Assembly: GCA_044229975.1 (NCBI GenBank)
Contig: JBGARZ010000005.1
Location: 256,001 to 320,000, forward strand
Length of the DNA: 64,000 bases
From: Polyangiales bacterium
GTDB lineage: Bacteria > Myxococcota_A > Polyangia > Polyangiales > Ga0077539
Direction: 5' to 3'
Shown here: positions 1 to 64,000 of the stretch, one piece after another
Numbering within the stretch: position 1 is the stretch's first letter
How the letters are laid out: each line of letters opens with the position of its first letter
Program-made: the position numbers and the translations under genes
Notes under the pieces: model-generated
Databases searched by the model: none
The model's input: only the letters and a program-made list of their open reading frames with translations
What the model was told of the DNA's origin: nothing

Positions 1-160
1 TGAGGCGCTCGCCGGAGAGGGCGTCGATGAAGTCGAAGACGTGCTCGGTGCCGAGGCTGGCGCGGAGGGTCTCCTCGACGGGCGCGACGGGTCGCGGCTG
101 CGGATCGCTCGCGGGGACGAGCTCGATGGCACAACGAAGCTGGGCGGCGAGGAGAAGCAT
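1..160 (-). CDS. hypothetical protein, N-terminal part (runs off window start)
   Basis: ATG at 160; open frame MLLLAAQLRCAIELVPASDPQPRPVAPVEETLRASLGTEHVFDFIDALSGERL to the window edge, with GC3-rich codons; divergent from the next gene. Confidence 0.45.
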   Translation of the reverse strand, partial: MLLLAAQLRCAIELVPASDPQPRPVAPVEETLRASLGTEHVFDFIDALSGERL

Positions 161-251
161 CGGGAAGGAGAGTCCGACGGTATCACCGTGCAGCCCTCGC
201 ATTGAACCCGTCGCCCCAACGGGTGTACTCGCGCGCTCACCAAACCCCACC

Positions 252-1928
252 ATGCTCAACGACCTCTTCGCCCCATGGCGCGACGCCTGGACGCTGCACC
301 TCGACGCCGACCTCGTCGTCGTCGACAAGCCCGTCGGCGTCTCCACCCACGCTCCCGACCCCGTGCGCCGCGACGACGCCGTCAGCCGCCTCAAGTCCTG
401 GCTCTCCGCCCGCGACGGCACCCCGGAGTCCGCCGTCTATCTCGGCGTCCATCAGCGGCTCGATCGCGACACGTCGGGCGTGCTGCTCTTCGCGCGCCGC
501 AAGGAGGCCAACAAGGCCGTCGCCGACGCCTTCGAATGGCGCTCGGCGAAGAAGCGCTACCTGGCCGTCGTCAGCCCCGCCCCGCGCATCGACAGCGGAA
601 CCCTCGATGACCTCCTCGCCCCCGCCGACGACGGGATGATGCAGGTGGTCACCGCCTCGCCCCGACGCCCCGCGCCCAAAAACGCCCAGCGCGCCATCAC
701 CCGCTGGTCCGTCGTCTCACGCCACGGGACGCGCGCCCTCGTCGCCCTCGAACCCGAGACCGGGCGCACCCATCAGCTCCGCGTTCAGCTCGCGGCGATG
801 GGAACGCCCATCGACGGCGACCCCCTCTACGGGAAGGTCGCCGCGCCTCGCCTCATGCTCCACGCGAGCTCACTCACGCTGCCGCATCCTTCCACCGGGC
901 GCCCTGTCACGTTCACGGCCGAGACCCCGAAGGAGCTGCTCGCCTGGGCGAAGGGCGAGCCCGACCCGCGCACGCTCGACGAGCGCCTGTGCGCCGCGGC
1001 CGACCAGCGCTGGGAGCTCGCGCGCGACCCCGACACCACCGCGTTTCGTCTCGCGCACGACGGCGACGGCTTCGCGGCGACGCCCGTCGACGTGTACGGC
1101 GACTGGGCGCTGGTCCACTGCTACGACGCGACGCTCGATGATGCGCTCGCGGGCGCGCTGCTCGTGGGCGGGCTGCGCGGCGTCTACGTGAAGCACCGCC
1201 CCAAGCAGGCCAACACCGCCGTCGACACGCGCAAGGAGTCGCTTGCGCCGAAGCACGCGGTGAGCGGCGAGGACGCGCCCGAGACGATGGAGGCGCGCGA
1301 GCACGGGCTGCGCTTCGAGGTGAAGCTCGGCGACGGTCTCTCGACCGGCATCTTCCTCGACCAGCGGGAGAACCGGCGACGCGTTCGTGAGCTCTCGGCG
1401 GGCAAGCGGGTGCTCAACCTGTTTGCGTACACGGGGGCGTTCAGCGTGGCGGCGGCGGCGGGCGGAGCGACGCACACGACGACGGTGGACGTGTCGGCCC
1501 CGGCCATCGCGTGGGCGCGCAAGAACCTCGCGCTCAACGGCGCGAGCGACGAGGCGCGGCACGTGTGCGTGGTGGCGGATGTCTTCCCGTGGATGGAGGC
1601 AGCGAAGGCGCGGAAGCAGGTGTTCGACCTGGTGCTGCTGGACCCGCCGAGCTACGCGACGACGCGCGACAGCCGGTTCTCGGCGGCGTCGGACTATCCC
1701 AAGCTCGCGGCGCTCGCGATGAAGCTCGTGGCGCCGGGCGGCAAGCTGCTGGCGTGCACCAACCACCATGACATCGCGCGGATGAAGTTCCGCCGGTGGA
1801 TGTACGAGGCGGCGCGGGCGGCGGGGCGCGAGGTGACGCAGGCGAAGGACCTCCCCGCCCCGAGCGACTTCCCCCCGGCACCGGGCGGGCACGTGCACCT
1901 GAAGTCGGTGCTGCTCACGCTGAAGTAG
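252..1928 (+). CDS. fusion of RluA-family pseudouridine synthase (N) and RlmI/RlmK-like SAM-dependent rRNA methyltransferase (C)
   Basis: RluA motifs VVDKP, HQRLDRDTSG (catalytic Asp), TGRTHQLR, GDPLYG, LHA; methyltransferase motifs TGIFLDQRENR, VLNLFAYTGAFS, LDPPSY. Start placed at ATG 252. Confidence 0.9.
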   Translation: MLNDLFAPWRDAWTLHLDADLVVVDKPVGVSTHAPDPVRRDDAVSRLKSWLSARDGTPESAVYLGVHQRLDRDTSGVLLFARRKEANKAVADAFEWRSAKKRYLAVVSPAPRIDSGTLDDLLAPADDGMMQVVTASPRRPAPKNAQRAITRWSVVSRHGTRALVALEPETGRTHQLRVQLAAMGTPIDGDPLYGKVAAPRLMLHASSLTLPHPSTGRPVTFTAETPKELLAWAKGEPDPRTLDERLCAAADQRWELARDPDTTAFRLAHDGDGFAATPVDVYGDWALVHCYDATLDDALAGALLVGGLRGVYVKHRPKQANTAVDTRKESLAPKHAVSGEDAPETMEAREHGLRFEVKLGDGLSTGIFLDQRENRRRVRELSAGKRVLNLFAYTGAFSVAAAAGGATHTTTVDVSAPAIAWARKNLALNGASDEARHVCVVADVFPWMEAAKARKQVFDLVLLDPPSYATTRDSRFSAASDYPKLAALAMKLVAPGGKLLACTNHHDIARMKFRRWMYEAARAAGREVTQAKDLPAPSDFPPAPGGHVHLKSVLLTLK

Positions 1929-2214
1929 CGGGGGTGTCGGCCCCGTGACGGAGCCTCCGGGTGCCGCTGGAGAGCTCCGACAATCGTCCTCCGTGGCCGT
2001 CGCCGCGTCTCGCGGCCCCCACGGGTCGACCGCGACGGCGATCCCTCGCGTCTCCCGCGATCGCCACGGCGATTCGACCACCCACCCGACACCACGCCGC
2101 CGTCAACGCGGCCGACCCGCCGCGGTGACACATCCTCGCGAAACCACGCGTCAAAAACATGACTCCTGTCGCTCGGTAGCCTCCCGTTCCAAGCTTCAGA
2201 CGAGGAACCCTCCC

Positions 2215-2568
2215 ATGCGCCCCACCGACCATCACGCCGACCCGATGGCCCACTACTCCGAGCTCGCCGTGCGCGACCCGGCTCACCTCGCAGCCTGCGT
2301 CCGAGATCGCACGCTCCCGCAGGCCCACCTTGCCGTCGCCGCCGCCTGCCTCGGCCGCGCGACCGACCATGCGCTGGTGCGCGGCGCGCTCCTCCCGCTG
2401 CTCAGCCACTCGGACGTCCACGTCCGCCTCGGGGCGCTCGACGGCCTCGCGCTCCACCTCGACGCCCGCGTACGCGCCTCGCTCCAGTGGCTGCTGCTGG
2501 AGGAGCCCGACGCCCTGGTCTCTTATCGCGCGAGGACGCTCCTCAGCGTCTCGCCGCTCGCCGCCTGA
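2215..2568 (+). CDS. small helical HEAT-repeat-like hypothetical protein
   Basis: GAGGA before ATG 2215; LLPLLSHSDVHVRLGALDGLA and EPDALVSYRARTLL resemble HEAT/PBS units. Confidence 0.55.
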   Translation: MRPTDHHADPMAHYSELAVRDPAHLAACVRDRTLPQAHLAVAAACLGRATDHALVRGALLPLLSHSDVHVRLGALDGLALHLDARVRASLQWLLLEEPDALVSYRARTLLSVSPLAA

Positions 2569-2579
2569 CGCTCCGCCGC

Positions 2580-2769
2580 CACTCCGTTAGTCGATCGAAC
2601 GCGCTCCCACCGCTCGCCTGGTCACTCCCGAAGTCGATCTTCCCGACCTCGGCCCCTCATCCGGTCACTTCCGAAGTCGATTTCCCCGACCTCGACCCCT
2701 CCAACACACACTTCCGAAGTCGGTTTCCCCGGCCCCGAACGTCTCGAAACCACTCCCGGAGTGATTCGG
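2580..2769 (+). repeat. degenerate tandem array, 43-bp period, core CACTYCCGAAGTCG
   Basis: Units start at 2580, 2623, 2666, 2709, 2751 (spacings 43, 43, 43, 42); intergenic. Confidence 0.85.
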
Positions 2770-2837
2770 AACGAATTCGACCGTCGACCCGAAACCCCCG
2801 CGATCGGCGTCCCGATACGCGACCGGAGGTTGCAAAC

Positions 2838-3656
2838 ATGTCCAACTCAATCGTTTCCAAGTCGTCCGTCACCAACAACCTGTCCGTGTCCGCCACGGAC
2901 CAGCTCCCCGACGCCGAGGTCGGAGACCACAACGACGTCGCACGGCACAAGACCGCCGCGGGCTTCGTCCCGCTCGCGGAGGTGCGCCGGTGCAACGCCG
3001 ACATGCGGCTCGCGGTGTTCAACGCAACCGCGGCCCGCGCCGCGCTCCTCGCCAATCGCCCTGCCATCGAGGCGAGCGGCGTCCACTTCGACTGGACCAT
3101 CCTCGACACCCTGAACTCCCTCGGCCGCGCCGTTACGTTCATGGTGCGCCAGGTGGTCCCGGGCGAGACCAGCGACGTCAACGCGCTGCTCAAGGCCGGC
3201 CGCCCGTTGCGCCGCCTGCTCCTCGCCAACGCCCGCTTCCAGGTCATCGCCGAGCGCTGCCCCGCCGCCGCGCTGACCAACATCGCCCGCAAGCGCGGTC
3301 CCCTCGGCATCGCCGACGACCTCGTCAACCTCGCGTTCGTCCACACCCAGCACGGACTCGTCGAGGGACCCTCCATCACCCCCGAGAAGATCGCCCTCGC
3401 CAAGTCCATCGGCACCGAGCTGCGCGACAAGGTCCGCCCCACGGGAGAGACGCGTGCCGCGCCGCCCACGAGCGCCCAGCGCTACGCCACCAACCTGCGC
3501 GACCGCCTCTGGACGGTCTTCCTCCAGCGCTACCAGGCCATGGAGCGCGCGGGCGGAGCCATCTGGGGCGCCGAGCTGCGGAAGCGTGTGCCCTCCGTCC
3601 ACGCGCGCTTCGTCACGAAGAAGCCGACGAAGAAGCCAGGAGCCCCAACCGGCTGA
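2838..3656 (+). CDS. hypothetical protein (predicted helical, basic C-terminal tail)
   Basis: Strong SD GGAGGT (2825-2830) before ATG 2838; typical codon bias; no recognised catalytic motif. Confidence 0.8.
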   Translation: MSNSIVSKSSVTNNLSVSATDQLPDAEVGDHNDVARHKTAAGFVPLAEVRRCNADMRLAVFNATAARAALLANRPAIEASGVHFDWTILDTLNSLGRAVTFMVRQVVPGETSDVNALLKAGRPLRRLLLANARFQVIAERCPAAALTNIARKRGPLGIADDLVNLAFVHTQHGLVEGPSITPEKIALAKSIGTELRDKVRPTGETRAAPPTSAQRYATNLRDRLWTVFLQRYQAMERAGGAIWGAELRKRVPSVHARFVTKKPTKKPGAPTG

Positions 3657-3663
3657 CCGTCGC

Positions 3664-4266
3664 CTACGCCTCGCGCTCTTCCCTTGCGCTGAGGCACCCC
3701 TCGCTCCCCGCCGGAAACACCCGGCAGTTGTCCGGCCTCAGCTCGTAGATCCCGCAGTCGTTGCCGCGCAGGTGCACGCAGTCCCCGCCGCGCAGCACCC
3801 GCAGCACCCGCCGACCGCGCGACACCCGGACGAACCCCTCCCCCGACAGCTCCGCCCGCCCCTCCTCCGCCCAGCGCGCCTCGTCCTCCTCCTCCAGCTC
3901 CACGCGGTTCTTCCGGCAGCACATCGCGCACGCGCGGCAGTCGAGCGCCTCGGCCACCATCGCGCCAGGGTGCTCACCGTCGCGCTCGCACCACTCAGCC
4001 ACCTGCTCGCACAGCCGCTTGGGGAGCTTCACCGCCGCGAGCCCCGCCGCCTCGCCCGCCTCCACCTCGTCGAAGCCGCCCACTCCCAGGTCGAGCAGCG
4101 CCCACGCCGTCAGCTCGGGGATCATCCCCTCGTCACACGGCAGCAGCAGCCGCCACCGCGGCTCGCTGCGAATCACCGCGTGACCGCCGTCGCGCACGTG
4201 CGCCACCGCGTTGGCCTCGTACTTCGGGTCGTAGGTTCGCCACACGGGCCGCCACACGTCGCTCAT
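3664..4266 (-). CDS. YkgJ-family CxxCxxCC cysteine-cluster protein with N-terminal extension
   Basis: CRACAMCC ... CVHL ... CGIYELRPDNCRVFP. Confidence 0.85.
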   Translation of the reverse strand: MSDVWRPVWRTYDPKYEANAVAHVRDGGHAVIRSEPRWRLLLPCDEGMIPELTAWALLDLGVGGFDEVEAGEAAGLAAVKLPKRLCEQVAEWCERDGEHPGAMVAEALDCRACAMCCRKNRVELEEEDEARWAEEGRAELSGEGFVRVSRGRRVLRVLRGGDCVHLRGNDCGIYELRPDNCRVFPAGSEGCLSAREEREA

Positions 4267-4337
4267 CGCGCCCACCCCTTACACCGACGAGCGCGCCCTT
4301 GACGACCCGCACGCGCGCACCCGATGGTCCCGCGCCT

Positions 4338-5366
4338 ATGCACGACCGCTTCCTCCGCGCCTGCCGCCGCGAGCCCGTCGACCGAACGCCCGTGTGGTTC
4401 ATGCGCCAGGCCGGCCGCTACATGGCCGAGTACCGCGCGCTTCGCACGAAGCACACGCTGCTCGACATCTGCCGCACCCCCGAGCTCGCGCTGGAGGTCA
4501 CCCTCCAACCGCTGCGCCGCTTCTCCTTCGACGCCGCCATCCTCTTCGCGGACATCCTCCTGCCGCTCGCCCCGATGGGCGCGTCGTTCGAGTTCGCGAA
4601 GGGCGAAGGCCCCGTCATCCACGAGCCCATCCGAACGCGCGCCCAGATCGACGCGCTGCGCGTCATCGACCCCGCCGAAGACCTCGGCTACGTGCTCGAA
4701 GCGGTGCGCCTCATCCGCCGCGAGCTCGACGGCAAGACGCCGCTCATCGGCTTCGCGGGCGCGCCCTTCACGCTCGCGAGCTACCTCATCGAGGGCGGCC
4801 GCTCGTCGCACTTCGCCCTCACCAAGACCCTCATGTACCAGGACCCCGACTCCTGGAACGCCCTCATGACCACCCTCTCCGCCGTCGTCCTGCGCCTCTT
4901 GAACGCGCAGATCGACGCGGGCGCCCAGGCCGTCCAGCTCTTCGACTCCTGGGTCGGCCAGCTCTCCCCCGACGACTACGCCACCTACGTCGCGCCGCAC
5001 GTCCACGGCATCCTCCAACCGCTCATGACCCGCGGCGTCCCGGTGCTCCACTTCGGCACCGGCACCGCCACGCTCCTCGAAGCCCAGCGCGACGCCGGCG
5101 GAACCGTCATCGGCGTCGACTGGCGCACCCCCCTGGACGACGCGTGGCGCCGCCTGGGCGATGGCGTCGCGGTGCAGGGCAACCTCGACCCGACGCTGCT
5201 CCTCGCGCCGAAGGACGTGCTCCTCGCCGCCGCGGGCCGTGTGCTCGACCGCGCCGCCAACCGCAACGGCCACGTCTTCAACCTCGGCCACGGCATCCTC
5301 CCGGAGACGCCCCCCGACCACGTCGCGGCGGTGGTCGACTTCGTGCACTCGCGCTCGGAGCGATGA
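4338..5366 (+). CDS. hemE: uroporphyrinogen decarboxylase
   Basis: PVWFMRQAGRY, DAAILFADIL, GFAGAPFTLASY, QLFDSW, FNLGHGI. Confidence 0.97.
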   Translation: MHDRFLRACRREPVDRTPVWFMRQAGRYMAEYRALRTKHTLLDICRTPELALEVTLQPLRRFSFDAAILFADILLPLAPMGASFEFAKGEGPVIHEPIRTRAQIDALRVIDPAEDLGYVLEAVRLIRRELDGKTPLIGFAGAPFTLASYLIEGGRSSHFALTKTLMYQDPDSWNALMTTLSAVVLRLLNAQIDAGAQAVQLFDSWVGQLSPDDYATYVAPHVHGILQPLMTRGVPVLHFGTGTATLLEAQRDAGGTVIGVDWRTPLDDAWRRLGDGVAVQGNLDPTLLLAPKDVLLAAAGRVLDRAANRNGHVFNLGHGILPETPPDHVAAVVDFVHSRSER

Positions 5367-6778
5367 CCCACCACACACTCGTCGTCGGCGGCGGCGTCTC
5401 TGGCCTCGTCACGGCATGGTCGCTCCTCCGACGCGCCCGCGAGCTCGGCCTCGACGCCGCCGTCACGGTGCTCGAAGCCTCCCACCGCACCGGCGGCAAC
5501 CTCGTCACCGACCGCGTCGACGGCTTCGTCATCGACGGCGGCCCCGACTCCTGGATCGCCTCCAAGCCCGCCGCCTCCGCCCTCTGCCGCGACCTCGGCC
5601 TCGGCGACGAGCTCATCGAGACCGTCGCCGCCAACCGGCGCATCTATGTCGCCCACGGCGCAGCGCTTGCGCCGATGCCCGAGGGCGTGGTGCTCGGCGT
5701 CCCCACGCGGCTGCGCCCGATGCTGGGGAGCCCGCTGCTGCCGTGGCGCGCCAAGGCCCGCCTCGTGCTCGACCGCGCGCTGCCGTTCAGCGCCCGCCAT
5801 GGCGACGACGACGAGGCCCTCGGCGCCATGGTCGCCCGCCACCTCGGGCGCGACGTGGTCTCGGCCTTCACCGAGCCGCTCCTCGCGGGCATCTATGCGG
5901 GCGACGCGTGGAGCCTGTCCGCGCGCTCGACCTTCCCCGCCCTCGTCGACGCCGCCCGCCGCGGCGGATCGCTCATGGTCAACGCCCGCGCCGCCGTCCC
6001 GAAGCGCTTCCCGGGCGCGGCACCGGCGTCGATGTTCACCTCGCTGCGCGGCGGCGTCGGAACCCTCATCGACGCCCTCGCCAACGCGCTACCGCCCGCG
6101 ACGGTTCGCACCGGCACGGCCGCGCGCTCGGTCGCTCGCGAGGGCGCGCGCTACGTGGTGACCACCGCCACGGGCGAGTCCATCGCGGCGGATGCGGTGG
6201 TGCTCGCGATGCCCATGCAGCGCTCGGCGGCGCTGGTGCGCGGGCTCGACGAGACGCTCGCGGCCCGGCTCGACGCGCTGGGGTGGTCGTCGGTGGCGAC
6301 GGTGTTCTTTGCCTTCCCGAAGGCGGCGATCGGGCGAGCGCTCGATGCGACGGGCTTCGTGGTTCCGAAGCGCGAGGGCCGGCGCATCCTCGCGTCGACC
6401 TGGGTCTCCAGCAAGTGGCCGGGGCGAGCGCCCGACGACACCGTGCTGCTGCGGGTGTTTCTCGGAGGACTCGGTCACGAAGACCGCGCGTCGCTGCCCG
6501 AGGACGAGCTCGTCGCGATGGCGCGCGAAGAGCTGTCGGCGTTGGTGGCGGTGCGCGGCGAGGCGCTGTGGACGCGGGTGTATCGCTTCCTCGGAACATC
6601 CCCGCAGCCCACGGTGGGACACGCCGCGCGGGTGGGTGTCATCCGCGAAGCGCTGAAGAATCATCCGGGGCTGATGACGATTGGGGCGGGGTTCGAGGGC
6701 GTCGGCATCCCGGATGTGGTAGCCCTCGCGCGCCGCACCGGTGAGCGCATCGCCGAGGAGGCCCCGCTGAGGGCCTAA
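5363..6778 (+). CDS. hemY: flavin-dependent proto/coproporphyrinogen oxidase (HemY-type; often labelled hemG)
   Basis: GGGVSGL dinucleotide fold, GPDSW, EPLLAGIYAGD, SSKWPGRAP, GVGIPD; ATGA overlap with hemE. Confidence 0.92.
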   Translation: MTHHTLVVGGGVSGLVTAWSLLRRARELGLDAAVTVLEASHRTGGNLVTDRVDGFVIDGGPDSWIASKPAASALCRDLGLGDELIETVAANRRIYVAHGAALAPMPEGVVLGVPTRLRPMLGSPLLPWRAKARLVLDRALPFSARHGDDDEALGAMVARHLGRDVVSAFTEPLLAGIYAGDAWSLSARSTFPALVDAARRGGSLMVNARAAVPKRFPGAAPASMFTSLRGGVGTLIDALANALPPATVRTGTAARSVAREGARYVVTTATGESIAADAVVLAMPMQRSAALVRGLDETLAARLDALGWSSVATVFFAFPKAAIGRALDATGFVVPKREGRRILASTWVSSKWPGRAPDDTVLLRVFLGGLGHEDRASLPEDELVAMAREELSALVAVRGEALWTRVYRFLGTSPQPTVGHAARVGVIREALKNHPGLMTIGAGFEGVGIPDVVALARRTGERIAEEAPLRA

Positions 6779-6876
6779 ACCCCGCTGCATCACAGCAGTC
6801 CTCGTCGCCACCGCTCCTCTCAAAAGCACAGCTCTCACGGTTTCGCGCGGCGTTCCCCGTACGCTCGGAGTTCTTC

Positions 6877-8199
<1,323 letters not shown>

Positions 8200-8211
8200 G
8201 CAGCACACCAG

Positions 8212-8250
8212 GCCCGGCTGCCGTGGGTTTTCAACCCGCGGTAGCCGGGC
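8212..8250. terminator. 18-bp hairpin between convergent genes (terminator or REP-like)
   Basis: GCCCGGCTGCCGTGGGTT-TTC-AACCCGCGGTAGCCGGGC; fully paired on the + strand RNA with two G.U pairs; overlaps the MFS stop codon. Confidence 0.6.
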
Positions 8251-9427
8251 GCGATGCCGCCGGATCATCCTTCGCGAACACCGTCGCGAACACCGCGAAC
8301 GCCACCCACATCACCGCGAGGTGCGCGAGCATCCCGGCCCCGCCGGAGCGCACGAAGAGCTCGCCCGACAACGGCGGTCCCAGCAGCATGCCCGCGGCGT
8401 AGAAGGTGTTGTAGATCGCGTTGGAGCGGGAGTAGTTCCACGGCTCGGTGACGACCCCCTGGAGGGCGAGGCTCACCGGCGAGATGGACGCCAACGTCGC
8501 GCCCGCGACAAAGACCGCCCCGGCCATGAACGCGAAGCGATCGAGCAGCACGAACGACGCCGTCATGGCGGCGCCGATGATGGCCAGCACGCGCATCACC
8601 TTGAGGTGCCCGTACCGATCACCGAGCCGCCCCGACACGTTGGAGAACAACAACATCCCCGCCGCGAAGAACGCCGTCACCAGGATGGTCTGCTCCCTCG
8701 GGATACCCTTCGACTCCACGAGAAACAGCGGGAGAAACAGCACCACCGACGCTTGGAAGTACCCGTAGGCGAAGGTGCCGAAGCACGACGTCTTGATGCG
8801 CCAGAGCAACGTTCGCGCGGGCACCATCGGTCCGTCCGCGGCGGTGTCGTGGCCGTGGGTCTCGGGCACGTCGGCGTCGAGCCGCGCGGCCACCAGCGAC
8901 GCCGCCGCCACCGAGAGCGCGCCCGCCACCATGAACGCCGTCGACCGCGGCGCAAACATCACCACGGCGCGCGCGACGAGCGGACCCACCACGTACCCGA
9001 GAGCGACGGCGACGGCGTACAGGCTCGTCACGTAGGCCTTGTGTTCGGTGCGTGAGCGCGACAGCAGGATGGTCTCGCTGCTCACCCACACGCCCACGGA
9101 AAACGCCCCGTCGAAGACGCGCGCCGCCGCGATGGCGTCGTAGGAGTGGAGGTGCGGGAAGAGCGCGACGCACACGGCGTATCCGAGCAGCGATGCGACG
9201 AGCACGGCGCGCGCGGAGAAGCGCCGGATGAGCGCGCCCATCGGCAGCGACAGCATCACGATGCCGAGCGCGAACCACGACGCGAGGGTTCCGATGTCGT
9301 GCTTGGTGAAGTGCGCGGCGTCGAGGTGGAGCGAGGCCAGCGCGATGGACACGCCATAGCCCGAGGCCAGGAGCAGCGTCGCGCCGTAGATGACGAGGAT
9401 GTTGCGGTCGCCGATGCGTTCGATCAC
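8231..9427 (-). CDS. MFS transporter
   Basis: About 12 hydrophobic segments; motif-A-like GALIRRFSAR and GRLGDRYGH. Start GTG 9427 or 9436. Confidence 0.9.
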   Translation of the reverse strand: MIERIGDRNILVIYGATLLLASGYGVSIALASLHLDAAHFTKHDIGTLASWFALGIVMLSLPMGALIRRFSARAVLVASLLGYAVCVALFPHLHSYDAIAAARVFDGAFSVGVWVSSETILLSRSRTEHKAYVTSLYAVAVALGYVVGPLVARAVVMFAPRSTAFMVAGALSVAAASLVAARLDADVPETHGHDTAADGPMVPARTLLWRIKTSCFGTFAYGYFQASVVLFLPLFLVESKGIPREQTILVTAFFAAGMLLFSNVSGRLGDRYGHLKVMRVLAIIGAAMTASFVLLDRFAFMAGAVFVAGATLASISPVSLALQGVVTEPWNYSRSNAIYNTFYAAGMLLGPPLSGELFVRSGGAGMLAHLAVMWVAFAVFATVFAKDDPAASRPATAG

Positions 9428-9470
9428 GGCGCGCACCGTAGCGGGGTGGGGCGGCTGGGTGGGCGCGAAT

Positions 9471-10514
9471 CTACGGGCAGGCGGCGGGGCGCACCTCGTA
9501 GCGGACGTCGGCCCCGGTGAGGCCCGTCACGCGGACGGCGTAGCGCGACCCGGCGACGATCTCGGGCATGCTCCACGACACCGTGGGGTCGCCATAGTTG
9601 CCGGTTCGCATCACGGTCATGACCGACAGCGCGGCGCCATCGCGGGTGACCTCGACGCGGGTGCCGGCGCCCACGCCGAGCGACGCCGACGAGAACGACC
9701 AGATGCGGGTCATCGCGCCCATCGGGGTCGCGCCCGCGTTGGGCCACGCGACGAAGGAGCCCACGCGGGGGTTGGCGGTCGCGCCGAGGATGTGGAGGCA
9801 CGCGTAGCCCGCGCTCTGCCCGTAGCCAACGGCGCTGAGCGGCGGAAAGAGCATCCAGCGGCGGTGGCCGAGGGTGTTGCTGAGGTCGCGGCTGTCGTCG
9901 ATCCAGCCGTCGATGGCGGTGCGCACGGTCATCGGGAAGCCGCGCGCGCCGGTGATGTTGCTGCTCGATGTTCCCTGGTAGCCGAGCGACGACCAGCAGG
10001 TCCAGGTCATCGGGGGCGTGTGGTTGAGCTGCCCGTTGCGCTCGACGAGCACGGCGCACGCCTGGGCGGCGGCGGTCTGCGTGGCGTCGTCGCGCACCGG
10101 GGCGAGGCCCGCGAGCCAGCGGTAGGTGTTGGTCAACCGAACGGCCGCGGCACGCGTCGCGGCTGGGAGCGCACCGGGCTCGCACATGGACGCGCCGGGT
10201 GTCCACGCGGCGAGGGAGGCGAGGTCGGCGGTGTCGGCGTTCCATCGGGCGCAGACGGCGGCCTCGTCGCGCGCGGCGGGGTCGACGTCGACGGCGGGCC
10301 GAGCGTCGACGGCGACGACATCGAGCCGCCCGGCATCGACGAGGGTGACGTCATCGAGGAGGGTGACGTCGGGTGTGGAGTCAGCGCCCGCGTCGACGGT
10401 GACGGGCGCCGTCGGGGTGTCGTCTTGAAACCAGGCGAGGCACCCGGTGACTCCAAAGGCCGTGAGGGCGAGAACGCAACGAACAGAGTCCAGGTTGAGC
10501 AAGGTGGCGTCCAC
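9471..10514 (-). CDS. CAP (SCP-like) domain lipoprotein
   Basis: Lipobox-like VTGC, Asp-rich linker, TNTYRWLAGL, LNHTPP, LGHRRWML; start uncertain. Confidence 0.8.
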   Translation of the reverse strand: MDATLLNLDSVRCVLALTAFGVTGCLAWFQDDTPTAPVTVDAGADSTPDVTLLDDVTLVDAGRLDVVAVDARPAVDVDPAARDEAAVCARWNADTADLASLAAWTPGASMCEPGALPAATRAAAVRLTNTYRWLAGLAPVRDDATQTAAAQACAVLVERNGQLNHTPPMTWTCWSSLGYQGTSSSNITGARGFPMTVRTAIDGWIDDSRDLSNTLGHRRWMLFPPLSAVGYGQSAGYACLHILGATANPRVGSFVAWPNAGATPMGAMTRIWSFSSASLGVGAGTRVEVTRDGAALSVMTVMRTGNYGDPTVSWSMPEIVAGSRYAVRVTGLTGADVRYEVRPAACP

Positions 10515-10640
10515 GGGGGGTGCACGGCTCCTTCGGGTCGACGAACGGCCCGACGTCGGGTGCGGAGGTCTTACGCGTGAAGGGTGGTTGCCCTGGACGC
10601 GTCGGCCGTTCACCGCTAACCCCCTCCGACCAACGAAGCC

Positions 10641-11693
10641 ATGAGCACTGACATCAGCCAGCGGAAGCGTGACCACATCGACCTCTGCGCCACCGGAGAC
10701 GTGGGCTTTCGGGAGGCCACGACGCTCCTCTCGGGCGTCCGGCTCGTCCACGACGCGCTGCCCGACCTCGACGCCGACGCGCTCGACACGCGGGTGACGG
10801 TGCTCGGCAAGACGCTGCGCTTTCCGCTGGTCATCGCGGCCATGACGGGTGGCACCGCGGAGGCAGCGGCGATCAACCGCGACCTCGCGTCCATCGCCGA
10901 GGCGCGCGGCTACGGCTTCGGGCTCGGCAGCCAGCGCGCGATGCAGAAGAAGGGCGACGTCGCGTGGACCTACGCCGTGCGCGAGGTCGCACCGACCACC
11001 CTGGTGCTGGGCAACGTGGGCATGGTGCAGGGTCGGCAGATGACCCGCGAGGTGCTGCGCGGGCTCGTGCGCGACGTGGGCGCCGACGCGCTGTGCGTGC
11101 ACCTCAACCCGGCGATGGAGCTCGTGCAGCCGGGCGGCGACCGCGACTTCCGCGGCGGCGCAGACTTCTTCCGCGAGATGGCGGCGGACTTCGACGTGCC
11201 GGTGGTGGCCAAGGAGACGGGCAACGGCATCGGCGCGGCGGCGGCGAAGAAGCTGCGGGCCGCTGGGGTGAAGCACGTCGACGTGAGCGGCGCGGGCGGC
11301 ACGTCGTGGGTGGGCGTCGAGACGCTGCGCGCGACGGGCGGGGCGCGGGCGCTGGGCGAGGCGCTGTGGGACTGGGGGGTTCCGACGGCGGCGAGCGTGG
11401 CGTTCACGGTGGCGGCGGGCTTCGAGACGGTGATCGCGACGGGGGGAGTGTTCAGCGGATCGGACGTGGCGCGCGCGCTGGCGCTGGGCGCGACGGCGGC
11501 GGGCATCGCGCGGCCGGTGCTGAAGGCTCACCGGGAGGGCGGGCGCGAGGGGGCGGAGGCGTTCCTCGATGGGGTGGAGCGCGAGGTGCGAGCGATCATG
11601 CTGCTCACCGGGTCGGCGGACGTAGCGGCGCTGCGGCGGGCGCCGCGGGTGATCGTGGGCGAGCTCGCGCAGTGGATCGCGCAGGCGGGCTGA
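10641..11693 (+). CDS. fni: type 2 isopentenyl-diphosphate delta-isomerase
   Basis: RKRDHI, AMTGG, GSQR, HLNPAME, KETGNG, GAGGTSW, WGVPTA. Confidence 0.95.
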   Translation: MSTDISQRKRDHIDLCATGDVGFREATTLLSGVRLVHDALPDLDADALDTRVTVLGKTLRFPLVIAAMTGGTAEAAAINRDLASIAEARGYGFGLGSQRAMQKKGDVAWTYAVREVAPTTLVLGNVGMVQGRQMTREVLRGLVRDVGADALCVHLNPAMELVQPGGDRDFRGGADFFREMAADFDVPVVAKETGNGIGAAAAKKLRAAGVKHVDVSGAGGTSWVGVETLRATGGARALGEALWDWGVPTAASVAFTVAAGFETVIATGGVFSGSDVARALALGATAAGIARPVLKAHREGGREGAEAFLDGVEREVRAIMLLTGSADVAALRRAPRVIVGELAQWIAQAG

Positions 11694-11697
11694 GCGG

Positions 11698-12912
11698 TCA
11701 GCGGCAGTAGCGGGCGCCCGCGGAGAGCGGGGCGACGAGCGCGCGGTAGTCGTTGTTGAGCTGACCGCCGCGGCGATCGCCCGTGAAGCGATAGTAGTAG
11801 GCGTTGGCGGGCGCGATGCCGGCGGCGTCGTAGGCCTGGGCGTCGGTGTCGGTGTTGCCGAAGGCGTAGTCCACGGGGTGCCCCAGGCGCGAGCGTAGGA
11901 TGAGCAGCTCGTCGCGCTTGAAGGTGAACGCGGGCGCGCCAGTGCCTCCGGTGAGGTTGAGCATGGTGTGGACGAGCCCCGGCGGGAGCCCTCGCTCGCG
12001 CACCCACTGGTGCGTCCGCGCGACGAGCCACTCGGGTCGCGCCGTGAGGTAGAAGACGATGTACCCGCGGCGCGCGAGGGCCCAGAGCGCCTCGGGGGCG
12101 CCCACGTTGACGGCAGGCGAGGCGCCGCCGAAGACGGCGAGCCACTCGGCGGTCTCGTTCTCGGTGAGGGTTCCGTCGACGTCGGACACGACGACGTGGG
12201 CGCCGGTGGGCAGCACCTCGATGTACTGATCGGCGAAGGTGTGGTCGCCCCGAACGACGAAGCGCAGGCGATGACGGCCAACACCGAGGCGCGCCGACGC
12301 GGGGATGGGGAAGTACACGTAGCCGCCGTTGTCGACGACGCCCTCGATGGTCGGGTGGGCGTTGTCCATGGTGGTGCGAGCCTCGCCGAGCCGCTCCCAG
12401 GTGCGGCAGTCTCGGAGGAGAAACACCTCGACGTCCTCGTCCGTGAGGTCGTCGTCGGCGGGCCCGTAGGCGAAGCGCGCGATGCCCCACTGCGCGTCGC
12501 CCTCACGCAGGAAGAGGTCACGGCCGCGGTGCCGCTGCGGGGTGAGGACCGTGAGCCGGGTGGTGAGGTGACGCCACGGCGCGATGGCGGAGGGCGTGGG
12601 CGCCGCGACGTCGCACCGCGGAGGCTCATCGCAGGAGGCGCTCACATCCTCGGCGACCGACGCGACGTCCACCGCAGGAGCAACATCCTCGGCGGCAGGG
12701 ACATCCTCGGAGGCAGGGACGTCCTCGGCAGCGGGCGCATCGACCACCGCCACAGGAACATCGATCGCTCCCGTGTCGAGGTCAGGCAGCTCCGGGAGGA
12801 GGAAGGCGTCGGAGCCGCTGTCGCGGGTGGTGGCGGGCGAGGCCTGATCGGCGCCGCCGCTGCACGCCGTCAGGGTGATGAGGAGGGTGAGACAGGCGGT
12901 AGGTAGGCGCAT
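11698..12912 (-). CDS. LNS2/lipin-like HAD-family phosphatase lipoprotein
   Basis: Lipobox LTAC; HAD motifs SDVDGTLT, YLTARP, K, AFGNTDTD. Confidence 0.8.
   Translation of the reverse strand: MRLPTACLTLLITLTACSGGADQASPATTRDSGSDAFLLPELPDLDTGAIDVPVAVVDAPAAEDVPASEDVPAAEDVAPAVDVASVAEDVSASCDEPPRCDVAAPTPSAIAPWRHLTTRLTVLTPQRHRGRDLFLREGDAQWGIARFAYGPADDDLTDEDVEVFLLRDCRTWERLGEARTTMDNAHPTIEGVVDNGGYVYFPIPASARLGVGRHRLRFVVRGDHTFADQYIEVLPTGAHVVVSDVDGTLTENETAEWLAVFGGASPAVNVGAPEALWALARRGYIVFYLTARPEWLVARTHQWVRERGLPPGLVHTMLNLTGGTGAPAFTFKRDELLILRSRLGHPVDYAFGNTDTDAQAYDAAGIAPANAYYYRFTGDRRGGQLNNDYRALVAPLSAGARYCR
12683..12736. repeat. 18-bp coding tandem repeat, 3 copies (EDVPAA-like linker)
   Basis: acatcctcggcggcaggg / acatcctcggaggcaggg / acgtcctcggcagcgggc. 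Confidence 0.8.
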
Positions 12913-12960
12913 CGCGTCGGCGAATCTCGCACGGGCGATCGCGTGACGGAATGGTGCCGG

Positions 12961-13665
12961 TCAGGTGTAGGCGAGGTCGGCGACGGTCTGGAGCCCGTTG
13001 GTGGTGCTCTCGATGTTGGAGACGAACGCCTTGGGCACGATGAGGTCGATGCCCCCGACGAGGTTGGCCGCGTTGGGCGTCACCGACCCCTTGAGGAGGA
13101 GGTAGAGCACGATGAAGTGCTGCGTCTCGTCGCCCTCGATGGTCGTCGCCAGGAAGCGCCGAGCGGTGGTGCTGAGCGCGCGCACCGCGCCGTTGTAGGC
13201 GACGGCCGCGCCCTTCTCGGCATTGCACGCGAGCTTGAGCACGTTGAGGATCGTGGCGGTGAAGCCCGCGGGGGCCGTGAAGGTCACCGACGCTTCGGTC
13301 ACCGGCGTGGCGCCAGCGGCGCGAACGGCCGTGACGATCTGCGCGGCGTGGTCGCGGTGCTGCTGCTGGAAGCGCGCGGCGACGGCGAGGAGCACCGGCG
13401 CGCTGGCGGCCTGCGGGTCGCCCACCGGGGGCGCCATGAGGATGGCCGCGCCGGCGTCGTAGGCCTTGATGGCCTGGTACTCGGCGGTGAGCAGCGCGTT
13501 GAGGACGACGCCGTCCTCGGCGGTGGTGCCCGCGTCGGCGCCGCCATCGGTGCCCGGGGTCTGGGTGGTGGCATCGTCGGAGCAGGCTTCGACGGCTGCT
13601 GCGACGCCCACGATGGCGGCGCCGCGGAGCATGTTGCGACGGGAGACGTTCTCTTCGATGGACAT
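12961..13665 (-). CDS. Tat-exported ferritin-like domain protein
   Basis: SRRNML twin-Arg, possible lipobox VEAC; EYQAIKAY, HRDHA, EKGAAVAY, ETQH di-metal ligand pattern. Confidence 0.82.
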   Translation of the reverse strand: MSIEENVSRRNMLRGAAIVGVAAAVEACSDDATTQTPGTDGGADAGTTAEDGVVLNALLTAEYQAIKAYDAGAAILMAPPVGDPQAASAPVLLAVAARFQQQHRDHAAQIVTAVRAAGATPVTEASVTFTAPAGFTATILNVLKLACNAEKGAAVAYNGAVRALSTTARRFLATTIEGDETQHFIVLYLLLKGSVTPNAANLVGGIDLIVPKAFVSNIESTTNGLQTVADLAYT

Positions 13666-13687
13666 GACTGATTGCCTCCGCGCTGGG

Positions 13688-14344
13688 TCAGTAGGTGAAG
13701 TCGGGGACGTCCTGGAGCCCGGTGGTGCCCGACCCGAGTCGGGACACGAAGGCCTGCGGGACGACGTCGGCGGGCACCACCGTCGACGACGGCGCGACGA
13801 TGCCGTTGGCGAGCAGAAACAGCACGATGAAGTGCTGCGTCTCGACCCCACCGATGGCGGCGACGACCTCCGCGGAGGTCTGCACGCTCAGGGTCTTGAG
13901 CGTGTCGGCGTAGGCGATGGCCGCGGCCTTCTCGGCGTTGCAGGCGAGGCGGATGACGTTGAGCACGCCCGCGCGAAAGCTCGGCGGCGCGGTGAACATC
14001 ACGCTGCTCTCGGCGACGGGCGTCCCGCCGCTGGCGGTGATGATGCTCGCGAGCTTGGCGGCGTGCTCGCGGTGCTGCGACTGGAAGTGCACCGCGACGG
14101 CGAGCGCCGCGGGGGCGACCGCCGCCTGCGGATCACCCGCCGGCGGACTCATCAAGATGCCCGCGCCCGCGGTGTACGCCGCGATGGCCCCGTACTCGGC
14201 GGCGAGCAGCGCGTTGAGGAGCGGCAGGTCTTGCATCGGCTGCGCTTCGGCCGCCTGAGGCTTGAGCACCGTCGAGACAGCGACCGCCGCGGAGAGAGCG
14301 CCCGCGCCCTTGAGCACGGACCGACGTGACACGTCTTCCAACAT
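13688..14344 (-). CDS. Tat-exported ferritin-like domain protein (tandem paralog)
   Basis: SRRSVLK twin-Arg, AEA cleavage site; EYGAIAAY, HREHA, EKAAAIAY, ETQH. Confidence 0.85.
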   Translation of the reverse strand: MLEDVSRRSVLKGAGALSAAVAVSTVLKPQAAEAQPMQDLPLLNALLAAEYGAIAAYTAGAGILMSPPAGDPQAAVAPAALAVAVHFQSQHREHAAKLASIITASGGTPVAESSVMFTAPPSFRAGVLNVIRLACNAEKAAAIAYADTLKTLSVQTSAEVVAAIGGVETQHFIVLFLLANGIVAPSSTVVPADVVPQAFVSRLGSGTTGLQDVPDFTY

Positions 14345-14547
14345 GGTTTCCCTGTTCCTTCCATCCCACCCACGGAATGTGGCTTTGGCACATCGTCAGA
14401 TGCGCGTTGGGGAAACGCCGTCGCATGTCGCGATGGATTTCCCAGAATCACCGGTGAGCGCGCGATGATGACATCGGCACTACCGACAACTCGTCCGTAG
14501 CGTTTAGGGGATTGACGTGGAGGCGGAAGGGAGAAGGGGCCGAGGCG

Positions 14548-15831
<1,284 letters not shown>

Positions 15832-16021
15832 CAGACCAGTGTCCTCTCAGAGCGATGCGTTTGCCGTTCGGGTGCGGAGAATACGCAAAGCGCCGCGGAG
15901 GTCCATGGGGTTCGGCGATTGCGTCTTCAAGCGCCTGCGCGCGTCGGCGGGGACCGACGAAACAGGGCTGAAGTGAGGCGTGGCGCCGCCCAGCGGACAG
16001 CGCACCGCGCGGGGGTTGAGC

Positions 16022-17824
16022 TCAGCCGGGGATGGAGTTGGCGTCGGTCGGGACGATGATGAAGACCTGGATGGTGTCGAGCACCGACGAGGCGCGGCCG
16101 AGCACCTCGATGGTCGCGCGGAAGAGCTGCGCCGACCCCGACGTGTTGCGGTGGAAGTCGTTGAAGAAGGTCACCTCGAAGGTGACCACCGTCGACGGCG
16201 ACACGTTGTAGAAGGTCGTGTCGTCCATGCGGTCGAAGCCCGTGGGCGCCGCGGGAGCGCCGCGCAACGGGACGATGCGCTGCATGAAGTCGGAGGTCTG
16301 GCGCCCGGCCATGAGGCGGGTCTCCATGGCGTCGGCGACCCCGCGGCGCGTGACGTCCTGGCGGGTGCCTTGCGCGAGCGTGGTGATGGCGGTGATGACG
16401 TTGGCGCTCACCGTCGACGGAGCGCCGCGGAACGCGATGGGCATCCCCGCCGCGTCGAAGGTGCGCGAGTCGCGCGCGAGGGAGATGGAGTTGGCGTACG
16501 TCGACCCGACGCCGACATCGATGCCGATGAAGTACGCCTCGCGCCGACGAAACTCCGCGACGAGCTGCGTGTAGACCGCCGCGGTGGGGACGCTGCCGTA
16601 GAAGTTGCCCGTCGGCATGGATGGGCCGTTGTGCCAGTCGGCGTCGGAGAAGAGCACGATGATGGGCACGCGGCCCGGGCTGAAGCAGCCCCAGCCGTAG
16701 GCGCCCGCCACGCCGCCGCAGTCGGAGGGGGTCGCTTCGCGCGTGGCGGTGCCGCGGTACGCCGGGAGCCCGAAGCCAGAGAGGAGCGAATGCATCGCCG
16801 CGACGGGCGCCTCGGGCCCATCGCCGCCGCCCGAAGCCGCCATGCGGGTCGTGGCGTTTTGCGAGAGCATCGCGTTGGCGTTGAGGGGCTGGAGCACCTG
16901 CAGCGCGTAGTCGCCGGCGCCGCCCTCGGCGAAGTCGCGGTGATCGGCCATGCCGTAGCGGACGTCGGAGCCGGGCCCGATGGCGCGCACGATGCCGGGC
17001 ACGATCACCGTGCTCAGCTCGCTGCGCACGGCGTTGATGGTGCCGGTCATCGACCCGGTGGTGTCGACCAGGAACATGATGTCCGCGCTGCGGATGCGCG
17101 TGGAGAAGTCGAACGACCGCGTCTGCGGGCCCGTCGGATCCATGTACGGGAGCGTCACGTAGAGCGAGCCCTCGGGCGGGCGGCTCGTCATGTCGAGGGG
17201 GTTGCTCCCCGCGGCGCTCTCCACGAGGTCGCCCACGCCGTCGCCGTCGGTGTCGGCAGCGCACGGGTCGGTGTGCGTGCGCATCGCCTCCTCGCGATCG
17301 ACGAGGCCGTCGTTGTCCGAGTCGCGGTCGCGGTGGTTGGCGAGCCCGTCCATGTCGCAGTCGTTGGGGAGCTCGCCGCAGGTGAGCTCGGGCCGGGCCG
17401 ACGAGGCGAAGCCCGCGTAGTTGCGCCGCCCCTCGTCGAGGTCGGTGATGCCGTCGTCGTCGCTGTCGGTGTTCTGGTAGTCGGGCGGCGCGCCGGCCGT
17501 CATCGCCGTGCGCAGGAAGGGCGACCCTTCGAGGTCGTCGGAGATGCCGTCGCCGTCCTCGTCGCGGCAGGGCGGCGGACCCGTGTCGACCCCGATGTCA
17601 CGTGGCACCACCGCCCCGTCGCTCCTCACGCCCGAGTCGGGCGTGACCCCGCCGTCGCGACCGTTGGGAACATCGGCCCCCCGTGGCACATCGACGCGCC
17701 CCGCATCGCGGCGCACCCCGCCGTCAGCGACCGAGCCGTCGGCGTTGATGATGAGCTGGTAGTTGTCTCGGGGAGCACAGGCGCTCGCGACGATCGCGGC
17801 GGCCAGGAGGGCGCGGACCTTCAT
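16022..17824 (-). CDS. vWA-domain lipoprotein with Ca-binding DxDxDG repeats (adhesin-like)
   Basis: Lipobox ASAC; repeated DxDxDG (DEDGDG, DSDDDG, DSDNDG, DTDGDG); MIDAS-like DTTGSM; GGGDGPE. Confidence 0.8.
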   Translation of the reverse strand: MKVRALLAAAIVASACAPRDNYQLIINADGSVADGGVRRDAGRVDVPRGADVPNGRDGGVTPDSGVRSDGAVVPRDIGVDTGPPPCRDEDGDGISDDLEGSPFLRTAMTAGAPPDYQNTDSDDDGITDLDEGRRNYAGFASSARPELTCGELPNDCDMDGLANHRDRDSDNDGLVDREEAMRTHTDPCAADTDGDGVGDLVESAAGSNPLDMTSRPPEGSLYVTLPYMDPTGPQTRSFDFSTRIRSADIMFLVDTTGSMTGTINAVRSELSTVIVPGIVRAIGPGSDVRYGMADHRDFAEGGAGDYALQVLQPLNANAMLSQNATTRMAASGGGDGPEAPVAAMHSLLSGFGLPAYRGTATREATPSDCGGVAGAYGWGCFSPGRVPIIVLFSDADWHNGPSMPTGNFYGSVPTAAVYTQLVAEFRRREAYFIGIDVGVGSTYANSISLARDSRTFDAAGMPIAFRGAPSTVSANVITAITTLAQGTRQDVTRRGVADAMETRLMAGRQTSDFMQRIVPLRGAPAAPTGFDRMDDTTFYNVSPSTVVTFEVTFFNDFHRNTSGSAQLFRATIEVLGRASSVLDTIQVFIIVPTDANSIPG

Positions 17825-17913
17825 CGGATACTCCAGCGTCGCAGGGGGCGGGCGACGCGGGGAGGGACTCTATCGTCGATCGCCGCGGCGCGACAATCGC
17901 CGATGGTCGCCGA

Positions 17914-18618
17914 TCAGGCGCGGCCCGCGTGCTGCGCGGCGGTGCGGCGCGCGAGACCCACCGCGTCGTGCACGGTGAGCCCGCAATCACCGGTCGAGAC
18001 CAGGCCCTCACGGCTCCAGCGCGACAGGGTGCGGATGGTTGTCTCCACCGTGGTGCCGACCAGCGCGGCGAGCTCGGCGCGCGTGAGCCGCAGCGGAATG
18101 AGCGTCGAGCCGTCTTCCATCTCGTCGCCGAAGCGCTCTCCGAGCTCCATCAGCGTCGTGGCGAGGCGCTCTTCGGCCGACGCCGTGAACAGCGCGAGCC
18201 GACGATTGGCCACCGCGCCCTGCCGGCCGAGCCCCGTCGCCATGGCCACGGCCGCCGAGCCCGAGCGCTCGAGCGCCGCGAGCATCACCTCGCGCGGGAC
18301 CCTCACCACCACGGCCGTCTCGGTCAGCGCGAAGGCGTCGGCGTCGTAACACCCGCCCTCCAGCGACTCGGCGTCACCGACGCTCTCCCCCGGGCCCGCG
18401 AGGCCCAGCACCAGATCGCGCGAGGGCCCACCCGGCATCAGGACCTTCACCAGACCGTGCCCCACCAGCACGAAGTGGCTCGCCGTCTCCCCCGATCTCC
18501 AGACCGCCTCGCCTCGCCGCAGGCGCTGCTGCGTCGCCGTCTTCGCGACCTCCTCGCTCGCATCTGCCGTCAACCGAGAGAGCGCTGCGTGTCGCCGAAT
18601 GACCGATCGAACGTCCAT
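17914..18618 (-). CDS. Crp/Fnr family transcriptional regulator
   Basis: cNMP-binding fold (GLVKV, GPGESVG) plus C-terminal HTH LTRAELAALVGTTVETTIRTLSRW. Confidence 0.93.
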   Translation of the reverse strand: MDVRSVIRRHAALSRLTADASEEVAKTATQQRLRRGEAVWRSGETASHFVLVGHGLVKVLMPGGPSRDLVLGLAGPGESVGDAESLEGGCYDADAFALTETAVVVRVPREVMLAALERSGSAAVAMATGLGRQGAVANRRLALFTASAEERLATTLMELGERFGDEMEDGSTLIPLRLTRAELAALVGTTVETTIRTLSRWSREGLVSTGDCGLTVHDAVGLARRTAAQHAGRA

Positions 18619-18904
18619 AGAGTTCCTCCAAAGTTCGGGAATGCTCCGATACGTGTGCAACGCACGGACCAGCGCCCCCGTACCCCATGATGTATTCCCG
18701 ACCCACCACGCTTTTTCATGGCGTTTTGGTGTTGAACCTGGGCGGCCGGGCGAGGCCCGCCACCAGGGGCGACGTGTGACAGCTCAAGCGTGGGGGTGCG
18801 CAGGAAGTATCGTCCCCGGACCGCAGCGCCCTGTCCGCGTGGCTCACCGTCGATCTTGTTGAAGGTCTTGCGCCTCTCGCGCATCTGTTGCTACCGAACT
18901 CCCC

Positions 18905-19972
18905 GTGAACTCTCGACGCGCTGGGTGGTCGTCCGCTTCCGTGGTGGCCTTGCTCCTCGCGGGCTGCGGCGACGACAACAACCGCCTGCTCGACGCGGGC
19001 CCCGAAGACCTTGGCGTCGTCGAGATGGACATCCCCTCCACCGACCTCGGCACACCCGACACAGGCTCCACGGACGTCGGCACCGACCGCGGAACCGTGG
19101 TCGACGCGGGCTCCATTGACGTGGGCTCCACCGACATCGGGTTGATGGACGTGAGCGATGTCGCGTCGGCCGATCGTCCCGACGTGGTGATCGTCGACGC
19201 AGGCCACCCCGACACGGGCACCGTCGATGCGACCTCCACGCTCGACGCGGGCAACCCGGATGCCGGTGTCTCCGACGTGGGCACCGCCGACGCGAGCTCG
19301 CCGCGCGGAACGCCCACGCTCGACGGCATCATCGGCAGCGACTGGCCCGCCGGCGCGCTGGTCTCGACCAACACCATCGCGTCGGCGTGGGATGGCAACT
19401 CGCTGCGCTCCATTCGCGTCGCGTGGGACAGCACGCGGCTCTACCTCGGCATCGACGGGACGGTGCAGACCAACAACGCGATGCTGGTGTTTATCGACCG
19501 CGACTACGTGGCGGGCATGACCCCGACGGGCGCGCCCATCGTCTCGGCGCTCTCCGACGGCATGGGGTCGCTCGACAACTCCATCTCCTGCAACGTCACC
19601 GAGGCCCCGTCGGGCTTCGGCGTCGACATGGTGTGGGGCACGCGCGGCATGCTCTCCAAGACCGCCGACCAGGTGCTCGACAACGTCGGCCTGCGCGAGG
19701 TCGGCTGCACCGCCTGCCGCAGCGACTTCCGCTGGACCATGGGCGACGCCGTCGTCTGCGTGGGCGGCGCGTCCCCGTCGTGCGAGGTCGCCATCGAGTG
19801 GACCGCCCTCTACGGCGGCGCCCCTCCCCCGGTGCCTTCGCTCGGGCTCTTCGTCCGCATCACCAACGCCGAGGGCAACGACCTCAGCAACAACCAGAGC
19901 CTCCCGGAGCAGGCCGCGGGCGTCGCACCCACCGTCGCGCGGCGGGTGCTCTCGTTCACACCCAACCTGTGA
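18905..19972 (+). CDS. lipoprotein with long DxG linker and beta-rich C-terminal domain (possibly carbohydrate-binding)
   Basis: Lipobox LAGC; about 20 DxG/DV units; PTLDG..DW, AWDSTRLYLGI, EVAIEW resemble CBM9/DOMON-like modules. Confidence 0.7.
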   Translation: MNSRRAGWSSASVVALLLAGCGDDNNRLLDAGPEDLGVVEMDIPSTDLGTPDTGSTDVGTDRGTVVDAGSIDVGSTDIGLMDVSDVASADRPDVVIVDAGHPDTGTVDATSTLDAGNPDAGVSDVGTADASSPRGTPTLDGIIGSDWPAGALVSTNTIASAWDGNSLRSIRVAWDSTRLYLGIDGTVQTNNAMLVFIDRDYVAGMTPTGAPIVSALSDGMGSLDNSISCNVTEAPSGFGVDMVWGTRGMLSKTADQVLDNVGLREVGCTACRSDFRWTMGDAVVCVGGASPSCEVAIEWTALYGGAPPPVPSLGLFVRITNAEGNDLSNNQSLPEQAAGVAPTVARRVLSFTPNL

Positions 19973-21775
19973 TTACCGGGCCTCCGCGGCGCTCGCGGGG
20001 ATGAGCAGCAGGTACTCGCCGCGCTCGTCGGTCGTCGCCCGCGCCACGCGCAACACGACGCCCCGAGCGTCGCCCTCGCGCAGCCGCACCAGCGCCTCGA
20101 CGGTCGCGCCGGGCGCGCGAGCACCGTTGGCGTCGAGCACCGTCCCGCGCACCTGCACCGGGGCTTCGAGCGTCGCGTCGAAGTCCATCACCCGGCGGGC
20201 GACGCACACCGGCGCGCCGAGCGTCACCGGGAAGCCAGAGCTCTCGGCCGGCTCGATGAGGAGACGATACAGACCCGGGTTGAGGTCGAGCTGATAGCCG
20301 CCATCGGCGCCCGTCACCGCGTAGCCCGGCGTGGCGCGGCTCGACAGCGCGCGCAGGTCGGGCTCATCGAGGCAGGGGTTGGTCGGCGCGGCGTCGTGGT
20401 AGGGCACCGCGGTCACGCGGGCGTTGCGAACCGCCAGCCCGTCGCGACCGAGCACCCGGCCCGCGAGCGAAGGCCGCGGCGCCAGCGCAAACACCTGCCC
20501 CGCCTGCTGCGTCGCGTCGGCCCGCACCCGGAAGCCGTGCTGCACCGAGCTGCGCAGCGTGTCGCCCGGCGGCGTGATGGTGACGTCGTAGTCGCCAGGG
20601 ACGAGCCACGCGCGAAACGTTCCGTCGGCCTCGGTCTGCACCCGCGACTCGTACCAGGCCGTGGCGCCCGCGATGCCCGTCGGGGGCGTGAGCGCGGTAC
20701 GCAACGTCACCGTCGCGCCCCGCACCGGACGACCCGCGCCCTCCACCACGGCGGCCTCGACCGAGGCGCGCACGTCGACGCAGCCCACGCACGGACCGTT
20801 GGGCATGGGGGCGCCCGGCACCACGGTGTGGGCCGCGGAGGCGTGGGTGAGACCCGTGACGTCGGAGAGCAGCACGCGCAGGTCGCGGCCGCTCGGGGCA
20901 GCGGCGGCGAGCGACGCGCGCGGGATGTCGATGACCACCCCGGCGCCCATGCCGTCGTCGGACGAGAGGCGCAGCGTCCACGCGTCGGGGCCGCCCGGCG
21001 CCATGTCGCAGGCGAAGCGCCCGGCGCTGCCTTCGGTTCCGTCGCCCGCGGTGGAGCTCACCGTCGAGAGCACGCGGTTGTTGGCGGAGGGGTCGACCGC
21101 GCGCACGGAGAAGCCCGGGATGCGCTGCCCGAGGTCGCCCTCGATGACGCCCTCCCAACGCGCGTAGCTGGTCGGGTAGGCGATGTCGAAGCGCTGCGTG
21201 AGCGACCCGGCGCGCACCTCGAACCCGCGCTCGAAGCGCGGCGGAACCGTCGCCGCCAGCGTCGAAGCGGGGCGCACCACCACGTCGAAGAGCCCTTCGG
21301 TGAGCGTGGCCGACCACGTCGCGAGGTCGCGGTTGGTAGCGAGGCCGTACTCGGGGACCGTTCCGGCGACGGCCTGCACGGGCGTGCTGACTCCGCCAAG
21401 GTCGGACGGGGTGAACTCCAGCGTGGCCGGGACGTAGCGGCCCATCGGGGTCGCATCGGGCACCGTCACCACGCCGTAGACCGTGCGCGGCGCGCGGAGG
21501 GTGAGGTTGACGCGCTCGTCGACGTTGATGCTCCGCGGGCGGGTGAGCGTGGGGTAGGCGTTGGCGCTCGCGGCCGACGGCGCCACCGTGAAGAACACCT
21601 CCGTGCGAGCGCGCGAGACGCACCGCCGGGTCGTGCGATCGCAGGTGGCGCCTGCCATGCAGTCGGTGTCGGCGTTGCACACCTCGACGCGGCCCCCGAC
21701 GACCGGGCTGCCGTCGTCGAGGCAGGCCGGACCGAAGGCCGCGAGGCACAGGAGGGCGATGAAGCGCGCCCTCAC
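19973..21775 (-). CDS. lipoprotein with carboxypeptidase-regulatory-like (beta-sandwich) repeats
   Basis: Signal with Cys (GPAC), CxxxxxC...C module, repeated G.V...GA.V / T..DG.F...L.PG.Y units; GTGA overlap with upstream gene. Confidence 0.72.
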   Translation of the reverse strand: MRARFIALLCLAAFGPACLDDGSPVVGGRVEVCNADTDCMAGATCDRTTRRCVSRARTEVFFTVAPSAASANAYPTLTRPRSINVDERVNLTLRAPRTVYGVVTVPDATPMGRYVPATLEFTPSDLGGVSTPVQAVAGTVPEYGLATNRDLATWSATLTEGLFDVVVRPASTLAATVPPRFERGFEVRAGSLTQRFDIAYPTSYARWEGVIEGDLGQRIPGFSVRAVDPSANNRVLSTVSSTAGDGTEGSAGRFACDMAPGGPDAWTLRLSSDDGMGAGVVIDIPRASLAAAAPSGRDLRVLLSDVTGLTHASAAHTVVPGAPMPNGPCVGCVDVRASVEAAVVEGAGRPVRGATVTLRTALTPPTGIAGATAWYESRVQTEADGTFRAWLVPGDYDVTITPPGDTLRSSVQHGFRVRADATQQAGQVFALAPRPSLAGRVLGRDGLAVRNARVTAVPYHDAAPTNPCLDEPDLRALSSRATPGYAVTGADGGYQLDLNPGLYRLLIEPAESSGFPVTLGAPVCVARRVMDFDATLEAPVQVRGTVLDANGARAPGATVEALVRLREGDARGVVLRVARATTDERGEYLLLIPASAAEAR

Positions 21776-22338
21776 GGCTGCACCATGAAGCCGCAGGACG
21801 AGACGGGGTTGACCACGCCGCCGTCGGCGGTCGAAGGCGTCCGCGGACGGACGAAGATCCACCAGGTCTGGAAGGCGATGTCACCCTCGCGCTCGGGCGT
21901 GCGGAAGTTGCCGCTCTGCGGGATGCGCGAGGAGACGTAGAGGTCGACGCGGTTGCAACCGACGTCGGGGAACGTGATGACCCGCGTGATCACCCGCCGT
22001 CGCATGCCGTCGGGCGGAACCTCACCCAGTCGACGCACCGGCTCGCAGGAGACGCCGCCGTCGCGCGCCACGCAGTCGCGGTCTTCGTTGACGAAGAACT
22101 GGTACTGCATCGAGTCGTTGACGCCGTCGTCGTCGACGGGAACACGAAACTCCAGCGTGGTGATGTCCTCCCCCTCGTCGATCTCGATCAGCCCTCCGAG
22201 GCGCGGCGAGGTGAAGCCCTGCACGTCCCTGATCTGCGGCACCGTGATCGGCGGAGGGACGCGCACCTCTTCGGTGCGGGTGATGAGGCACGACGGCAAG
22301 CAAGCTGCGACGGCAAGCATCAAGGTGGTGCGACCCAT
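21772..22338 (-). CDS. hypothetical lipoprotein
   Basis: MGRTTLMLAVAACLPSC signal/lipobox; coupled to downstream gene. Confidence 0.72.
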   Translation of the reverse strand: MGRTTLMLAVAACLPSCLITRTEEVRVPPPITVPQIRDVQGFTSPRLGGLIEIDEGEDITTLEFRVPVDDDGVNDSMQYQFFVNEDRDCVARDGGVSCEPVRRLGEVPPDGMRRRVITRVITFPDVGCNRVDLYVSSRIPQSGNFRTPEREGDIAFQTWWIFVRPRTPSTADGGVVNPVSSCGFMVQP

Positions 22339-22348
22339 GACAGCGAGA

Positions 22349-22357
22349 ACCGTACCA
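22349..22357 (-). promoter_or_regulatory. extended -10-like element TGG-TACGGT, 10 nt before ATG 22338
   Basis: Read directly from sequence; no SD between box and ATG. Confidence 0.4.
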
Positions 22358-22520
22358 CAGGCCCTCAAAAGCCTGTCAAACAAGTGTTTTGGCGAACATC
22401 GAGGGGATGATGCGACCCCACACACTGACAATCGTGTCGCGGTGTCGGGGCCGCTACATGTCGGACATATCCTGTCTCCGACGGATGGAGAGAGCGGGTG
22501 CCTTCGGGCGGGCGAACCAC

Positions 22521-22526
22521 TACGAT
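22521..22526 (+). promoter_or_regulatory. -10-like element TACGAT, 8 nt before the ruvA ATG
   Basis: Read directly from sequence; no SD. Confidence 0.45.
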
Positions 22527-22534
22527 GCGCGGCG

Positions 22535-23164
22535 ATGATTGGCCGACTGCATGGGCGGGTGGTGTCCGAGTCTCCCGACGGACTGGTGGTGGTCGACGTG
22601 GTGGGCGTCGGCTACGAGGTGTTGATCCCGCTGGGCACGCTCGGGCGGTGCGCACCCGATGCCGAGGGGCGGGTGACGTTGCAGGTGGTGACCCACGTGC
22701 GCGAAGACGCGATCACCCTCTTCGGCTTCGCCAACGACCGCGAGCGCTCGGCCTTCCGGCTGCTCACAGCGGTGGCGGGCGTGGGTCCGCGCACGGCCGT
22801 CTCGGTGCTGAGCGTGCTGCCCTCGGGCGAGCTCGCGCAGGCCGTGGCGGGTGGGGACGTGCGGCGGTTGCAGTCGGTTCCGGGCGTGGGCAAGCGCATC
22901 GCCGAGCGCCTGGTGCTGGAGCTGAAGGACAAGCTCACCGGGCTGTCGTCGGGCTCGTCCGAGGGGCCGTGGCCGACCGTGGGCGCGACGGTGTCGACGG
23001 GTGCGTCGGCGGCGGCCGGTCCGTCGGGCGCGCTGGTGGCGGCGCTGGTCAACATGGGCTTCAAGCCCGCCGAGGCCGAGCGCACGGCGGCCGAGCTCGG
23101 GCCGCGACTCAACGAGCCGCTCGACGTCCTCGTGCGCGAATCACTCCGACGGCTTGTCCGCTGA
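22535..23164 (+). CDS. ruvA: Holliday junction DNA-binding protein RuvA
   Basis: MIGRLHG, GVGYEV, HVREDAITLFGF, HhH GVGPRTA and VPGVGKRIAERL, ALVNMGF. Confidence 0.95.
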   Translation: MIGRLHGRVVSESPDGLVVVDVVGVGYEVLIPLGTLGRCAPDAEGRVTLQVVTHVREDAITLFGFANDRERSAFRLLTAVAGVGPRTAVSVLSVLPSGELAQAVAGGDVRRLQSVPGVGKRIAERLVLELKDKLTGLSSGSSEGPWPTVGATVSTGASAAAGPSGALVAALVNMGFKPAEAERTAAELGPRLNEPLDVLVRESLRRLVR

Positions 23165-23920
23165 CGGAGGCTCGACCGTCGGCTCCGGGGCGGGTGGCGC
23201 GGCCTCTGTCGTCGCAGGTGCGGCCTCGGTGGCGGGCGCTTCATCGTCGCTCAACCCCGCTTGCGAGAGGCGCGCGGTGAGCGCCGCCTGACTCTCCTCG
23301 GAGAGCTCGGTGTACTCGCGCAGCATCGGCAGATCACGCAGCGAGCGCAGCCCGAAGAATTCCAGAAAGAACTTCGACGTCCCGTAGAGCAGCGGCCGCC
23401 CGGGCTCCTCGCGGCGGCCGATGGTGCGCACCAGGTCGCGCTCCAGCAGGATCTTCAGCGCCGACCCGGTGTCGACGCCGCGCACCTCGTCGATCTCGGG
23501 GCGGGTGATGGGCTGCCGGTACGCGACGATGGCGAGCGTCTCCACCTGCGCGCGGCTGAGGCGCACGGGCTTGGCCTGCAACAGCTCGCGGACGAAGGGC
23601 GCGTTGCCCGCGCTCGATCGGAAGAGCCACGCGCCGGCGACCTCGTCGAGGTGGATGCCGCGCGGGAGGTACTCGGTCTGCAACTCGTGGAGGAGTCGAC
23701 GCACCTCGCGCGCTTCGGCGCGGGTGATCTTGGCGAGCTCGGGCACCGTGATGGGGTGATCGCTGACGAAGACGAGGCTCTCCAGCACCGTGCGAAGGTG
23801 CTGCTCGGAGACCGATCGACCGACGGCGCGCGCGACGCCGGGCGACGTGGGGAGGTCACCCTCCTCGTCGGTCTCGGGCTCGGCGGGGGCTTCGCCTTCG
23901 GTCGGGTCGGGGCCGATCAT
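23141..23920 (-). CDS. scpB: SMC segregation/condensation protein B
   Basis: LESLVFVS, LSRAQVETLAIVAYRQPITRPEIDEVRGV, GRPLLYGT, FLEFFGL. Confidence 0.95.
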   Translation of the reverse strand: MIGPDPTEGEAPAEPETDEEGDLPTSPGVARAVGRSVSEQHLRTVLESLVFVSDHPITVPELAKITRAEAREVRRLLHELQTEYLPRGIHLDEVAGAWLFRSSAGNAPFVRELLQAKPVRLSRAQVETLAIVAYRQPITRPEIDEVRGVDTGSALKILLERDLVRTIGRREEPGRPLLYGTSKFFLEFFGLRSLRDLPMLREYTELSEESQAALTARLSQAGLSDDEAPATEAAPATTEAAPPAPEPTVEPPSADKPSE

Positions 23921-24729
23921 CGCCAGTCGTCCCGCACCACGGCCGCGGCGTCGCCGACGTCGGTGAGCACCAGCGTGACGTGGAGATGTTCGTAGCTCCC
24001 CGACTGGTAGAGGCGCGTCATGCGGAGGCGCGTCATCTCCAGCAGCGCGAGGAAGGTGACCACGAGCTCGGAGACGGTTCCGTCGCTCTCGAAGAGCTCG
24101 TCGAAGCGCATCGAGCGGCGATCTTTCAGGCGCTCGACGAGGCTCTGGATGCGGTCGGCGATGGAGATGCGCTCGGGCGTCACCTCGTGCGCGATGGAGA
24201 GCTTGCGGCGCGAGAGCAGCTTCTGAAACGCCTCGATCATGGCGATGGCCGGGAAGGTCGCGAGCGGCGCCTCGCCCGTCGCGTCGGCGGTGACCTCCAT
24301 CCCGCGGGGAAACACGTCGCGACCTGCGACTCCACGCGCGGCCAGCTCCTCGCCCGCGGCGCGAAACTTCTGGTACTCGAGCAGTCGGCGGACGAGCTCG
24401 GCGCGCGGGTCTTCACCCTGCTCGGCGTCGGGGTCGGCGCCCGCGGCCTCGTCGGGCGGCGGCGACGGCAGGAGCATGCGCGACTTGATGTGCGTGAGCG
24501 TCGCGGCCATGAGCAGGTACTCGGCCGCGAGGTCGAGGTTGAGCTTCTGCATCACGGTCACGTACGAGAGGTAACGCTCGGTGATGAACGAGATGGGGAT
24601 GTCGAAGATGTCGAGTTCGTGCTTCTGGATGAGGTGAAGCAGGAGGTCGAGCGGCCCCTCGAACACGTCGAGCTGCACCCGGACGAGCGGGTCATCGGAG
24701 AAGGGCTCGGCGAGGGCGTCGCTGGTCAC
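23917..24729 (-). CDS. scpA: SMC segregation/condensation protein A
   Basis: FEGPLDLLLHLI, EYLLMAATL..IKSRMLLP, LLEYQKFR, VVTFLALLE. Confidence 0.95.
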   Translation of the reverse strand: MTSDALAEPFSDDPLVRVQLDVFEGPLDLLLHLIQKHELDIFDIPISFITERYLSYVTVMQKLNLDLAAEYLLMAATLTHIKSRMLLPSPPPDEAAGADPDAEQGEDPRAELVRRLLEYQKFRAAGEELAARGVAGRDVFPRGMEVTADATGEAPLATFPAIAMIEAFQKLLSRRKLSIAHEVTPERISIADRIQSLVERLKDRRSMRFDELFESDGTVSELVVTFLALLEMTRLRMTRLYQSGSYEHLHVTLVLTDVGDAAAVVRDDWR

Positions 24730-24736
24730 GATGGAC

Positions 24737-25633
24737 TCAACCGCGCGGGTGGAAGCGCGCGTGCGCGGCCTGGAGGTGCTCGACCGTGACGTGCGTGTAG
24801 ATCTGCGTTGTCACGATGTCGGCGTGGCCGAGCATGGTCTGCACGGCGCGGAGGTCGGCGCCGCGCTCCAGCAGGTGCGTGGCGAAGGAGTGGCGGAGCT
24901 TGTGCGGCGAGATGGGGCGGTCGATGCCAGCGACGAGGGCGTACTTCTTGAGCAGCTTCCAGAAGCCCTGGCGGGTCATGGCCGTGCCGCGGTGCGTGAC
25001 GAAGAGGTCGTTGGTGGAGCGGCCCTTGGTGAAGGTCCCGCGCACCGTCTGGAGGTAGAGCATCATCGCTTCGCGGGCGACCTCCCCAAACGGAACGAGC
25101 CGACGCTTCTCCCCCTTGCCGAAGGCGACGAGCACCCCCTGGTCGAGGTCGACGTCGGTGACCTTGAGGTTGACCAGCTCGGACACGCGCAGGCCCGACG
25201 CGTAGAGCACCTGGATCATCGCGCGGTCGCGCACGCCGCGCGGGTTGTTGGCTTCGGGCGCGACGAGCAGCGACTCGACCTCGGGGAAGGTCAGCACGTG
25301 CGGCAGCTTGCGCGGCAGGCGCGGGCCGCTCACCAGCTTCGTCGGGTCGCTCTTCACGCGCCGCTCGGCCACGAGGAACTTGTAGAACCCCCGCAGCGCC
25401 GACAGCTTGCGGGCCTGCGCGCGGGCCGAGAGGCCCTCCTTCGAGAGGGCGATCATCCAGCTCGCGACGTCGCCTCCGTCGATCTCGCAGAAGGTGCGCT
25501 GGAGGTCCTGCCGCACGAAGACGGCGAAGCGCACGAGGTCCGTCGCGTAGGCCTCGACAGAGCGGGCCGCGAGGCCCTTCTCCACCCGGAGGTGCGCGAG
25601 CCACGCGTCGAGCAGCTGGTCATCGTCGGACAC
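24737..25633 (-). CDS. xerD: tyrosine recombinase XerD
   Basis: GLRVSEL, GKGEKRRLVP, HKLRHSFATHLL, QTMLGHADIVTTQIY; upstream of scpA-scpB. Confidence 0.92.
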   Translation of the reverse strand: MSDDDQLLDAWLAHLRVEKGLAARSVEAYATDLVRFAVFVRQDLQRTFCEIDGGDVASWMIALSKEGLSARAQARKLSALRGFYKFLVAERRVKSDPTKLVSGPRLPRKLPHVLTFPEVESLLVAPEANNPRGVRDRAMIQVLYASGLRVSELVNLKVTDVDLDQGVLVAFGKGEKRRLVPFGEVAREAMMLYLQTVRGTFTKGRSTNDLFVTHRGTAMTRQGFWKLLKKYALVAGIDRPISPHKLRHSFATHLLERGADLRAVQTMLGHADIVTTQIYTHVTVEHLQAAHARFHPRG

Positions 25634-25639
25634 GGTCGA

Positions 25640-25645
25640 AAGCTA
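25640..25645 (-). promoter_or_regulatory. -10-like element TAGCTT, 6 nt before the xerD GTG
   Basis: Read directly from sequence; no SD. Confidence 0.4.
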
Positions 25646-25740
25646 CGGGCCCGGGAGGGGAGAGGGCCAGTTTCAGGCCAAAGCGTTGCGTGTTGGCGAA
25701 ACCTGGGGCTATGGTGCGCCGGCGTCGCGCGGAGCGCTTC

Positions 25741-25814
25741 GGGCCTATAGCTCAATTGGTTAGAGCCCCTGACTTATAATCGGGAGGTTTCGGGTTCAAG
25801 TCCCGATGGGCCTA
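25741..25814 (+). tRNA. tRNA-Ile, anticodon TAT (UAU); CCA not encoded
   Basis: Acceptor GGGCCTA/TGGGCCT plus A73; D arm GCTC..GAGC; anticodon stem CCTGA/TCGGG with loop CT-TAT-AA; T arm TCGGG-TTCAAGT-CCCGA. Confidence 0.93.
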
Positions 25815-25865
25815 TCTCTCCGCACGGTGCAGCGTCCTTGCGGCCCGCTCAGTGGAGAAGACACG

Positions 25866-26576
25866 TTGCGCGAACAGCTCCTTGCCCTGGAAGAACTTGC
25901 CAAGAGCGACCTTGCCTGGCGGCAGATCGACGTCGAGCTGGGGGACGTCGACGCCCACCTCACAGCGACCCGATCAGACGTCGACCGCATCCGCGAACTG
26001 CTCGACCGCGAGCGCCAGCAGCTCACCGATGCTCAGCGCCTGAAGCAGACGCACATCGACGAGCTCGCCACCATCGACGACAAGTCGCAGCGCTCCAAGC
26101 GCCGCCAGGAGGTCGCGCGCAACAACCGCGAGATGGAGGCGATGACCCGCGAGATCGAGGTGCTCAAGAAGGAGCGCGAAGAGCGCACCGCCGAGGCCGC
26201 GCGGCTCGACGAGGTGGTGGCCGCGGTGAGCAAGCAGCTCGCCCAGCACGAGGAGGACTTCAAGGGCCTCACCGACATGCTCGCGACCGAAGAGGCGGAG
26301 GCGGTGAAGGCCCGCGAGGCGCTGCTCGCCCGCAAGGAGCTGCACAAGGGCGCGCGCACCGAGCTCACCGGGCGGGTGAAGCCCGAGATTCTTCGCATCT
26401 ACCAGATCGTGCTCAACCGCCGCGGGACGGCCGTGGCCGAGTGCAAGGACGGCATCTGCCGCGGCTGCTACATGGCGACCCCGCCGCAGCTCTACAACGT
26501 GATGTTGCGCGCCGAGAAGATCATCCAGTGCCCCAACTGCCAGCGCATCCTGCTGCCGCCGAACCTGTCCCGCTGA
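25866..26576 (+). CDS. coiled-coil protein with C4 zinc ribbon (DUF164 / CT398-like)
   Basis: Long heptad coiled coil, then CRGCYM ... CPNCQRIL; GGAG before TTG. Confidence 0.88.
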   Translation: MREQLLALEELAKSDLAWRQIDVELGDVDAHLTATRSDVDRIRELLDRERQQLTDAQRLKQTHIDELATIDDKSQRSKRRQEVARNNREMEAMTREIEVLKKEREERTAEAARLDEVVAAVSKQLAQHEEDFKGLTDMLATEEAEAVKAREALLARKELHKGARTELTGRVKPEILRIYQIVLNRRGTAVAECKDGICRGCYMATPPQLYNVMLRAEKIIQCPNCQRILLPPNLSR

Positions 26577-26589
26577 GAAGGCAGTAGGG

Positions 26590-27963
26590 ATGCTCGTCGC
26601 CTGCCCGAAGTGCCAGCGCACCTTTCCGTCCGAGGGCAGCACCTTCTGCCCGCACGACGGGGAGAGGCTGCTGGACATCGCCTCCGTCACGCCCGTGCGC
26701 GACCCGAAGGACCCGCTGGTGACGGCCACGGTCGCGGGCCGCTACGAGCTGCGGCGGGTCATCGCCAACGGCGGCATGGGCCGGGTGTACGAGTCGCGCG
26801 AGATGCAGCAGCAGGAGCGCGTGGCGGTGAAGATCCTGCACGCCGACGTGGCGGAGGACGAGGTGAACATCGAGCGCTTCCGGCGCGAGGCCACCACGTC
26901 GCAGCAGCTCGATCACCCGCACGTGGTGAAGGTGATGGACTTCGCCGCGACGGCGATGCTCCCCGGGCGGCCCGGCAAGAGCTGGTACCTCGTGATGGAG
27001 TACCTCGACGGGGAAGAACTCCGGCACGTCCTCACGCGCGACAAGACGCTGCCGCCGCACCGGGTGATCCGCGTGGTGTCGCAGCTCGCCCTCGCGCTCG
27101 ACTCGGCGCACGCGCGGGGCTTCGTGCACCGCGACATGAAGCCCGACAACGTGTTTCTCGTGCGCGGCGCGGACGGGGACACGGTGAAGCTGCTCGACTT
27201 CGGGTCGGTGAAGTTCACCAAGGGGCAAGACCGCGGGCAGAAGCTCACGGTGATGGGCACCACCATCGGCTCGCCCTTCTACATGTCCCCCGAGCAGGCG
27301 CAGGGCGCGCCCGACCTCGACCAGCGCACGGACGTCTGGGCCGTCGCGGTGATGGTCTACGAGATGTTCGTCGGGAAGGTGCCGTTCTTCGCGCCCAACG
27401 GCGCGCAGATCCTGTTCAAGATTCTCGGCGACGAGCCGATGCCGCCGACCTTCGCCAACCCCGAGGCGCCCGCCGTCCTCGACGACCTGTTGATGAAGGC
27501 GCTGCGCAAGCCGCCGGCCGAGCGCTTCCAGCACGCGGGGGAGTTCGCCAACGCCCTCGGCCACGCCTTCGGCCTCCAGGGGTCCGCCGCCGATTGGGCG
27601 CAGCAGCCCGAGCACGCCATCCACGACGCCATCGAAGCGGCGAGGGCGTCGCGGCCCGCGTCGGTTCCGGCCGCGCCCACGCACGAGTCACTCGCGCCCG
27701 CAGCGCCGGCGCCGGTCTACGACGCGCCGCGGATGTCCGTCCCGATGAACGGCCCGATGTCGCAGGTTCCAGCGGGGCCGATGACGTACCCACACATCAC
27801 CGAAGGACCAGCCTCGTGGGCGGGGCCGATGTCCGTCACGCCGCCGCTCAACCCGTCGATGCCGCCGGCGCTGCCGGTGAAGCGAACGCCCGCGTGGGTG
27901 TTCGTGCTCGCAGGCCTCGGAACGTTGGCGCTGGTGCTGGTCGCGCTCTTCGCGCTGAAGTGA
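26590..27963 (+). CDS. Hanks-type Ser/Thr protein kinase with N-terminal Zn ribbon and C-terminal TM
   Basis: CPKC..CPHDG; GGMGRVY, VAVK, HRDMKPDN, DFG, YMSPEQ, DVW; hydrophobic tail. Confidence 0.93.
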   Translation: MLVACPKCQRTFPSEGSTFCPHDGERLLDIASVTPVRDPKDPLVTATVAGRYELRRVIANGGMGRVYESREMQQQERVAVKILHADVAEDEVNIERFRREATTSQQLDHPHVVKVMDFAATAMLPGRPGKSWYLVMEYLDGEELRHVLTRDKTLPPHRVIRVVSQLALALDSAHARGFVHRDMKPDNVFLVRGADGDTVKLLDFGSVKFTKGQDRGQKLTVMGTTIGSPFYMSPEQAQGAPDLDQRTDVWAVAVMVYEMFVGKVPFFAPNGAQILFKILGDEPMPPTFANPEAPAVLDDLLMKALRKPPAERFQHAGEFANALGHAFGLQGSAADWAQQPEHAIHDAIEAARASRPASVPAAPTHESLAPAAPAPVYDAPRMSVPMNGPMSQVPAGPMTYPHITEGPASWAGPMSVTPPLNPSMPPALPVKRTPAWVFVLAGLGTLALVLVALFALK

Positions 27964-27967
27964 TCGC

Positions 27968-29278
27968 GTGACGGCAGACGACGCTTCGCCCGAGGTGATC
28001 GTGCTGGGTGGCGGTCCCGCGGGGCTCTCGGCCGCGTTGTGGTGCGCGGGGTTGGGTCTATCCACGTTGCTCGTCGAGGCGCAGCGAGAGGTCGGCGGTC
28101 AGCTCCGGGTCATTCCGTATGCGCTGGAGAACGTCCCAGGGCACACGTCCATCGAGGGCGCGGCGCTCGCCGAGGTGCTGCGCGCGCAGGCCGTCTCACA
28201 GGGCGTGACGGTGCGCTCGGGTGTGCGGGCGCGGCTCGATGAACGGGCGCTGCGGGTCACGCTCGACGGCGCGACGGGCGCTCTCTCGCCGCGCGCGGTG
28301 GTGATCGCGACGGGCGTTCGGAGGAGGCGTCTCGGCGTGCCCGGCGAAGACGCGCTGCTGGGTCACGGGGTGGCGTTCAACATCGGGCGCGACCCGGCGC
28401 GGCTGAAGGGCGCGCGCGTGGTGGTCGTGGGCGGAGGCGACGACGCCGTGGAGCACGCGCACCTCGCGGCGTCACACGCGAGCACGGTGGTGCTGCTGCA
28501 CCGGGGCGAGACGCTGAGCGCGCGCACCGCGTTGCAGACGGCGGTGGAGGCGCACGCCAACGTGACGCGGCGGCCGCACACGCGGGTCGAGTCCATCGAA
28601 GGAGATGGCGCGGTGACGGGCGTGCGGGTGCATGGCCCGCACGGGGTCGAGCTGCTGGCGGCGGACGCGGTGTTCGTGTGCGTGGGGCCCGAGCCGGTGA
28701 GCGCGGGCTTCGGGGTGGCGACCGACGCGAAGGGCTACGTGCGGGTCGACCGCGCGGGCCGGACATCGCGCGCGGGGGTGTTCGCGGTGGGCGACGTGTG
28801 CAGCGCGGAGGCGCCGACGGTGGCGCACGCGATGGGCATGGGATCAGCCGTGGCGAAGGCCATCGCGGCGGGTGAGCTGACGGCGTTGGTGGCACCGGCG
28901 CCGACGGCGGAAGCGAGGCGCGCGAGCGATCGGGTGGGGTTGCAGGGCATCACGCTGCCCGCGCGCATCGGGGCGTACCCGCGAGAGAAGCACCGGCCGC
29001 AGACACTGACCTTCGACCTCGACTTCGACGTCGACGCGGCCCGGGCGGCGCCGACCGACGCGTTGCGCGAGACGGTGGACTACGCCGCGGTGACCGACGT
29101 CATCGCGGAGGTCATCGGGCGGCAGCACTACAACCTCATCGAGACCGTGGCCGACGTGGTGGCGACGACCATCCTGGCGCGCTTCGCGACGCGGCGGGTG
29201 CGGGTGCGGGTCACCAAGCCGGGCGTTCCGCTGCGGCGGGCGTCAGCGGTGGTCGAGGTCGAGCGCTGGGCTCGCTGA
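27968..29278 (+). CDS. TrxB-like FAD/NAD(P) oxidoreductase fused to dihydroneopterin aldolase (FolB) domain
   Basis: GGGPAG, IATG, GGGDDA, FAVGD; C-terminal IGAYPRE..PQ, TVDY, YNLIE, VTKP. Confidence 0.85.
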   Translation: MTADDASPEVIVLGGGPAGLSAALWCAGLGLSTLLVEAQREVGGQLRVIPYALENVPGHTSIEGAALAEVLRAQAVSQGVTVRSGVRARLDERALRVTLDGATGALSPRAVVIATGVRRRRLGVPGEDALLGHGVAFNIGRDPARLKGARVVVVGGGDDAVEHAHLAASHASTVVLLHRGETLSARTALQTAVEAHANVTRRPHTRVESIEGDGAVTGVRVHGPHGVELLAADAVFVCVGPEPVSAGFGVATDAKGYVRVDRAGRTSRAGVFAVGDVCSAEAPTVAHAMGMGSAVAKAIAAGELTALVAPAPTAEARRASDRVGLQGITLPARIGAYPREKHRPQTLTFDLDFDVDAARAAPTDALRETVDYAAVTDVIAEVIGRQHYNLIETVADVVATTILARFATRRVRVRVTKPGVPLRRASAVVEVERWAR

Positions 29279-29283
29279 GAAGG

Positions 29284-30501
29284 TTAGAACGTCCCGCTGA
29301 CGACGAGGCCGTTGCCGAGGAGGTTGGGCGTCACCTGGATGGAAGCGCGACGCGGCGTCGAGCGCGACAGCGCCGACACGACACCGGCGCTGATGGTGAA
29401 CGCCGCCGCCGCGCCCGCGAGGCCGCCCGCGATGTACGAGACGAGCCGGTTCTGGTCGACGGCGTCGGCGTAGCTGTACCCGAGGGCCTGGTAGTAGCTG
29501 CGTCGCATCGGGTCGCTCTCGGCGTTGAAGGCCGCGACGATGCGGTAGTAGTCGTCTTCGAGGGTGTTGGCGTAGAAGAAGAACCCGATGGCCGTGCCGG
29601 TCGCCGCGACGGTGACCGTGAGGCCCGTCCAGAAGGCAGCGCCGACGCCGCGGCTGTGGGAGCTCCCGTCGTCGATGGGAGGCGGCACGACGGGACGTGT
29701 GACGGGCGACGACGGCGGGACCACCGCGAGGCGCACCGGCGGCGGCACCACCACCGGACGAGGCGGCGGCACGACGACCGGCGGAGGCGGAACCACCACG
29801 GGCGGCGGAGGAGGAACGACGACGGGTGGCGGAGGCGGAACCACCACGGGCGGAGGCGGCGCGACCACGACGACGGGTGGAGGCGGCGCGACGATGGGCG
29901 CGGGCGGCTGCATCTCCGGGGCGACGCTCCCGATGTATGCGCGGTTGCGAGCGATATCGAGGGTGAGCGTGACGGTGCCGCCGCCCTCGACGCGGGCCTG
30001 GTATTGGACCGTTCCGCCGCCGGGTTGGCGGGCCTCGATGACGTGCGGGCCGGGGCCCGTCTGGAGCGGCCGACGCAACGGCGCGGTGCCCACCAGGTCA
30101 CCGTCGAGGAACACCTCCGCCCCCGCCGGGAACACCAGCACGCTGATGGTCGCGAGGTGGTTGCGCGCCTCGGCGAGCGCGGCCTGGATCTCCGCGCGCT
30201 GCTGCGCCGACGGGGCGACCGTCGGGTCGTTGAGGAAGCGCTCGAAGGTGCTGATCGCATCCTGCGGGCGGTTGAGCCGCGCGTAGCAGTTGGCGATGTT
30301 GACCAGGATGCTCGGGTGCGGCCGCAGGCGGTACGCGGTGCGGAAGGACTCCAGCGCCTCGGCGTAGTGCTGCTCGGCGAAGGCTTGCACCCCCGTCTGA
30401 AACGCCGCCCTGGCCTCATTGGTCTGAGCGCCCGCGGCGGCGGAGTGGCTCAGCGCAGCGACGAGCGCACCCGCCGCAAGGATCGATCGCGAAGACTTCA
30501 T
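29284..30501 (-). CDS. secreted TPR + PEGA domain protein with Pro/Val linker
   Basis: Signal peptide; TPR AFQTG..F..YAEAL..F..AY; PEGA P.GAEVFLDG..VG.APL; (VVVPPPPP)n; two C-terminal hydrophobic segments. Confidence 0.85.
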   Translation of the reverse strand: MKSSRSILAAGALVAALSHSAAAGAQTNEARAAFQTGVQAFAEQHYAEALESFRTAYRLRPHPSILVNIANCYARLNRPQDAISTFERFLNDPTVAPSAQQRAEIQAALAEARNHLATISVLVFPAGAEVFLDGDLVGTAPLRRPLQTGPGPHVIEARQPGGGTVQYQARVEGGGTVTLTLDIARNRAYIGSVAPEMQPPAPIVAPPPPVVVVAPPPPVVVPPPPPVVVPPPPPVVVPPPPVVVPPPRPVVVPPPVRLAVVPPSSPVTRPVVPPPIDDGSSHSRGVGAAFWTGLTVTVAATGTAIGFFFYANTLEDDYYRIVAAFNAESDPMRRSYYQALGYSYADAVDQNRLVSYIAGGLAGAAAAFTISAGVVSALSRSTPRRASIQVTPNLLGNGLVVSGTF

Positions 30502-30526
30502 GCGTGTTGGTCGGGGAGCGTAACGC

Positions 30527-31474
30527 TCAGTACGGGCTCTCTGTCACGAATCCGGCGCCCTGCGCGCGAGGCGGCGCCGCGGGCCGCGCGGGGGCGGGCT
30601 CGGCGGCAGCGGCCGCCGGGCGACGCGGGGCACGGACGACAGGTTGCGGTCGGGCAGGCTCGTGTTCACGCGGGGTGCGGTGTCGATCGACGACGGGCTC
30701 GGGGGCCGCGACGACGGCGGGAGCGGGCGGAGGTTCCGGGGCCGCGACCACGGCGGGAGCGGGCGGAGGCTCCGGGGCCGCGACCGGAGCAGGCTCCGGC
30801 GCGGGTGCAGGCGCCGCCACGACCGGGGGCGCGACGGGCTCTGCGGGAGCGGGTGCGACCGCAGGAGCGGCGGGCGTCGGCTCGGTCGGAGGGGCAACGA
30901 GCGTCGGCTCGGCGACGGGCGCGGGGACGGCGGACACCGGCGGGGCGGTCTCCGGGGTCGGGGAGGAGCTGCGACCGAAGCCGAAGAAGAGGCCACCCGC
31001 GAGCAGCAGCGCGCCGCCGACCGCGGCCCAGACCAGGTTGCTCTTGCGGGGCTTCTCGACGAGGTCGTCGTTGGCCCGCATCGAGGGAGGCGGGCGCACG
31101 GACGGTGGACGACGGGCGGGGCGCTCGCTCGCCTTCACGATGGTCGGCGTCATCACCGACTCGGAGGCGATGACCCCGGGGGCCTTGGAGGGCGTGGTGA
31201 CGGTCGGCGCGGGCGGCGGGAGGTCGCCGGCCGGGACGTCGTCGTGGATCGATGCGAGCAGCGAGCTGACCTCGGCGCTGGGCGCCGCGAAGGCTCCGGG
31301 CGTGATGGAGGCAGGGGGCGGGGCCGCGAGGGTGGCGCTGGCGGCGTCGAGGCCGAGCTCCCAGCTCGGGGTGATGGCGAGCGCTGCGCTCTCGAACTCG
31401 TCGTCGCTGAGGGTGCCCTGCCGCCAGAGCGGCCGGTCGGAGGAGCGTTGCGTCGATTCGTCCAGCGCAGTCAT
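30527..31474 (-). CDS. single-pass Pro/Ala-rich membrane protein
   Basis: One TM (LVWAAVGGALLLAGGLFFGF), PA-rich stalk, GFVTESPY C-terminus. Confidence 0.7.
   Translation of the reverse strand: MTALDESTQRSSDRPLWRQGTLSDDEFESAALAITPSWELGLDAASATLAAPPPASITPGAFAAPSAEVSSLLASIHDDVPAGDLPPPAPTVTTPSKAPGVIASESVMTPTIVKASERPARRPPSVRPPPSMRANDDLVEKPRKSNLVWAAVGGALLLAGGLFFGFGRSSSPTPETAPPVSAVPAPVAEPTLVAPPTEPTPAAPAVAPAPAEPVAPPVVAAPAPAPEPAPVAAPEPPPAPAVVAAPEPPPAPAVVAAPEPVVDRHRTPREHEPARPQPVVRAPRRPAAAAAEPAPARPAAPPRAQGAGFVTESPY
30702..30785. repeat. 36-bp coding tandem repeat, about 2.3 copies (APEPPPAPAVVA)
   Basis: ggggccgcgac..cggcgggagcgggcggagg.tcc starting at 30702, 30738 and (partial) 30774. Confidence 0.8.
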
Positions 31475-31770
31475 CAATGGGGCCTCACCCGGGTTTTTGA
31501 GGTGCCCACGCTAGCGTCACGGCCACGGCGGCGCAACGGAACGTCAGGCAGCTTGATGCGAGTCATGCGTGACACCGGTCCCGCAGGCGGAGCGCTGATA
31601 GCACGCGAGTCCGACGTGCGCTCCGACGGGTCGGGGCGCGCCGGCCTTGGGACGCATCGGCGCGTCGTCTGGTTTTCATCAGCGAGCAGAACTATGGTCC
31701 GCGCGCTTTCGCGGGCCGCTGATCGGTTCGCGGGCTCTTTCCCTGCCCACCACAAAGTCTCTACGCCACC

Positions 31771-32904
31771 GTGAGCGACGTCACCTCCAGGATCTTCTCG
31801 CCCGCCGATCGCTGGGCCATGACGCGCGCGCTGTCCGAGGCCGTCCAGGGGGCGCCCTCCCCCAATCCTCCGGTGGGCGCCGTGGTCGTGCGGGACGGCA
31901 CCATCTATGGCCTGGGGCACCACCACCGCGCGGGCGAAGAGCACGCCGAGGCCATGGCCCTGCGCCATGCGGGAGACGACGCGCGCGGCGCCACGGTCTT
32001 CGTGACGCTCGAACCCTGCAACCACCACGGGCGCACGGCGCCGTGCACCGAAGCGCTGGTTCGCGCGGGCGTGGCGCGCGTGGTGTTCGCGGTGCCCGAC
32101 CCCAATCCGCATGTGCGCGGCCACGGTCGCGAGATGCTCCGCGCGGCGGGCGTCATCGTGGAGGAGGGCTTCCTCCCCGACTTCCAGCGCGAGGCCGAGC
32201 GCATCATCGCGCCGTGGATGCGCTTCATCACGACGGGCCGCGCGCACGTCACGCTGAAGGCCGCGATGTCGCTCGACGGAAGCATCGCATCCCGCGACGG
32301 CGAGAGCCGATGGATCACCTCCGAAGACGCTCGCGTCGACGGCCACAAGCTGCGGGCGCGGTGCGACGCGATCCTCGTGGGCAGCGGCACCGTGCGCGCC
32401 GACGACCCGCTGCTCACCGTGCGCGGCGTGGCGGTGGAGCGAGCCCCGGCGCGGGTGATCGTGTCGCGAGACGCGAGGGTTCCGCTGGAGTCGAAGCTGG
32501 TCGCGACCGCGGGCGAGGCGCCGACCTGGGTGCTTTGCGCGCGCGGTGGCGACGACGATCAGCGCGCGCGGGCGGGAGCTCTCGCCGAACGCGGTGCGAA
32601 CGTCATCGAGGTCGATGCTCGCGACGATGGCGGCGTCGACCTGCGCGCGGCGATGCACACGCTCGCGGGCCTCGGGGTGGTGTCGGTGCTCTGCGAGGGC
32701 GGCGGCGCGCTGCACGGGGCGCTGCGCGACGCGGGCGTGGTCGACCGCGTGGTGGCCTACGTCGCGCCGATGCTGCTCGGCGGCGGGGGATTGCGCGCCA
32801 TCGGCGGCGCCGGGGCCGGGATGCTCGCCGACGCGACGCGCCTGGGCGAATGGGACGTGAAGCGGGTCGGGCCCGACCTGCGCATCGAAGCCGAGGTGGT
32901 CTGA
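31771..32904 (+). CDS. ribD: riboflavin biosynthesis deaminase/reductase
   Basis: PNPPVGAV, HAE, TLEPCNHHGRTAPC, SLDG, WIT, EGGG. Confidence 0.95.
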   Translation: MSDVTSRIFSPADRWAMTRALSEAVQGAPSPNPPVGAVVVRDGTIYGLGHHHRAGEEHAEAMALRHAGDDARGATVFVTLEPCNHHGRTAPCTEALVRAGVARVVFAVPDPNPHVRGHGREMLRAAGVIVEEGFLPDFQREAERIIAPWMRFITTGRAHVTLKAAMSLDGSIASRDGESRWITSEDARVDGHKLRARCDAILVGSGTVRADDPLLTVRGVAVERAPARVIVSRDARVPLESKLVATAGEAPTWVLCARGGDDDQRARAGALAERGANVIEVDARDDGGVDLRAAMHTLAGLGVVSVLCEGGGALHGALRDAGVVDRVVAYVAPMLLGGGGLRAIGGAGAGMLADATRLGEWDVKRVGPDLRIEAEVV

Positions 32905-32908
32905 GTCC

Positions 32909-33568
32909 ATGTTCACGGGGATCATCCAGGCAGTGGGAACCCTGCGCGCGATCGAGCGCCGCGGGGCGGCGGCGTGGCTCGACGTGTCGTGTCCGTTCGC
33001 GAAGCTGGAGCTCGGCGAGAGCATCGCGGTGGACGGCGTGTGCCTCACGGTGACGCGCATCCTCGACGGCGCGTTTACCGCTGATGCCAGCGCCGAGACC
33101 CTCGCGCGCACCACCCTCGGGGCGCGCTCGCCGGGCGCGCGGGTGAACCTCGAACGGGCGCTCGCGCTCGGCGATCGCATGGGCGGTCACATCGTGTCGG
33201 GGCACGTCGACGGGGTGGGCGAGGTCGTGCGCCGCGAGCGGGTGGAGAGCGCCGAGCGGGTGGTGTTTCGTGGGCCGCGCGAGGTGCTGCGGTACATCGC
33301 CGAGAAGGGCAGCGTTGCGATCGACGGGGTAAGCCTGACGGTCAACGCGGTGGCGGGCGAGACGTTCGAGGTGATGCTGGTGCCGTTCACCCAGGGGGCG
33401 ACGACGTTGACCGAGAGGCGCGTGGGTGACCGCGTGAACCTTGAGGTAGACGTCATCGCCCGGTACGTGGCGCGGGCGTTGACCTGGGACCGCGAGACAC
33501 CACAACCCGGCGCGGCGGACGACGCCCGGTGGCGGGCCCTGCTCGAAGGCTTCGGAAAAGGACAGTGA
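32909..33568 (+). CDS. ribE: riboflavin synthase (alpha)
   Basis: [35 protein letters not shown]. Confidence 0.95.
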
Positions 33569-34728
33569 CGATGCTCGAAGGAACGGCAGAGACCCGCGTG
33601 CGCGCGGCGGTGGCGGCGATCCGCGAGGGGCGGATGGTGATTCTCACGGACGACGAAGACCGCGAGAACGAGGGCGACCTGGTGCTGGCGGCCGAGCGGG
33701 TGACGCCGGAGGCCATCAACTTCATGGCCAAGCACGCGCGCGGACTCATCTGCCTGACGCTGACCGAAGACCACATCGAGCGGCTGCGCCTGCCGATGAT
33801 GGTGGAGAAGAACAAGGCGTCGCTCGGCACGGCGTTTACCGTGAGCGTCGAGGCGCGCGAGGGCGTCACCACGGGCATCTCGGCGGCCGACCGCGCGCAC
33901 ACCGTGCGGGTCGCGGTGGCGCCCAACACGAAGCCCGAAGACCTCGTCTCGCCGGGGCACATCTTCCCGCTGCGGGCGCGGCCCGGCGGTGTGCTTCAGC
34001 GCACCGGGCAGACCGAGGGCAGCATCGACCTCGCGGTGCTCGCGGGGCTGCACCCGTCGGGGGTCATCTGCGAGATCATGAACGACGACGGCACCATGGC
34101 GCGCATGCCGGAGCTGGTGGAGTTCTCGCGCATCCACGACGTGCCGCTGGTGACCATCGAGGACCTCATCCAGTTTCGGTTGATGACCGACCGGCTGGTG
34201 CGGCGGGTGAGCTCGGCGAAGTTTACCCCGCGGGGTATGTCGAAGGTCTGGGAGGCCCACGTCTACGAGGCGTCGGTCGAGGCGGGGCGGCAGTTCCTGG
34301 CGTTGGTTCATGGCGAGCCGACGGCGGATGAGCCGACGCTGGTGCGGATGCACCCGGGGGCGGTGTTTGCCGACCTGTTCGCGCCGTCGACGACCTCGGA
34401 TGGAAAGCCCATCGTCGGGGGCGGGGAGTACCTCGCCGAGGCGATGCACCACATGGAGCGTGAGGGCGCCGGCGTGGTGGTGTACCTCCCCCCGCGGCAC
34501 CTCGACCTGCTCGAAGACCTGCGGCAACTCACTGGTGAAGCGCCCACGCGCACGCACGACATCGCGAGCAACGGGTCGCCCGCGCAGCGCGAGCACGGCA
34601 TGGGGGCGCAGGTGCTGCGCGACCTCGGGCTGCGGAAGATCCGGCTGATGACCAACAACCCGCGGCGCCTCGTGGGCCTGAGCGCCTACGACCTCGAAGT
34701 CGTCGAGCGGGTCGGGCTCGGCGCGTAG
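33565..34728 (+). CDS. ribB: DHBP synthase fused to a degenerate GTP cyclohydrolase II-like domain (RibBX-like)
   Basis: [29 protein letters not shown]; the C-domain has [13 protein letters not shown] and no Zn-binding Cys. Confidence 0.9.
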
Positions 34729-34804
34729 GGCGACCGTCGGACGGGTTGACCCGATGCCCGTGTCGGTGGGATGTAGCGCTCCGTCAAAACCCTAGGGAAT
34801 ACCC

Positions 34805-35281
34805 ATGGAAGTAAAGATCATCGAGGCCGACCTCGTCGCCCGCGGGTTGCGCGTCGCGATCCTGGCCAGCCGCTTCAACCACTTCATCGTCGACCGCCTC
34901 GTCGAGGGCGCCACGGACTGCGTCCGTCGCCACGGGGGCGAGGACATCACGCTGGTGCGCGCGCCCGGCGCGTGGGAGCTGCCGCTCATCTGCCAGTCGC
35001 TGGTGCGCAGCGGGCGCTTCGACGCGGTCATCGCGGTGGGCGCGGTGATTCGCGGGAGCACGCCGCACTTCGACTACGTGGCGGGCGAGGTCACCAAGGG
35101 CCTCGCGCAGGTGTCGTTGGCGTCGGGGGTTCCGGTGACCTTCGGGGTGCTCACGGTGGACAGCATCGAGCAGGCCGTCGAGCGCGCCGGCACCAAGGCG
35201 GGCAACAAGGGGTGGGAGGCCGCGTCGAGCGCGATCGAGATGGCCAACCTCCAGCGGGTGCTCAAGAACGATGGCTTCTAG
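34805..35281 (+). CDS. ribH: 6,7-dimethyl-8-ribityllumazine synthase
   Basis: [34 protein letters not shown]. Confidence 0.96.
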
Positions 35282-35750
35282 GGACTCCAAGGCGCCCAAG
35301 GCGCAGCAGCACGACGACAACGGGCTGCGGCGGCAGGCGCGCGAGGCGGCGGCGCAGGTGCTCTACGCGCTGGACGCGGCGGGCGATCGGTCCACGGAGT
35401 TCGTGGAAGAGGCGATGCGGAGCTACTGGGCGCACCTCGAAGGCCCGGCGCCGGGGCGACCGTACGGCGACGAGATCGTCCGTGGGGTGGTCGCGAAGTG
35501 GGAAGCGATCGATCCGATGATTCGGGCGGCCAACCCCAACTGGCGCATCGAGCGCATGGCGCGGGTCGACCGCAACGTGCTGCGGATGGCGACGTGGGAG
35601 ATGGTGTTCGGGGATGTTCCGCCGGAGGTGGCCATCAACGAGGCCATCGAGCTGGCGAAGCGCTTCGGCACGGAAGACTCGGCGGCCTTCGTCAACGGCA
35701 CGCTCGACAAGCTGGCGACGCTCCAGGGCAAGCTCGCGCCGCGCGGCTGA
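35271..35750 (+). CDS. nusB: transcription antitermination factor NusB
   Basis: [40 protein letters not shown]. Confidence 0.95.
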
Positions 35751-35765
35751 ACGCGTTGCTGGCTC

Positions 35766-36086
35766 TCAACGAGCCAGCGACGGGACATCCGACCGCGGAG
35801 GCGGCGGACCACCGTCCGACGGTCGGTACTGCGACGGCTCGTTGACGTGGCGCTCGACGCAACGGACGAACTCCGCTCGCCCCGCTTCCAACGTGCACTC
35901 CTGCTGACACGCGTCGCAGGCCTCGCCATCGCCACGAGCGCTCGCATCGGTCACCGAGGCATCGACGGCCGACGTCGGCAGGCCGGGCGGCGGTGGCTGC
36001 TCAGGGGTCTCTGGAGCGGGCCTCTGTCTGCCCGCGCAGCTCAACGCGCTGACTCCGAGCATCAACAACACGACGACAACTCTCAT
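35766..36086 (-). CDS. small Cys-containing lipoprotein
   Basis: Lipobox ALSC; CxxCxxxC...C. Confidence 0.65.
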   Translation of the reverse strand: MRVVVVLLMLGVSALSCAGRQRPAPETPEQPPPPGLPTSAVDASVTDASARGDGEACDACQQECTLEAGRAEFVRCVERHVNEPSQYRPSDGGPPPPRSDVPSLAR

Positions 36087-36274
36087 GGCGCGGGCGGATA
36101 CTGGTGCCCGATGGATCGATCCGCCATGGAGGTCGTCGGTGACTGACCGTGTCGGATGCGGGCGCGCCGTGCTGCTTCGGAAGGGCCTCGCGCGACGAAT
36201 CCCGTTGACAGCGATCGAGGCTGAGCCGCGTGTGCAGGGAGGCCGATCGAGACGGCCGAAGGAGGACGACGGTC

Positions 36275-38038
36275 ATGGTGGGTCGCTGGTTGCCGCGCTT
36301 GCTTCTGGGTCCGTTGTGGTGCGCCGTCTTCGCGCTCGCGTGCACCAGCACCGAGCCGGCCGCGACGCCTCCCCCGCCGGCGCCGGTGTGCCCGGAGCAC
36401 GACGCCTCGACCCCGCCCCCGGTGCCCAACCCCTTCACCGTCGTGCACGTCGATCCTGGCGCCTCTGCGCCGCTCCTGCTCGCGGTGCACGCATGCGCCG
36501 GCTTGCACAACCGCGCGGTAGGCGGGTCGGTGTACGTCGAGTCGGACACGCACGACACGGCGTGGCTGACCGAGCTCGCCATGGTTCCGCGCGCGACGGT
36601 CAACGCGGAGGAGTTCGTGCGCTCATGCGTCACGGCGTTTCCGACGTGCGTCCGGTACGACTACGCGAGCCAGCGGACGCTGCTGCCCAACATCCTCACG
36701 GTCGCCGCGGCGCTCGGCGCGGTGCCGGTGGACGGCAGCCTCAACCTGACCTGCGCCACCACGGCCTTCGACGCCGTCACGGCGCTCCAGAGCCGGAACA
36801 CGCCCGCGCTCGCCACGCGCTACGTCTTCGACGAGTTCGGCGCGCAGACCACCGGCCTCGCGATGCTCAACCCCGGCTACGACCAGCAGGCCGCCGACCA
36901 GGGCAACCCCTCCATCACGCGCGACATGCGGCCCTCCCTGGTCGACTTCGTGTTTTCGCAGAAGCTCTTCACGGTGTTCCTGGTCAACGGATGCACCAGC
37001 GGAAACCCCGAGCGGGAGCTGCTCTCCAGCATCGTCAACTCCGGTCGGTGGCCGACGCCGATCAGTGTGTACGGCTACAACAACTCGTGGCTCGTGCTCG
37101 GCGGCTACATCCACGAGGCGCAGACGCGCTGCCTCGACTCGCGCAACATGGGCGCCATCGCGAGCGAGACGAGCAACCTGTCGTTCTTCTCGACGCGCTC
37201 ACCGGCCATCACCGAGTCGCGGGTGGTCACGCAAATCCCCTTGGAGCAGGTGACCTACGACGCCACGCGCACCTACGTCGCGTTCGTCGTCGGCGACGGC
37301 GACAACCTCGATTACATCCGCACCACGCGCCGTGAGTGGTTTCGCCAGCGCGTCGCCGAGTGCCAGTCGGGGAGCGCACCGTGCCCGCCGCTCACGTGGA
37401 CGATCTCGCCGCACCTGACGCACCTCGCGCCCGACGTGCTGCGTTGGTACTACGACCAGAGCCACCGCACAGGTCACGACTACTTCACCATGCCGCCCAG
37501 CGGCCACCTCTACGCGTACCCATCCTCGCTCGCGGAGGACTCGCAGAACCGCTTCGCCGCCGCGACGGAGGTCGACGCGTGCGTGCTCGGTGTGGCGGGC
37601 ACCGTGCACTGGGACTGGGCGGGCACGTGGCACACCGCCGAGGACCACTTCCTGCCGAAGTACGCGCGGGCCGGTGGCCCCATCCGCGGCATCTTTCCGG
37701 TCAACGTCCCGTACCTGTTTCCGACCTTCACGTGGTGGCCACGGGACCAGTTCTTCGAGGTGCTCACCGGCGCGGGCGGAGGGCGGCTCGCGCTCTTCCG
37801 ACCGCGTGAGTGGCGCGGCATCAGCAACGACGCGGACGTCCATCTGCTGAGCCCGCGACGGATGGCCGACGAGATCGGCGCGTACCCCCGCGGGACGGTG
37901 ACGTGGGTGTACCTCACCAGCGACGGCGGGCTGACGTTGGAGAACTCCTTCCTCGCGCTCTCGCAGATGCTGCCGGCGCACGTTCAGCTCGTGAGCACCG
38001 ACACGGCCGCGCGGCTGGCGCTCGCTGCGCGTCGCTGA
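36275..38038 (+). CDS. GxGYxYP-family putative glycoside hydrolase lipoprotein
   Basis: AAGGAGG SD; lipobox ALAC; NLSFF, AFVVGDGDN, PLTWTISP, PSGHLYAYP. Confidence 0.75.
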   Translation: MVGRWLPRLLLGPLWCAVFALACTSTEPAATPPPPAPVCPEHDASTPPPVPNPFTVVHVDPGASAPLLLAVHACAGLHNRAVGGSVYVESDTHDTAWLTELAMVPRATVNAEEFVRSCVTAFPTCVRYDYASQRTLLPNILTVAAALGAVPVDGSLNLTCATTAFDAVTALQSRNTPALATRYVFDEFGAQTTGLAMLNPGYDQQAADQGNPSITRDMRPSLVDFVFSQKLFTVFLVNGCTSGNPERELLSSIVNSGRWPTPISVYGYNNSWLVLGGYIHEAQTRCLDSRNMGAIASETSNLSFFSTRSPAITESRVVTQIPLEQVTYDATRTYVAFVVGDGDNLDYIRTTRREWFRQRVAECQSGSAPCPPLTWTISPHLTHLAPDVLRWYYDQSHRTGHDYFTMPPSGHLYAYPSSLAEDSQNRFAAATEVDACVLGVAGTVHWDWAGTWHTAEDHFLPKYARAGGPIRGIFPVNVPYLFPTFTWWPRDQFFEVLTGAGGGRLALFRPREWRGISNDADVHLLSPRRMADEIGAYPRGTVTWVYLTSDGGLTLENSFLALSQMLPAHVQLVSTDTAARLALAARR

Positions 38039-38103
38039 GACTCTCGGCACGAGCGCACGCCCGGTCGCAAGGGACGGGCAATGTCTACGCGGCAGGCGCC
38101 GAG

Positions 38104-38433
38104 TCAGCGCACGGCGCCCGGGTTCTGCCGCTCGGCCAACCTGCGCTCGACCCAGGCGAGTTGCTCGTCGAGCGTGTCGTCGATCGAGAGCCCCGGCGCA
38201 GGCGCGGCGGCGCCCCGCTGACGCCGCAGGTAGAGGCGCCCCTGGCAGGCCGTGCAGCGCAGCACGCGGACCGACCCTCGCGACCGGGCGACGTCGCCGA
38301 TGCGGTGTAGCCACGGCGTTTCGTGGGAGCACTCCCGCAGCGAGGTGTGCTTCTGGGAGAGGGCGTGGAGCGCGTCTCCGTTGCCGGTCACGAAGGCCGC
38401 GCGCACGGCGGCGTCGATGGTGGCGTCGTCCAC
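38104..38433 (-). CDS. hypothetical protein, possible Zn ribbon
   Basis: CSH ... CTAC; start uncertain. Confidence 0.55.
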   Translation of the reverse strand: MDDATIDAAVRAAFVTGNGDALHALSQKHTSLRECSHETPWLHRIGDVARSRGSVRVLRCTACQGRLYLRRQRGAAAPAPGLSIDDTLDEQLAWVERRLAERQNPGAVR

Positions 38434-38534
38434 GTCGACGACGATGCCATACCCGCGCGCCCGTAGTCCGATCGGTCTCGTCGGCGACCAAGTCGGTGAC
38501 GAAGCAAGCCCGAGCGAGCGTCGCCGTGACGTGT

Positions 38535-39317
38535 CTACGGCCGCTCGACGCCCTTGCCCAGCGCGGCGGCGAGTGGCGCGTGATCCCGGGTGTTCGTGGT
38601 CACGACGACCCCGTCATGCGGGCAGAACATGGCAAAGACCGCGTCGCCGAGGGCGAGGCACTGCGACTCGGTCAATGCCGTGTCTCCCCGCTCCAACATC
38701 GACGTGATCACGTCGAGCCTCCGATCGCGCTCGCGCCCGGGAGGTTCGCGGGTCAGCGCCTCCCTCAGCCGCTCAAGGTCTTCACCCCGCCCGAGCATCG
38801 CCGCGGCGATCGCGCACGGCTGCCCGGCTTCACAGTGGAGACGCCCGAGCGCCAGCGTCGACCCTCCGCCGTCGACCGTCTCGACCTCGAGGTAACACGC
38901 GAGGGGCACGATGGTCTCCGTCGCCAGGCTCCGTCGGCGGCGCCACGCGCTCACCACCCGCGTCCACAGCGCGAGCCGCATGCGTTCGAAATGGCGCTCG
39001 TCGCTCTGGGCGACGAGGTCAGCCTCGCGGCCGGCCTCCGCCAGCGCCTCGATCGCCGTCGACGTGAGGTTCCTTTGCGGGGTCTGCGCCATCTTCGCGA
39101 GCCGGTCATGGGTGCCGGGCAGTGACCCCGTTTCGAGCAGGACGTCGTGGAGCCACGCGTAGTGATGCAGCGGGCCCCGCTTGAACTCCTTCAGCGCGTA
39201 GATCGGCAGCAGTCGCCGTTCGAACCGACCGAGGGCCGCGCGGGCGGCAGCGTGCCGAGAGTCCCGGCGCAGCAGCGCGTCCGCGAGGATGGTCGTGTCA
39301 AGAAGCGCCGTGCGCAT
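38535..39317 (-). CDS. PIN-like domain protein
   Basis: ALLDTTILAD, E (ALKEF), LGDAVFA, VTTNTRD match the PIN acidic pattern; larger than VapC. Confidence 0.7.
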   Translation of the reverse strand: MRTALLDTTILADALLRRDSRHAAARAALGRFERRLLPIYALKEFKRGPLHHYAWLHDVLLETGSLPGTHDRLAKMAQTPQRNLTSTAIEALAEAGREADLVAQSDERHFERMRLALWTRVVSAWRRRRSLATETIVPLACYLEVETVDGGGSTLALGRLHCEAGQPCAIAAAMLGRGEDLERLREALTREPPGRERDRRLDVITSMLERGDTALTESQCLALGDAVFAMFCPHDGVVVTTNTRDHAPLAAALGKGVERP

Positions 39318-39909
39318 CGGAATCCAGCCACGGCGCATCCGCCAGACGATCGAGGGCGAGGGGCTGCGTGCCCCACCCGGCCCGATCAAGTTCCTCGACG
39401 AGGTCGAGGGCGTCATCCGTCGTGAGCTGCACGTCGCCGACGATGCGCGTCGCCACCGCGGCGAGCGTGGCGACGGCCGCGGGGTCCGGCGCCTCGGTCG
39501 CACGCCGTTCGAGTGCGAACATCAGGGCGTTCGCGACGATCGCGGTGGGAGAGCCGCGCTGCGCCCGATCGAAGAGTTCGCCGAGCGCGACGTGCAGCTC
39601 GGTACGCGCCGTCAGCAGCGCGACTGGATCACCCTCGCCCGCCGCCGACGCGAACCCGTCGAGGGATGCACGGAAAGCCTGCCGGAGCGCAGCGCCCAGC
39701 CCCTTTTCGACCTCAAACGCCAGGGTCGGCGTGATGGCTTCGAGAAGGGCGGCACAGGCGCGCGGGTCGGCGACGATCCCCTGTCCGTCGAGCCACAGCA
39801 GCGCGCGGCTGACGATGACCTCCGGCGTTGGCACCGTCGTGATGGACAGCGAGACCACGAGCGCCCTCGCCCACCCACGCAACTGGGTGGGGTCTTCGAA
39901 CACGCTCAT
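39298..39909 (-). CDS. hypothetical helical protein
   Basis: Overlaps both neighbours (ATGA upstream, 20 nt downstream). Confidence 0.65.
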   Translation of the reverse strand: MSVFEDPTQLRGWARALVVSLSITTVPTPEVIVSRALLWLDGQGIVADPRACAALLEAITPTLAFEVEKGLGAALRQAFRASLDGFASAAGEGDPVALLTARTELHVALGELFDRAQRGSPTAIVANALMFALERRATEAPDPAAVATLAAVATRIVGDVQLTTDDALDLVEELDRAGWGTQPLALDRLADAPWLDSDAHGAS

Positions 39910-40232
39910 CGCTCGACGTGCGCGTAGAAGTCACCGCGCTTCGACTGGAACAACTTGACCCTGCCCCCAGCCACCAAATCATGGAGGGCGCCACGCACAG
40001 GCTGGAGCAGCCGCTCTCGCGAAGAAGACGCGAGCGCGAGCGCGACGCCCGCGACCAGCACTGCGGTCGGGTCCAGCGGCACCTTGCCCTTCGCCAACTC
40101 GACGCCCGCGTACACCTCGATCTCGCCAAATGCCTGCTCCGGCTGACGAGCCAGGAACTCATCGACCCGCTCCGTCAGTGGACGCTGGTCCTCATCGATT
40201 TCGCGCTGGAGGTCAGAAACTGCGATCGCCAT
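39906..40232 (-). CDS. small protein, probable winged-helix
   Basis: ERVDEFLARQPEQAF..IEV ... ALHDLVAGGRV......FY pattern. Confidence 0.65.
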   Translation of the reverse strand: MAIAVSDLQREIDEDQRPLTERVDEFLARQPEQAFGEIEVYAGVELAKGKVPLDPTAVLVAGVALALASSSRERLLQPVRGALHDLVAGGRVKLFQSKRGDFYAHVER

Positions 40233-40241
40233 GACGTCACG

Positions 40242-40250
40242 ACCATACCA
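40242..40250 (-). promoter_or_regulatory. extended -10-like element TGG-TATGGT, 9 nt before ATG 40232
   Basis: Read directly from sequence; no SD. Confidence 0.45.
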
Positions 40251-40369
40251 CGCGCTGTTTCAGGGCGACCCGTTCCTCCGTCGTTGACGGGGTGTCAGAG
40301 ACTCGCGACCCTCCCGTGGTGCCCCTTCCTCCGTCCGCCCAACACGCCACGCAGGTGAGCTGAACCCCC

Positions 40370-40906
40370 ATGGAGGTGCGCTTCGTCCCGCTCGACCTCG
40401 CACGCCTCGATGGTCTTCGCATGGAGGTGCTGGCGTTGCCGTTCTTCGAGGACGAGCGCCCGCTCAAGGGGGTGGCGGGTCTGTGCGACTGGCGGCTCTG
40501 CGGCGCGCTCTCGAAGCTGCTCATCGGAGGTCGCGTCGTGGGCAGCACCGATGAAGTGACGCTGGTCCCGGGTCGGCCGCGGCTGCCCTTCGAGAAGCTC
40601 ATCCTGTACGGCGAAGGGCGCGCGGAGGACTTCGACGCGGCGGCCGCCGAGCGCGTCACGGCGCGGGTGCTCTCGACGCTCTCGGGGCTGCGCCTGCGGT
40701 CGCTCGCGCTGTCGCTGCCGGGGCGCGGGAGCGGGCGCGTCGCGGGGGCCGAGGCGATGCGGTGGTTTCTCCAGGCGATCGAGCAGAGCGACGAGCTCGA
40801 CGAGGTGGTGATCGTGGACGACGCGGAGGCGCAGCGGGCGATGGTGCCCGTGCTCGAAGCCGCGCGGCGTCGGGTGCGGGTGGTTCGCGCCGCGGAAGGA
40901 ACGTAA
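40370..40906 (+). CDS. stand-alone M17 aminopeptidase N-terminal-domain protein
   Basis: FFEDERPLKGVAGLCDWRLCGALSKL, KLILYG; no catalytic domain. Confidence 0.75.
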   Translation: MEVRFVPLDLARLDGLRMEVLALPFFEDERPLKGVAGLCDWRLCGALSKLLIGGRVVGSTDEVTLVPGRPRLPFEKLILYGEGRAEDFDAAAAERVTARVLSTLSGLRLRSLALSLPGRGSGRVAGAEAMRWFLQAIEQSDELDEVVIVDDAEAQRAMVPVLEAARRRVRVVRAAEGT

Positions 40907-40911
40907 CGGCG

Positions 40912-41790
40912 ATGCTGCGACCGGAGGACGTGCGACGGCACGCCGAGATGCTGGGCAACCGGGTGAAGAAGAACCACCGGGTGCTCGCCAAGAAGATGAA
41001 CGCCAACGGCACGAGCGCCTTTCGGCTGTACGACCGCGACATCCCCGAGGTGCGCGCGGTGGTCGACTGGTACGAAGGCGAGCTCGTCGTCAGCGAGTAC
41101 GCGCGGGAGCAGACGGCGGTGGTTCCGGGCTACGTCGACGCGCTGGGCGACGGGGTGGCGGCGGCGATGGGCGTCGAGCGCGCGAGGGTTCATTGCCCCG
41201 ACCGCAACGCGCGCAAGGCCGAGCGGAGCGAGCTGTTGGAGGTGCGCGAAAACGGGATGACCTTCGAGGTGCGCCTCGACGAGCACCCCGACACGGGGCT
41301 GCGCACCGACCTTCGCGAGGTGCGACGGATGGTGCGGGCGCAGGCCGCGGGCAAGCGATACCTCGGACTCTACGCGGGCACCGGGACCTTCACCGTGGCA
41401 GCGGCAGTGGGCGGCGCGCAGAACACCGACAGCGTCGACCCGCAGGGCCGTAACCTTACGCGGACTCGTAAGAACCTCGCCCTCAACGACCGCGACCGGC
41501 CCGAGCACTGGACGACGCTGGCCGAGGTGCGCGACTTCCTCGCGGAGGCGCGGACGAAGCGGCGAAGCTGGGACCTCGCGGTGGTGGAGGTTCCGCCGAA
41601 CGGGGACGTCGAGCTCGACGCCGCGTTTGCCGTGATGGCGCCGGGCTCGACGATGTACGTGGTGGCGACCAACCCGCGGACGGCGCCCGACGTGGCGTTG
41701 ATGCGGGCGTGCGAGGAGATGAGCGGGGAGACGGTTCCGCTCGACCACCGCAACGTGGACATCCACCGCTGCTGGCGGGTGCTCTTCTAA
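40912..41790 (+). CDS. divergent RlmK/RlmI-like SAM-dependent methyltransferase
   Basis: FRLYDRDIPE, VRENGMTFEV, DTGL, LYAGTGTFTV, IHRCW; the DPP motif is replaced by EVPP. Confidence 0.75.
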   Translation: MLRPEDVRRHAEMLGNRVKKNHRVLAKKMNANGTSAFRLYDRDIPEVRAVVDWYEGELVVSEYAREQTAVVPGYVDALGDGVAAAMGVERARVHCPDRNARKAERSELLEVRENGMTFEVRLDEHPDTGLRTDLREVRRMVRAQAAGKRYLGLYAGTGTFTVAAAVGGAQNTDSVDPQGRNLTRTRKNLALNDRDRPEHWTTLAEVRDFLAEARTKRRSWDLAVVEVPPNGDVELDAAFAVMAPGSTMYVVATNPRTAPDVALMRACEEMSGETVPLDHRNVDIHRCWRVLF

Positions 41791-42891
41791 CTACGGCAGC
41801 GGCACGAGCACCGGCACCGCGCTCATTCGTTCGGGGCGCAGGCCGAGCTGCCGCGCCGAGTTGTTGCCCCAGCAGTAGACCTCGTCGTCGAGGGTGGCCG
41901 CGCAGGTGAGCGCGAAGCCCGCCGACACATGGCGCACCGGCGGCAGGCCCATCACGCGCGTCGCGGTGGGGACCGTCGGCGCGATGGGAGACCCGCACTC
42001 GCCATCCGCGTTGCGACCCCAGCACCAGACAGAACCCGCGCGGTCGAGCGCGCAGACGTGACCGAAGCCGCCGGCGATGGCGCTCACGCCGACGAGGCCC
42101 GCGACGGGCTGTGGTAGCGGGCGATCGACGGTGGTTCCGTCGCCGATGGAGCCGTCGCGGTTGTAGCCCCAGCAGCGCACGGTGCCGTCGCCCACGAAGG
42201 CGCAGGCGGTGCCGACGGTGAGCGCGAGCGCGCGGGCGTCGCTGACACCAGGCGCGATGCGCGGCGCGAGCACGGCGATGCGGCCGATGTTGTCGGTGAG
42301 GCGCGGACCCCAGCACCACACCGGACCAGCGCGGGTCGCCGCGCAGAGCTGCTCGTAGCCCGCGGCGAGGGCCGTGACGCCCGCGAGGCCGATGGGGGTC
42401 TGCACGCCGAGAGGGGTGTCGTAGGTCCCGAGGCCGAGGCCGGCGTTGCTGTTGATGCCCCAGGTGCGCGCGGTTCCGTCCGCGAGGGCCGCGACGTTGA
42501 TGCGGAAGCCCATCGCCAGGTGACGCACGCCCGTGAGCGAAGGCACCTCGGTCGGCGTCGCGCGGACGGTGCTGCCGGTCGTGAGTCCGGCGCCCGCGTC
42601 GGCGCCCCAGCAGAGCACGCGACCGTCGCGGGTCACGGCGCAGGTGCCGTCCATGTACGCGACGAGCTGGGCCGCATCGGAGAGGCCGGGCACCTCGGCG
42701 GGCGGGCCCGAGGCGCCCCAGCAGACGACGGTTCCGGTGGGGCGCAGCGCGCAGGCGTGCTGGCGACCGACGGCGACGGTGACGCCGGTGGGGACGGGCG
42801 TCGCAGCGTCGGGGGCGGCGGCGGTGTGGAGCTCGGTGCGTGCGCCGCAGCCGAAGGTGACGAGGAAGGGGAGGACGAGGCGCCAGGACAT
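41791..42891 (-). CDS. RCC1-repeat lipoprotein
   Basis: Lipobox TFGC; repeated G..H.CA...G.V.CWG.N units. Confidence 0.88.
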   Translation of the reverse strand: MSWRLVLPFLVTFGCGARTELHTAAAPDAATPVPTGVTVAVGRQHACALRPTGTVVCWGASGPPAEVPGLSDAAQLVAYMDGTCAVTRDGRVLCWGADAGAGLTTGSTVRATPTEVPSLTGVRHLAMGFRINVAALADGTARTWGINSNAGLGLGTYDTPLGVQTPIGLAGVTALAAGYEQLCAATRAGPVWCWGPRLTDNIGRIAVLAPRIAPGVSDARALALTVGTACAFVGDGTVRCWGYNRDGSIGDGTTVDRPLPQPVAGLVGVSAIAGGFGHVCALDRAGSVWCWGRNADGECGSPIAPTVPTATRVMGLPPVRHVSAGFALTCAATLDDEVYCWGNNSARQLGLRPERMSAVPVLVPLP

Positions 42892-43038
42892 CGCAGGCAG
42901 TGGTACTGCGGTGGTCGTGATGTGTCTTGTTGCTGAAGGTTCGGACCGGGGTTGGTCGCGTCTCGCGCCTGCACCCCGGTCCGACGCGACGACCACCAAC
43001 AGAGCCTCGCTCATCCCCACCTTCGCCTGGGCGCCCCG

Positions 43039-44496
43039 ATGAGGCTCGCCCAACGGCTGACCCTTGGGGTCGTGCTCACCATGATCGCCGTGCTCACGGT
43101 GCACGGCTGGAACCGCGCCCGCCGCGAGTCCGCGCTGCTCGATCGCGAGGGTCGCCGCGACCACCTGCTCCTGGGGCGCGCGCTCGGGCTCGGCATGACC
43201 GAGGCGTGGCGACGCGCCGACGAGGCCGCCGCGCTCGCGCTCGTCGACGCGATGAACCAGTCCGAGTCGGAGATCGAGATCCGCTGGGTGTGGCTCGACG
43301 CGCCGCCGGGCGACCGGGCACGGCCCCACGCCCCGCCGCAGACGCTCGGCGCAGTCGCGCGCGGCGAGGAGGTCGCCTGGGTCGAGGATGGCCCCGGCAG
43401 CGCCGACCAGCTCTACACGTACGTCCCCGTACGACTTCCGAGCGCCCGCCTCGGCGCCATCGAGCTCTCCGAGTCGCTCGTGGCCGACGCGCAGTTCGTT
43501 CGCACCAGCGTGCGCAACACCGTGACCGCCACCGCCACCGCCACCCTCGTGTGCGGCCTCGTGGTGGTCGCCCTCGGGGTGTTTCTCGTCGGTCGACCGG
43601 TGCGCCTGCTCGTCGCGCAGGCCCGACGCATCGGCGCGGGTGACTTCGCGTCGCGGCTCCACCTGGAGCGCCGCGATGAGCTCGGCGAGCTCGCCGACGA
43701 AATGAACGCCATGAGCGACCGCCTCGCCGCCGCCCACGACCGGCTGCTGGAGGAGACCGCCGCGCGCCTCGCCGCGCAGAAGGGACTCGAACACGCCGAC
43801 CGGCTCACCACCGTCGGCCGCCTCGCCGCGGGCATCGCCCACGAGCTCGGCACGCCCCTCAACGTCATCTCCATGCGCGCCCAGATGGTGAGCTCCCGCG
43901 AGGTGTCCGGCGACGCGGCCCTCGACGCCGCGCGCATCATCGGGGCGCAGGCCGATCGCATGGCCGCCATCATCCGGCAGCTCCTCGATTTTGCGCGGCG
44001 CCGTGGTCCATCGAAGGCCGTGTGCGACCTGCGGAGCCTCGTCGACGGCGCGGCCTCGCTGCTGCGCCCGCTCGCGCAGAAGCGACGCGTCACCCTGGAG
44101 GTGCGGCACCCCGCCGAGGCCCTCGACGTGGAGCTCGACGCGGGGCAGATCCACCAGGCGCTGACCAACCTCGTCGTCAACGCCGTCGACGCCATGCCCG
44201 AGGGCGGAGCCATCACCGTGAGCGTGGGCCGGGGACGTGTCGTTCCGCCGGTCGAGCACGGTGGGGCGGAGGGGGAGTACGCCCACGTGGCGGTGCAGGA
44301 CCAGGGCGTCGCCGTCGCGCCGGAGGTGCTGGCGCATGTGTTCGAGCCCTTCTTCACCACCAAGGACGTGGGCGAAGGCACCGGGCTCGGGCTGTCGGTC
44401 TCCTACGGCCTCGTGCGCGAGCACGGCGGCTGGATCGCCGCCGAGAGCCGCCCCGGCGAAGGCAGCCGCTTCACGCTCTACCTCCCGCTCGGGTAG
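43039..44496 (+). CDS. HAMP-domain sensor histidine kinase
   Basis: Two TMs, HAMP (DELGELADEMNAM), AHELGTPL, NAVDA, DQG, FFTTK, GTGLGL. Confidence 0.94.
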   Translation: MRLAQRLTLGVVLTMIAVLTVHGWNRARRESALLDREGRRDHLLLGRALGLGMTEAWRRADEAAALALVDAMNQSESEIEIRWVWLDAPPGDRARPHAPPQTLGAVARGEEVAWVEDGPGSADQLYTYVPVRLPSARLGAIELSESLVADAQFVRTSVRNTVTATATATLVCGLVVVALGVFLVGRPVRLLVAQARRIGAGDFASRLHLERRDELGELADEMNAMSDRLAAAHDRLLEETAARLAAQKGLEHADRLTTVGRLAAGIAHELGTPLNVISMRAQMVSSREVSGDAALDAARIIGAQADRMAAIIRQLLDFARRRGPSKAVCDLRSLVDGAASLLRPLAQKRRVTLEVRHPAEALDVELDAGQIHQALTNLVVNAVDAMPEGGAITVSVGRGRVVPPVEHGGAEGEYAHVAVQDQGVAVAPEVLAHVFEPFFTTKDVGEGTGLGLSVSYGLVREHGGWIAAESRPGEGSRFTLYLPLG

Positions 44497-44499
44497 CGC

Positions 44500-45860
<1,361 letters not shown>

Positions 45861-45864
<4 letters not shown>

Positions 45865-46358
45865 GGCGCGGGCCTGCCCGCGGCGAACATCGCCCCCTCC
45901 GCCGCACGTCGCGCCGTGAGCCCGTTGCTCACGACGAGCTGTCCGTTCTGGCGGACCTTGTTGAAGAGCGCGAGCGCCGCGGGGACGGCGTCCCAGTCGC
46001 GGGCGTTGACCAGCCGCAGCGCGGTGCTGCTCGCGAAGTTTCCCGCGCCGACGTTGTAGACGAAGGACACCAGCGCATCGAACTGCCGCGCCGTCAGCTC
46101 GACCTGCACGCCGCGGTTCACGGCACCGACCGCGGTCGCCGCGTCGGCCTTCAAGAGCCTCGTGGCGGTGGCCTCGTCGATGCCGTTCTTGAAGGCCTCG
46201 CTCGCGATCTCGGCGGCGGTGAGCTTGTGCCCGTACCCGACGGTCGGAAAGCCCGCGACGTCGTTGTAGACCCGGGGCGAAAACGCTCCCGTCCCAGGCT
46301 CACCCTCCCAGCGCTTGATGAGATCGAGGCCCGACGTGCTGATGTCCATCGTCGGCAT
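45861..46358 (-). CDS. GH24 phage-type lysozyme
   Basis: LIKRWEG ... YNDVAGFPTVGYGH, QFDALVSFVYNVG, GLTARRAAE. Confidence 0.92.
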
Positions 46359-46359
46359 G

Positions 46360-47829
46360 TTACGGCACCACCAGCGCAGCGGCGCGCTCCAGGTCGGCCT
46401 CGGACTCGGCGAAGGCTTCTTGCAGGTTCATCTCCTGCGCGCGGGCGTCCCACATCGAGCGGTACGCATCGAGGAGGTCTTGAATCGTGAAGGCCGACGA
46501 GCCGCTGCCGCCGGACTGGTAGGTCACCTCCGCGCGGCGCACGAGCTCCGCGGTCGCCGTCACCGTCTGCGCGCGGTACTCCTCCAGCGCCGCCCTCGCG
46601 TGGGCCCGCGCCGCCCACGCGCCCGACACCTCGCGGTCGATGCGAACCTCCAGCGCCGACGCGAGCGAGCGCTGCGCGTCGGCCTCGGTGTTGGCCCGCC
46701 CGACGAGGCCCTGGTTGCGGTCAAACACCGGCAGCGGAAACGACAGCCCAGCGCTCACGGAGATGCTGCCCGGATCCTGCGTGGCATACGCGCCCACGAA
46801 GACGCTCGGCGACCAGCGGTTCTCGGCGCTCCACCGTGATACCGTGGCCTGCGAGACGACCACCCCGCGACGGGCGAGCTCGAGGTCGGGCCGACGACGC
46901 AGCGCCAGCTCCAGCAGCGCCTGCCGGTCTTCCGGCCCGCGAAACGCTGACAAGCCCTCGCGCGTGATGGGCACCGACGTCACGTCCGGGTCGGCGATGC
47001 GCGCCGCGAGTCGTGCCTCGGCGCGGTCGCGCTCCACCCGCGCGTCGTTGAGCGCCGCGCGCAAGGTCGAGGCGCCCACGCGAACCCGCAGCGCGTCGTA
47101 GGTCGAGCTCGCCCCGGCCGCGAGGCGCCGCTCGACGATCTCCTCCAGCCGCGCCACCTGCGCGAGGTTGGCCTCGGCGACGGTCACCCGCGCGTCCGCG
47201 AAGGCGCGGGCGACCATCAGGGCCTGGAGGTCGGAGGCCATGGTCCAGAGCGACACGGCGACGTTGACCTCGCTCTGCGAGAGGGCCGCCACGGCCGCGT
47301 CCCGGCGCGCGCGCACCTGGCCAAACACCGTCAGCGGCTGCGTGAGCTGGATGCCGTAGTTGGTGCGGCCGTCGGGGGGCGTTCCGGCGGGGGTGCCGAC
47401 GAAGTTCACCTGCAACGAGGGGTTGGGCCACAGCGCCGCCGTGACGACGTCGAAGCGCGCCTCGCGCACCTGCGCCCGCAGCGACGCCACCTCCTGGCTA
47501 CGGTCGGCCCAGCGACGCAGCACGCTCGCCTCGGTGACCGTCGCGCTCTCCGTCGTCTGCGCCGCCGCAGTGACGGGAGCGAGCGCGAGCAAGACGAAGG
47601 CGGCGACGGCGAGCAGAGGGCGGTTGCGGTGTGCCCCTTTCCCCGCTGCCGCGCGCCCTACCCCCGCGCTCAGGGCGCAGGGGCAGGGCTCCGCACGTTG
47701 CCAGGTTCGCGCTTGGTCTGCGGACGTCGGAGCCCTGCCCCTGCGCCCTGAGCGCGGGGGTAGGGCGCGCGGCAGCGGGGAAGGGGGCACACCGCACGCA
47801 AGAACAAGACGCATCCAACGACCCATCAT
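46360..47829 (-). CDS. TolC/CzcC-family outer-membrane factor with in-frame palindromic insert in the N-terminus
   Basis: PNP, ALRRRPDL, FPLPVFDRNQG; ATG 47829 overlaps the RND stop (ATGA). Confidence 0.88.
   Translation of the reverse strand: MMGRWMRLVLACGVPPSPLPRALPPRSGRRGRAPTSADQARTWQRAEPCPCALSAGVGRAAAGKGAHRNRPLLAVAAFVLLALAPVTAAAQTTESATVTEASVLRRWADRSQEVASLRAQVREARFDVVTAALWPNPSLQVNFVGTPAGTPPDGRTNYGIQLTQPLTVFGQVRARRDAAVAALSQSEVNVAVSLWTMASDLQALMVARAFADARVTVAEANLAQVARLEEIVERRLAAGASSTYDALRVRVGASTLRAALNDARVERDRAEARLAARIADPDVTSVPITREGLSAFRGPEDRQALLELALRRRPDLELARRGVVVSQATVSRWSAENRWSPSVFVGAYATQDPGSISVSAGLSFPLPVFDRNQGLVGRANTEADAQRSLASALEVRIDREVSGAWAARAHARAALEEYRAQTVTATAELVRRAEVTYQSGGSGSSAFTIQDLLDAYRSMWDARAQEMNLQEAFAESEADLERAAALVVP
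47625..47796. repeat. long inverted repeat, 69-bp arms (1 mismatch), 34-nt spacer; MITE/REPIN-like
   Basis: 47625-47693 is the reverse complement of 47728-47796. Confidence 0.92.
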
Positions 47830-50800
47830 CGCGACTCCTCCCCCACCAGCGAGGTCGGCGCGGAGGGGCCGTCGCCTCGCTCGATCCATGCGTAGAGCAC
47901 CGGCAACGTGAGCAGCAGCAGCGGCGTCGCCAGCAGCACACCGCCCACGATCACCAACGCGAACGGACGCTGCGTCTCGCTGCCCATCGCGTGCGAGAGC
48001 GCCGCGGGTAGCAGGCCCAGCGCCGCCAGCGTCGCCGTGATGAGCACCGCGCGCATGCGGCGGGCCGTCCCCTCGGTGATGGCCTCGGCGAGGGTCATCC
48101 CCTGGTCGCGCAGCTCGTTGATGGACGACACCACCACCACGCCCGCGAGCACCGTCTGACCCAGCAGCGCGATGCCGCCGACGATCGCCGACACCGAGAG
48201 GTTCACGCCCGTCAGCGCCAGCGCGAGGGCCGCGCCCGGCAGGCACATCGGCGCCGCAGCCAGCACCACCAGCGCGCTGCGCATCCGACCGAACACCCCG
48301 TACAGCAGCGCCCCGATGAGCAGCAGCACGATGGGAACGATGAACGCCAGCCGCCGCATCGCCCGCTGCTGGCTCTCGAACTCGCCGCCCCACGTCATCG
48401 TGTAGCCCGATGGCAGGTGCACCGAGCGCCCCACCCGCTGCCGCGCGTCGGCCACCACGCTGCCGAGGTCGCGGCCCTCGATGTTGAACTTCAGCGCGAT
48501 GAAGCGTGACCCCTGGTTGCGCTGGATGGCCGCGCGACCCGTCCCGACGTGCACCGTCGCCAGGGCACCCAGCGGAACCCTCGCCCCGCCCGGCGTGCTC
48601 ACCGGAATCTCGCGGATGCGATCGATGCCCAGTCGGAACGGCTCGGCCAGGCGCACCGCCACCTCGACGCGCCGTTCGCCCTCCCAGATCTCCGTCGCCA
48701 CGTCGCCGCCGATGGCCGCCTCGATGACGTCGTCGACGTCCGCGACGCGCAGCCCGTAGCGGGCGATGGCCTCGCGGTCGATGTCGAGCCGCAGCTGCGG
48801 CACGACCCCCGTCTGGTAGAGCCCCAGGTCGCGCACTCCCCGCACCGGCGCGATGGCGTCGCGCACCTGTTCGGCGAGGCGCTGCATCACGTCGAGGTCG
48901 TCGCCGTAGATCTTGATCGCGACCTTGCCCTTGATGCCGGAGATGCTCTCCAGGACGTTGTCGACGATGGGCTGCGAGAAGATGTACTGCACGCCCGGAA
49001 CCTCCGTGAGCCGCGCGCGCATCGCCTCGACGAGCTGCGTGCGCGAGCGCCCGGTGGTCCACTCCTCCTCGGGGCGCAGGCTCACCATGATCTGCGCGAT
49101 GTTCACCGGGGCGGGGTCGGTCCCGTCCTCGGGGCGGCCGAGCTGCGAGACGGCCTCGCGCACCTCCGGGAAGCTACGGATGATCGCGCGGAGCTGCGGC
49201 ACGATGCGCTCTCCCTCTTCGAGCGACTGCGACGGCGGGAAGAGCGCGCTCACGAACATCCCGCCCTCGTTGAGCTCGGGGAGGAATTCCGACCCGAGCG
49301 TGCGGCCCGCGAGCCCGGCGACGAACACCGCGGACAGGGCGATGGCGCCGACGATCTTCCGCCGCGAGAGGCCCCAGGTGATGACCCGCTCGTAACCGCG
49401 ACGCAGCGCCGAGACCCAGCGCGGCTCGGGGTGATGACCCGGCGCGGGCAGCTTGATGGCCAGCCGCGACAGCGCGGGAACGATGGTGAGCGACCACACG
49501 AGCGCGCCCAGCAGGGCGAAGCCGTAGGTGAGCGCCATGGGGGCGAAGATGCGTCCCTCGACGCGCTCCATGGTGAAGATGGGGAGCAGCGCCGCCGTGA
49601 TGATCGCGAGCGAGAACACCACCGGCCGCACCACTTGAGCAGCGGCCTCGCGCACCACGTCGGCGCGGTTGAGGTCAGGGCGCGTGGCGCCGACGTGATA
49701 GACGGTCTCGACGAAGATCACCGCCCCGTCGACGAGGATGCCGAAGTCCACGGCGCCCAGCGAGATGAGGTTGGCGGGCATCTTCAGGAGGCGCAGCCCC
49801 GTGAAGGCAGTGAGCAGCGCGAGCGGGATGACCGTCGCCACCACGAGCGGCCCGCGCCACGCGCCGAGGAAGAGCATCAGCACCAGCACCACGAAGAACG
49901 CCCCCTCGACGAGGTTGTGCTTCACCGTGTGGAGCGAGCGCTCCATGAGGGTCGTTCGGTCGTAGTAGGGGACCACCCGAGCGCCGCGCGGGAGCACCTC
50001 GCGGTTGAGGCGATCGACGGCTTCGTGGATGCCCGCAAGCACCACCGCGGGGTGCGATCGCTTGCGGAGGAGCACGATGCCTTCGGGCGATTCGTTTTCG
50101 GCGCCACGACCGACCACCCCGCGACGCGGGACGTGGCCGAGCACCGTCTGCGCGACGTCGTCGAGGTGCACCGGAACACCACGCGGCGCCGACAAGGCGA
50201 CGTGGGCGAGGTCGCGCGGGTCCTGGAGATAGCCGAGGCCGCGGACGACGTACTCCTCCGCGCCGTGGCGGAGGTAGTTGCCGCCCGCGGCGCCCGACGA
50301 CCGCTGTAGCGCCGTCACCACATCGGGAATGGACAGCCCGCGCGAGGACAGCCGCGTCGGGTCGACGTGCACCTGGTACTGCCGCTGGAAGCCGCCGAAG
50401 GAGACCACGTCGGCCACGCCGGGGACGCGCCGCAGGTAGCGCGAGACGACCCAGTCTTGCAGGCCACGACGGTCCATGGCCGTCATGCCGGGGGCCTCGA
50501 TGGTGTAGCGGTAGACCTCGCCGACGGGCGTGGACTCGGGGCCGAGGTGGGCGATGAGACCTTCGGGGAGATCGACCTCGCGCAGCCGCTCGCCGACGCG
50601 GGTGCGCGCGAGAAAGTCATCGGCGCCGTCGTCGAAGGTGCAGGTGATCTGCGAGAGACCGAACACCGAGATGGACCGCAGGTCGACCATGTCGGGCGTC
50701 CCGGCGAGCTCGCGCTCGATGGGGATGGTCACCTGCCGCTCGACCTCTTCCGCGGCGCGTCCGGGCGCGACGGTGATGATCTGCACCTGGAGGTTGGTGA

Positions 50801-50924
50801 CGTCGGGGAAGGCCTCGATGGGGACCCCGAGCATCTGCCCGTACCCGATGAGCGCCGCGATGATGGTGACGACGACGACGGCCCAGGGCTTCTGCACCGC
50901 GAGCGAGACGAGCTTCTGCAACAT
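47826..50924 (-). CDS. CzcA/CusA-family heavy-metal RND permease
   Basis: EAFPDVT, EEVERQVT.PIE, SLGAVDFGILVDGA, GSEFLPELNEG, GSETQRPFA. Confidence 0.94.
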   Translation of the reverse strand: MLQKLVSLAVQKPWAVVVVTIIAALIGYGQMLGVPIEAFPDVTNLQVQIITVAPGRAAEEVERQVTIPIERELAGTPDMVDLRSISVFGLSQITCTFDDGADDFLARTRVGERLREVDLPEGLIAHLGPESTPVGEVYRYTIEAPGMTAMDRRGLQDWVVSRYLRRVPGVADVVSFGGFQRQYQVHVDPTRLSSRGLSIPDVVTALQRSSGAAGGNYLRHGAEEYVVRGLGYLQDPRDLAHVALSAPRGVPVHLDDVAQTVLGHVPRRGVVGRGAENESPEGIVLLRKRSHPAVVLAGIHEAVDRLNREVLPRGARVVPYYDRTTLMERSLHTVKHNLVEGAFFVVLVLMLFLGAWRGPLVVATVIPLALLTAFTGLRLLKMPANLISLGAVDFGILVDGAVIFVETVYHVGATRPDLNRADVVREAAAQVVRPVVFSLAIITAALLPIFTMERVEGRIFAPMALTYGFALLGALVWSLTIVPALSRLAIKLPAPGHHPEPRWVSALRRGYERVITWGLSRRKIVGAIALSAVFVAGLAGRTLGSEFLPELNEGGMFVSALFPPSQSLEEGERIVPQLRAIIRSFPEVREAVSQLGRPEDGTDPAPVNIAQIMVSLRPEEEWTTGRSRTQLVEAMRARLTEVPGVQYIFSQPIVDNVLESISGIKGKVAIKIYGDDLDVMQRLAEQVRDAIAPVRGVRDLGLYQTGVVPQLRLDIDREAIARYGLRVADVDDVIEAAIGGDVATEIWEGERRVEVAVRLAEPFRLGIDRIREIPVSTPGGARVPLGALATVHVGTGRAAIQRNQGSRFIALKFNIEGRDLGSVVADARQRVGRSVHLPSGYTMTWGGEFESQQRAMRRLAFIVPIVLLLIGALLYGVFGRMRSALVVLAAAPMCLPGAALALALTGVNLSVSAIVGGIALLGQTVLAGVVVVSSINELRDQGMTLAEAITEGTARRMRAVLITATLAALGLLPAALSHAMGSETQRPFALVIVGGVLLATPLLLLTLPVLYAWIERGDGPSAPTSLVGEESR

Positions 50925-52030
50925 CACAGCACCTGTTCGGCGGCGGCATCGAGCAGGAGGGCGCCCTCCACCACGACGCGCTCTCCCACGCGCAAGCCCT
51001 CGCGCACCTGGGCGCGTCCATCGAGCTCGGCGCCCACCACCACGCGACGCCGGTCGTAGTGGCCGGGGGTCGTCTCGACGAAGACGTTGTAGCCGTTGGA
51101 CTCGGTGATGAGCGCGCTCACCGGGACGATGGGGACACCGACGGACTGCGTTCGCACCGTGACGCGCGCGAACATCTCGGGCTTGAGCGCGTGGTCGGGG
51201 TTGGGGAGGCTGATGCGGACGACGAGGGTGCGGGTGTTGGGGTCGACGGCCTCGGCCACGCGGTCGACGACGCTGGTGAAGCGACGACCGGGGAGCGCGG
51301 GGACGTCGATCTCGACGGCGTCGCCCGCGTTGACGGCCGAGCCCTGCGCTTCGTGCAGGTGGGCGAGCACCCAGACGCGGTCGAGGTCGGCGATGAGGAA
51401 GGCCGGGTCGACGGCGCTCGATCGCGCCTCGGCGCCGACGCGGAGGGAGCGCTGGACGATGGTTCCGGCGATGGGCGCGCGGAGGATGTACGTGCCGACG
51501 GCGACGCGCGGTGCGCCCATGCTCTGGAGCACGGCGCCCGCGCGGGCCTCCTCGGCGCGCGCCGTGGCGAGGGCGGTGCGGGCGTCGATGACGTCGCGCT
51601 GCGATCCGGCCCCGTCGTCGGCGAGGCGCTGGGCGCGGGCGAGCGCCTGCTCGGCGGCGACGCGGTTGATGCGCGCCTCGGAGAGACCCGCCCCGGCACC
51701 GGCGACCTCGGCGCTGTACACGTTGGCCAGGGCAGCGCCCGCGAGAACGTGGTCACCCGGCGCGGCGAGCAAACGGATGACGCGACCCTGGACGGGCGGG
51801 ATGACGGCGGCGACGTTGCTCTCGTCGAGGGTGACGCTGCCTTGCGCGACGATGGCCGCGCCGTGGGCGTCGAGCGCGACGGGCTCGATGCGCATGAAGT
51901 TGGAGAGCGGAACAGGCGGGGGCGCGCGATCGGGCGGCGGGTGGCGGGTGCAGCCGCCGGGAGCGGCGAGTGCGCCGAGGGTGAGCAGGAGAGAGCAGAG
52001 GTGACGGGGGAAGGCAGCGGTCCGGGGCAT
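50924..52030 (-). CDS. RND periplasmic adaptor (CzcB-like)
   Basis: Lipobox-like PGGC; APIAGTIV, ADLDRVWV, DPNTRT, LKPEMFA, GLRVGERVV. Confidence 0.9.
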   Translation of the reverse strand: MPRTAAFPRHLCSLLLTLGALAAPGGCTRHPPPDRAPPPVPLSNFMRIEPVALDAHGAAIVAQGSVTLDESNVAAVIPPVQGRVIRLLAAPGDHVLAGAALANVYSAEVAGAGAGLSEARINRVAAEQALARAQRLADDGAGSQRDVIDARTALATARAEEARAGAVLQSMGAPRVAVGTYILRAPIAGTIVQRSLRVGAEARSSAVDPAFLIADLDRVWVLAHLHEAQGSAVNAGDAVEIDVPALPGRRFTSVVDRVAEAVDPNTRTLVVRISLPNPDHALKPEMFARVTVRTQSVGVPIVPVSALITESNGYNVFVETTPGHYDRRRVVVGAELDGRAQVREGLRVGERVVVEGALLLDAAAEQVL

Positions 52031-52177
52031 GACGGCGGGCGCTTGAGCAAGGGGTGTTCCCAACGGGTCCGGGCGGCGGAAGCGCTGGTGGGCGGAGAAA
52101 GCGGACGTGTCATTTCGATACGTGTTCAGGATTGAGACACTCCCCCGAAGACACCGATCACCCGACGAGGCCCTTCG

Positions 52178-53359
52178 ATGACCCAGCCCGACCCGACCGG
52201 ATATCGCGAGCCCTCCACACCGACCTCCGCCGCGCCATGGAACCCCCGCGCCGTCCGCGCGTTTCGCTTCTCGCTGGCCTCGGTGCTGCTCGTCCCCTTC
52301 TTCACCGCGCTGCTCATCGCCGTCGATGACATCGGCGGACATCGCGCGAGCACTGTTCTTCCCGTGATGCTCTGTCTTGCGGTGCTGGCTTCGATCGCGT
52401 CGGTCGTCCTCGGCGTCGTCGGCGCCCGCGCGGGCCTCGCCGCGAGCCGCGAGGTGCCCGCCCATCCCGTCCCCGAGCGAGGGCGCTCCCTCGCCGTCGC
52501 CGCCATCCCTCTCGGGGTCATCGGCGCCGCGATGCAGTTCTTCGGCTTCCTCTTCGCGTGCCTCGTGCTGCCGTTCGTCGGCCGCGGTCGGCAGGTGCGG
52601 CACCTCGGCAAGCCCGCGCTCCCACCCGTCGAACCGGGCGACGCCTGGGCCCATCAACCGATCGAGCTCACCATCGACCCGACCGTGCGCGACGAGCTCG
52701 CCGCCCGCTGGCGCGACAACGGCCGCACCGAGCACGCCTCCGTCGCTGCCTTCGCGCGTCTCACGCTCGACCTCCTCGCCGTCGGTGCGCCGCCCTCGCT
52801 CATCGCGGCGGCACAACGCGACGCGCTCGACGAGGTGCGCCACGCCGAGACGTGCTTCGCTCTCGCCCGCGCCATCGACGGACGCGCACACTCGCCCGGC
52901 GCCTTCCCCGAAGCGGCGGCGACGACCGTGCTTTCGCGCTCGCGCGTCGTCGCGCTGTGTGCGCTCGCGGTCGATTCGCTCATCGACGGCGCGGTCAACG
53001 AGGGCGTCTCCGCACGCATCGCCGCGGCTCTGGCGCACCGCTGCGACGAGGGCCCGCTCAGGCTCGCGCTGCGGGGCATCGCCGCCGACGAGGGACGCCA
53101 CTCCGCCCACGGCTGGGACGTCGTGGAGTGGTGCGTCGCCCAGGGCGGAACACCCGTCGCGCGAGCGCTGATCGGCGCCATCGCCGGGCTCCCAGCGAAG
53201 GCGAGGGAGCGGCTCGCGACCGCGGCCGACGACGGCGCGTGGGAGCGCTGGGGCATCCACGGCCACGCGCTGGAGGCGGAGTCCTACGAGGCGGCGATGG
53301 CGGACGCGCGCCGCCGGGTGCAGCGACTCGCCGACGACGCGATGCTCCGCGCGGCGTGA
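52178..53359 (+). CDS. membrane-anchored ferritin-like domain protein
   Basis: N-terminal TMs; EHASVAAF, DEVRH, NEG, DEGRH di-metal motifs. Confidence 0.8.
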   Translation: MTQPDPTGYREPSTPTSAAPWNPRAVRAFRFSLASVLLVPFFTALLIAVDDIGGHRASTVLPVMLCLAVLASIASVVLGVVGARAGLAASREVPAHPVPERGRSLAVAAIPLGVIGAAMQFFGFLFACLVLPFVGRGRQVRHLGKPALPPVEPGDAWAHQPIELTIDPTVRDELAARWRDNGRTEHASVAAFARLTLDLLAVGAPPSLIAAAQRDALDEVRHAETCFALARAIDGRAHSPGAFPEAAATTVLSRSRVVALCALAVDSLIDGAVNEGVSARIAAALAHRCDEGPLRLALRGIAADEGRHSAHGWDVVEWCVAQGGTPVARALIGAIAGLPAKARERLATAADDGAWERWGIHGHALEAESYEAAMADARRRVQRLADDAMLRAA

Positions 53360-53367
53360 GGGCGACG

Positions 53368-53760
53368 ATGAAGCGACCGCGATGGGAGCTGGTCACGCAC
53401 CTCGACGGGTCACCGTCGCTGCTACCGCTCGCCCGCGCGCTGCTCGATGCGACGGGGCTCGGCGCGGTGGAGCTTCCGGGGTACAGCGAGTTCGTCCCGC
53501 GACAGCGGTGGGAGCGCTCGCTCGGTGAAGCTCGCGTGTCGCTCGGGGTCGATGTGTACGGGGTCGATCCCTACGCGGGCGGCGCATCGAGCGCGGAGTG
53601 GATGCGCGTCGAGGGGCTGGCCGACCGATCGCTGCGAGCGTCCATCGCGGAGATCGCCTGGGTCGGCCCCGAGCTCGACGTCGCCGCAGAGGGGCCGCCC
53701 GAATGGACCGAGGCCATCGCGACGGCGGTGCAGGAGTTCATCGCGACCCACGATCGGTAG
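53368..53760 (+). CDS. hypothetical protein
   Basis: GAGG before ATG; follows the previous gene by 8 nt. Confidence 0.6.
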   Translation: MKRPRWELVTHLDGSPSLLPLARALLDATGLGAVELPGYSEFVPRQRWERSLGEARVSLGVDVYGVDPYAGGASSAEWMRVEGLADRSLRASIAEIAWVGPELDVAAEGPPEWTEAIATAVQEFIATHDR

Positions 53761-54189
53761 TCACGGCCCGCGCCTCACCTCCGCCGCGAACAGCACCACC
53801 CACGCCACGAGGATCGCCAGCGAGCTCAGCCCCGCCATGCCCGCCGCGAGCTTCTGCCGCGGCGGCCCCGCGAACACGAACGCATCGACGCCCGCGGCCT
53901 TGAACACATACGGCACCGGGTTGAGCCACCCCCCGAACACCAAGAGCACCGCTACCGGCCCAGCCGTGGTCGCCGCGATGGGCCAGCGATCGAGCACGAA
54001 CGCCGCCGTCACCTGCATGAACGCCAGCATCAACCAGTCGAGGTGCGCGGCGGTCATCAGCCGCGAGCGCAGGAGCTTCCCGAACGACTGCCCCCACGGT
54101 TGCATCGGCAGCAGCATCGCGAACCCGAGCAGGCACGCGAAGATGATCTGGAGCGCGGCGTTGAGGGCGAGCAGGCGGGGTGCGTTCAC
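53761..54189 (-). CDS. four-TM membrane protein
   Basis: Four hydrophobic segments, AHLDW; TACCAT 7 nt before GTG. Confidence 0.7.
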   Translation of the reverse strand: MNAPRLLALNAALQIIFACLLGFAMLLPMQPWGQSFGKLLRSRLMTAAHLDWLMLAFMQVTAAFVLDRWPIAATTAGPVAVLLVFGGWLNPVPYVFKAAGVDAFVFAGPPRQKLAAGMAGLSSLAILVAWVVLFAAEVRRGP

Positions 54190-54253
54190 GCGCCCGATGG
54201 TACCGGCACTTCGACGGCGAGAACCCGCGACCGCATCCGTTGTCGCACCGGAC

Positions 54254-55069
54254 ATGCGCCGCTCTCTCGCCTGCCTGTCGTTGACCACGCTGCTCGGCTG
54301 CGCACCCCCGCTGGCCCGCGCGACGCCCATCGAGCGCGACGCCTCTGCCGTCGTCGTCACGCCGGATGTCCCTCGCGTGATGCCGACGCTCCACGAGCCG
54401 TCGGTCTATGTCGACCTCGCGGTTCCGGGGTACGGCGACGCCGTGCTGGTGGTGCCCGTGGGGGCGACGGGTCCGCGCCCGGTGGTCGTCCTCGGACACG
54501 GCAACTACGACCGCCCCGAGTGGGAGTGCCGCACGTGGCGGTACGTCACGCACGGTCGGGCCTTCGTGCTGTGCCCGCGCGGCCTGCTCCGCAACGACGT
54601 CACCGGCGCCGATGCGCCCCGCTTCACCTTTCGCAACGAGGTCGCGTTTGCGTCCGAGGCCAACGCGGGCCTCGCGGCGCTGCGGGCGCGCTACCCCGAC
54701 TACGTCGCGGCGGGCCCCGTCGCCTACGTCGGCTTTTCGTTGGGCGCGATCTTCGGGCCGGGTGTGGTCCCGCGCCTCGACGGCGGCGTGTCGCAGGTCG
54801 CGCTCGTCGAGGGCGGCTACGACGGCTGGACGGCCTCGCGCGGCCGGGCGTTTCGGGCGCGCGGTGGGACGCGCATCCTCTTTGTCAGCGGGCAGTCCGT
54901 GAACGCCGCCGCCGCGCGCCGCGCCACCGGGCGCCTCGCCGGGACCGGCGTGGAGACGCTGACCCTCCACGTGCCCGCGGCGGGTCACTCGTACGGCGGC
55001 GGTCTCATGCGTCGGTTGCCCGATGCCTTCGATGCGCTGGTGACAGGTGACCCTCGCTTCGCGCCGTAG
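54254..55069 (+). CDS. alpha/beta-hydrolase-fold lipoprotein
   Basis: Lipobox LLGC; HG (LGHGN), GFSLG nucleophile elbow, GHSY. Confidence 0.75.
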   Translation: MRRSLACLSLTTLLGCAPPLARATPIERDASAVVVTPDVPRVMPTLHEPSVYVDLAVPGYGDAVLVVPVGATGPRPVVVLGHGNYDRPEWECRTWRYVTHGRAFVLCPRGLLRNDVTGADAPRFTFRNEVAFASEANAGLAALRARYPDYVAAGPVAYVGFSLGAIFGPGVVPRLDGGVSQVALVEGGYDGWTASRGRAFRARGGTRILFVSGQSVNAAAARRATGRLAGTGVETLTLHVPAAGHSYGGGLMRRLPDAFDALVTGDPRFAP

Positions 55070-55127
55070 CGAGCGGCGCCCTCCCGTAGTGCGCGAGCTT
55101 GAGTCGCAGCGTCCCGGGTCGAACCCA

Positions 55128-55371
55128 CCGCGTCCACGCCGGAGTTCACCGTGCCGTCGCCGCGCCCATCACGCTCGGTTCACTCCGGGCTATTTCACGC
55201 GGATCGCCCCGCCCGAAGCGGGGCTCAGTGAATCTGATCCTGAGCCACCAACCGTGGCATGGGGGGGCGCCTGAGCCCCGCTTCAGGCGGGGCGATCCGC
55301 GTGAAATAGCCCGGAGTGAACCGAGCGTGACGGGCGCGGCGACGGCACGGTGAACTCCGGCGTGGGCGCGG
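55128..55371. repeat. intergenic long inverted repeat, 101-bp arms (3 mismatches), 42-nt spacer; REPIN/MITE-like
   Basis: 55128-55228 is the reverse complement of 55271-55371; each arm holds a short GCCCCGC..GCGGGGC hairpin. Confidence 0.92.
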
Positions 55372-55485
55372 CGGGCTGTCCGACTCTGGAAGCGGAGGAG
55401 AAGTCAGTGTCCTCAGTGGACACCACCCGCCCTCCCCGTCCCCGATGACCTTTGCGCCGATCGGCGGTACACCCTCGACCCACCC

Positions 55486-56235
55486 ATGGAACTCTCCGGC
55501 TCCATCGCACTCGTCACCGGTGGCGGCCGCGGCATCGGGGAGGCCATCGCGCGACGCCTCGCCGCCGCGGGCCTGCGCGTCGTCGTCTCGGGCCGTGACG
55601 TCGCCGCGCTCGAAGCCGTCGCCTCCTCCATCGGCGGCGTCGCGCTCCCGGCCGACCTCACCGACCGCGCCTCGGTCGAGTCCCTCGCGCGCACCGTCAC
55701 CCGCGTCGTCGGCCCCGTCGCAGTGCTCGTCAACAACGCCGGCCTCGCCGAGAGCGCCCCCCTCGCCCGCACCGACGACGCCATCTGGGACCGCACCATG
55801 GCCCTCAACGTCACGGCGGCGTTTACGCTGTGCCGCGCGCTCGTTCCCGACATGGCGAAGCGCGGCCCCGGGCGCGTGGTCAATGTTGCCAGCAACGCGG
55901 GGCTGCGCGGGTACGCTTACACAAGTGCTTACTGCGCGAGCAAACACGCCATGGTGGGGCTCACCCGCGCGCTGGCGGTGGAGTTCGCTCGCACCGGGGT
56001 GACGGTCAACGCGGTGTGCCCGGGCTTCGTCGACACGGCCATGAGCGACCGGGCAGCGACCAACATCGCGAAGGCCACCGGGCGCGACGGCCACGAGGCG
56101 CTGGCCGCGCTCTCGCCGCAGCGACGACTGATGACGCCCGAGGAGGTGGCGCACACGGTGTGGAGCTTTCTGCCGCACGAGGCGCGCGGGCTTACCGGGC
56201 AGTGTATCGCGCTCGACGGAGGGCAGACGGCATGA
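55486..56235 (+). CDS. SDR-family oxidoreductase
   Basis: TGGGRGIG, NNAG, YCASK, VCPG. Confidence 0.93.
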   Translation: MELSGSIALVTGGGRGIGEAIARRLAAAGLRVVVSGRDVAALEAVASSIGGVALPADLTDRASVESLARTVTRVVGPVAVLVNNAGLAESAPLARTDDAIWDRTMALNVTAAFTLCRALVPDMAKRGPGRVVNVASNAGLRGYAYTSAYCASKHAMVGLTRALAVEFARTGVTVNAVCPGFVDTAMSDRAATNIAKATGRDGHEALAALSPQRRLMTPEEVAHTVWSFLPHEARGLTGQCIALDGGQTA

Positions 56236-56642
56236 GCGGAGAGGCGGTTTCCCCAGAGGGATGGGCCCCGGCGAAGGGCTACGCCAACGGCGTGGTGTGC
56301 GGCCCGGGGCGCACCGTGTACGTCGGCGGGCAGATCGGCTGGGACGGCCAGCAGCAGCCCGTGTCGGACGAGTTCGTGGCGCAGTTCGATCAGGCGCTCG
56401 CCAACGTGGTGGCGGTGGTCGAAGCGGCGGGCGGCAGCGCGACGGACGTGGTGAAGATGACCGTCTACGTGACGGACATGGCCGCGTATCGCTCGTCGCT
56501 CAAGGCCATCGGCGCGAGCTGGCGTGTGCGGCTGGGCAGGCACTTCCCGGCGATGGCGCTGCTCGGCGTGAGCGTGCTGGTCGAGCCCTGGGCGAAGGTC
56601 GAAATCGAGGCCATCGCCCACATCACCCAACAGAACGGTTGA
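56232..56642 (+). CDS. RidA/YjgF-family protein
   Basis: GYANG, GGQIGWD, Q...AL.N, FPAMAL, VEIEA; ATGA overlap. Confidence 0.9.
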   Translation: MSGEAVSPEGWAPAKGYANGVVCGPGRTVYVGGQIGWDGQQQPVSDEFVAQFDQALANVVAVVEAAGGSATDVVKMTVYVTDMAAYRSSLKAIGASWRVRLGRHFPAMALLGVSVLVEPWAKVEIEAIAHITQQNG

Positions 56643-56648
56643 CCCCCA

Positions 56649-57455
56649 ATGACGGACCTCTCCCCGAAGACCTTCCGCTTCTCGCTCTCGCACGGCGTCG
56701 GAACCATCACCCTCGACCGCCCGCAGCGCCTCAACTCACTGACCTTCGAGAGCTACATCGAGCTCGGGGCGTTTTTTCCAGAGCTGGAGAAGCACCCCGA
56801 GGTGCGGGCGCTGGTGATCACCGGCGAGGGCAATGGGTTCTGCTCGGGCGGTGACCGGCAGGACATCATCGCGAAGCTCTTCGAGCGCGACATGGCGGGG
56901 CTGCTGGAGTTCACGCGCATCACGGGCGCCCTCATCCGGGCGATTCGCCGGGTGCGGCGGCCGGTGATCGCGGCCGTCAACGGCGTGGCCGTGGGAGCGG
57001 GCGCGGTGATGGCGCTGGCGTGTGATCTGCGAATCGTCTCGGAAGACGCGCGCTTCGGCTTCGTGTTTCCGAAGGTGGGTCTGTCGGGCGCGGACATGGG
57101 CGCGGCGTACCTGCTACCGCGCGTGGTGGGCCTGGGGCGCGCGTCGGAGCTGCTCTTCATGGGCGACCTCATCGACGCGCAGGAGGCGCTGCGCATCGGG
57201 CTGGCCAACCGGGTGGTGGCGAAGTCGGAGGTGCTGTCGACGGCGCTGGAGCTGGCGCAGCGGATGAGCGACGGGCCGGCGTTTGCGCACGCGATGACCA
57301 AGCAGATGATCGAGGCGGAGTCGACGATGGGTCTCGACGAGGCCATCGAGGCGGAGGCGCAGGCGCAGGCGATCTGCATGGCGCACCCGGATTTCCGCGA
57401 GGCGTACAACGCGCTGGTGGACAAGCGGCCACCGAGGTTCGCGGGTGTGGAGTGA
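56649..57455 (+). CDS. enoyl-CoA hydratase family protein
   Basis: RLNSLTF, FCSGGD, AVNGVAVGAG, GADMG. Confidence 0.92.
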   Translation: MTDLSPKTFRFSLSHGVGTITLDRPQRLNSLTFESYIELGAFFPELEKHPEVRALVITGEGNGFCSGGDRQDIIAKLFERDMAGLLEFTRITGALIRAIRRVRRPVIAAVNGVAVGAGAVMALACDLRIVSEDARFGFVFPKVGLSGADMGAAYLLPRVVGLGRASELLFMGDLIDAQEALRIGLANRVVAKSEVLSTALELAQRMSDGPAFAHAMTKQMIEAESTMGLDEAIEAEAQAQAICMAHPDFREAYNALVDKRPPRFAGVE

Positions 57456-57458
57456 GTG

Positions 57459-58637
57459 ATGACCAGACGAGCGTGCGCGCCGAGCAGCGATGACCTGACC
57501 TTCTTCTTCGACGACTGGCACGCGCCGCTGGCGGAGCGGGCCCGGTCCCTGGCTATGGAGCCGTGGCCCGAGGCGCACGAAGACCCCGCCGCCATGGCGA
57601 AGCGGCTGGGGGATGAGGGGCTGTTGCGGGCGTGTGTTCCGTCGAGCGTGGGGGGATTGGCGGCGCGAGACCCGGACGCCATCGACGTGCGCGCGGTGTG
57701 TCTCGTGCGCGAGGCGCTGGGCTGGGGCAGCGGGCTGCTCGACACGGTCTTTGCGATGCAGGGACTGGGCAGCTACCCCATCGTGCTGGCGGGGACGAAG
57801 GCGCAGCGCGAGGAGTATCTCCCGGCGGTGCTGCGCGGTGAGTCGCTGGCGGCGTTTGCGATCACCGAGCACGAAGCGGGGACGGACGTCTCTTCGCTGG
57901 AGACGGTGGCGCGACGTGATGGTGATGGGTGGGTGCTCGATGGCGAGAAGACCTTCATCTCCAACGCGGGGGTGGCAGGGCACTATGTGGTGTTCGCCAA
58001 CGCCGATCCGTCGCAGGGGAGAAAGGGGATCACGGCGTTCATCGTGCGGCCGAGTGACCCTGGGTTTGTCTTCAAGGGGGCGATTCCGATGATGGCCGAT
58101 CACCCGATTGGCACCATCGCCTTCGAGGGTTGTCGGTTGGACGATGAGCGCCGGCTCGGCGCGGTGGGCGACGGGTTTCGCATCGCGATGACGACGCTGG
58201 ATGCCTTCCGCAGCACGGTGGGCGCGGCGGCGCTGGGGATGGCGCGTCGGGCGCTGGACGAGTCCATCGACCGGGTCACGAAGCGCAAGCAGTTCGGGAA
58301 GGCGATCGGAACCTTCCAGACGGTTCAGGGCTACCTCGCCGAGATGGCGACGGACCTGGATGCGGCGCGGCTCCTGGTCTACCGGGCGGCGTGGACGAAG
58401 GACCGTGGGGCCGCGCGGGTGACGCTGGAGGCGAGCATGGGGAAGATGTTCGCGACGGAGGCGGCGCAGCGGGTGATCGACCGCGCGGTGCAGTTGCACG
58501 GCGGGACGGGCGTGGTGCGCGGCGTGGCCGTCGAGCGCCTGTATCGGGAGGTGCGAGCGCTGCGCATCTACGAGGGGACGACGGAGATTCAGCGGCTGGT
58601 CATCGCGGGGCAGTTGTTGCCAAAGGGAATGGGCTGA
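57459..58637 (+). CDS. acyl-CoA dehydrogenase
   Basis: [42 protein letters not shown]. Confidence 0.94.
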
Positions 58638-58640
58638 ACG

Positions 58641-60260
58641 ATGAGCGCGGTAACCTTTCCAGACGTCTTCAACCTGGCGGACTACTTCCTCTTCGATCGG
58701 CTGAAGGAGGGCCTCGGCGACACCGTCGCGCTGCGCTTCGGCGACCGACAATGGACCTACGCGGAGGTGGCAGCGCGCACGGAGAGCGTGGCGGCGCTGC
58801 TGCACGACGCGGGGCTGCGCCACGAGGAGCGGGTGCTCATCGTGCTGCCCGACCTGCCGCCGTTTGCGTGGACCTTCTTCGGGGTGTTGAAGGCCGGCGG
58901 GGTGATTGCGATGGGCAACCCCGACGCGCCGGCGGGCGACCTCGCGTATCTGACGGAGTACACGCGGGCGTCGGTGATCGTCACGGTTCCGCGGGTGGTG
59001 ACGGCGCTGCACGAGGGGCTGCGGACGTCACCGTGGTTGAAGGCGGTGTTCGTGGTGCCTGACGCGGCGACGGGAGAAGACCCGGAAGCCGAGGTTGGAT
59101 TCGACAGTGTGCCCGGGAGGCGGAGCGAGACGCTGTCGTCGGCGCTGGCGTTTGGACATCGGAGCGGGCGGCGGCTGGAGGTGGTGCCGACGCGGCGCGA
59201 CGACGTCGCGGTGTGGCTGTTTACGAGCGGGTCGACGGGCAAGCCCAAGGCTGCGGTGCACACGCATCGGGACTTCGCGTTCAACACGGAGGTGTACGCG
59301 CTGAAGACGGTGGGTTATCGGCGCGGTGACGTGTGCGTGAGCGTGCCGCGGTTGTTCTTTGGATATGCGACCGGCACCAACCTGATGTTCCCCTTCCGGG
59401 TGGGGGCGACGGTGGGGATGTTCTCCGAGCGGCCGACGGTGGAGTCGCTGACGACAGCCATCGCACAGTACCGGCCGACGGTGCTGACCAACGTTCCGAC
59501 CATGATCGGCAAGCTATTGGAGCAGGGGAAGGAGCTCGACCTGTCGTCGCTGCGCTTCTGCCTGTCAGCGGGTGAAGCGCTGCCGCCGACGCTGCTCGCG
59601 CGGTGGACCGAGCGTTTCGGCGTGGAGGTCTACGACGGCATCGGGTCGGCGGAGATGTTTCACATCTACGTGAGCAACCGGCCGGGTGACGTGAAGCCGG
59701 GATCACTGGGCAAGGTGGTCGAGGGGTATACGATCAAGGTATTGCCCAGGGACGCCATCGGGCCGGGGGCGGAGGCGGCGGCTGTGAATGAAGTGGGCGT
59801 GCTGTGGGTGAGCGGGGACAGCGTCGCCATCGGGTATCACGGCGATCGGGACAAGAGCTGGGAGACGTTCCACGGGCGCTGGTGCTCGACGGGGGATTTG
59901 TTCAGGTTGGATGAAGAGGGGTACCTCTGGTTTGGCGGGAGGGCCGACGAGCTGCTGAAGATCTCGGGGCTCTGGGTGTCTCCACTGGAGGTGGAGGATT
60001 GCCTGTTGGAGCACCCGGCGGTGGCAGAGGTCGCGGTGATCGGGGTCGAGGTGGAGGGGCTGCTGGCGTCGCGGGCGTACGTGGTGGCGCGCGAAGGGCA
60101 CGCAGCGGGCGATGGGCTGGCGGGTGAGCTTCAGCAGTGGGCGAAGGGGCGGCTGGCGCGGCATAAGTACCCGCGACAGGTGGTCTTCGTGAGCGAGCTG
60201 CCGAAGAACGATCGGGGGAAGATCGATCGGAAGGCGTTGAAGGCGCGGGTGGGCGGGTAA
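58641..60260 (+). CDS. benzoate/aminobenzoate-CoA ligase family protein
   Basis: WLFTSGSTGKPK, LFFGYATG, SAGEAL, DGIGSAEMFHI, TGD, GKIDR. Confidence 0.9.
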   Translation: MSAVTFPDVFNLADYFLFDRLKEGLGDTVALRFGDRQWTYAEVAARTESVAALLHDAGLRHEERVLIVLPDLPPFAWTFFGVLKAGGVIAMGNPDAPAGDLAYLTEYTRASVIVTVPRVVTALHEGLRTSPWLKAVFVVPDAATGEDPEAEVGFDSVPGRRSETLSSALAFGHRSGRRLEVVPTRRDDVAVWLFTSGSTGKPKAAVHTHRDFAFNTEVYALKTVGYRRGDVCVSVPRLFFGYATGTNLMFPFRVGATVGMFSERPTVESLTTAIAQYRPTVLTNVPTMIGKLLEQGKELDLSSLRFCLSAGEALPPTLLARWTERFGVEVYDGIGSAEMFHIYVSNRPGDVKPGSLGKVVEGYTIKVLPRDAIGPGAEAAAVNEVGVLWVSGDSVAIGYHGDRDKSWETFHGRWCSTGDLFRLDEEGYLWFGGRADELLKISGLWVSPLEVEDCLLEHPAVAEVAVIGVEVEGLLASRAYVVAREGHAAGDGLAGELQQWAKGRLARHKYPRQVVFVSELPKNDRGKIDRKALKARVGG

Positions 60261-60431
60261 CGCTCGACGGCCGTCCGATTGGCTGTTTGCTTGAGCAGAT
60301 TGTTGGTGGGACAGGCCGCTTGTTGGACGCTGGGGTTCGCGCGTTGACGCTCACCCCAGCGTCCAGCCATTGGCCTGCCCACTGACCATCGAGCCGAACT
60401 CGAACTGACCAACCGCACCAACGGCCAGCCG

Positions 60432-61097
60432 CTACTGCAACGTCACGCTCGCCGCCGGCACCACCGCTGGCGGCTCCCGCGCGTCGAGCCCCGCATCCAG
60501 CCGCTCGTAGCTCCCGCGCCACACCGCCCGATAGAGCCAGCGCAGCAGCAGCGGCAGCTCCGCGAGCACGCCCGCCCGCTCGTCGGGCGACACCACCGAG
60601 AGAATCCACGGCAGCGCAAACCCGATCTCCGCCAGGCTCGACCGCTTCCGCAGCCCCTCCTCGAAGACCCGCTGCTCGGCCAGCGACATCAACCGCGACA
60701 CCGCCGGAACCACCAGCGCCTCCTCGGCGTCGAGGTGATACCGGATGAGCGCCGCGAGCCCCGCGCTCGCCTCGACCAGCTCACTCCCGCCACCTGCCGC
60801 AAGACCCGCCGCGACCCGCTCCAGCAGCGCCGCCATCTCGCGATGATCGCCCTCCAACGTCGCGAAGCCCGCCCCGAGCGATCCGTCGCGCTCCCGCAGC
60901 ATCGGGAAGAACATCTCGTCCTCCAGGTGGTGGTGCTCCTCCAGCTGATGTCGGAAGCGCGCGAACCACCGCGCCATCGACGCGACCTCGGTCTTCGACG
61001 GCCGCCGCGCCGCGCGCTGCGCCAGGCGAACGGTGTCGCGCCGCATCGCCTGATGGATGAACAAGAGCCCGTGCAAGGAGAAGTTTTCGTGCGTCAT
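60432..61097 (-). CDS. hemerythrin/HHE-domain protein
   Basis: HQAMRRD, HHHLEDE..FP, DH, HLDAEE. Confidence 0.85.
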   Translation of the reverse strand: MTHENFSLHGLLFIHQAMRRDTVRLAQRAARRPSKTEVASMARWFARFRHQLEEHHHLEDEMFFPMLRERDGSLGAGFATLEGDHREMAALLERVAAGLAAGGGSELVEASAGLAALIRYHLDAEEALVVPAVSRLMSLAEQRVFEEGLRKRSSLAEIGFALPWILSVVSPDERAGVLAELPLLLRWLYRAVWRGSYERLDAGLDAREPPAVVPAASVTLQ

Positions 61098-61280
61098 GGG
61101 TGAAGCCTTTCGAGGTGCCGCCAGCGGCGTCACACCGTCACTGCAACCACCTCGCCAACCCGTCTCGCACGGCTGATTCTCAGCCTATTGGCACGATCGT
61201 ACGCCCCGCGAACCATCTCGCGCCCACACCGACTGCGCGCCCCTCGCGCGGATTGAGCAACTCCGGCCCGATCCGTCTCC

Positions 61281-62885
61281 TCAGCGCACCCGCAGCACCC
61301 GCACCCGCAGCCCCGCCGTCGCCGCCATTCGCACCGTCGCGCCGACCTCCGCCGCCCCCGCGGTCGCGTCCACGGTCAGGTACTCCACGCCGCCCTCGAG
61401 CATCTGCCCGTCGGCCATGCCGATGGCCTGCGTCGCGGGGCCGCGCGCCATCATTCCCTCGAAGGTCGAGTACACGTCCGCTCCGCGCGGTCGCGACGTC
61501 ACGGGGTCCATCGTCACCGCGCCGTAGCGGAAGCACCCGTTGGTCGCCGCCGCGCCGCCGTTCTCCTCGCGGTTGCTCGCCGCCAGGGCCGTGTAGAAGT
61601 CCATCTCGACGTCCGCCATCGAAGCCGTCCCCACCGACGTCCGCAGCGTCGCCGACACCGAGTCCGGTGCGTCGAACAGCGTCCGCAGCAGCGCCGGACC
61701 GCCCCGCCCCACGATGCTCCCGTCGGCCTGCGCCTCGTCGCCGCCCGCGCGGTCGTAAAGCCAGCGCGCGAAGAGATACCCGCCGCCCCGCATCGCGCCA
61801 TCGCGGCTGAAACTGCCCGCGGTCCCGTCGACCAGCACATCGCCCAGCGAGAAGCGGTTCACCTGGTCGAGCGCCACCTTCGTCGCGCGCAGGCTGTCGA
61901 ACTGAAACCCGATGGTGTCCTGCGCGAGGCCGCCGAAGGCCTCCTGCATGTACACGCTGTCCTCCCACGCGGTCAGCCGGTTGCGCAGCACCTTGCGGCC
62001 GTAGTGCACGAGATGGCCCACCTCGTGGGCGACGATCTCGTTGACCGCCGCGGGCGTGTTGTAGGGCGCTTGAAGCAGGTTGAACGGCGTCAGGTACACC
62101 GCCTCGACACGGTTCGACCCGCCGCACCCGTCCTTGTTCACCAGGTCACACGGCCAGAAGAAGCCCTGCCCGATGTCGGCCGTCAACGGCGACAACACCA
62201 GCGCGATGCGCCCGTCACCGTCGACGTCGGACTCCATCCCGAACACCGCGCGCTCCCGCGGAACGATGGTCGCGTCGAAGACCCGCAGCAGCTCCGTCAC
62301 GAAGGCCATGTCCACCGTCGCGGGGTTGCCCGGCGTCACGTCGGCCCACACCACCGCCCGGTCGCTCACCGCCACCACGCGCGCCGTCATGGTGGCGATC
62401 ACCCGCTTGGTCGGGATGCGGAAGGTGCGCTCCGTCCCGACGGCAGGCGCGGTGCCCATGGGCGCGGCCTCGGTCGGCAACACCATCGGCCGCCAGCGCG
62501 TCGGGTCGAGCGAGCACCCCGTCGCCAGCGTCGGCATCGGCGCGAATCCGTCGACCCGCGCCACCGCGGTGTAGGGGTCGGACTCGCCCGTCATCGCAAG
62601 CTGCGTCGAGGCGGCGATGAGCACGAAGCGCTCGGCCCCCGTCGGCGTGGCGAGACGCACGGCCGCGACGCCACCACTGACCGGGACCTCGGCGACCTCC
62701 CCGGGCGCGAGCGCGAAGGCCACGCCCGGACCAGCATCGCCGGCATCGACCGCGGCGGCGTCGGCCCGCGCATCGGTGGACACCCGAGCATCGGCCGAGG
62801 CGTCGGCCATGGTGGGGTCGGGCCCGCCGCAGCCCGCGACGAAGAGCAGCGACAACGGCAGCACGAGCGAGAGGGAGAGCTTCAT
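61281..62885 (-). CDS. Zn-metallopeptidase lipoprotein (M30-like)
   Basis: Lipobox VAGC; DVDGDGRI, GFF, AHEVGHLVH, downstream E (QEAF). Confidence 0.75.
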   Translation of the reverse strand: MKLSLSLVLPLSLLFVAGCGGPDPTMADASADARVSTDARADAAAVDAGDAGPGVAFALAPGEVAEVPVSGGVAAVRLATPTGAERFVLIAASTQLAMTGESDPYTAVARVDGFAPMPTLATGCSLDPTRWRPMVLPTEAAPMGTAPAVGTERTFRIPTKRVIATMTARVVAVSDRAVVWADVTPGNPATVDMAFVTELLRVFDATIVPRERAVFGMESDVDGDGRIALVLSPLTADIGQGFFWPCDLVNKDGCGGSNRVEAVYLTPFNLLQAPYNTPAAVNEIVAHEVGHLVHYGRKVLRNRLTAWEDSVYMQEAFGGLAQDTIGFQFDSLRATKVALDQVNRFSLGDVLVDGTAGSFSRDGAMRGGGYLFARWLYDRAGGDEAQADGSIVGRGGPALLRTLFDAPDSVSATLRTSVGTASMADVEMDFYTALAASNREENGGAAATNGCFRYGAVTMDPVTSRPRGADVYSTFEGMMARGPATQAIGMADGQMLEGGVEYLTVDATAGAAEVGATVRMAATAGLRVRVLRVR

Positions 62886-63094
62886 GGGGCGCGACCGATC
62901 CATCGAACACGCCCACGGCGCGGAGATCAACGATGGATGCGTCGCAGCGCAGGAGGGCAGCGGACGGCGGCAGAGGTTGACGGCCCCGCGCAAGACCGGT
63001 ACCTACGCCCGCCGAACGCCCGATGAGGGGTGTTCTCGCCCGGCGACGGGCGATGGCCCCGCTTTCTGGGCGGGCACACGAAGAGAAGAGACAC

Positions 63095-63706
63095 ATGTCG
63101 AAGTACACCGGACCGCGTCTGAAGAAGATTCGTTCGCTCGGGGCTGAGCTCCCGGGCCTCACGCGCAAGAAGGCCGAGCGTCGGCCCCACCCGCCGGGCC
63201 AGCACGGCCAGGCGCGCAAGAAGTTCTCGGACTACGCCGTGCGTCTGCGCGAGAAGCAGAAGCTCCGCTACAACTACGGCCTCACCGAGAAGCAGCTCCG
63301 CCGCATCATCGTCGAAGCCAAGTCGGGCAAGGGCGTCACGGGCGACCGGATCCTCGAGCTGCTCGAGCGTCGCCTCGACAACGTCGTCTGGCGCGCGGGC
63401 TTCGCGGTCACCATCCCGGCGGCCCGTCAGCTCGTCAACCACGGCCACGTGCTCGTCAACGGCAAGCGCCTCGACATCGCCTCGGCCCGCGTCAATGTCG
63501 GCGACATCATCACCATCGCCGACCGCTACAAGGAAAACACCCACCTCAAGGACGCCGTCGCCGGCAGCGAGACCGCTCGCCCCGCCTGGATCGGCTGGGA
63601 GAGCGACACGCAGCGCGCCACCATCAGCGCCCTGCCCGAGCGCGACTCCGTGCTCCTCCAGGTCGATGTCCAGCTCATCATCGAGTACTACTCGCGCTCG
63701 CTCTGA
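63095..63706 (+). CDS. rpsD: 30S ribosomal protein S4
   Basis: YTGP, PPGQHG, LREKQK, LERRLDNVV, ARQLVNHGH, IIEYYSR. Confidence 0.96.
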   Translation: MSKYTGPRLKKIRSLGAELPGLTRKKAERRPHPPGQHGQARKKFSDYAVRLREKQKLRYNYGLTEKQLRRIIVEAKSGKGVTGDRILELLERRLDNVVWRAGFAVTIPAARQLVNHGHVLVNGKRLDIASARVNVGDIITIADRYKENTHLKDAVAGSETARPAWIGWESDTQRATISALPERDSVLLQVDVQLIIEYYSRSL

Positions 63707-63835
63707 GCGACCCGCCTGACGCCGCGCCCTGACCAGAGCGCGGCACCCTCTCCCCTCCCCACGACACCCCCCGTTGACAAGCGCCCCGCGCGCGGAGTCC
63801 CCTCACGGCTGTCTTCTGCCGCGAGAGGGTGCGCC

Positions 63836-64000
63836 ATGGTCGACCGTCGATGGAGCAAGCTCCACTTCGTTGTGTTCGCGAGCGTGCTCGCGGCGTGCAA
63901 TGGCACTTCGAGCGCCGCCGACTCCGGCCCCCCGCCCGAAGACGTCGCCCCGGTCGACGTCATCGTCGCGAGTGACGTCCCCGCGGCACCCGACGACCTC
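63836..64000 (+). CDS. lipoprotein, N-terminal part (runs off window end)
   Basis: MVDRRWSKLHFVVFASVLAAC, then DSG/EDV/DV linker. Confidence 0.7.
   Translation, partial: MVDRRWSKLHFVVFASVLAACNGTSSAADSGPPPEDVAPVDVIVASDVPAAPDDL

Follow-up and report, generated by a model that had tools for sequence, protein, structure and literature searches.

A 43-bp tandem array before an uncharacterised helical-protein gene in a Polyangiales bacterium, and its counterparts beside homologous genes

In a window of 64,000 nucleotides, the whole stretch of Polyangiales DNA analysed here, a quasi-palindromic box is repeated with a period of 43 bp directly upstream of the gene for a 272-aa protein, P0001. The question raised by this locus is whether array and gene form a module, as the initial annotation had suggested, and what might bind the array. 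The locus is laid out as follows.

2215..2568, + strand: HEAT-like ORF of 117 aa, single-copy in this genome
2580..2763, no strand: tandem array of five units, period 43 with a last step of 42, non-coding
2751..2763, no strand: last box, CACTCC-C-GGAGTG, a perfect palindrome identical to the core of the array at C34:175450-175631
2773..2817, + strand: promoter-like motif, with GAATTC at 2773-2778, GAAAC at 2791-2795, 17 nt, and CGATA at 2813-2817
2825..2829, + strand: Shine-Dalgarno sequence GGAGG, 8 nt before the ATG
2838..3656, + strand: gene for P0001, 272 aa, predicted all-alpha, pI 10.6, a member of family A, a large unnamed Myxococcota family

The array and its surroundings in the window

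All five units of the initial annotation were recovered with the sequences that it had quoted, at 2580, 2623, 2666, 2709 and 2751 (steps of 43, 43, 43 and 42), giving an array of 184 bp that is C-rich on the + strand (C 0.45, G 0.20). Each unit opens with a first box, CACTYCCGRAGT, at positions 1-13; a weaker second block follows near positions 28-38, and the stretch between the two is variable. Unit 1 is degenerate, with 9-11/14 matches to the other units, and unit 5 is a box only, CACTCCCGGAGTG (2751-2763), which is indeed the perfect 6-1-6 palindrome CACTCC-N-GGAGTG that had been described. The central units had been said to share about 28 nt followed by about 15 more variable ones; units 2-4 agree at 22-25 of their first 28 nt and at only 2-8 of the next 14, and the GTCG-N7-CGAC element reported for two units is found in units 2 and 3. 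TRF gave a period of 43 with 2.7 copies, 82% matches and a score of 141, and the best 60-nt self-match of the array was 0.83, whereas 300 dinucleotide shuffles averaged 0.50 and reached at most 0.60. Half-period identity within the unit is only 0.30, the dyad symmetry of the unit consensus has p = 0.83, and the worst 9-nt window identity in the array is 0.41. The array is genuine and non-coding: a 43-bp period cannot keep a reading frame, and the open frame running through this one was not taken as coding since the start Met of P0001 is common to all nine aligned close homologs.

The array ends 74 nt before the ATG of P0001, close to the 70 nt or so estimated at the outset, and the strong Shine-Dalgarno sequence and basic tail of the 272-aa product were likewise confirmed. 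Between array and gene lies the motif GAAAC-N17-CGA(T/A) with an upstream GAA(T/A)T, which was observed at this locus and in about ten close homologs. It also precedes array-linked genes of unrelated helical families, GAAAC-N17-CGAT being common to families A, B, D and G. The motif resembles promoters of the ECF type, and a sigma-70 promoter scan of 1900-3800 gave 0 sites. From its sequence, the motif at 2773..2817 may act as a promoter; its putative -35 element lies 28 nt from the array end, without overlap, and a promoter so placed, 3' of the array, would keep the array outside the mRNA. Pairing between array units and the Shine-Dalgarno region, considered from the sequences only, was dropped in view of the 3' position of the putative promoter relative to the array.

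The gene for P0001 stands among housekeeping genes on C20, a contig of 557 kb of which the window spans 256001-320000. Its neighbours are a pseudouridine-synthase/methyltransferase fusion, the HEAT-like ORF, a gene for a CxxCxxCC protein and a hemE-like gene. The fusion (window 252-1928, 558 aa) combines an RNA pseudouridine synthase with a SAM-dependent rRNA methyltransferase-like domain and is conserved in genus relatives. The HEAT-like ORF was rejected as a conserved partner, its DNA-level matches being spurious and the ORF single-copy in this genome.

P0001 and the arrays beside its homologs

P0001 had no sequence match in Pfam, NCBIfam, PHROG or the PDB, no phage homologs were found, and tblastn gave no match among 72,556 PLSDB plasmids. 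The family-A profile retrieved 1,251 representatives at E <= 0.001; the named records include Polyangium and Sorangium, and the Atlas clusters are mostly from Myxococcota. Family A was matched in 23/30 genomes of the same taxonomic family, and a deeper profile matched 11/151 genomes across the phylum, including this one, which carries 11 paralogs. The nearest Pfam-bearing cluster in a language-model search, DUF6261 (PF19775; score 0.81, 45% of members), is a lead only, and its Pfam model matched 0/138 family-A members at E <= 0.05.

Structure prediction with Foldseek had been proposed in the initial annotation. AlphaFold2 gave an all-helical model (pLDDT 89.9, coil at residues 1-30, longest helix 39 residues), and Foldseek retrieved nothing at E <= 0.001 in PDB or BFVD. 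The best VIA-align match, alpha-catenin (Z 7.5, rmsd 2.6, 89 aligned), is at the level of a generic bundle, and this absence of a fold match does not show a new fold. Since the structural matches align either to residues ~51-250 or to 109-207, we interpret the predicted fold as a pair of four-helix bundles connected by long helices (residues ~51-110 + 212-250 and 109-207). An internal two-fold sequence repeat was undetected by hhalign (probability 0.5%). Helices 86-106 and 109-137 together span 52 residues, which by arithmetic on the predicted secondary structure, and not from coordinates, amounts to ~78 A if they are collinear; two DNA turns measure 73 A.

The median pI of family A is 9.7, and the C-terminal tail carries a net charge of at least +2 in 128/138 members. 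N-termini are net-basic in 54/108 members, some with Lys/Ala-rich repeats, and that of P0001 itself is not basic. Four arginines (R125, R221, R223 and R237) are conserved in the family. No recognisable DNA-binding domain was found in P0001 or family A by Pfam or fold searches. The database protein P0004 (C34:19822-20889) has an 86-aa N-terminal extension that is a 42-bp array read in frame as 14-aa repeats, and this extension is probably a gene-calling artefact.

Arrays were sought at 61 distinct family-A loci (30/119 and 30/48 profile matches plus 4 paralogs from this genome, duplicates removed, window included), an array being called at a self-match of at least 0.70 in 60 nt at a period of 40-45 or 83-87. 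With these thresholds, chosen after seeing the data as were the block borders used further on, an upstream array was observed at 33 of the 61 loci, which are related by descent, and at 26/39 of the closer ones (E<1e-50). Downstream arrays were present at 9 loci, an array on either side at 40, and none on either side at 21, some of these on short contigs. The same test applied to the genes of this genome, called by a codon model built in this analysis, was positive for 69/7,524, and for 44/1,658 with an upstream gap of at least 200 nt, which corresponds to a ~20-fold enrichment of upstream arrays at family-A loci over gap-matched genes. Array and gene therefore do recur together, as had been suspected. 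A metagenome scan gave 3 family-A loci, of which the sole one analysed with upstream DNA had no upstream array. Four DNA sequencing runs gave only short pieces at low depth, with no information on copy-number variation.

What is kept across the homologs is the period and not the box sequence. The CACTCC boxes, sought upstream of homologs as the initial annotation had proposed, were not found there, and only the 42/43-bp period is shared: the 33 extracted arrays have periods of 42 (15), 43 (14), 41 (2) and 44 (2), which bears out the initial proposal of a spacing of about four helical turns. The units change by subfamily and are alike only above ~70% protein identity, the mean similarity score being 41.1 for proteins more than 70% identical (7 pairs) and 14.6-16.3 for those below 55%, against a shuffle null of 14.8. 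Dyad symmetry is modest, with p <= 0.05 in 9/33 units. A GACCCTCC-like motif, identified post hoc, was found in 8/33 family-A arrays (null mean 1.4, maximum 6) and in 0/14 other linked arrays.

An array of this kind might act as RNA. Transcribed by read-through, it would give the structured leader considered in the initial annotation, or guide RNAs of unit length that the protein would bind, as in CRISPR or TIGR. The upstream ORF is encoded on the same strand, and a search of the DNA from there to the array revealed no sense-strand terminator; small hairpins are possible in units 2 and 3, 27/33 family-A arrays are C-rich on the sense strand of the gene, and the part of PMC8161180 covered here reports transcription of other constant-length bacterial repeats. 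The array plus leader, however, folds no better than shuffles (z = -0.53), and in 1900-3800 Rfam gave only a chance match and no CRISPR repeat match; on these results a structured leader RNA was rejected. Hypervariable spacers are also lacking, within-array unit identity having a median of 0.82 and the worst 9-nt window a median of 0.67 (n=21 arrays), and arrays occur downstream of genes as well. In one pair of close homologs, L005 and L029, whose proteins are 73% identical, the first array aligns to the second in reverse orientation (95 vs 38). This inversion, together with a promoter-like motif between array and gene, favours a DNA site over a leader RNA, and we regard a function at the RNA level as improbable.

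TIGR-Tas systems, in the part of PMC12045711 covered, have 36-nt units with box C/D motifs and variable 9-nt spacers, and a Nop domain. They resemble this locus in having a repeat array beside a small protein gene and in poor sequence conservation between loci. Units here are, however, 42/43 nt long (41-44 overall) and near-identical within an array, and TIGR-Tas was rejected on these 41-44 periods and for want of 36-nt units with variable 9-nt spacers. A Nop domain had no Pfam match in the 138 family-A members and no PDB sequence match, and was absent from the fold-search matches listed. CRISPR was rejected as well: no Rfam repeat was found in 1900-3800, the units are degenerate whole copies, and there is no cas-like gene among the adjacent genes scanned.

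Sister arrays, orphan arrays and other helical families

The periods of non-coding arrays in this genome peak at 21/22, 42/43 and 53/54. Sixty-one non-coding arrays have a period of 41-44 or 84-86, most of them with unrelated units. Forty are orphan and 21 adjoin uncharacterised proteins of 190-296 aa in eight groups, the latter count being partly circular because groups B-H were found starting from array neighbours. A genome-wide search for the box (<=1 mismatch, both strands) gave 67 matches, and all 13 phased ones lie either in this window or at C34:175450-175631, where five boxes are spaced 42, 43, 42 and 42 with no family-A gene beside them, between genes that we take to be FHA-like and EAL-like. 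According to the initial annotation, a neutral minisatellite would recur away from any gene and be missing upstream of homologs. The box does recur without the gene, but the second site is itself a phased 42/43-bp array, and arrays are present beside homologs, which makes a neutral minisatellite unlikely.

The alignment score of this pair of arrays is 34, within the foreign range (maximum 37). An orphan sister with a score of at least 36 was found in this genome for 13/21 gene-linked arrays, compared with 1/27 arrays from other genomes, and in the seven pairs examined the similarity is limited to the array, with no remnant of a gene or promoter evident beside the orphan. A complete Sorangium genome (G204) contains one unit family in six distant arrays of period 43, two of them before family-A paralogs and four orphan. 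Identity between these loci is 0.89 in blocks and 0.42 in linkers, the borders of the blocks having been drawn by eye (lag-1 autocorrelation p = 0.023), and the linker length is fixed. A second genome (G203) has three arrays of that unit, two of them gene-linked. Three of three further arrays tested had no sister in their own draft genome, one having a second copy in a relative.

Two other repeat families were observed in this genome. One has 42/43-bp units with the core CTTACCCGGAGGGACGCG and occupies nine sites (C13:213528, C2:354006, C32:37949, C32:665623, C32:713138, C34:261790, C34:420930, C36:424426 and C6:6154), of which three adjoin helical genes (groups F and H); compared with the other unit families, this one looks more mobile. 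The second, a 53/54-bp REP/BIME-like family, is present in 23 intergenic arrays; these often form inverted clusters that face each other, and they sometimes adjoin 43-bp arrays (for example C26:70463-72492, C28:43541-44338 and C32:405505-406130).

The array-gene module has a patchy distribution, and an array can persist as an orphan with no gene beside it. In all of the genus relatives that have both flanks (5/5), the methyltransferase gene faces that for the CxxCxxCC protein, and the HEAT ORF, the 43-bp array and P0001 are all absent from the site between them. These five and one more relative have a different, 21/22-bp orphan array at this site, which is syntenic to window 1929-3663, and a seventh has none. 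That array (CCCGAAAC...TGCRTCR) abuts the stop of the CxxCxxCC gene (L094:1307-1500, L095, L096, L098, L099 and L100), and a pattern search in 5 genomes found only one further orphan site for its unit. Its word TCGACCCGAAAC recurs at window 2785-2795, within the promoter-like motif, which may be by chance. The best explanation of the arrays must cover such persisting orphans, by binding in trans or by gene loss.

Neutral minisatellites could arise by slippage at insertion hot spots where accessory genes also land. The joint absence of ORF, array and gene in the relatives, and the different array in their place, would fit this, as would the rapid turnover of arrays, the one in this window being found in none of 8 genus relatives. 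Slippage, however, fixes no period, and non-coding arrays peak at three; nor would it account for the enrichment over gap-matched genes, or for distant sisters that keep their blocks and exact linker length while the linker sequence drifts. We consider a neutral origin very unlikely; it and an RNA-level function both fit worse than binding by P0001 or by a shared host factor.

The 42/43 period was found with eight groups of helical proteins (A-H). Among A, C and D, the groups tested, no mutual homology was detected, and profile comparison of family A with families C or D likewise detected no similarity. In relatives, arrays were present at 18/30 loci of group C and 12/30 of group D. The predicted topology of family C differs from that of A, consisting of very long helical hairpins with helices of 59 and 63 residues (pLDDT 93.7). 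Groups B-H, at least seven, comprise proteins of 190-296 aa beside 21-, 42/43- or 85-bp arrays, and a scan of their representatives gave no credible Pfam match. At C11:433943-442112, CRISPR-like arrays, with a repeat that is presumably of type I-E, come to within 33 nt of a helical gene of group C, which is accompanied by a 43/86-bp array of its own. In addition, CCGCCACCCC-type intergenic repeats of 10-12 bp lie ~60 nt upstream of members of a four-member family of ~300-aa paralogs (for example C4:208375, C23:442955 and C39:162446), a layout that is a one-turn analogue of the array-plus-gene layout.

Since families C and D share the period without homology to A, DNA geometry or a common host factor may set it, and a shared host binder is for this reason the main rival to P0001. 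The arrays would then be DNA platforms for a nucleoid protein or transcription activator, the helical genes its targets sharing a promoter type, and the platforms would spread by duplication or gene conversion. The GAAAC-N17-CGAT motif common to four families is consistent with this, as are the predominance of orphan arrays and the persistence of one of them at a single site across genus relatives. A single binder, however, would not explain units that differ between paralogs and follow protein similarity. The common motif found post hoc is confined to 8/33 family-A arrays and no other linked ones, and only 4/10 matches to the promoter motif in intergenic DNA have an array upstream. We rate a common host factor as rather unlikely.

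Proposed binding of the array by P0001 and comparison with known systems

We think it somewhat likely that P0001 binds cooperatively to the phased array before its gene, with sister arrays as further targets, and that it regulates its own promoter. On this view, the units of the array are likely sites for binding on double-stranded DNA, set four helical turns apart. They would be coated by P0001, a basic protein predicted to be an all-helical rod, probably with one copy or pair per 42/43-bp unit. Coating would control the promoter of P0001 itself and would mark sister arrays that have the same sequence at other places on the chromosome, binding at orphan sites most likely serving local regulation or DNA bridging. 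Direct observation covers the array, a fixed period with changing sequence, the gene association, the sister arrays, the fixed-length linkers of Sorangium and one inversion; P0001 as the binder, its oligomerisation, its self-regulation and a paralog-specific reading of sequence are proposals. Against P0001 as binder count the excess of orphan over linked arrays (40 to 21) and the period shared by unrelated families. So do the homolog loci that lack an array, the genus relatives with an orphan array but no such gene, the three arrays with no sister in their own draft genome, the foreign-range score of the C20-C34 pair, the modest dyad symmetry, the gap between the array and the putative -35 element, the N-terminus of P0001, which is not basic, and the failure of Pfam and fold searches to show a DNA-binding domain.

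A wider possibility, which we hold only tentatively and as doubtful, is a dispersed address system in myxobacteria. Ten or more paralogous rods of a new two-bundle fold would each polymerise on their own 42/43-bp code and join or mark distant sites, protein and array co-diverging into orthogonal pairs with the four-turn register fixed.

Iterons and type II centromeres (ParR-parC) are phased repeats on one DNA face, cooperatively bound beside the gene of their binder. The initial annotation had likened the array to both, a label that is not supported, as no Rep initiator or ParA/ParM gene adjoins this array. Unlike these systems, moreover, the chromosome has many paralogs with different arrays, plus orphan arrays.

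KfrA of the broad-host-range IncU/IncP plasmids, in the part of PMC7783346 covered, is an alpha-helical protein that forms oligomers; the operator to which it binds consists of tandem repeats in front of the kfrA gene itself. It has an N-terminal HTH and a long coiled-coil tail, and its five 9-bp repeats lie over the -35/-10 (PMC7783346). By analogy, we propose that the module would work like such a repeat-operator autoregulator. P0001 differs from KfrA, as there described, in its two predicted bundles without an HTH match and in 43-bp units upstream of the putative promoter; its paralogs are chromosomal without a PLSDB match, whereas KfrA is plasmid-borne (PMC7783346). Pfam gave no HTH for P0001 and one for 1/138 family-A members, at E 0.024, and the fold searches listed no KfrA-type family.

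Subirana and Messeguer have described bacterial tandem repeats of constant length and variable sequence, of 20-21 or 52 nt, and propose an unnamed protein whose polymerisation on DNA requires repeats of constant size (PMC8161180, in the part covered). Most arrays of a species in that class have a short characteristic motif in common, to be set beside the GACCCTCC-like motif of 8/33 family-A arrays. The arrays here resemble those repeats, as far as that part describes them, in being non-coding, in having many families per genome and in their fixed length and free sequence. They differ in their 42/43-bp units, twice 21-21.5, and in being tied to specific protein families; the main text of PMC8161180, as covered, contains the word 'upstream' 0 times and names no partner gene. 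A literature search found no description of this gene-array pairing, most subscription papers and supplements being outside its coverage.

Repeats of constant length and variable sequence are thus a published puzzle, for which a protein partner has been proposed and, in the literature covered, left unnamed. This locus offers a concrete candidate, a 272-aa protein paired with 184 bp of array; a matched site exists elsewhere in its genome, and a cultured Sorangium strain has six matched sites. If binding by P0001 is true, the family, which numbers over 1,200 sequence clusters, would represent a DNA-binding fold without a clear solved relative, with targets that differ from paralog to paralog. 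It would also supply a candidate for the suspected protein that keeps these unexplained bacterial repeats at a fixed length. Should the address-system reading be true, these would be the missing proteins behind constant-length satellites, and myxobacteria would hold a natural library of orthogonal, HTH-free DNA binders.

Follow-up and report, generated by a model that had tools for sequence, protein, structure and literature searches.

A UAU-anticodon tRNA-Ile in the tRNA-Ile2 locus of the Polyangiales family Ga0077539, and a conserved TilS ortholog without catalytic motifs

Introduction

The lysidine synthetase TilS is regarded as near-universal and essential, and a 1093-genome-scale survey reports it in 98.18% of bacteria (PMC6063277). 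Decoding of AUA without TilS, by a tRNA-Ile with a UAU anticodon, is described for Mycoplasma, Bifidobacterium, Neorickettsia and a Spiroplasma (PMC3575796; PMC5861454; PMC13602947). In Mycoplasma mobile, UAU replaces CAU on the tRNA-Ile2 gene, and charging of the UAU tRNA is reported to be enabled by a Trp-to-Arg change in isoleucyl-tRNA synthetase (IleRS; Arg865, equivalent to Trp905 of E. coli), the E. coli enzyme with Trp charging a UAU tRNA at ~1% efficiency (Taniguchi et al. 2013, PMC3575796). Bifidobacterium and Neorickettsia are listed with tRNA-Ile(TAT), a type 2 IleRS and no tilS (PMC3575796). In the laboratory, a B. subtilis tilS deletion was suppressed by a G34U change in tRNA1-Ile, a GAU tRNA (Kohrer et al. 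2014, PMC3919564), and unmodified U34 is reported to read AUA much better than AUG (PMC3575796, PMC3919564). A non-catalytic role is also on record for TilS, namely the TilS-HprT activator of ftsH of B. subtilis, in which TilS is catalytically active, tilS lies directly upstream of ftsH and hprT is adjacent (PMC8152036).

The tRNA-Ile gene studied here lies in a 64,000-nucleotide stretch of DNA (the window) from a Polyangiales metagenome-assembled genome (MAG) of 10.0 Mb, with 71% GC and 93% completeness. The source genome was compared with its relatives in the Polyangiales family Ga0077539, the family set consisting of 31 genomes in 10 genera, all of them incomplete MAGs. Ga0077539 and SCUS01 are named among the activated-sludge Myxococcota (PMC11821767). 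As in M. mobile, UAU replaces CAU on the Ile2 gene, no lysidine synthetase activity is expected, and Arg occupies the wobble-contact position of IleRS in six family members. Unlike M. mobile, the family is free-living, has genomes of 5-12 Mb with ~65-77% GC and very rare AUA, and has not deleted tilS but keeps it as a conserved motif-less ortholog (28/31 genomes), and the IleRS of the source genome retains Trp. The type 2 IleRS of 11/31 genomes is shared with Bifidobacterium and Neorickettsia; in contrast to these, 20 family genomes including the source have a type 1 IleRS, and the tilS ortholog is kept. The B. subtilis suppressor offers the model of an unmodified U34 that reads AUA strongly and AUG weakly, although here the change is natural and fixed, and lies in a CAU-type gene.

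The motif-less TilS ortholog resembles the B. subtilis TilS-HprT case in its position directly upstream of ftsH and in a possible non-catalytic role; it differs in that the motifs are lost and hpt is elsewhere. In its predicted fold and domain layout it is like the type II TilS of Aquifex aeolicus (PDB 1WY5/2E21/2E89), but little or nothing is left of the SGGxDS, HxxR, ARxxRY, HxxDDxxET and DxSN motifs. TilS-free UAU decoding was known already, whereas a conserved, apparently dead TilS was unreported in the literature searched (at abstract level, with subscription journals and bioRxiv supplements thinly covered), which likewise gave no report of the UAU tRNA of this family. No myxobacterium is listed in the examined rows of Table S1 of PMC3575796. 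The conserved pseudo-TilS and the occurrence of three synthetase solutions in one family set these bacteria apart from the known UAU cases, and the family would be a case in which the abandonment of lysidine has become fixed in free-living bacteria with large genomes.

Results and discussion

The tRNA-Ile gene and its locus

The only tRNA gene found in the window by ARAGORN is tRNA-Ile(tat). For the genome-wide tRNA calls an intron-free run was used, since allowing introns produced numerous false calls in the GC-rich source genome. The gene and its immediate surroundings comprise the following features.

24737..25633, minus strand: xerD, the divergent upstream neighbour (TIGR02225, 361 bits, over the cut-off)
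25686..25691, plus strand: hexamer TTGCGT resembling a -35 element, part of a conserved promoter-like motif (pattern in 29/29 family loci)
25710..25715, plus strand: -10-like hexamer TATGGT of the same pattern, 25 nt upstream of the tRNA
25741..25814, plus strand: tRNA-Ile with a TAT anticodon on a tRNA-Ile2 body, without an encoded CCA (ARAGORN, Rfam)
25775..25777, plus strand: anticodon TAT (U34-A35-U36); other families have CAT at the equivalent position
25866..26576, plus strand: gene for a C4-type zinc-ribbon coiled-coil protein (PF02591)

The gene matched the Rfam model RF00005 over its full length with 67 bits (gathering score 29). The intact cloverleaf claimed in the initial annotation, with the loop CT-TAT-AA, the pairs C4-G69 and C5-G68, and A73, was borne out by the sequence, ARAGORN and RF00005; wobble pairs are found at G1-U72, U6-G67 and U29-G41. 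Across 27 aligned tRNAs from the family and the outgroups, 99.6% of the cloverleaf pairs are standard, compensatory changes are seen in the stems, and C4-G69 and C5-G68 occur in all 27. The 14 family tRNAs in the alignment have, apart from U34, A44-G45 and G51-C63 in common, the latter pair being U-A or A-U in the 13 outgroup genes.

An Ile2-type tRNA with TAT was found in 29/31 family genomes, in every case between xerD and the zinc-ribbon gene, and the tRNA beside xerD, which had been singled out for comparison among relatives, thus has TAT at 29/29 family loci. The zinc-ribbon gene was likewise not found in the remaining two genomes, and hence the Ile2 locus is probably unassembled there. 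While xerD adjoins the tRNA in 29/29 family loci, it does so in 0/14 outgroup Ile2 loci, and it is a family-specific context outside the mechanism. The zinc-ribbon gene lies downstream of the tRNA in 29/29 family loci and in 11/14 outgroup Ile2(CAT) loci, and this shared gene order indicates that it marks the ancestral tRNA-Ile2 locus and that the TAT gene is the ortholog of CAT Ile2. The 14 outgroup Ile2 genes first fetched all have CAT, as do two more. The proposal of a C34-to-U change in an Ile2 gene agrees with these data, both the tRNA body and the downstream neighbour matching those of the CAT tRNA of other families. As judged by these comparisons, the anticodon switch is family-wide and lies within the ancestral Ile2 locus, and other families keep CAT.

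A promoter-like motif (TTGCG-N, an 18-nt spacer and TA-NNN-T) was present 13-30 nt upstream of the tRNA in 29/29 family loci, the pattern being our own and used without a shuffle control. A scan of the region upstream of the tRNA with a promoter tool gave nothing over the threshold. Elsewhere in the window, genes downstream of xerD (23141-24729, minus strand), presumably scpB/scpA-like, and a run of what we take to be the riboflavin genes ribD, ribE and a ribBA-like gene (31771-34728, plus strand), all named by motifs, form an ordinary housekeeping context.

As expected from the initial annotation, a genome-wide tRNA check of the source genome found neither a second Ile2-type gene nor a CAT Ile2 gene. 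Its Met tRNA genes comprise an initiator, an elongator and a 3' remnant. The source assembly is without 16S rRNA and tRNA-Ile(GAT), and arguments from absence that use this genome alone are therefore weak. In the family as a whole, an Ile2-type CAT gene was found in 0/31 genomes, and CAT matches were either of the initiator- or elongator-Met type or non-tRNA; an odd CAT match in genome G010 was set aside as initiator-like. On gene content, tRNA-Ile(UAU) is the only candidate AUA reader found in the family.

Outside the family, a TAT-tRNA pattern gave matches in 9/370 genomes of the order and in 0/397 genomes of the phylum sample. A second, independent switch in the order was considered and rejected for the four of the nine non-family matches that were fetched, none being an Ile2-locus tRNA. 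The match in G171 is a tRNA half within a longer RNA, and this genome has CAT Ile2 and a canonical TilS; the match in G331 is to a degenerate member of a tRNA array; those in G322 and G249 gave no tRNA, and G249 has CAT Ile2.

AUA codons and U34 modification

ATA is rare, at 0.2-0.5% of Ile codons. In the source genome it accounts for 223 of 67,885 Ile codons (4,862 genes, called with our own codon model) and, when the penalty on ATA was relaxed, for 68 of 13,564 (0.50%). The share of ATA among Ile codons was 6/3042 in family samples and 16/3501 in outgroup samples (p = 0.087), one outgroup genome having yielded almost no called genes. An extra depletion of AUA in the family is unsupported by this p-value and by the 0.50% in the source genome; given the former, AUA rarity is taken as a pre-existing condition and not clearly a consequence of the switch. 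AUG codons are > 100-fold commoner than AUA.

At 67 ATA sites aligned with paralogs, the aligned residues were Ile in 26.5% and Met in 3.8%, as compared with 27.0% and 2.3% at ATT sites and with 5.2% and 24.6% at ATG sites. The ATA profile matches ATT/ATC, unlike ATG, which indicates that AUA still encodes Ile; reassignment of AUA to Met was ruled out by the same profile. In ribosomal protein S12, the decoding loops showed no telling change among 22 family and 8 outgroup sequences.

MnmG was found in 0/61 Polyangiales genomes and in 9/14 controls, and no MnmE over the cut-off was found in the source genome, which has MnmA and TsaD. As the order is without MnmG, U34 is likely unmodified. Of the two options offered at the outset, AUA decoding by an unmodified U34 or an unknown U34 modification, the first is the likelier one, MnmEG being absent. 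The lack of MnmG in the order and of MnmE in the source genome, beside an MnmA, also bears, as a separate matter, on the completion of U34 in the Lys, Glu and Gln tRNAs of the order.

Isoleucyl-tRNA synthetases

Three forms of IleRS are distributed over the 31 genomes, namely type 2 in 11, type 1 with Trp in 14 and type 1 with Arg in six. Type 2 was assigned by PF19302, which we take to be a marker of that form and which fits the control pattern. The source genome encodes a type 1 enzyme with the wobble-stacking Trp kept (CDRCWRR), and five outgroup type 1 IleRS also have Trp. The six Arg-type enzymes fall in one subclade (SH-aLRT 98), and the three solutions would include an independent arrival at the Arg of M. 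mobile. In genome G002 the ileS frame is split into parts of 634 + 140 aa (L133, G002:C3:166378-167275), probably by an assembly frameshift.

The motif-less TilS ortholog

TilS over the TIGR02432 cut-off was found in 0/31 family genomes and in 29/30 other genomes. Two weak matches to TIGR02432 in the source genome correspond to TtcA and to the following protein, and a six-frame search of this genome with an outgroup TilS profile gave nothing beyond these two.

C38:143068-144063, minus strand: motif-less TilS, 331 residues (TIGR02432, 25.7 bits; cut-off 93.6)

The supposition that lysidine synthetase might be missing therefore stood in so far as no tilS exceeded the cut-off, but a conserved ortholog without catalytic motifs was present and had not been foreseen. 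An intact tilS together with a CAT Ile2 tRNA, the finding that the initial annotation had set against itself, was not found in the source genome. For annotation, calls of tilS presence mislead here, since sensitive searches say present and strict ones absent.

The motif-less TilS is present in 28/31 family genomes; a search of the remaining three with a profile, one of them being 96% complete in 1850 contigs, gave no match. The gene ftsH lies directly downstream of it in 28/28 loci, and downstream of canonical tilS in 26/30 outgroup loci. In a quick tree of 27 rows with the broken copy excluded, the motif-less proteins form one group (SH-aLRT 100); the TtcA outgroup falls among canonical TilS, and so the tree has no reliable root. 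The AlphaFold model has a pLDDT of 88, and its best Foldseek match is Aquifex TilS (E 2.5e-16).

The catalytic positions are lost almost without exception. Neither the Ser nor the Asp of the PP-loop is kept in any of the 28 proteins, and the same holds for the Arg and Tyr of RY, the Glu of DDQAET, and the Asp and Asn of DxSN, while the His of DH is kept in 1/28. The SGGXDS motif is described as the ATP-binding loop that activates C34 (PMC12069591). At the same positions canonical TilS has the catalytic residue in 22-25 of 25; this set, 25/30 loci, was selected by the SGGxDS motif and is an independent control only for the other motifs. The motif-less protein keeps D131, R162, P163 and a conserved LPRLR helix, and is basic (pI ~11 in genus g1); its invariant positions number 5 of 360 alignment columns.

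For the motif-less tilS, Nei-Gojobori dN/dS values of 0.05-0.28 (genus g1) and 0.12-0.45 (g5) were obtained, from 21 pairs each. The median in g1 is 0.19, as compared with 0.20 for the neighbouring RlmD-like gene, and canonical TilS gave 0.20-0.34 in three pairs, a fourth pair being saturated. An open frame with normal codon-position GC is retained in ten genera, at identities as low as 28%. One genome has a copy interrupted after 159 residues, and in four genera the protein is shortened to 208-240 residues, with loss of the C-terminal domain. Being under purifying selection, the motif-less TilS would do something. With the fold kept, the catalytic residues lost and selection persisting, it is likely a pseudoenzyme, the loss of activity being read from the motifs. 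TilS catalysis would thereby be separated from other roles of the protein (no C34 substrate, motifs gone, selection continuing), and a dead but selected TilS would give a direct handle on TilS moonlighting.

Among the 150 matches listed from a search of 1.84 billion representatives, the best 25 are without the PP-loop motif and 122 are canonical TilS, and a search of the ESM Atlas with the motif-less TilS gave ordinary TilS clusters only. The motif-less form seems limited to a few dozen clusters. Contigs from four RNA runs at the gene mainly cover ftsH of other organisms.

In the source genome the gene order is mnmA, an unknown ORF, an rlmD-like gene, motif-less tilS and ftsH (L099, G000:C38:136773-147187, minus strand), with mnmA ~2 kb upstream of the motif-less tilS on the same strand. 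Genes after ftsH, named by motifs, are presumably folP-like, diadenylate-cyclase-like, YbbR-like and glmM-like. The hpt gene is present in 29/31 family genomes and unlinked to the motif-less tilS in the source genome. As to other PP-loop proteins, many members of g5, g9 and g10 have two matches of TtcA-like score per genome, and g1, g2 and g7 have one.

Proposed mechanism

We put the probability at about 0.75 that an Ile-charged tRNA reads AUA via an unmodified U34 and without lysidine, and that tilS has lost its catalytic motifs yet been kept, likely for a non-enzymatic job. The family ancestor would have undergone a C34-to-U change in its only tRNA-Ile2 gene, and the resulting tRNA would read AUA directly with a UAU anticodon that is likely unmodified. 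The tRNA would be charged with Ile by IleRS. AUG would mostly be avoided, since an unmodified U34 is expected to form a good pair with A and a weak one with G, and competition would come from tRNA-Met. The very low demand for AUA and the order-wide lack of the MnmEG pathway for U34 may have made the switch cheap. Tuning of the synthetase would have come later and in part of the family only, with Trp-to-Arg in one subclade. The lysidine enzyme is likely no longer needed in the family, and the odds are about even that the motif-less TilS has kept a role linked to the ftsH operon, in nucleic-acid binding or in regulation, by analogy with TilS-HprT.

Several observations sit uneasily with this reading. 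AUA is not clearly rarer in the family than in the outgroups, and the S12 decoding loops are without a telling change. The IleRS of the source genome keeps Trp, the residue tied to ~1% charging of a UAU tRNA in E. coli; the truncated forms of the motif-less TilS (159 and 208-240 residues) also fit slow decay; and hpt is not linked to the motif-less tilS in the source genome. What UAU charging and AUG avoidance demand could be tested with cloned family genes, and AUA is also a target for genetic-code expansion.

Alternative explanations

An alternative that we regard as rather unlikely is that AUA is read without lysidine by a U34 bearing a restricting modification (2-thio-U, pseudouridine or a new one), with the motif-less TilS kept for that step as a partner or adaptor that binds the tRNA without catalysis. 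Other systems have inactive PP-loop partners (Ctu2/Ncs2), and the retained fold, basic character, D131, R162, P163 and LPRLR helix would suit such a role, as would the C4-G69 and C5-G68 pairs kept in 27/27 tRNAs, although these acceptor pairs may be merely IleRS identity elements. The nearness of mnmA to the motif-less tilS points the same way, but MnmA needs U35 and tRNA-Ile(UAU) has A35. A modification could also help the Trp-type IleRS of 14 genomes, and fidelity pressure would be high, because AUG outnumbers AUA > 100-fold. Against this, U34 is unmodified in both UAU cases studied, few positions of the motif-less TilS are conserved (5/360) and its C-terminal domain is lost in four genera. 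We are similarly doubtful of the motif-less TilS as a dead tRNA-binding fidelity factor that would hold, shield or deliver tRNA-Ile(UAU), assisting charging by Trp-type IleRS and avoidance of AUG. If this were true, the lysidine enzyme would survive as a pseudoenzyme repurposed after the switch in the route of AUA decoding, and the family, with its Trp, Arg and type 2 synthetases and its long and short forms of the motif-less TilS, would make up a natural series in which the AUN box was rewired stepwise.

It is unlikely that the tRNA acts as in the preferred reading while the motif-less TilS is functionless and slowly decaying, its frame held open by its place in the rlmD-ftsH operon. Long branches, repeated C-terminal truncation, the one broken copy and the three of 31 genomes in which the gene was not found (among them the one at 96% completeness in 1850 contigs) would fit such decay, but a dN/dS of ~0.19, equal to that of the neighbouring enzyme and of the three canonical TilS pairs, and a frame kept open over ten genera with normal codon-position GC argue against it.

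It is very unlikely that the UAU tRNA is an accessory reader of AUA, with a CAT tRNA-Ile2 and a functional lysidine synthetase both overlooked, or with the motif-less TilS still active through a rewired site. All of the genomes are incomplete MAGs, tRNA-Ile(GAT) and rRNA being missing from the source assembly, and bacteria with both systems are reported (PMC3575796). However, the TAT gene sits in the Ile2 locus itself, canonical TilS and Ile2-type CAT are 0/31 where single-copy hpt is 29/31, and five separate motifs are erased in the motif-less TilS.

Finally, the reading of the gene as a pseudogene, or of its T at 25775 as an error of sequencing or assembly, is ruled out by two contigs with 0 differences across the gene (25595-25854 and 25580-25908; from different public DNA runs, either of which might be the source sample) and by the same anticodon in 28 other family genomes, which together confirm the T that was to be checked against reads, and it is further opposed by the compensatory stem changes and the conserved promoter-like motif, even though C at 25775 also occurs in contigs from all four DNA runs aligned at 80% likeness, which are read as CAT tRNAs of other organisms, many of them fitting the tRNA part only.

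Observations in other loci

A TAT-anticodon tRNA on an Arg-type body precedes tRNA-Pro(TGG)/His/Arg/Lys in genome G011 (G011:C103, L181:6023-6099, minus strand), and owing to its body type it was not counted as an ortholog. The equivalent slot in the source genome holds tRNA-Arg(TCT), which a pattern search did not find in G011 or in G018. The G011 gene would reflect either a fault of the assembly or a genuine change of anticodon.

In G171:C14 (L177:3617-3748), an RNA with tRNA-like 5' and 3' ends, an expanded middle and a TAT loop lies upstream of a 534-aa ORF. We take this ORF to be Ro60/TROVE-like, and the RNA presumably resembles Y RNA/YrlA. In G331, a non-family member of the Polyangiales, the degenerate tRNA-Ile(TAT) belongs to a dense tRNA array that also has an HNH-like ORF (G331:C90:1-2500, L180). 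At G000:C2:10385-10457 ARAGORN called a tRNA-Arg whose anticodon is the rare GCG and whose D arm is non-canonical.

What the first reader, a model, noticed from the sequence alone, without database searches (positions are those of the whole stretch)
47625..47829. 172-bp palindrome inserted in frame in the signal-peptide region of tolC
Seen: 69-bp arms with 1 mismatch lie between the translationally coupled ATG (47829, ATGA overlap with the RND stop) and the hydrophobic core LLAVAAFVLLALAPVTAAA. The frame stays open through it and adds 57 codons (CGVPPSP...GKGAHR). Removing 171 nt gives MMGRWMRLVLANRPLLAVAAFVLLALAPVTAAA|Q, a normal-looking signal peptide. No ATG/GTG lies between the hairpin and the hydrophobic core. 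Known analogue: Rickettsia palindromic elements insert in frame in genes. Inference: a coding-tolerant selfish hairpin hiding in a cleaved peptide, or an RNA structure that tunes expression of downstream tolC-lysozyme-regulator.
Basis: partly seen in the sequence, partly recalled or inferred. Interest (0 to 1): 0.75.

Follow-up and report, generated by a model that had tools for sequence, protein, structure and literature searches.

The report
Selfish hairpin lodged in signal peptide
A 172-base DNA hairpin, one copy of a repeat family whose arms also sit beside small DUF559 nuclease genes, has landed in frame just after the start of an outer-membrane efflux gene, where it is likely translated as a long extension of the export signal that is predicted to be cut off; related bacteria show the same thing at other exported-protein genes.

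Summary
The hairpin is real (69-nt arms, one mismatch, frame open from an SD-led ATG overlapping the RND stop). It is one of 10 two-arm copies in this genome and occurs in 7 of 9 genus genomes. Its core motif lies beside 11 of 28 DUF559 (Vsr-like nuclease) genes and 0 of 53 controls, and beside none of 4 RAYT-type loci: probably a non-autonomous DUF559-cassette derivative. Hairpins here land a median 25 nt behind stop codons, which in coupled gene pairs is the next gene's signal-peptide n-region. Of 13 such filled alleles in relatives, 9 keep the frame (DUF559-type 5 of 5); the 4 others have candidate internal starts. Best reading: a selfish insert tolerated in a cleaved peptide; no sign of a selected regulatory role. 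Translation, cleavage and mobilisation are untested, and no read bridges it. In-frame palindromes are known (RPE, intragenic REPs), and this scan noted DUF559 cassettes and repeats in signal peptides on other DNA.

The parts
47625..47796 (.). Palindromic element: two 69-nt inverted arms around a 34-nt spacer
47728..47796 (-). 5' arm (mRNA sense); carries its own internal REP-like hairpin at about 47734-47768
47625..47693 (-). 3' arm; similarity to the half copy at G000:C33 continues to about 47621
47633..47788 (.). Conserved family core shared with copies in other genomes; the outer 8 bp are copy-specific
   Evidence: (most matches span query 73-228)
47694..47727 (.). Spacer/loop, near-identical in the C33 half copy
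47835..47841 (-). Shine-Dalgarno-like GGAGGAG inside the RND 3' end
47797..47829 (-). Original N-terminus MMGRWMRLVLA; start ATG overlaps the RND stop; MMGRW is shared with the empty orthologue P0001
47596..47625 (-). About ten extra codons (NRPLLAVAAF) beyond the palindrome, absent from the empty orthologue by length; they supply part of the present h-region; origin unresolved
   Evidence: boundaries approximate: no DNA for P0001
47557..47616 (-). h-region LLAVAAFVLLALA and c-region PVTAAA|Q (predicted signal peptidase I site after codon 90)
   Evidence: cleavage inferred from the AxA rule (own knowledge)
46360..47829 (-). Outer-membrane efflux protein gene (TolC/CzcC-like, PF02321), 489 aa, intact
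47826..50927 (-). RND transporter gene (PF00873) whose stop overlaps the tolC start

Best explanation
The hairpin is one copy of a genus-wide repeat family, likely a nuclease-less derivative of a DUF559 (Vsr-like) endonuclease cassette, that inserted 33 nt after the coupled start codon of a TolC/CzcC-type gene and is likely translated as part of a 90-residue signal peptide that would be cleaved off, leaving the mature channel unchanged. Shown: the family; its arms beside DUF559 genes; the empty orthologue with the same start; the open frame; the recurrence at other exported-protein genes. Inferred: (1) the DUF559 nuclease acts in trans to move the hairpin; (2) hairpins land or persist just behind stop codons, and at overlapping stop/start junctions that place is the n-region of the next gene; (3) selection removes alleles that break the gene, so survivors keep the frame or supply an internal start, and a signal-peptide n-region is the cheapest place for 57-67 extra residues; (4) a ribosome closely following RNA polymerase reads through before the 69-bp stem closes. 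No host benefit is needed.
For: Family: 14 arm hits at E<1e-3 in the genome; 10 two-arm copies of this type among 230 hairpins; 7 of 9 genus genomes; exact 31-mer in 51 stretches of 6 assemblies among 185,579 genomes. Partner: the genome's only DUF559 gene starts about 50-80 nt from a family copy; core motif within 400 nt of 11 of 28 DUF559 loci against 0 of 53 control loci; 13 of 30 DUF559 loci are bracketed by an inverted repeat (my reading); in G005 (L070) near-identical arms form both a hairpin and the brackets of the gene; 0 of 4 Y1_Tnp loci carry these arms. Empty site: P0001; other orthologues have 19-25-aa signal peptides. Landing zone: median 25.5 nt from a stop codon (256 sides) against 106.5 nt from a start (160 sides); this copy is 30 nt from the RND stop. 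Recurrence: PEGA lipoprotein behind guaA filled in G004, G005 and G002, all in frame, two families, with a scar in G003; secreted protein behind a conserved upstream gene (L201-L209) filled in frame in G004, G001 and G006 with three different hairpins; G000 C34 lipoprotein filled in frame, three orthologues empty. Tally: 9 of 13 scorable alleles in frame, DUF559-type 5 of 5; chance per allele is at most 1/3, about 0.15 with the open-frame rate. Long Sec signal sequences exist (PMC2805444, abstract). R. conorii proteins with N-terminal RPE-1 are reported as expressed (PMC3733652, section 15).
Against: No expression, proteomic or read evidence; no contig bridges the hairpin. 4 of 13 filled alleles are out of frame with the coupled start (G000 C23 and C4, G002 L203, G004 L186), so frame keeping is not absolute. 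Seven of the 13 were found with a filter needing an open frame; of the 6 found through orthologues, 4 are in frame (P about 0.02-0.10). G004 and G005 may share one ancestral insertion. 17 of 28 DUF559 loci lack this motif, and the G000 gene has a hairpin on one side only. No target-site duplication (longest direct match 7 nt, reached by 62 of 500 shuffles) and no excision or insertion intermediate was seen. The ten extra codons are unexplained. The RNA stem is extremely stable (-184.7 kcal/mol). The genome holds 7 matches to the tolC query, so selection on this copy may be weak. PMC3733652 (section 15) argues that most 5'-end REPs in three species are not translated.
Confidence: 0.66

Rival explanations
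1. The insert is not productively translated. The hairpin blocks ribosomes or is cut by RNase III, so tolC is silenced or made from a weak downstream CTG/TTG, and the open frame is luck.
For: Very stable stem; non-coding-like codons; a priori chance of in-frame and open at this one site is about 2/9 (2 of 3 sense frames open); redundant paralogues; PMC3733652 section 15 on 5'-end REPs.
Against: The mature region is intact and 93% identical to P0001. A CTG or TTG start would give a signal peptide with no basic n-region or a cut h-region and has no SD. A full h-region sits behind the hairpin. The frame is kept in 5 of 5 DUF559-type alleles.
Confidence: 0.15
2. Same survival story, but the hairpin is moved by a RAYT tyrosine transposase or another host function, and DUF559 genes are merely frequent neighbours or passengers.
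For: The genome has four Y1_Tnp loci and REPIN-like families of the same architecture. Elements nest inside each other (L058, L126). No paper found shows DUF559 mobilising DNA; one shows a Caulobacter DUF559 protein as a proposed repair nuclease (PMC12907096, passages).
Against: Each Y1_Tnp gene is bracketed by its own, different arm family and none by this one; the motif lies at 11 of 28 DUF559 loci and 0 of 53 controls.
Confidence: 0.1
3. The hairpin has been kept because it regulates tolC and downstream genes, as an RNA processing site or a translational brake.
For: It lies on the operon transcript between RND and tolC; repeats next to genes can alter mRNA stability (PMC3733652, background passage).
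Against: Absent from all orthologous junctions examined. At the two hotspot genes it comes, goes and swaps family between close relatives. No terminator-like site. Predicted accessibility of the SD region barely changes as the hairpin is transcribed (0.27, 0.24, 0.24). Lysozyme not found near the orthologues.
Confidence: 0.06
4. Assembly artefact (fold-back chimera or misplaced repeat).
For: No public contig bridges the element.
Against: The arms are unrelated to their flanks and are shared with other loci and genomes. The same anatomy occurs in independently assembled genomes. One 151-nt contig of run X6 covers 47487-47637 with one difference, including the ten extra codons and 13 nt of the arm (too short to count as a bridge).
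Confidence: 0.03

Closest known systems
REPINs with RAYT transposases (PMC3116915, passages; PMC3337134, search listing and abstract start)
   Same: Two short palindromes in inverted orientation around a variable spacer, forming one long hairpin; many dispersed copies, mostly between genes and close behind stop codons; a low-copy candidate mobiliser gene carrying the same arms.
   Different: The gene carrying these arms is a DUF559 Vsr-like nuclease, not a Y1 tyrosine transposase (0 of 4 Y1 loci). Arms are about 60 nt. GGAG faces the spacer rather than the outer end.
Rickettsia palindromic elements (Ogata 2000; seen only as cited in PMC3733652 and PMC3184786) and intragenic GTAG/CGTC REPs (PMC3733652, section 15)
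   Same: A 100-230-nt palindrome in frame within protein genes, including N-termini.
   Different: Different phylum. Only 6 of 44 two-arm copies are in coding sequence, and 5 of those 6 lie in signal-peptide n-regions behind a coupled start. Sequence kinship with RPEs was not tested.
Enterobacterial RU-2/YPAl repeats in predicted signal peptides (PMC2759123, passages)
   Same: [quoted passage not shown]
   Different: There the repeat supplies the N-terminal part of the signal. Here it splits an existing n-region behind a conserved coupled start, with empty and independently filled orthologues.
Hairpin-bracketed DUF559 cassettes noted earlier by this scan (e1-1112384, e1-2180718, e1-4798874; unchecked AI notes)
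   Same: GC-rich double-hairpin arms bracketing a DUF559 gene; frequent in-frame position in genes.
   Different: This copy carries no nuclease gene; it is the short, non-autonomous form.
Caulobacter CIR repeats (listed in PMC3184786 table; further detail recalled)
   Same: About 110-170-nt intergenic inverted repeats in a GC-rich genome; recalled as having similar C-rich arms.
   Different: Sequence relationship not tested; no CcrM context examined.

Membership tests
REPIN/RAYT | Two REP-like palindromes in inverted orientation around a spacer | tested here: met
   Each arm folds into its own hairpin and the two arms pair
REPIN/RAYT | Many copies, mostly extragenic | tested here: met
   7 of 10 own two-arm copies and 31 of 34 copies in relatives show no coding overlap by my codon model
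REPIN/RAYT | Same repeats flank a RAYT (Y1_Tnp) gene | tested here: not met
   0 of 4 Y1_Tnp loci in the genome carry these arms; each has other arms. Y1 loci of relatives were not examined.
REPIN/RAYT | GTAG-like tetranucleotide at the REP end | tested here: inconclusive
   GGAG precedes the internal hairpin on the spacer side and GTAG follows it (sequence); neither marks the outer end
Rickettsia palindromic element (RPE) | In-frame insertion in protein-coding genes | tested here: met
   6 of 44 two-arm copies
Rickettsia palindromic element (RPE) | Sequence homology to RPE-1 to RPE-8 | not tested
   No RPE sequence was fetched; Rfam gave no match above a gathering score
Rickettsia palindromic element (RPE) | Insert translated in vivo | not testable with these tools
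MITE (IS-derived) | Target-site duplication | tested here: not met
   Longest direct match between flanks 7 nt, 62 of 500 shuffles reach it
MITE (IS-derived) | Short terminal repeats matching a DDE-transposase IS | not tested
   No IS survey was run; the arms match DUF559 loci instead
DUF559 hairpin cassette (scan-internal name, not a published family) | Arms shared with repeats bracketing or adjoining DUF559 genes | tested here: met
   11 of 28 against 0 of 53; L005, L069, L070, L071, L087, L090
DUF559 hairpin cassette (scan-internal name, not a published family) | Carries the nuclease gene | tested here: not met
   34-nt spacer only; this is the non-autonomous form
DUF559 hairpin cassette (scan-internal name, not a published family) | Mobilised by the DUF559 protein | not testable with these tools
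   Association only
Intrinsic terminator | Short stem followed by a U-tract | tested here: not met
   0 sites in 45700-48200

The most novel reading that the evidence does not exclude
Vsr-like DUF559 nucleases are an undescribed class of REPIN mobiliser. Their stop-poor hairpin offspring have a coding-compatible lifestyle: they repeatedly colonise the n-regions of signal peptides at translationally coupled junctions, always in frame, are translated as 50-80-residue arginine/proline-rich extensions, and are discarded by signal peptidase. Signal peptides would then be safe harbours for selfish DNA, and their h-regions are rebuilt behind the insert.
Probability: 0.35. Interest if true: 0.7.

Novelty: new variant of a known kind. 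Interest (0 to 1): 0.42.

Why it matters
How REP/REPIN-like hairpins without a RAYT spread, and how RPE-like inserts get into genes, are open questions. This case offers a testable candidate mobiliser (a 130-aa DUF559 nuclease with matching arms) and a simple rule for where coding inserts survive (behind a stop codon that overlaps a start, in a cleaved signal peptide). Two genes filled independently by several hairpin families in one genus make a natural experiment on how much a Sec or lipoprotein signal peptide tolerates. It also warns annotators: such genes get truncated or odd starts. The single insertion in tolC is, by itself, probably near-neutral.

Tried and rejected
RAYT as cognate mobiliser: four Y1_Tnp loci have other arms. 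Target-site duplication: none beyond chance. Extended pairing of the flanks or SD sequestration, suggested by the fold: not better than shuffles (58-285 of 300). The idea that C/T-rich flanks make new Leu-rich h-regions: the skew is slight (pyrimidine fraction 0.53-0.56), so it is not adopted. Reads: 17 runs listed, all with shares under 0.2; 8 laid, no bridge and no joint of the empty form; lack of cover proves nothing. Metagenome scans for a DNA-level empty site: nothing with the single protein, two 71% relatives with the alignment. DNA for P0001 could not be obtained, so the exact insertion ends stay open. Arm motif in viral contigs: 0. DUF559 inside widely spaced arm pairs (L058, L126): no, these hold nested hairpins of other families. 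Rfam: only generic hairpin matches below gathering scores. Literature: no paper describing DUF559 genes bracketed by palindromic repeats was found in searches; I recall a name for REP-associated endonucleases but could not confirm it, and subscription papers are not searched. Two searches for palindromes in signal peptides gave only the Delihas papers. A Fisher test of 3 of 10 against 1 of 217 coding copies gave P=2e-4 but is not relied on: copies are not independent, and 7 uncertain other-family cases (three with internal starts, C33:4594, C20:106151, two possible C-terminal read-throughs) were counted as non-coding.

Full report
OBSERVATION. The repeat finder gives arms at 47625-47693 and 47728-47796 (69 nt, 99% complementary, 34-nt spacer). 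The strand folds at -118.3 kcal/mol as DNA, z -18.3. The gene around it is an outer-membrane efflux protein (PF02321) behind an RND pump (PF00873) and a membrane-fusion protein; sources name its relatives cobalt-zinc-cadmium efflux outer-membrane proteins. The ATG at 47829 overlaps the RND stop and has GGAGGAG five bases upstream. Codons 12-68 cross the hairpin without a stop. The only later near-cognate starts before or in the h-region are CTG (codon 72) and TTG (codon 80), without an SD. The collection holds exactly this 489-aa protein. The window lies in a 10.0-Mb, 71% GC genome; names attached to relatives point to uncultured Myxococcota.

EMPTY SITE. P0001 is 93% identical, 422 aa, in the same 90% cluster, and begins MMGRWSHLGLLALLALAPATAAAQ. 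The shared MMGRW fixes the true start upstream of the hairpin. The alignment needs one 67-residue gap: the 57 hairpin codons plus about ten more. The old h-region seems to have been split (LVLA stays upstream), and a full one now lies behind the insert. I could not get P0001's DNA, so the ends are approximate. There is no target duplication beyond chance. Orthologous junctions in G005, G003 and G012 are also coupled, with short signal peptides and no hairpin.

FAMILY. BLAST and an iterated profile find 14 arms at E<1e-3 in the genome. A census found 230 long inverted repeats; clustering gave 22 groups, 10 copies in the group of this element. The element matches 7 of 9 genomes of the genus, often dozens of times. 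An exact 31-mer occurs in 51 stretches of 6 assemblies among 185,579 genomes; a related motif was not found in viral contigs. Copies share a core of about 150 nt, with each arm carrying its own small hairpin, and differ in spacer and in copy-specific outer extensions. This is REPIN architecture.

PARTNER GENE. The genome's four Y1_Tnp loci are each bracketed by other arm families. Its single DUF559 gene (EVDGDVH motif, which I recall as the Vsr-type EDxHD site) directly follows a family copy. Across the bacterial family, 25 of 31 genomes have DUF559. Of 30 loci fetched, 13 are bracketed by an inverted repeat (my reading). The core motif lies within 400 nt in 11 of the 28 that align to the G000 protein, against 0 of 53 control loci (four loci picked for carrying the element were left out of the controls). 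In G005 the same arms form a hairpin and close the far side of the gene. In G019 the arms at the DUF559 gene recur as a stand-alone hairpin elsewhere (L076, L023). Mobilisation by DUF559 is an inference from this association. One paper describes a Caulobacter DUF559 protein as a proposed repair nuclease (PMC12907096, passages). I found none describing hairpin-bracketed DUF559 genes. The scan's own notes list 15 findings with these words; I saw them after forming the DUF559 reading.

WHY HERE. With a codon model trained on the genome, hairpins lie a median 25.5 nt from a stop codon and 106.5 nt from a start; REPs show the same 3' closeness (PMC3733652, section 15). At an overlapping stop/start junction that zone is the next gene's N-terminus. 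Among 44 two-arm copies of this type (10 own, 34 from relatives; 5 further pairs were dropped for lack of the anchor motif), five lie in frame in a signal-peptide n-region behind a coupled start (this one, G000 C34:375486, L039, L123, L105), one lies in frame in a low-complexity linker (C36:99306; alignment), and 38 show no coding overlap. Listing closed frames too found no copy of this type with a stranded h-region. Orthologue searches turned two genes into natural experiments. The PEGA lipoprotein behind guaA (gene name from the recalled C-terminal motif) is filled in G004, G005 and, by another family, G002, all in frame. G003 keeps an 11-nt scar of the arm, and G000, G001, G006, G007 and G008 have no hairpin. 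A second secreted protein is filled in frame in G004, G001 and G006, out of frame in G002, unscorable in G005, and empty in four. Two G000 genes filled by other families are out of frame with the conserved coupled start but have an in-frame ATG in the spacer; one of their orthologues is filled in frame (G003) and one out of frame with its own ATG (G004). Tally: 9 of 13 in frame; DUF559-type 5 of 5, others 4 of 8. Chance is at most 1/3, about 0.15 given 2.5-2.8 open frames of 6. Seven of the 13 were found by a filter that needs an open frame; of the six found without it, four are in frame (P 0.02-0.10). G004 and G005 may share one event. A cytoplasmic case (aroE-like, C32:1063916) is out of frame with a GTG in the arm and is not in the tally.

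HOW IT WOULD WORK. Shown: position, frame, family, empty orthologue, recurrence. Inferred: the coupled ribosome starts at 47829; the stem begins at +34, beyond the initiation footprint (own knowledge), and predicted SD accessibility hardly changes with it. The product has a 71-residue n-region with 13 Arg/Lys and 2 Asp/Glu, then a normal h-region and AAA|Q. Long Sec signal sequences occur in autotransporters (PMC2805444, abstract). Cleavage would leave a mature protein like P0001's. The stem (-184.7 kcal/mol as RNA) may lower output or be cut by RNase III; this is untested. Nothing points to a selected regulatory role: no terminator, no conservation at the site, and no lysozyme near orthologues in 10 of 10 loci.

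LIMITS. No read evidence: 8 of 17 runs laid, none bridges the hairpin; one short contig covers the downstream junction by 13 nt. Gene calls are from my own simple model. Supplements of PMC3733652 (list of intragenic REPs) were not opened and may hold signal-peptide cases.

VERDICT. It works like an intragenic REPIN or RPE but is neither by the tests run. In-frame palindromes and repeats in predicted signal peptides are in print (PMC3733652, PMC2759123, PMC3184786; passages and one section seen). The DUF559 link and the repeated independent filling of the same n-regions were not found in print, though this scan has met both on other DNA. New variant of a known kind; interest 0.42.

Noticed in passing
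window 55124-55375: A larger hairpin (105-nt arms), intergenic; member of a large REPIN-like group whose arms also bracket Y1_Tnp (RAYT-type) genes at G000:C34:47434 and C23:54594.
   Followed up: partly
G000 whole genome: At least 230 long hairpins in about 20 groups, with four Y1_Tnp genes each bracketed by its own arm family and one DUF559 gene: an unusually rich REPIN-like mobilome.
   Followed up: partly
G000:C32:31912-32059: A 148-nt hairpin of another family in frame inside an HTTM / vitamin-K-dependent carboxylase-like membrane protein gene.
   Followed up: partly
G000:C36:99306-99452: DUF559-type hairpin in frame in a Pro/Ala linker of a 1460-codon FecR-domain gene; the G003 orthologue keeps peptide traces of a decayed copy (GEGEPK, RERGVGGEV).
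   Followed up: partly
L163 (G003), guaA-lipoprotein junction: An 11-nt remnant of the arm left in frame after loss of the element: a scar.
   Followed up: partly
L058 and L126: Nested elements: a hairpin of one family inserted inside an arm of the DUF559-type hairpin.
   Followed up: no
L204 (G001): The hairpin is flanked on both sides by codons for H-L-V with synonymous differences, like a decayed target duplication.
   Followed up: no
L023 (G019): A different DUF559-type hairpin lies between genes just upstream of that genome's tolC orthologue; its arms match those at the DUF559 gene in L076.
   Followed up: no
window 45861-46358: A lone phage-type lysozyme gene (PF00959) wedged between tolC and a sigma-54 response regulator, overlapping the latter's start; not found near tolC orthologues.
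   Followed up: partly
G008: 13 DUF559 matches, many partial, at contig ends or with stops: a possible recent burst and decay.
   Followed up: no
G000:C33:233747-233858: Half copy nearest in sequence to the focal element (spacer plus one arm), just ahead of a 1207-codon gene; the other arm is largely lost.
   Followed up: partly
L131 (G003), contig end: An arm directly before a lipoprotein h-region, in the same reading frame as the tolC copy; upstream part missing, so not scored.
   Followed up: partly
window 2610-2738: Three tandem 43-nt repeats, 65-81% alike (D9).
   Followed up: no
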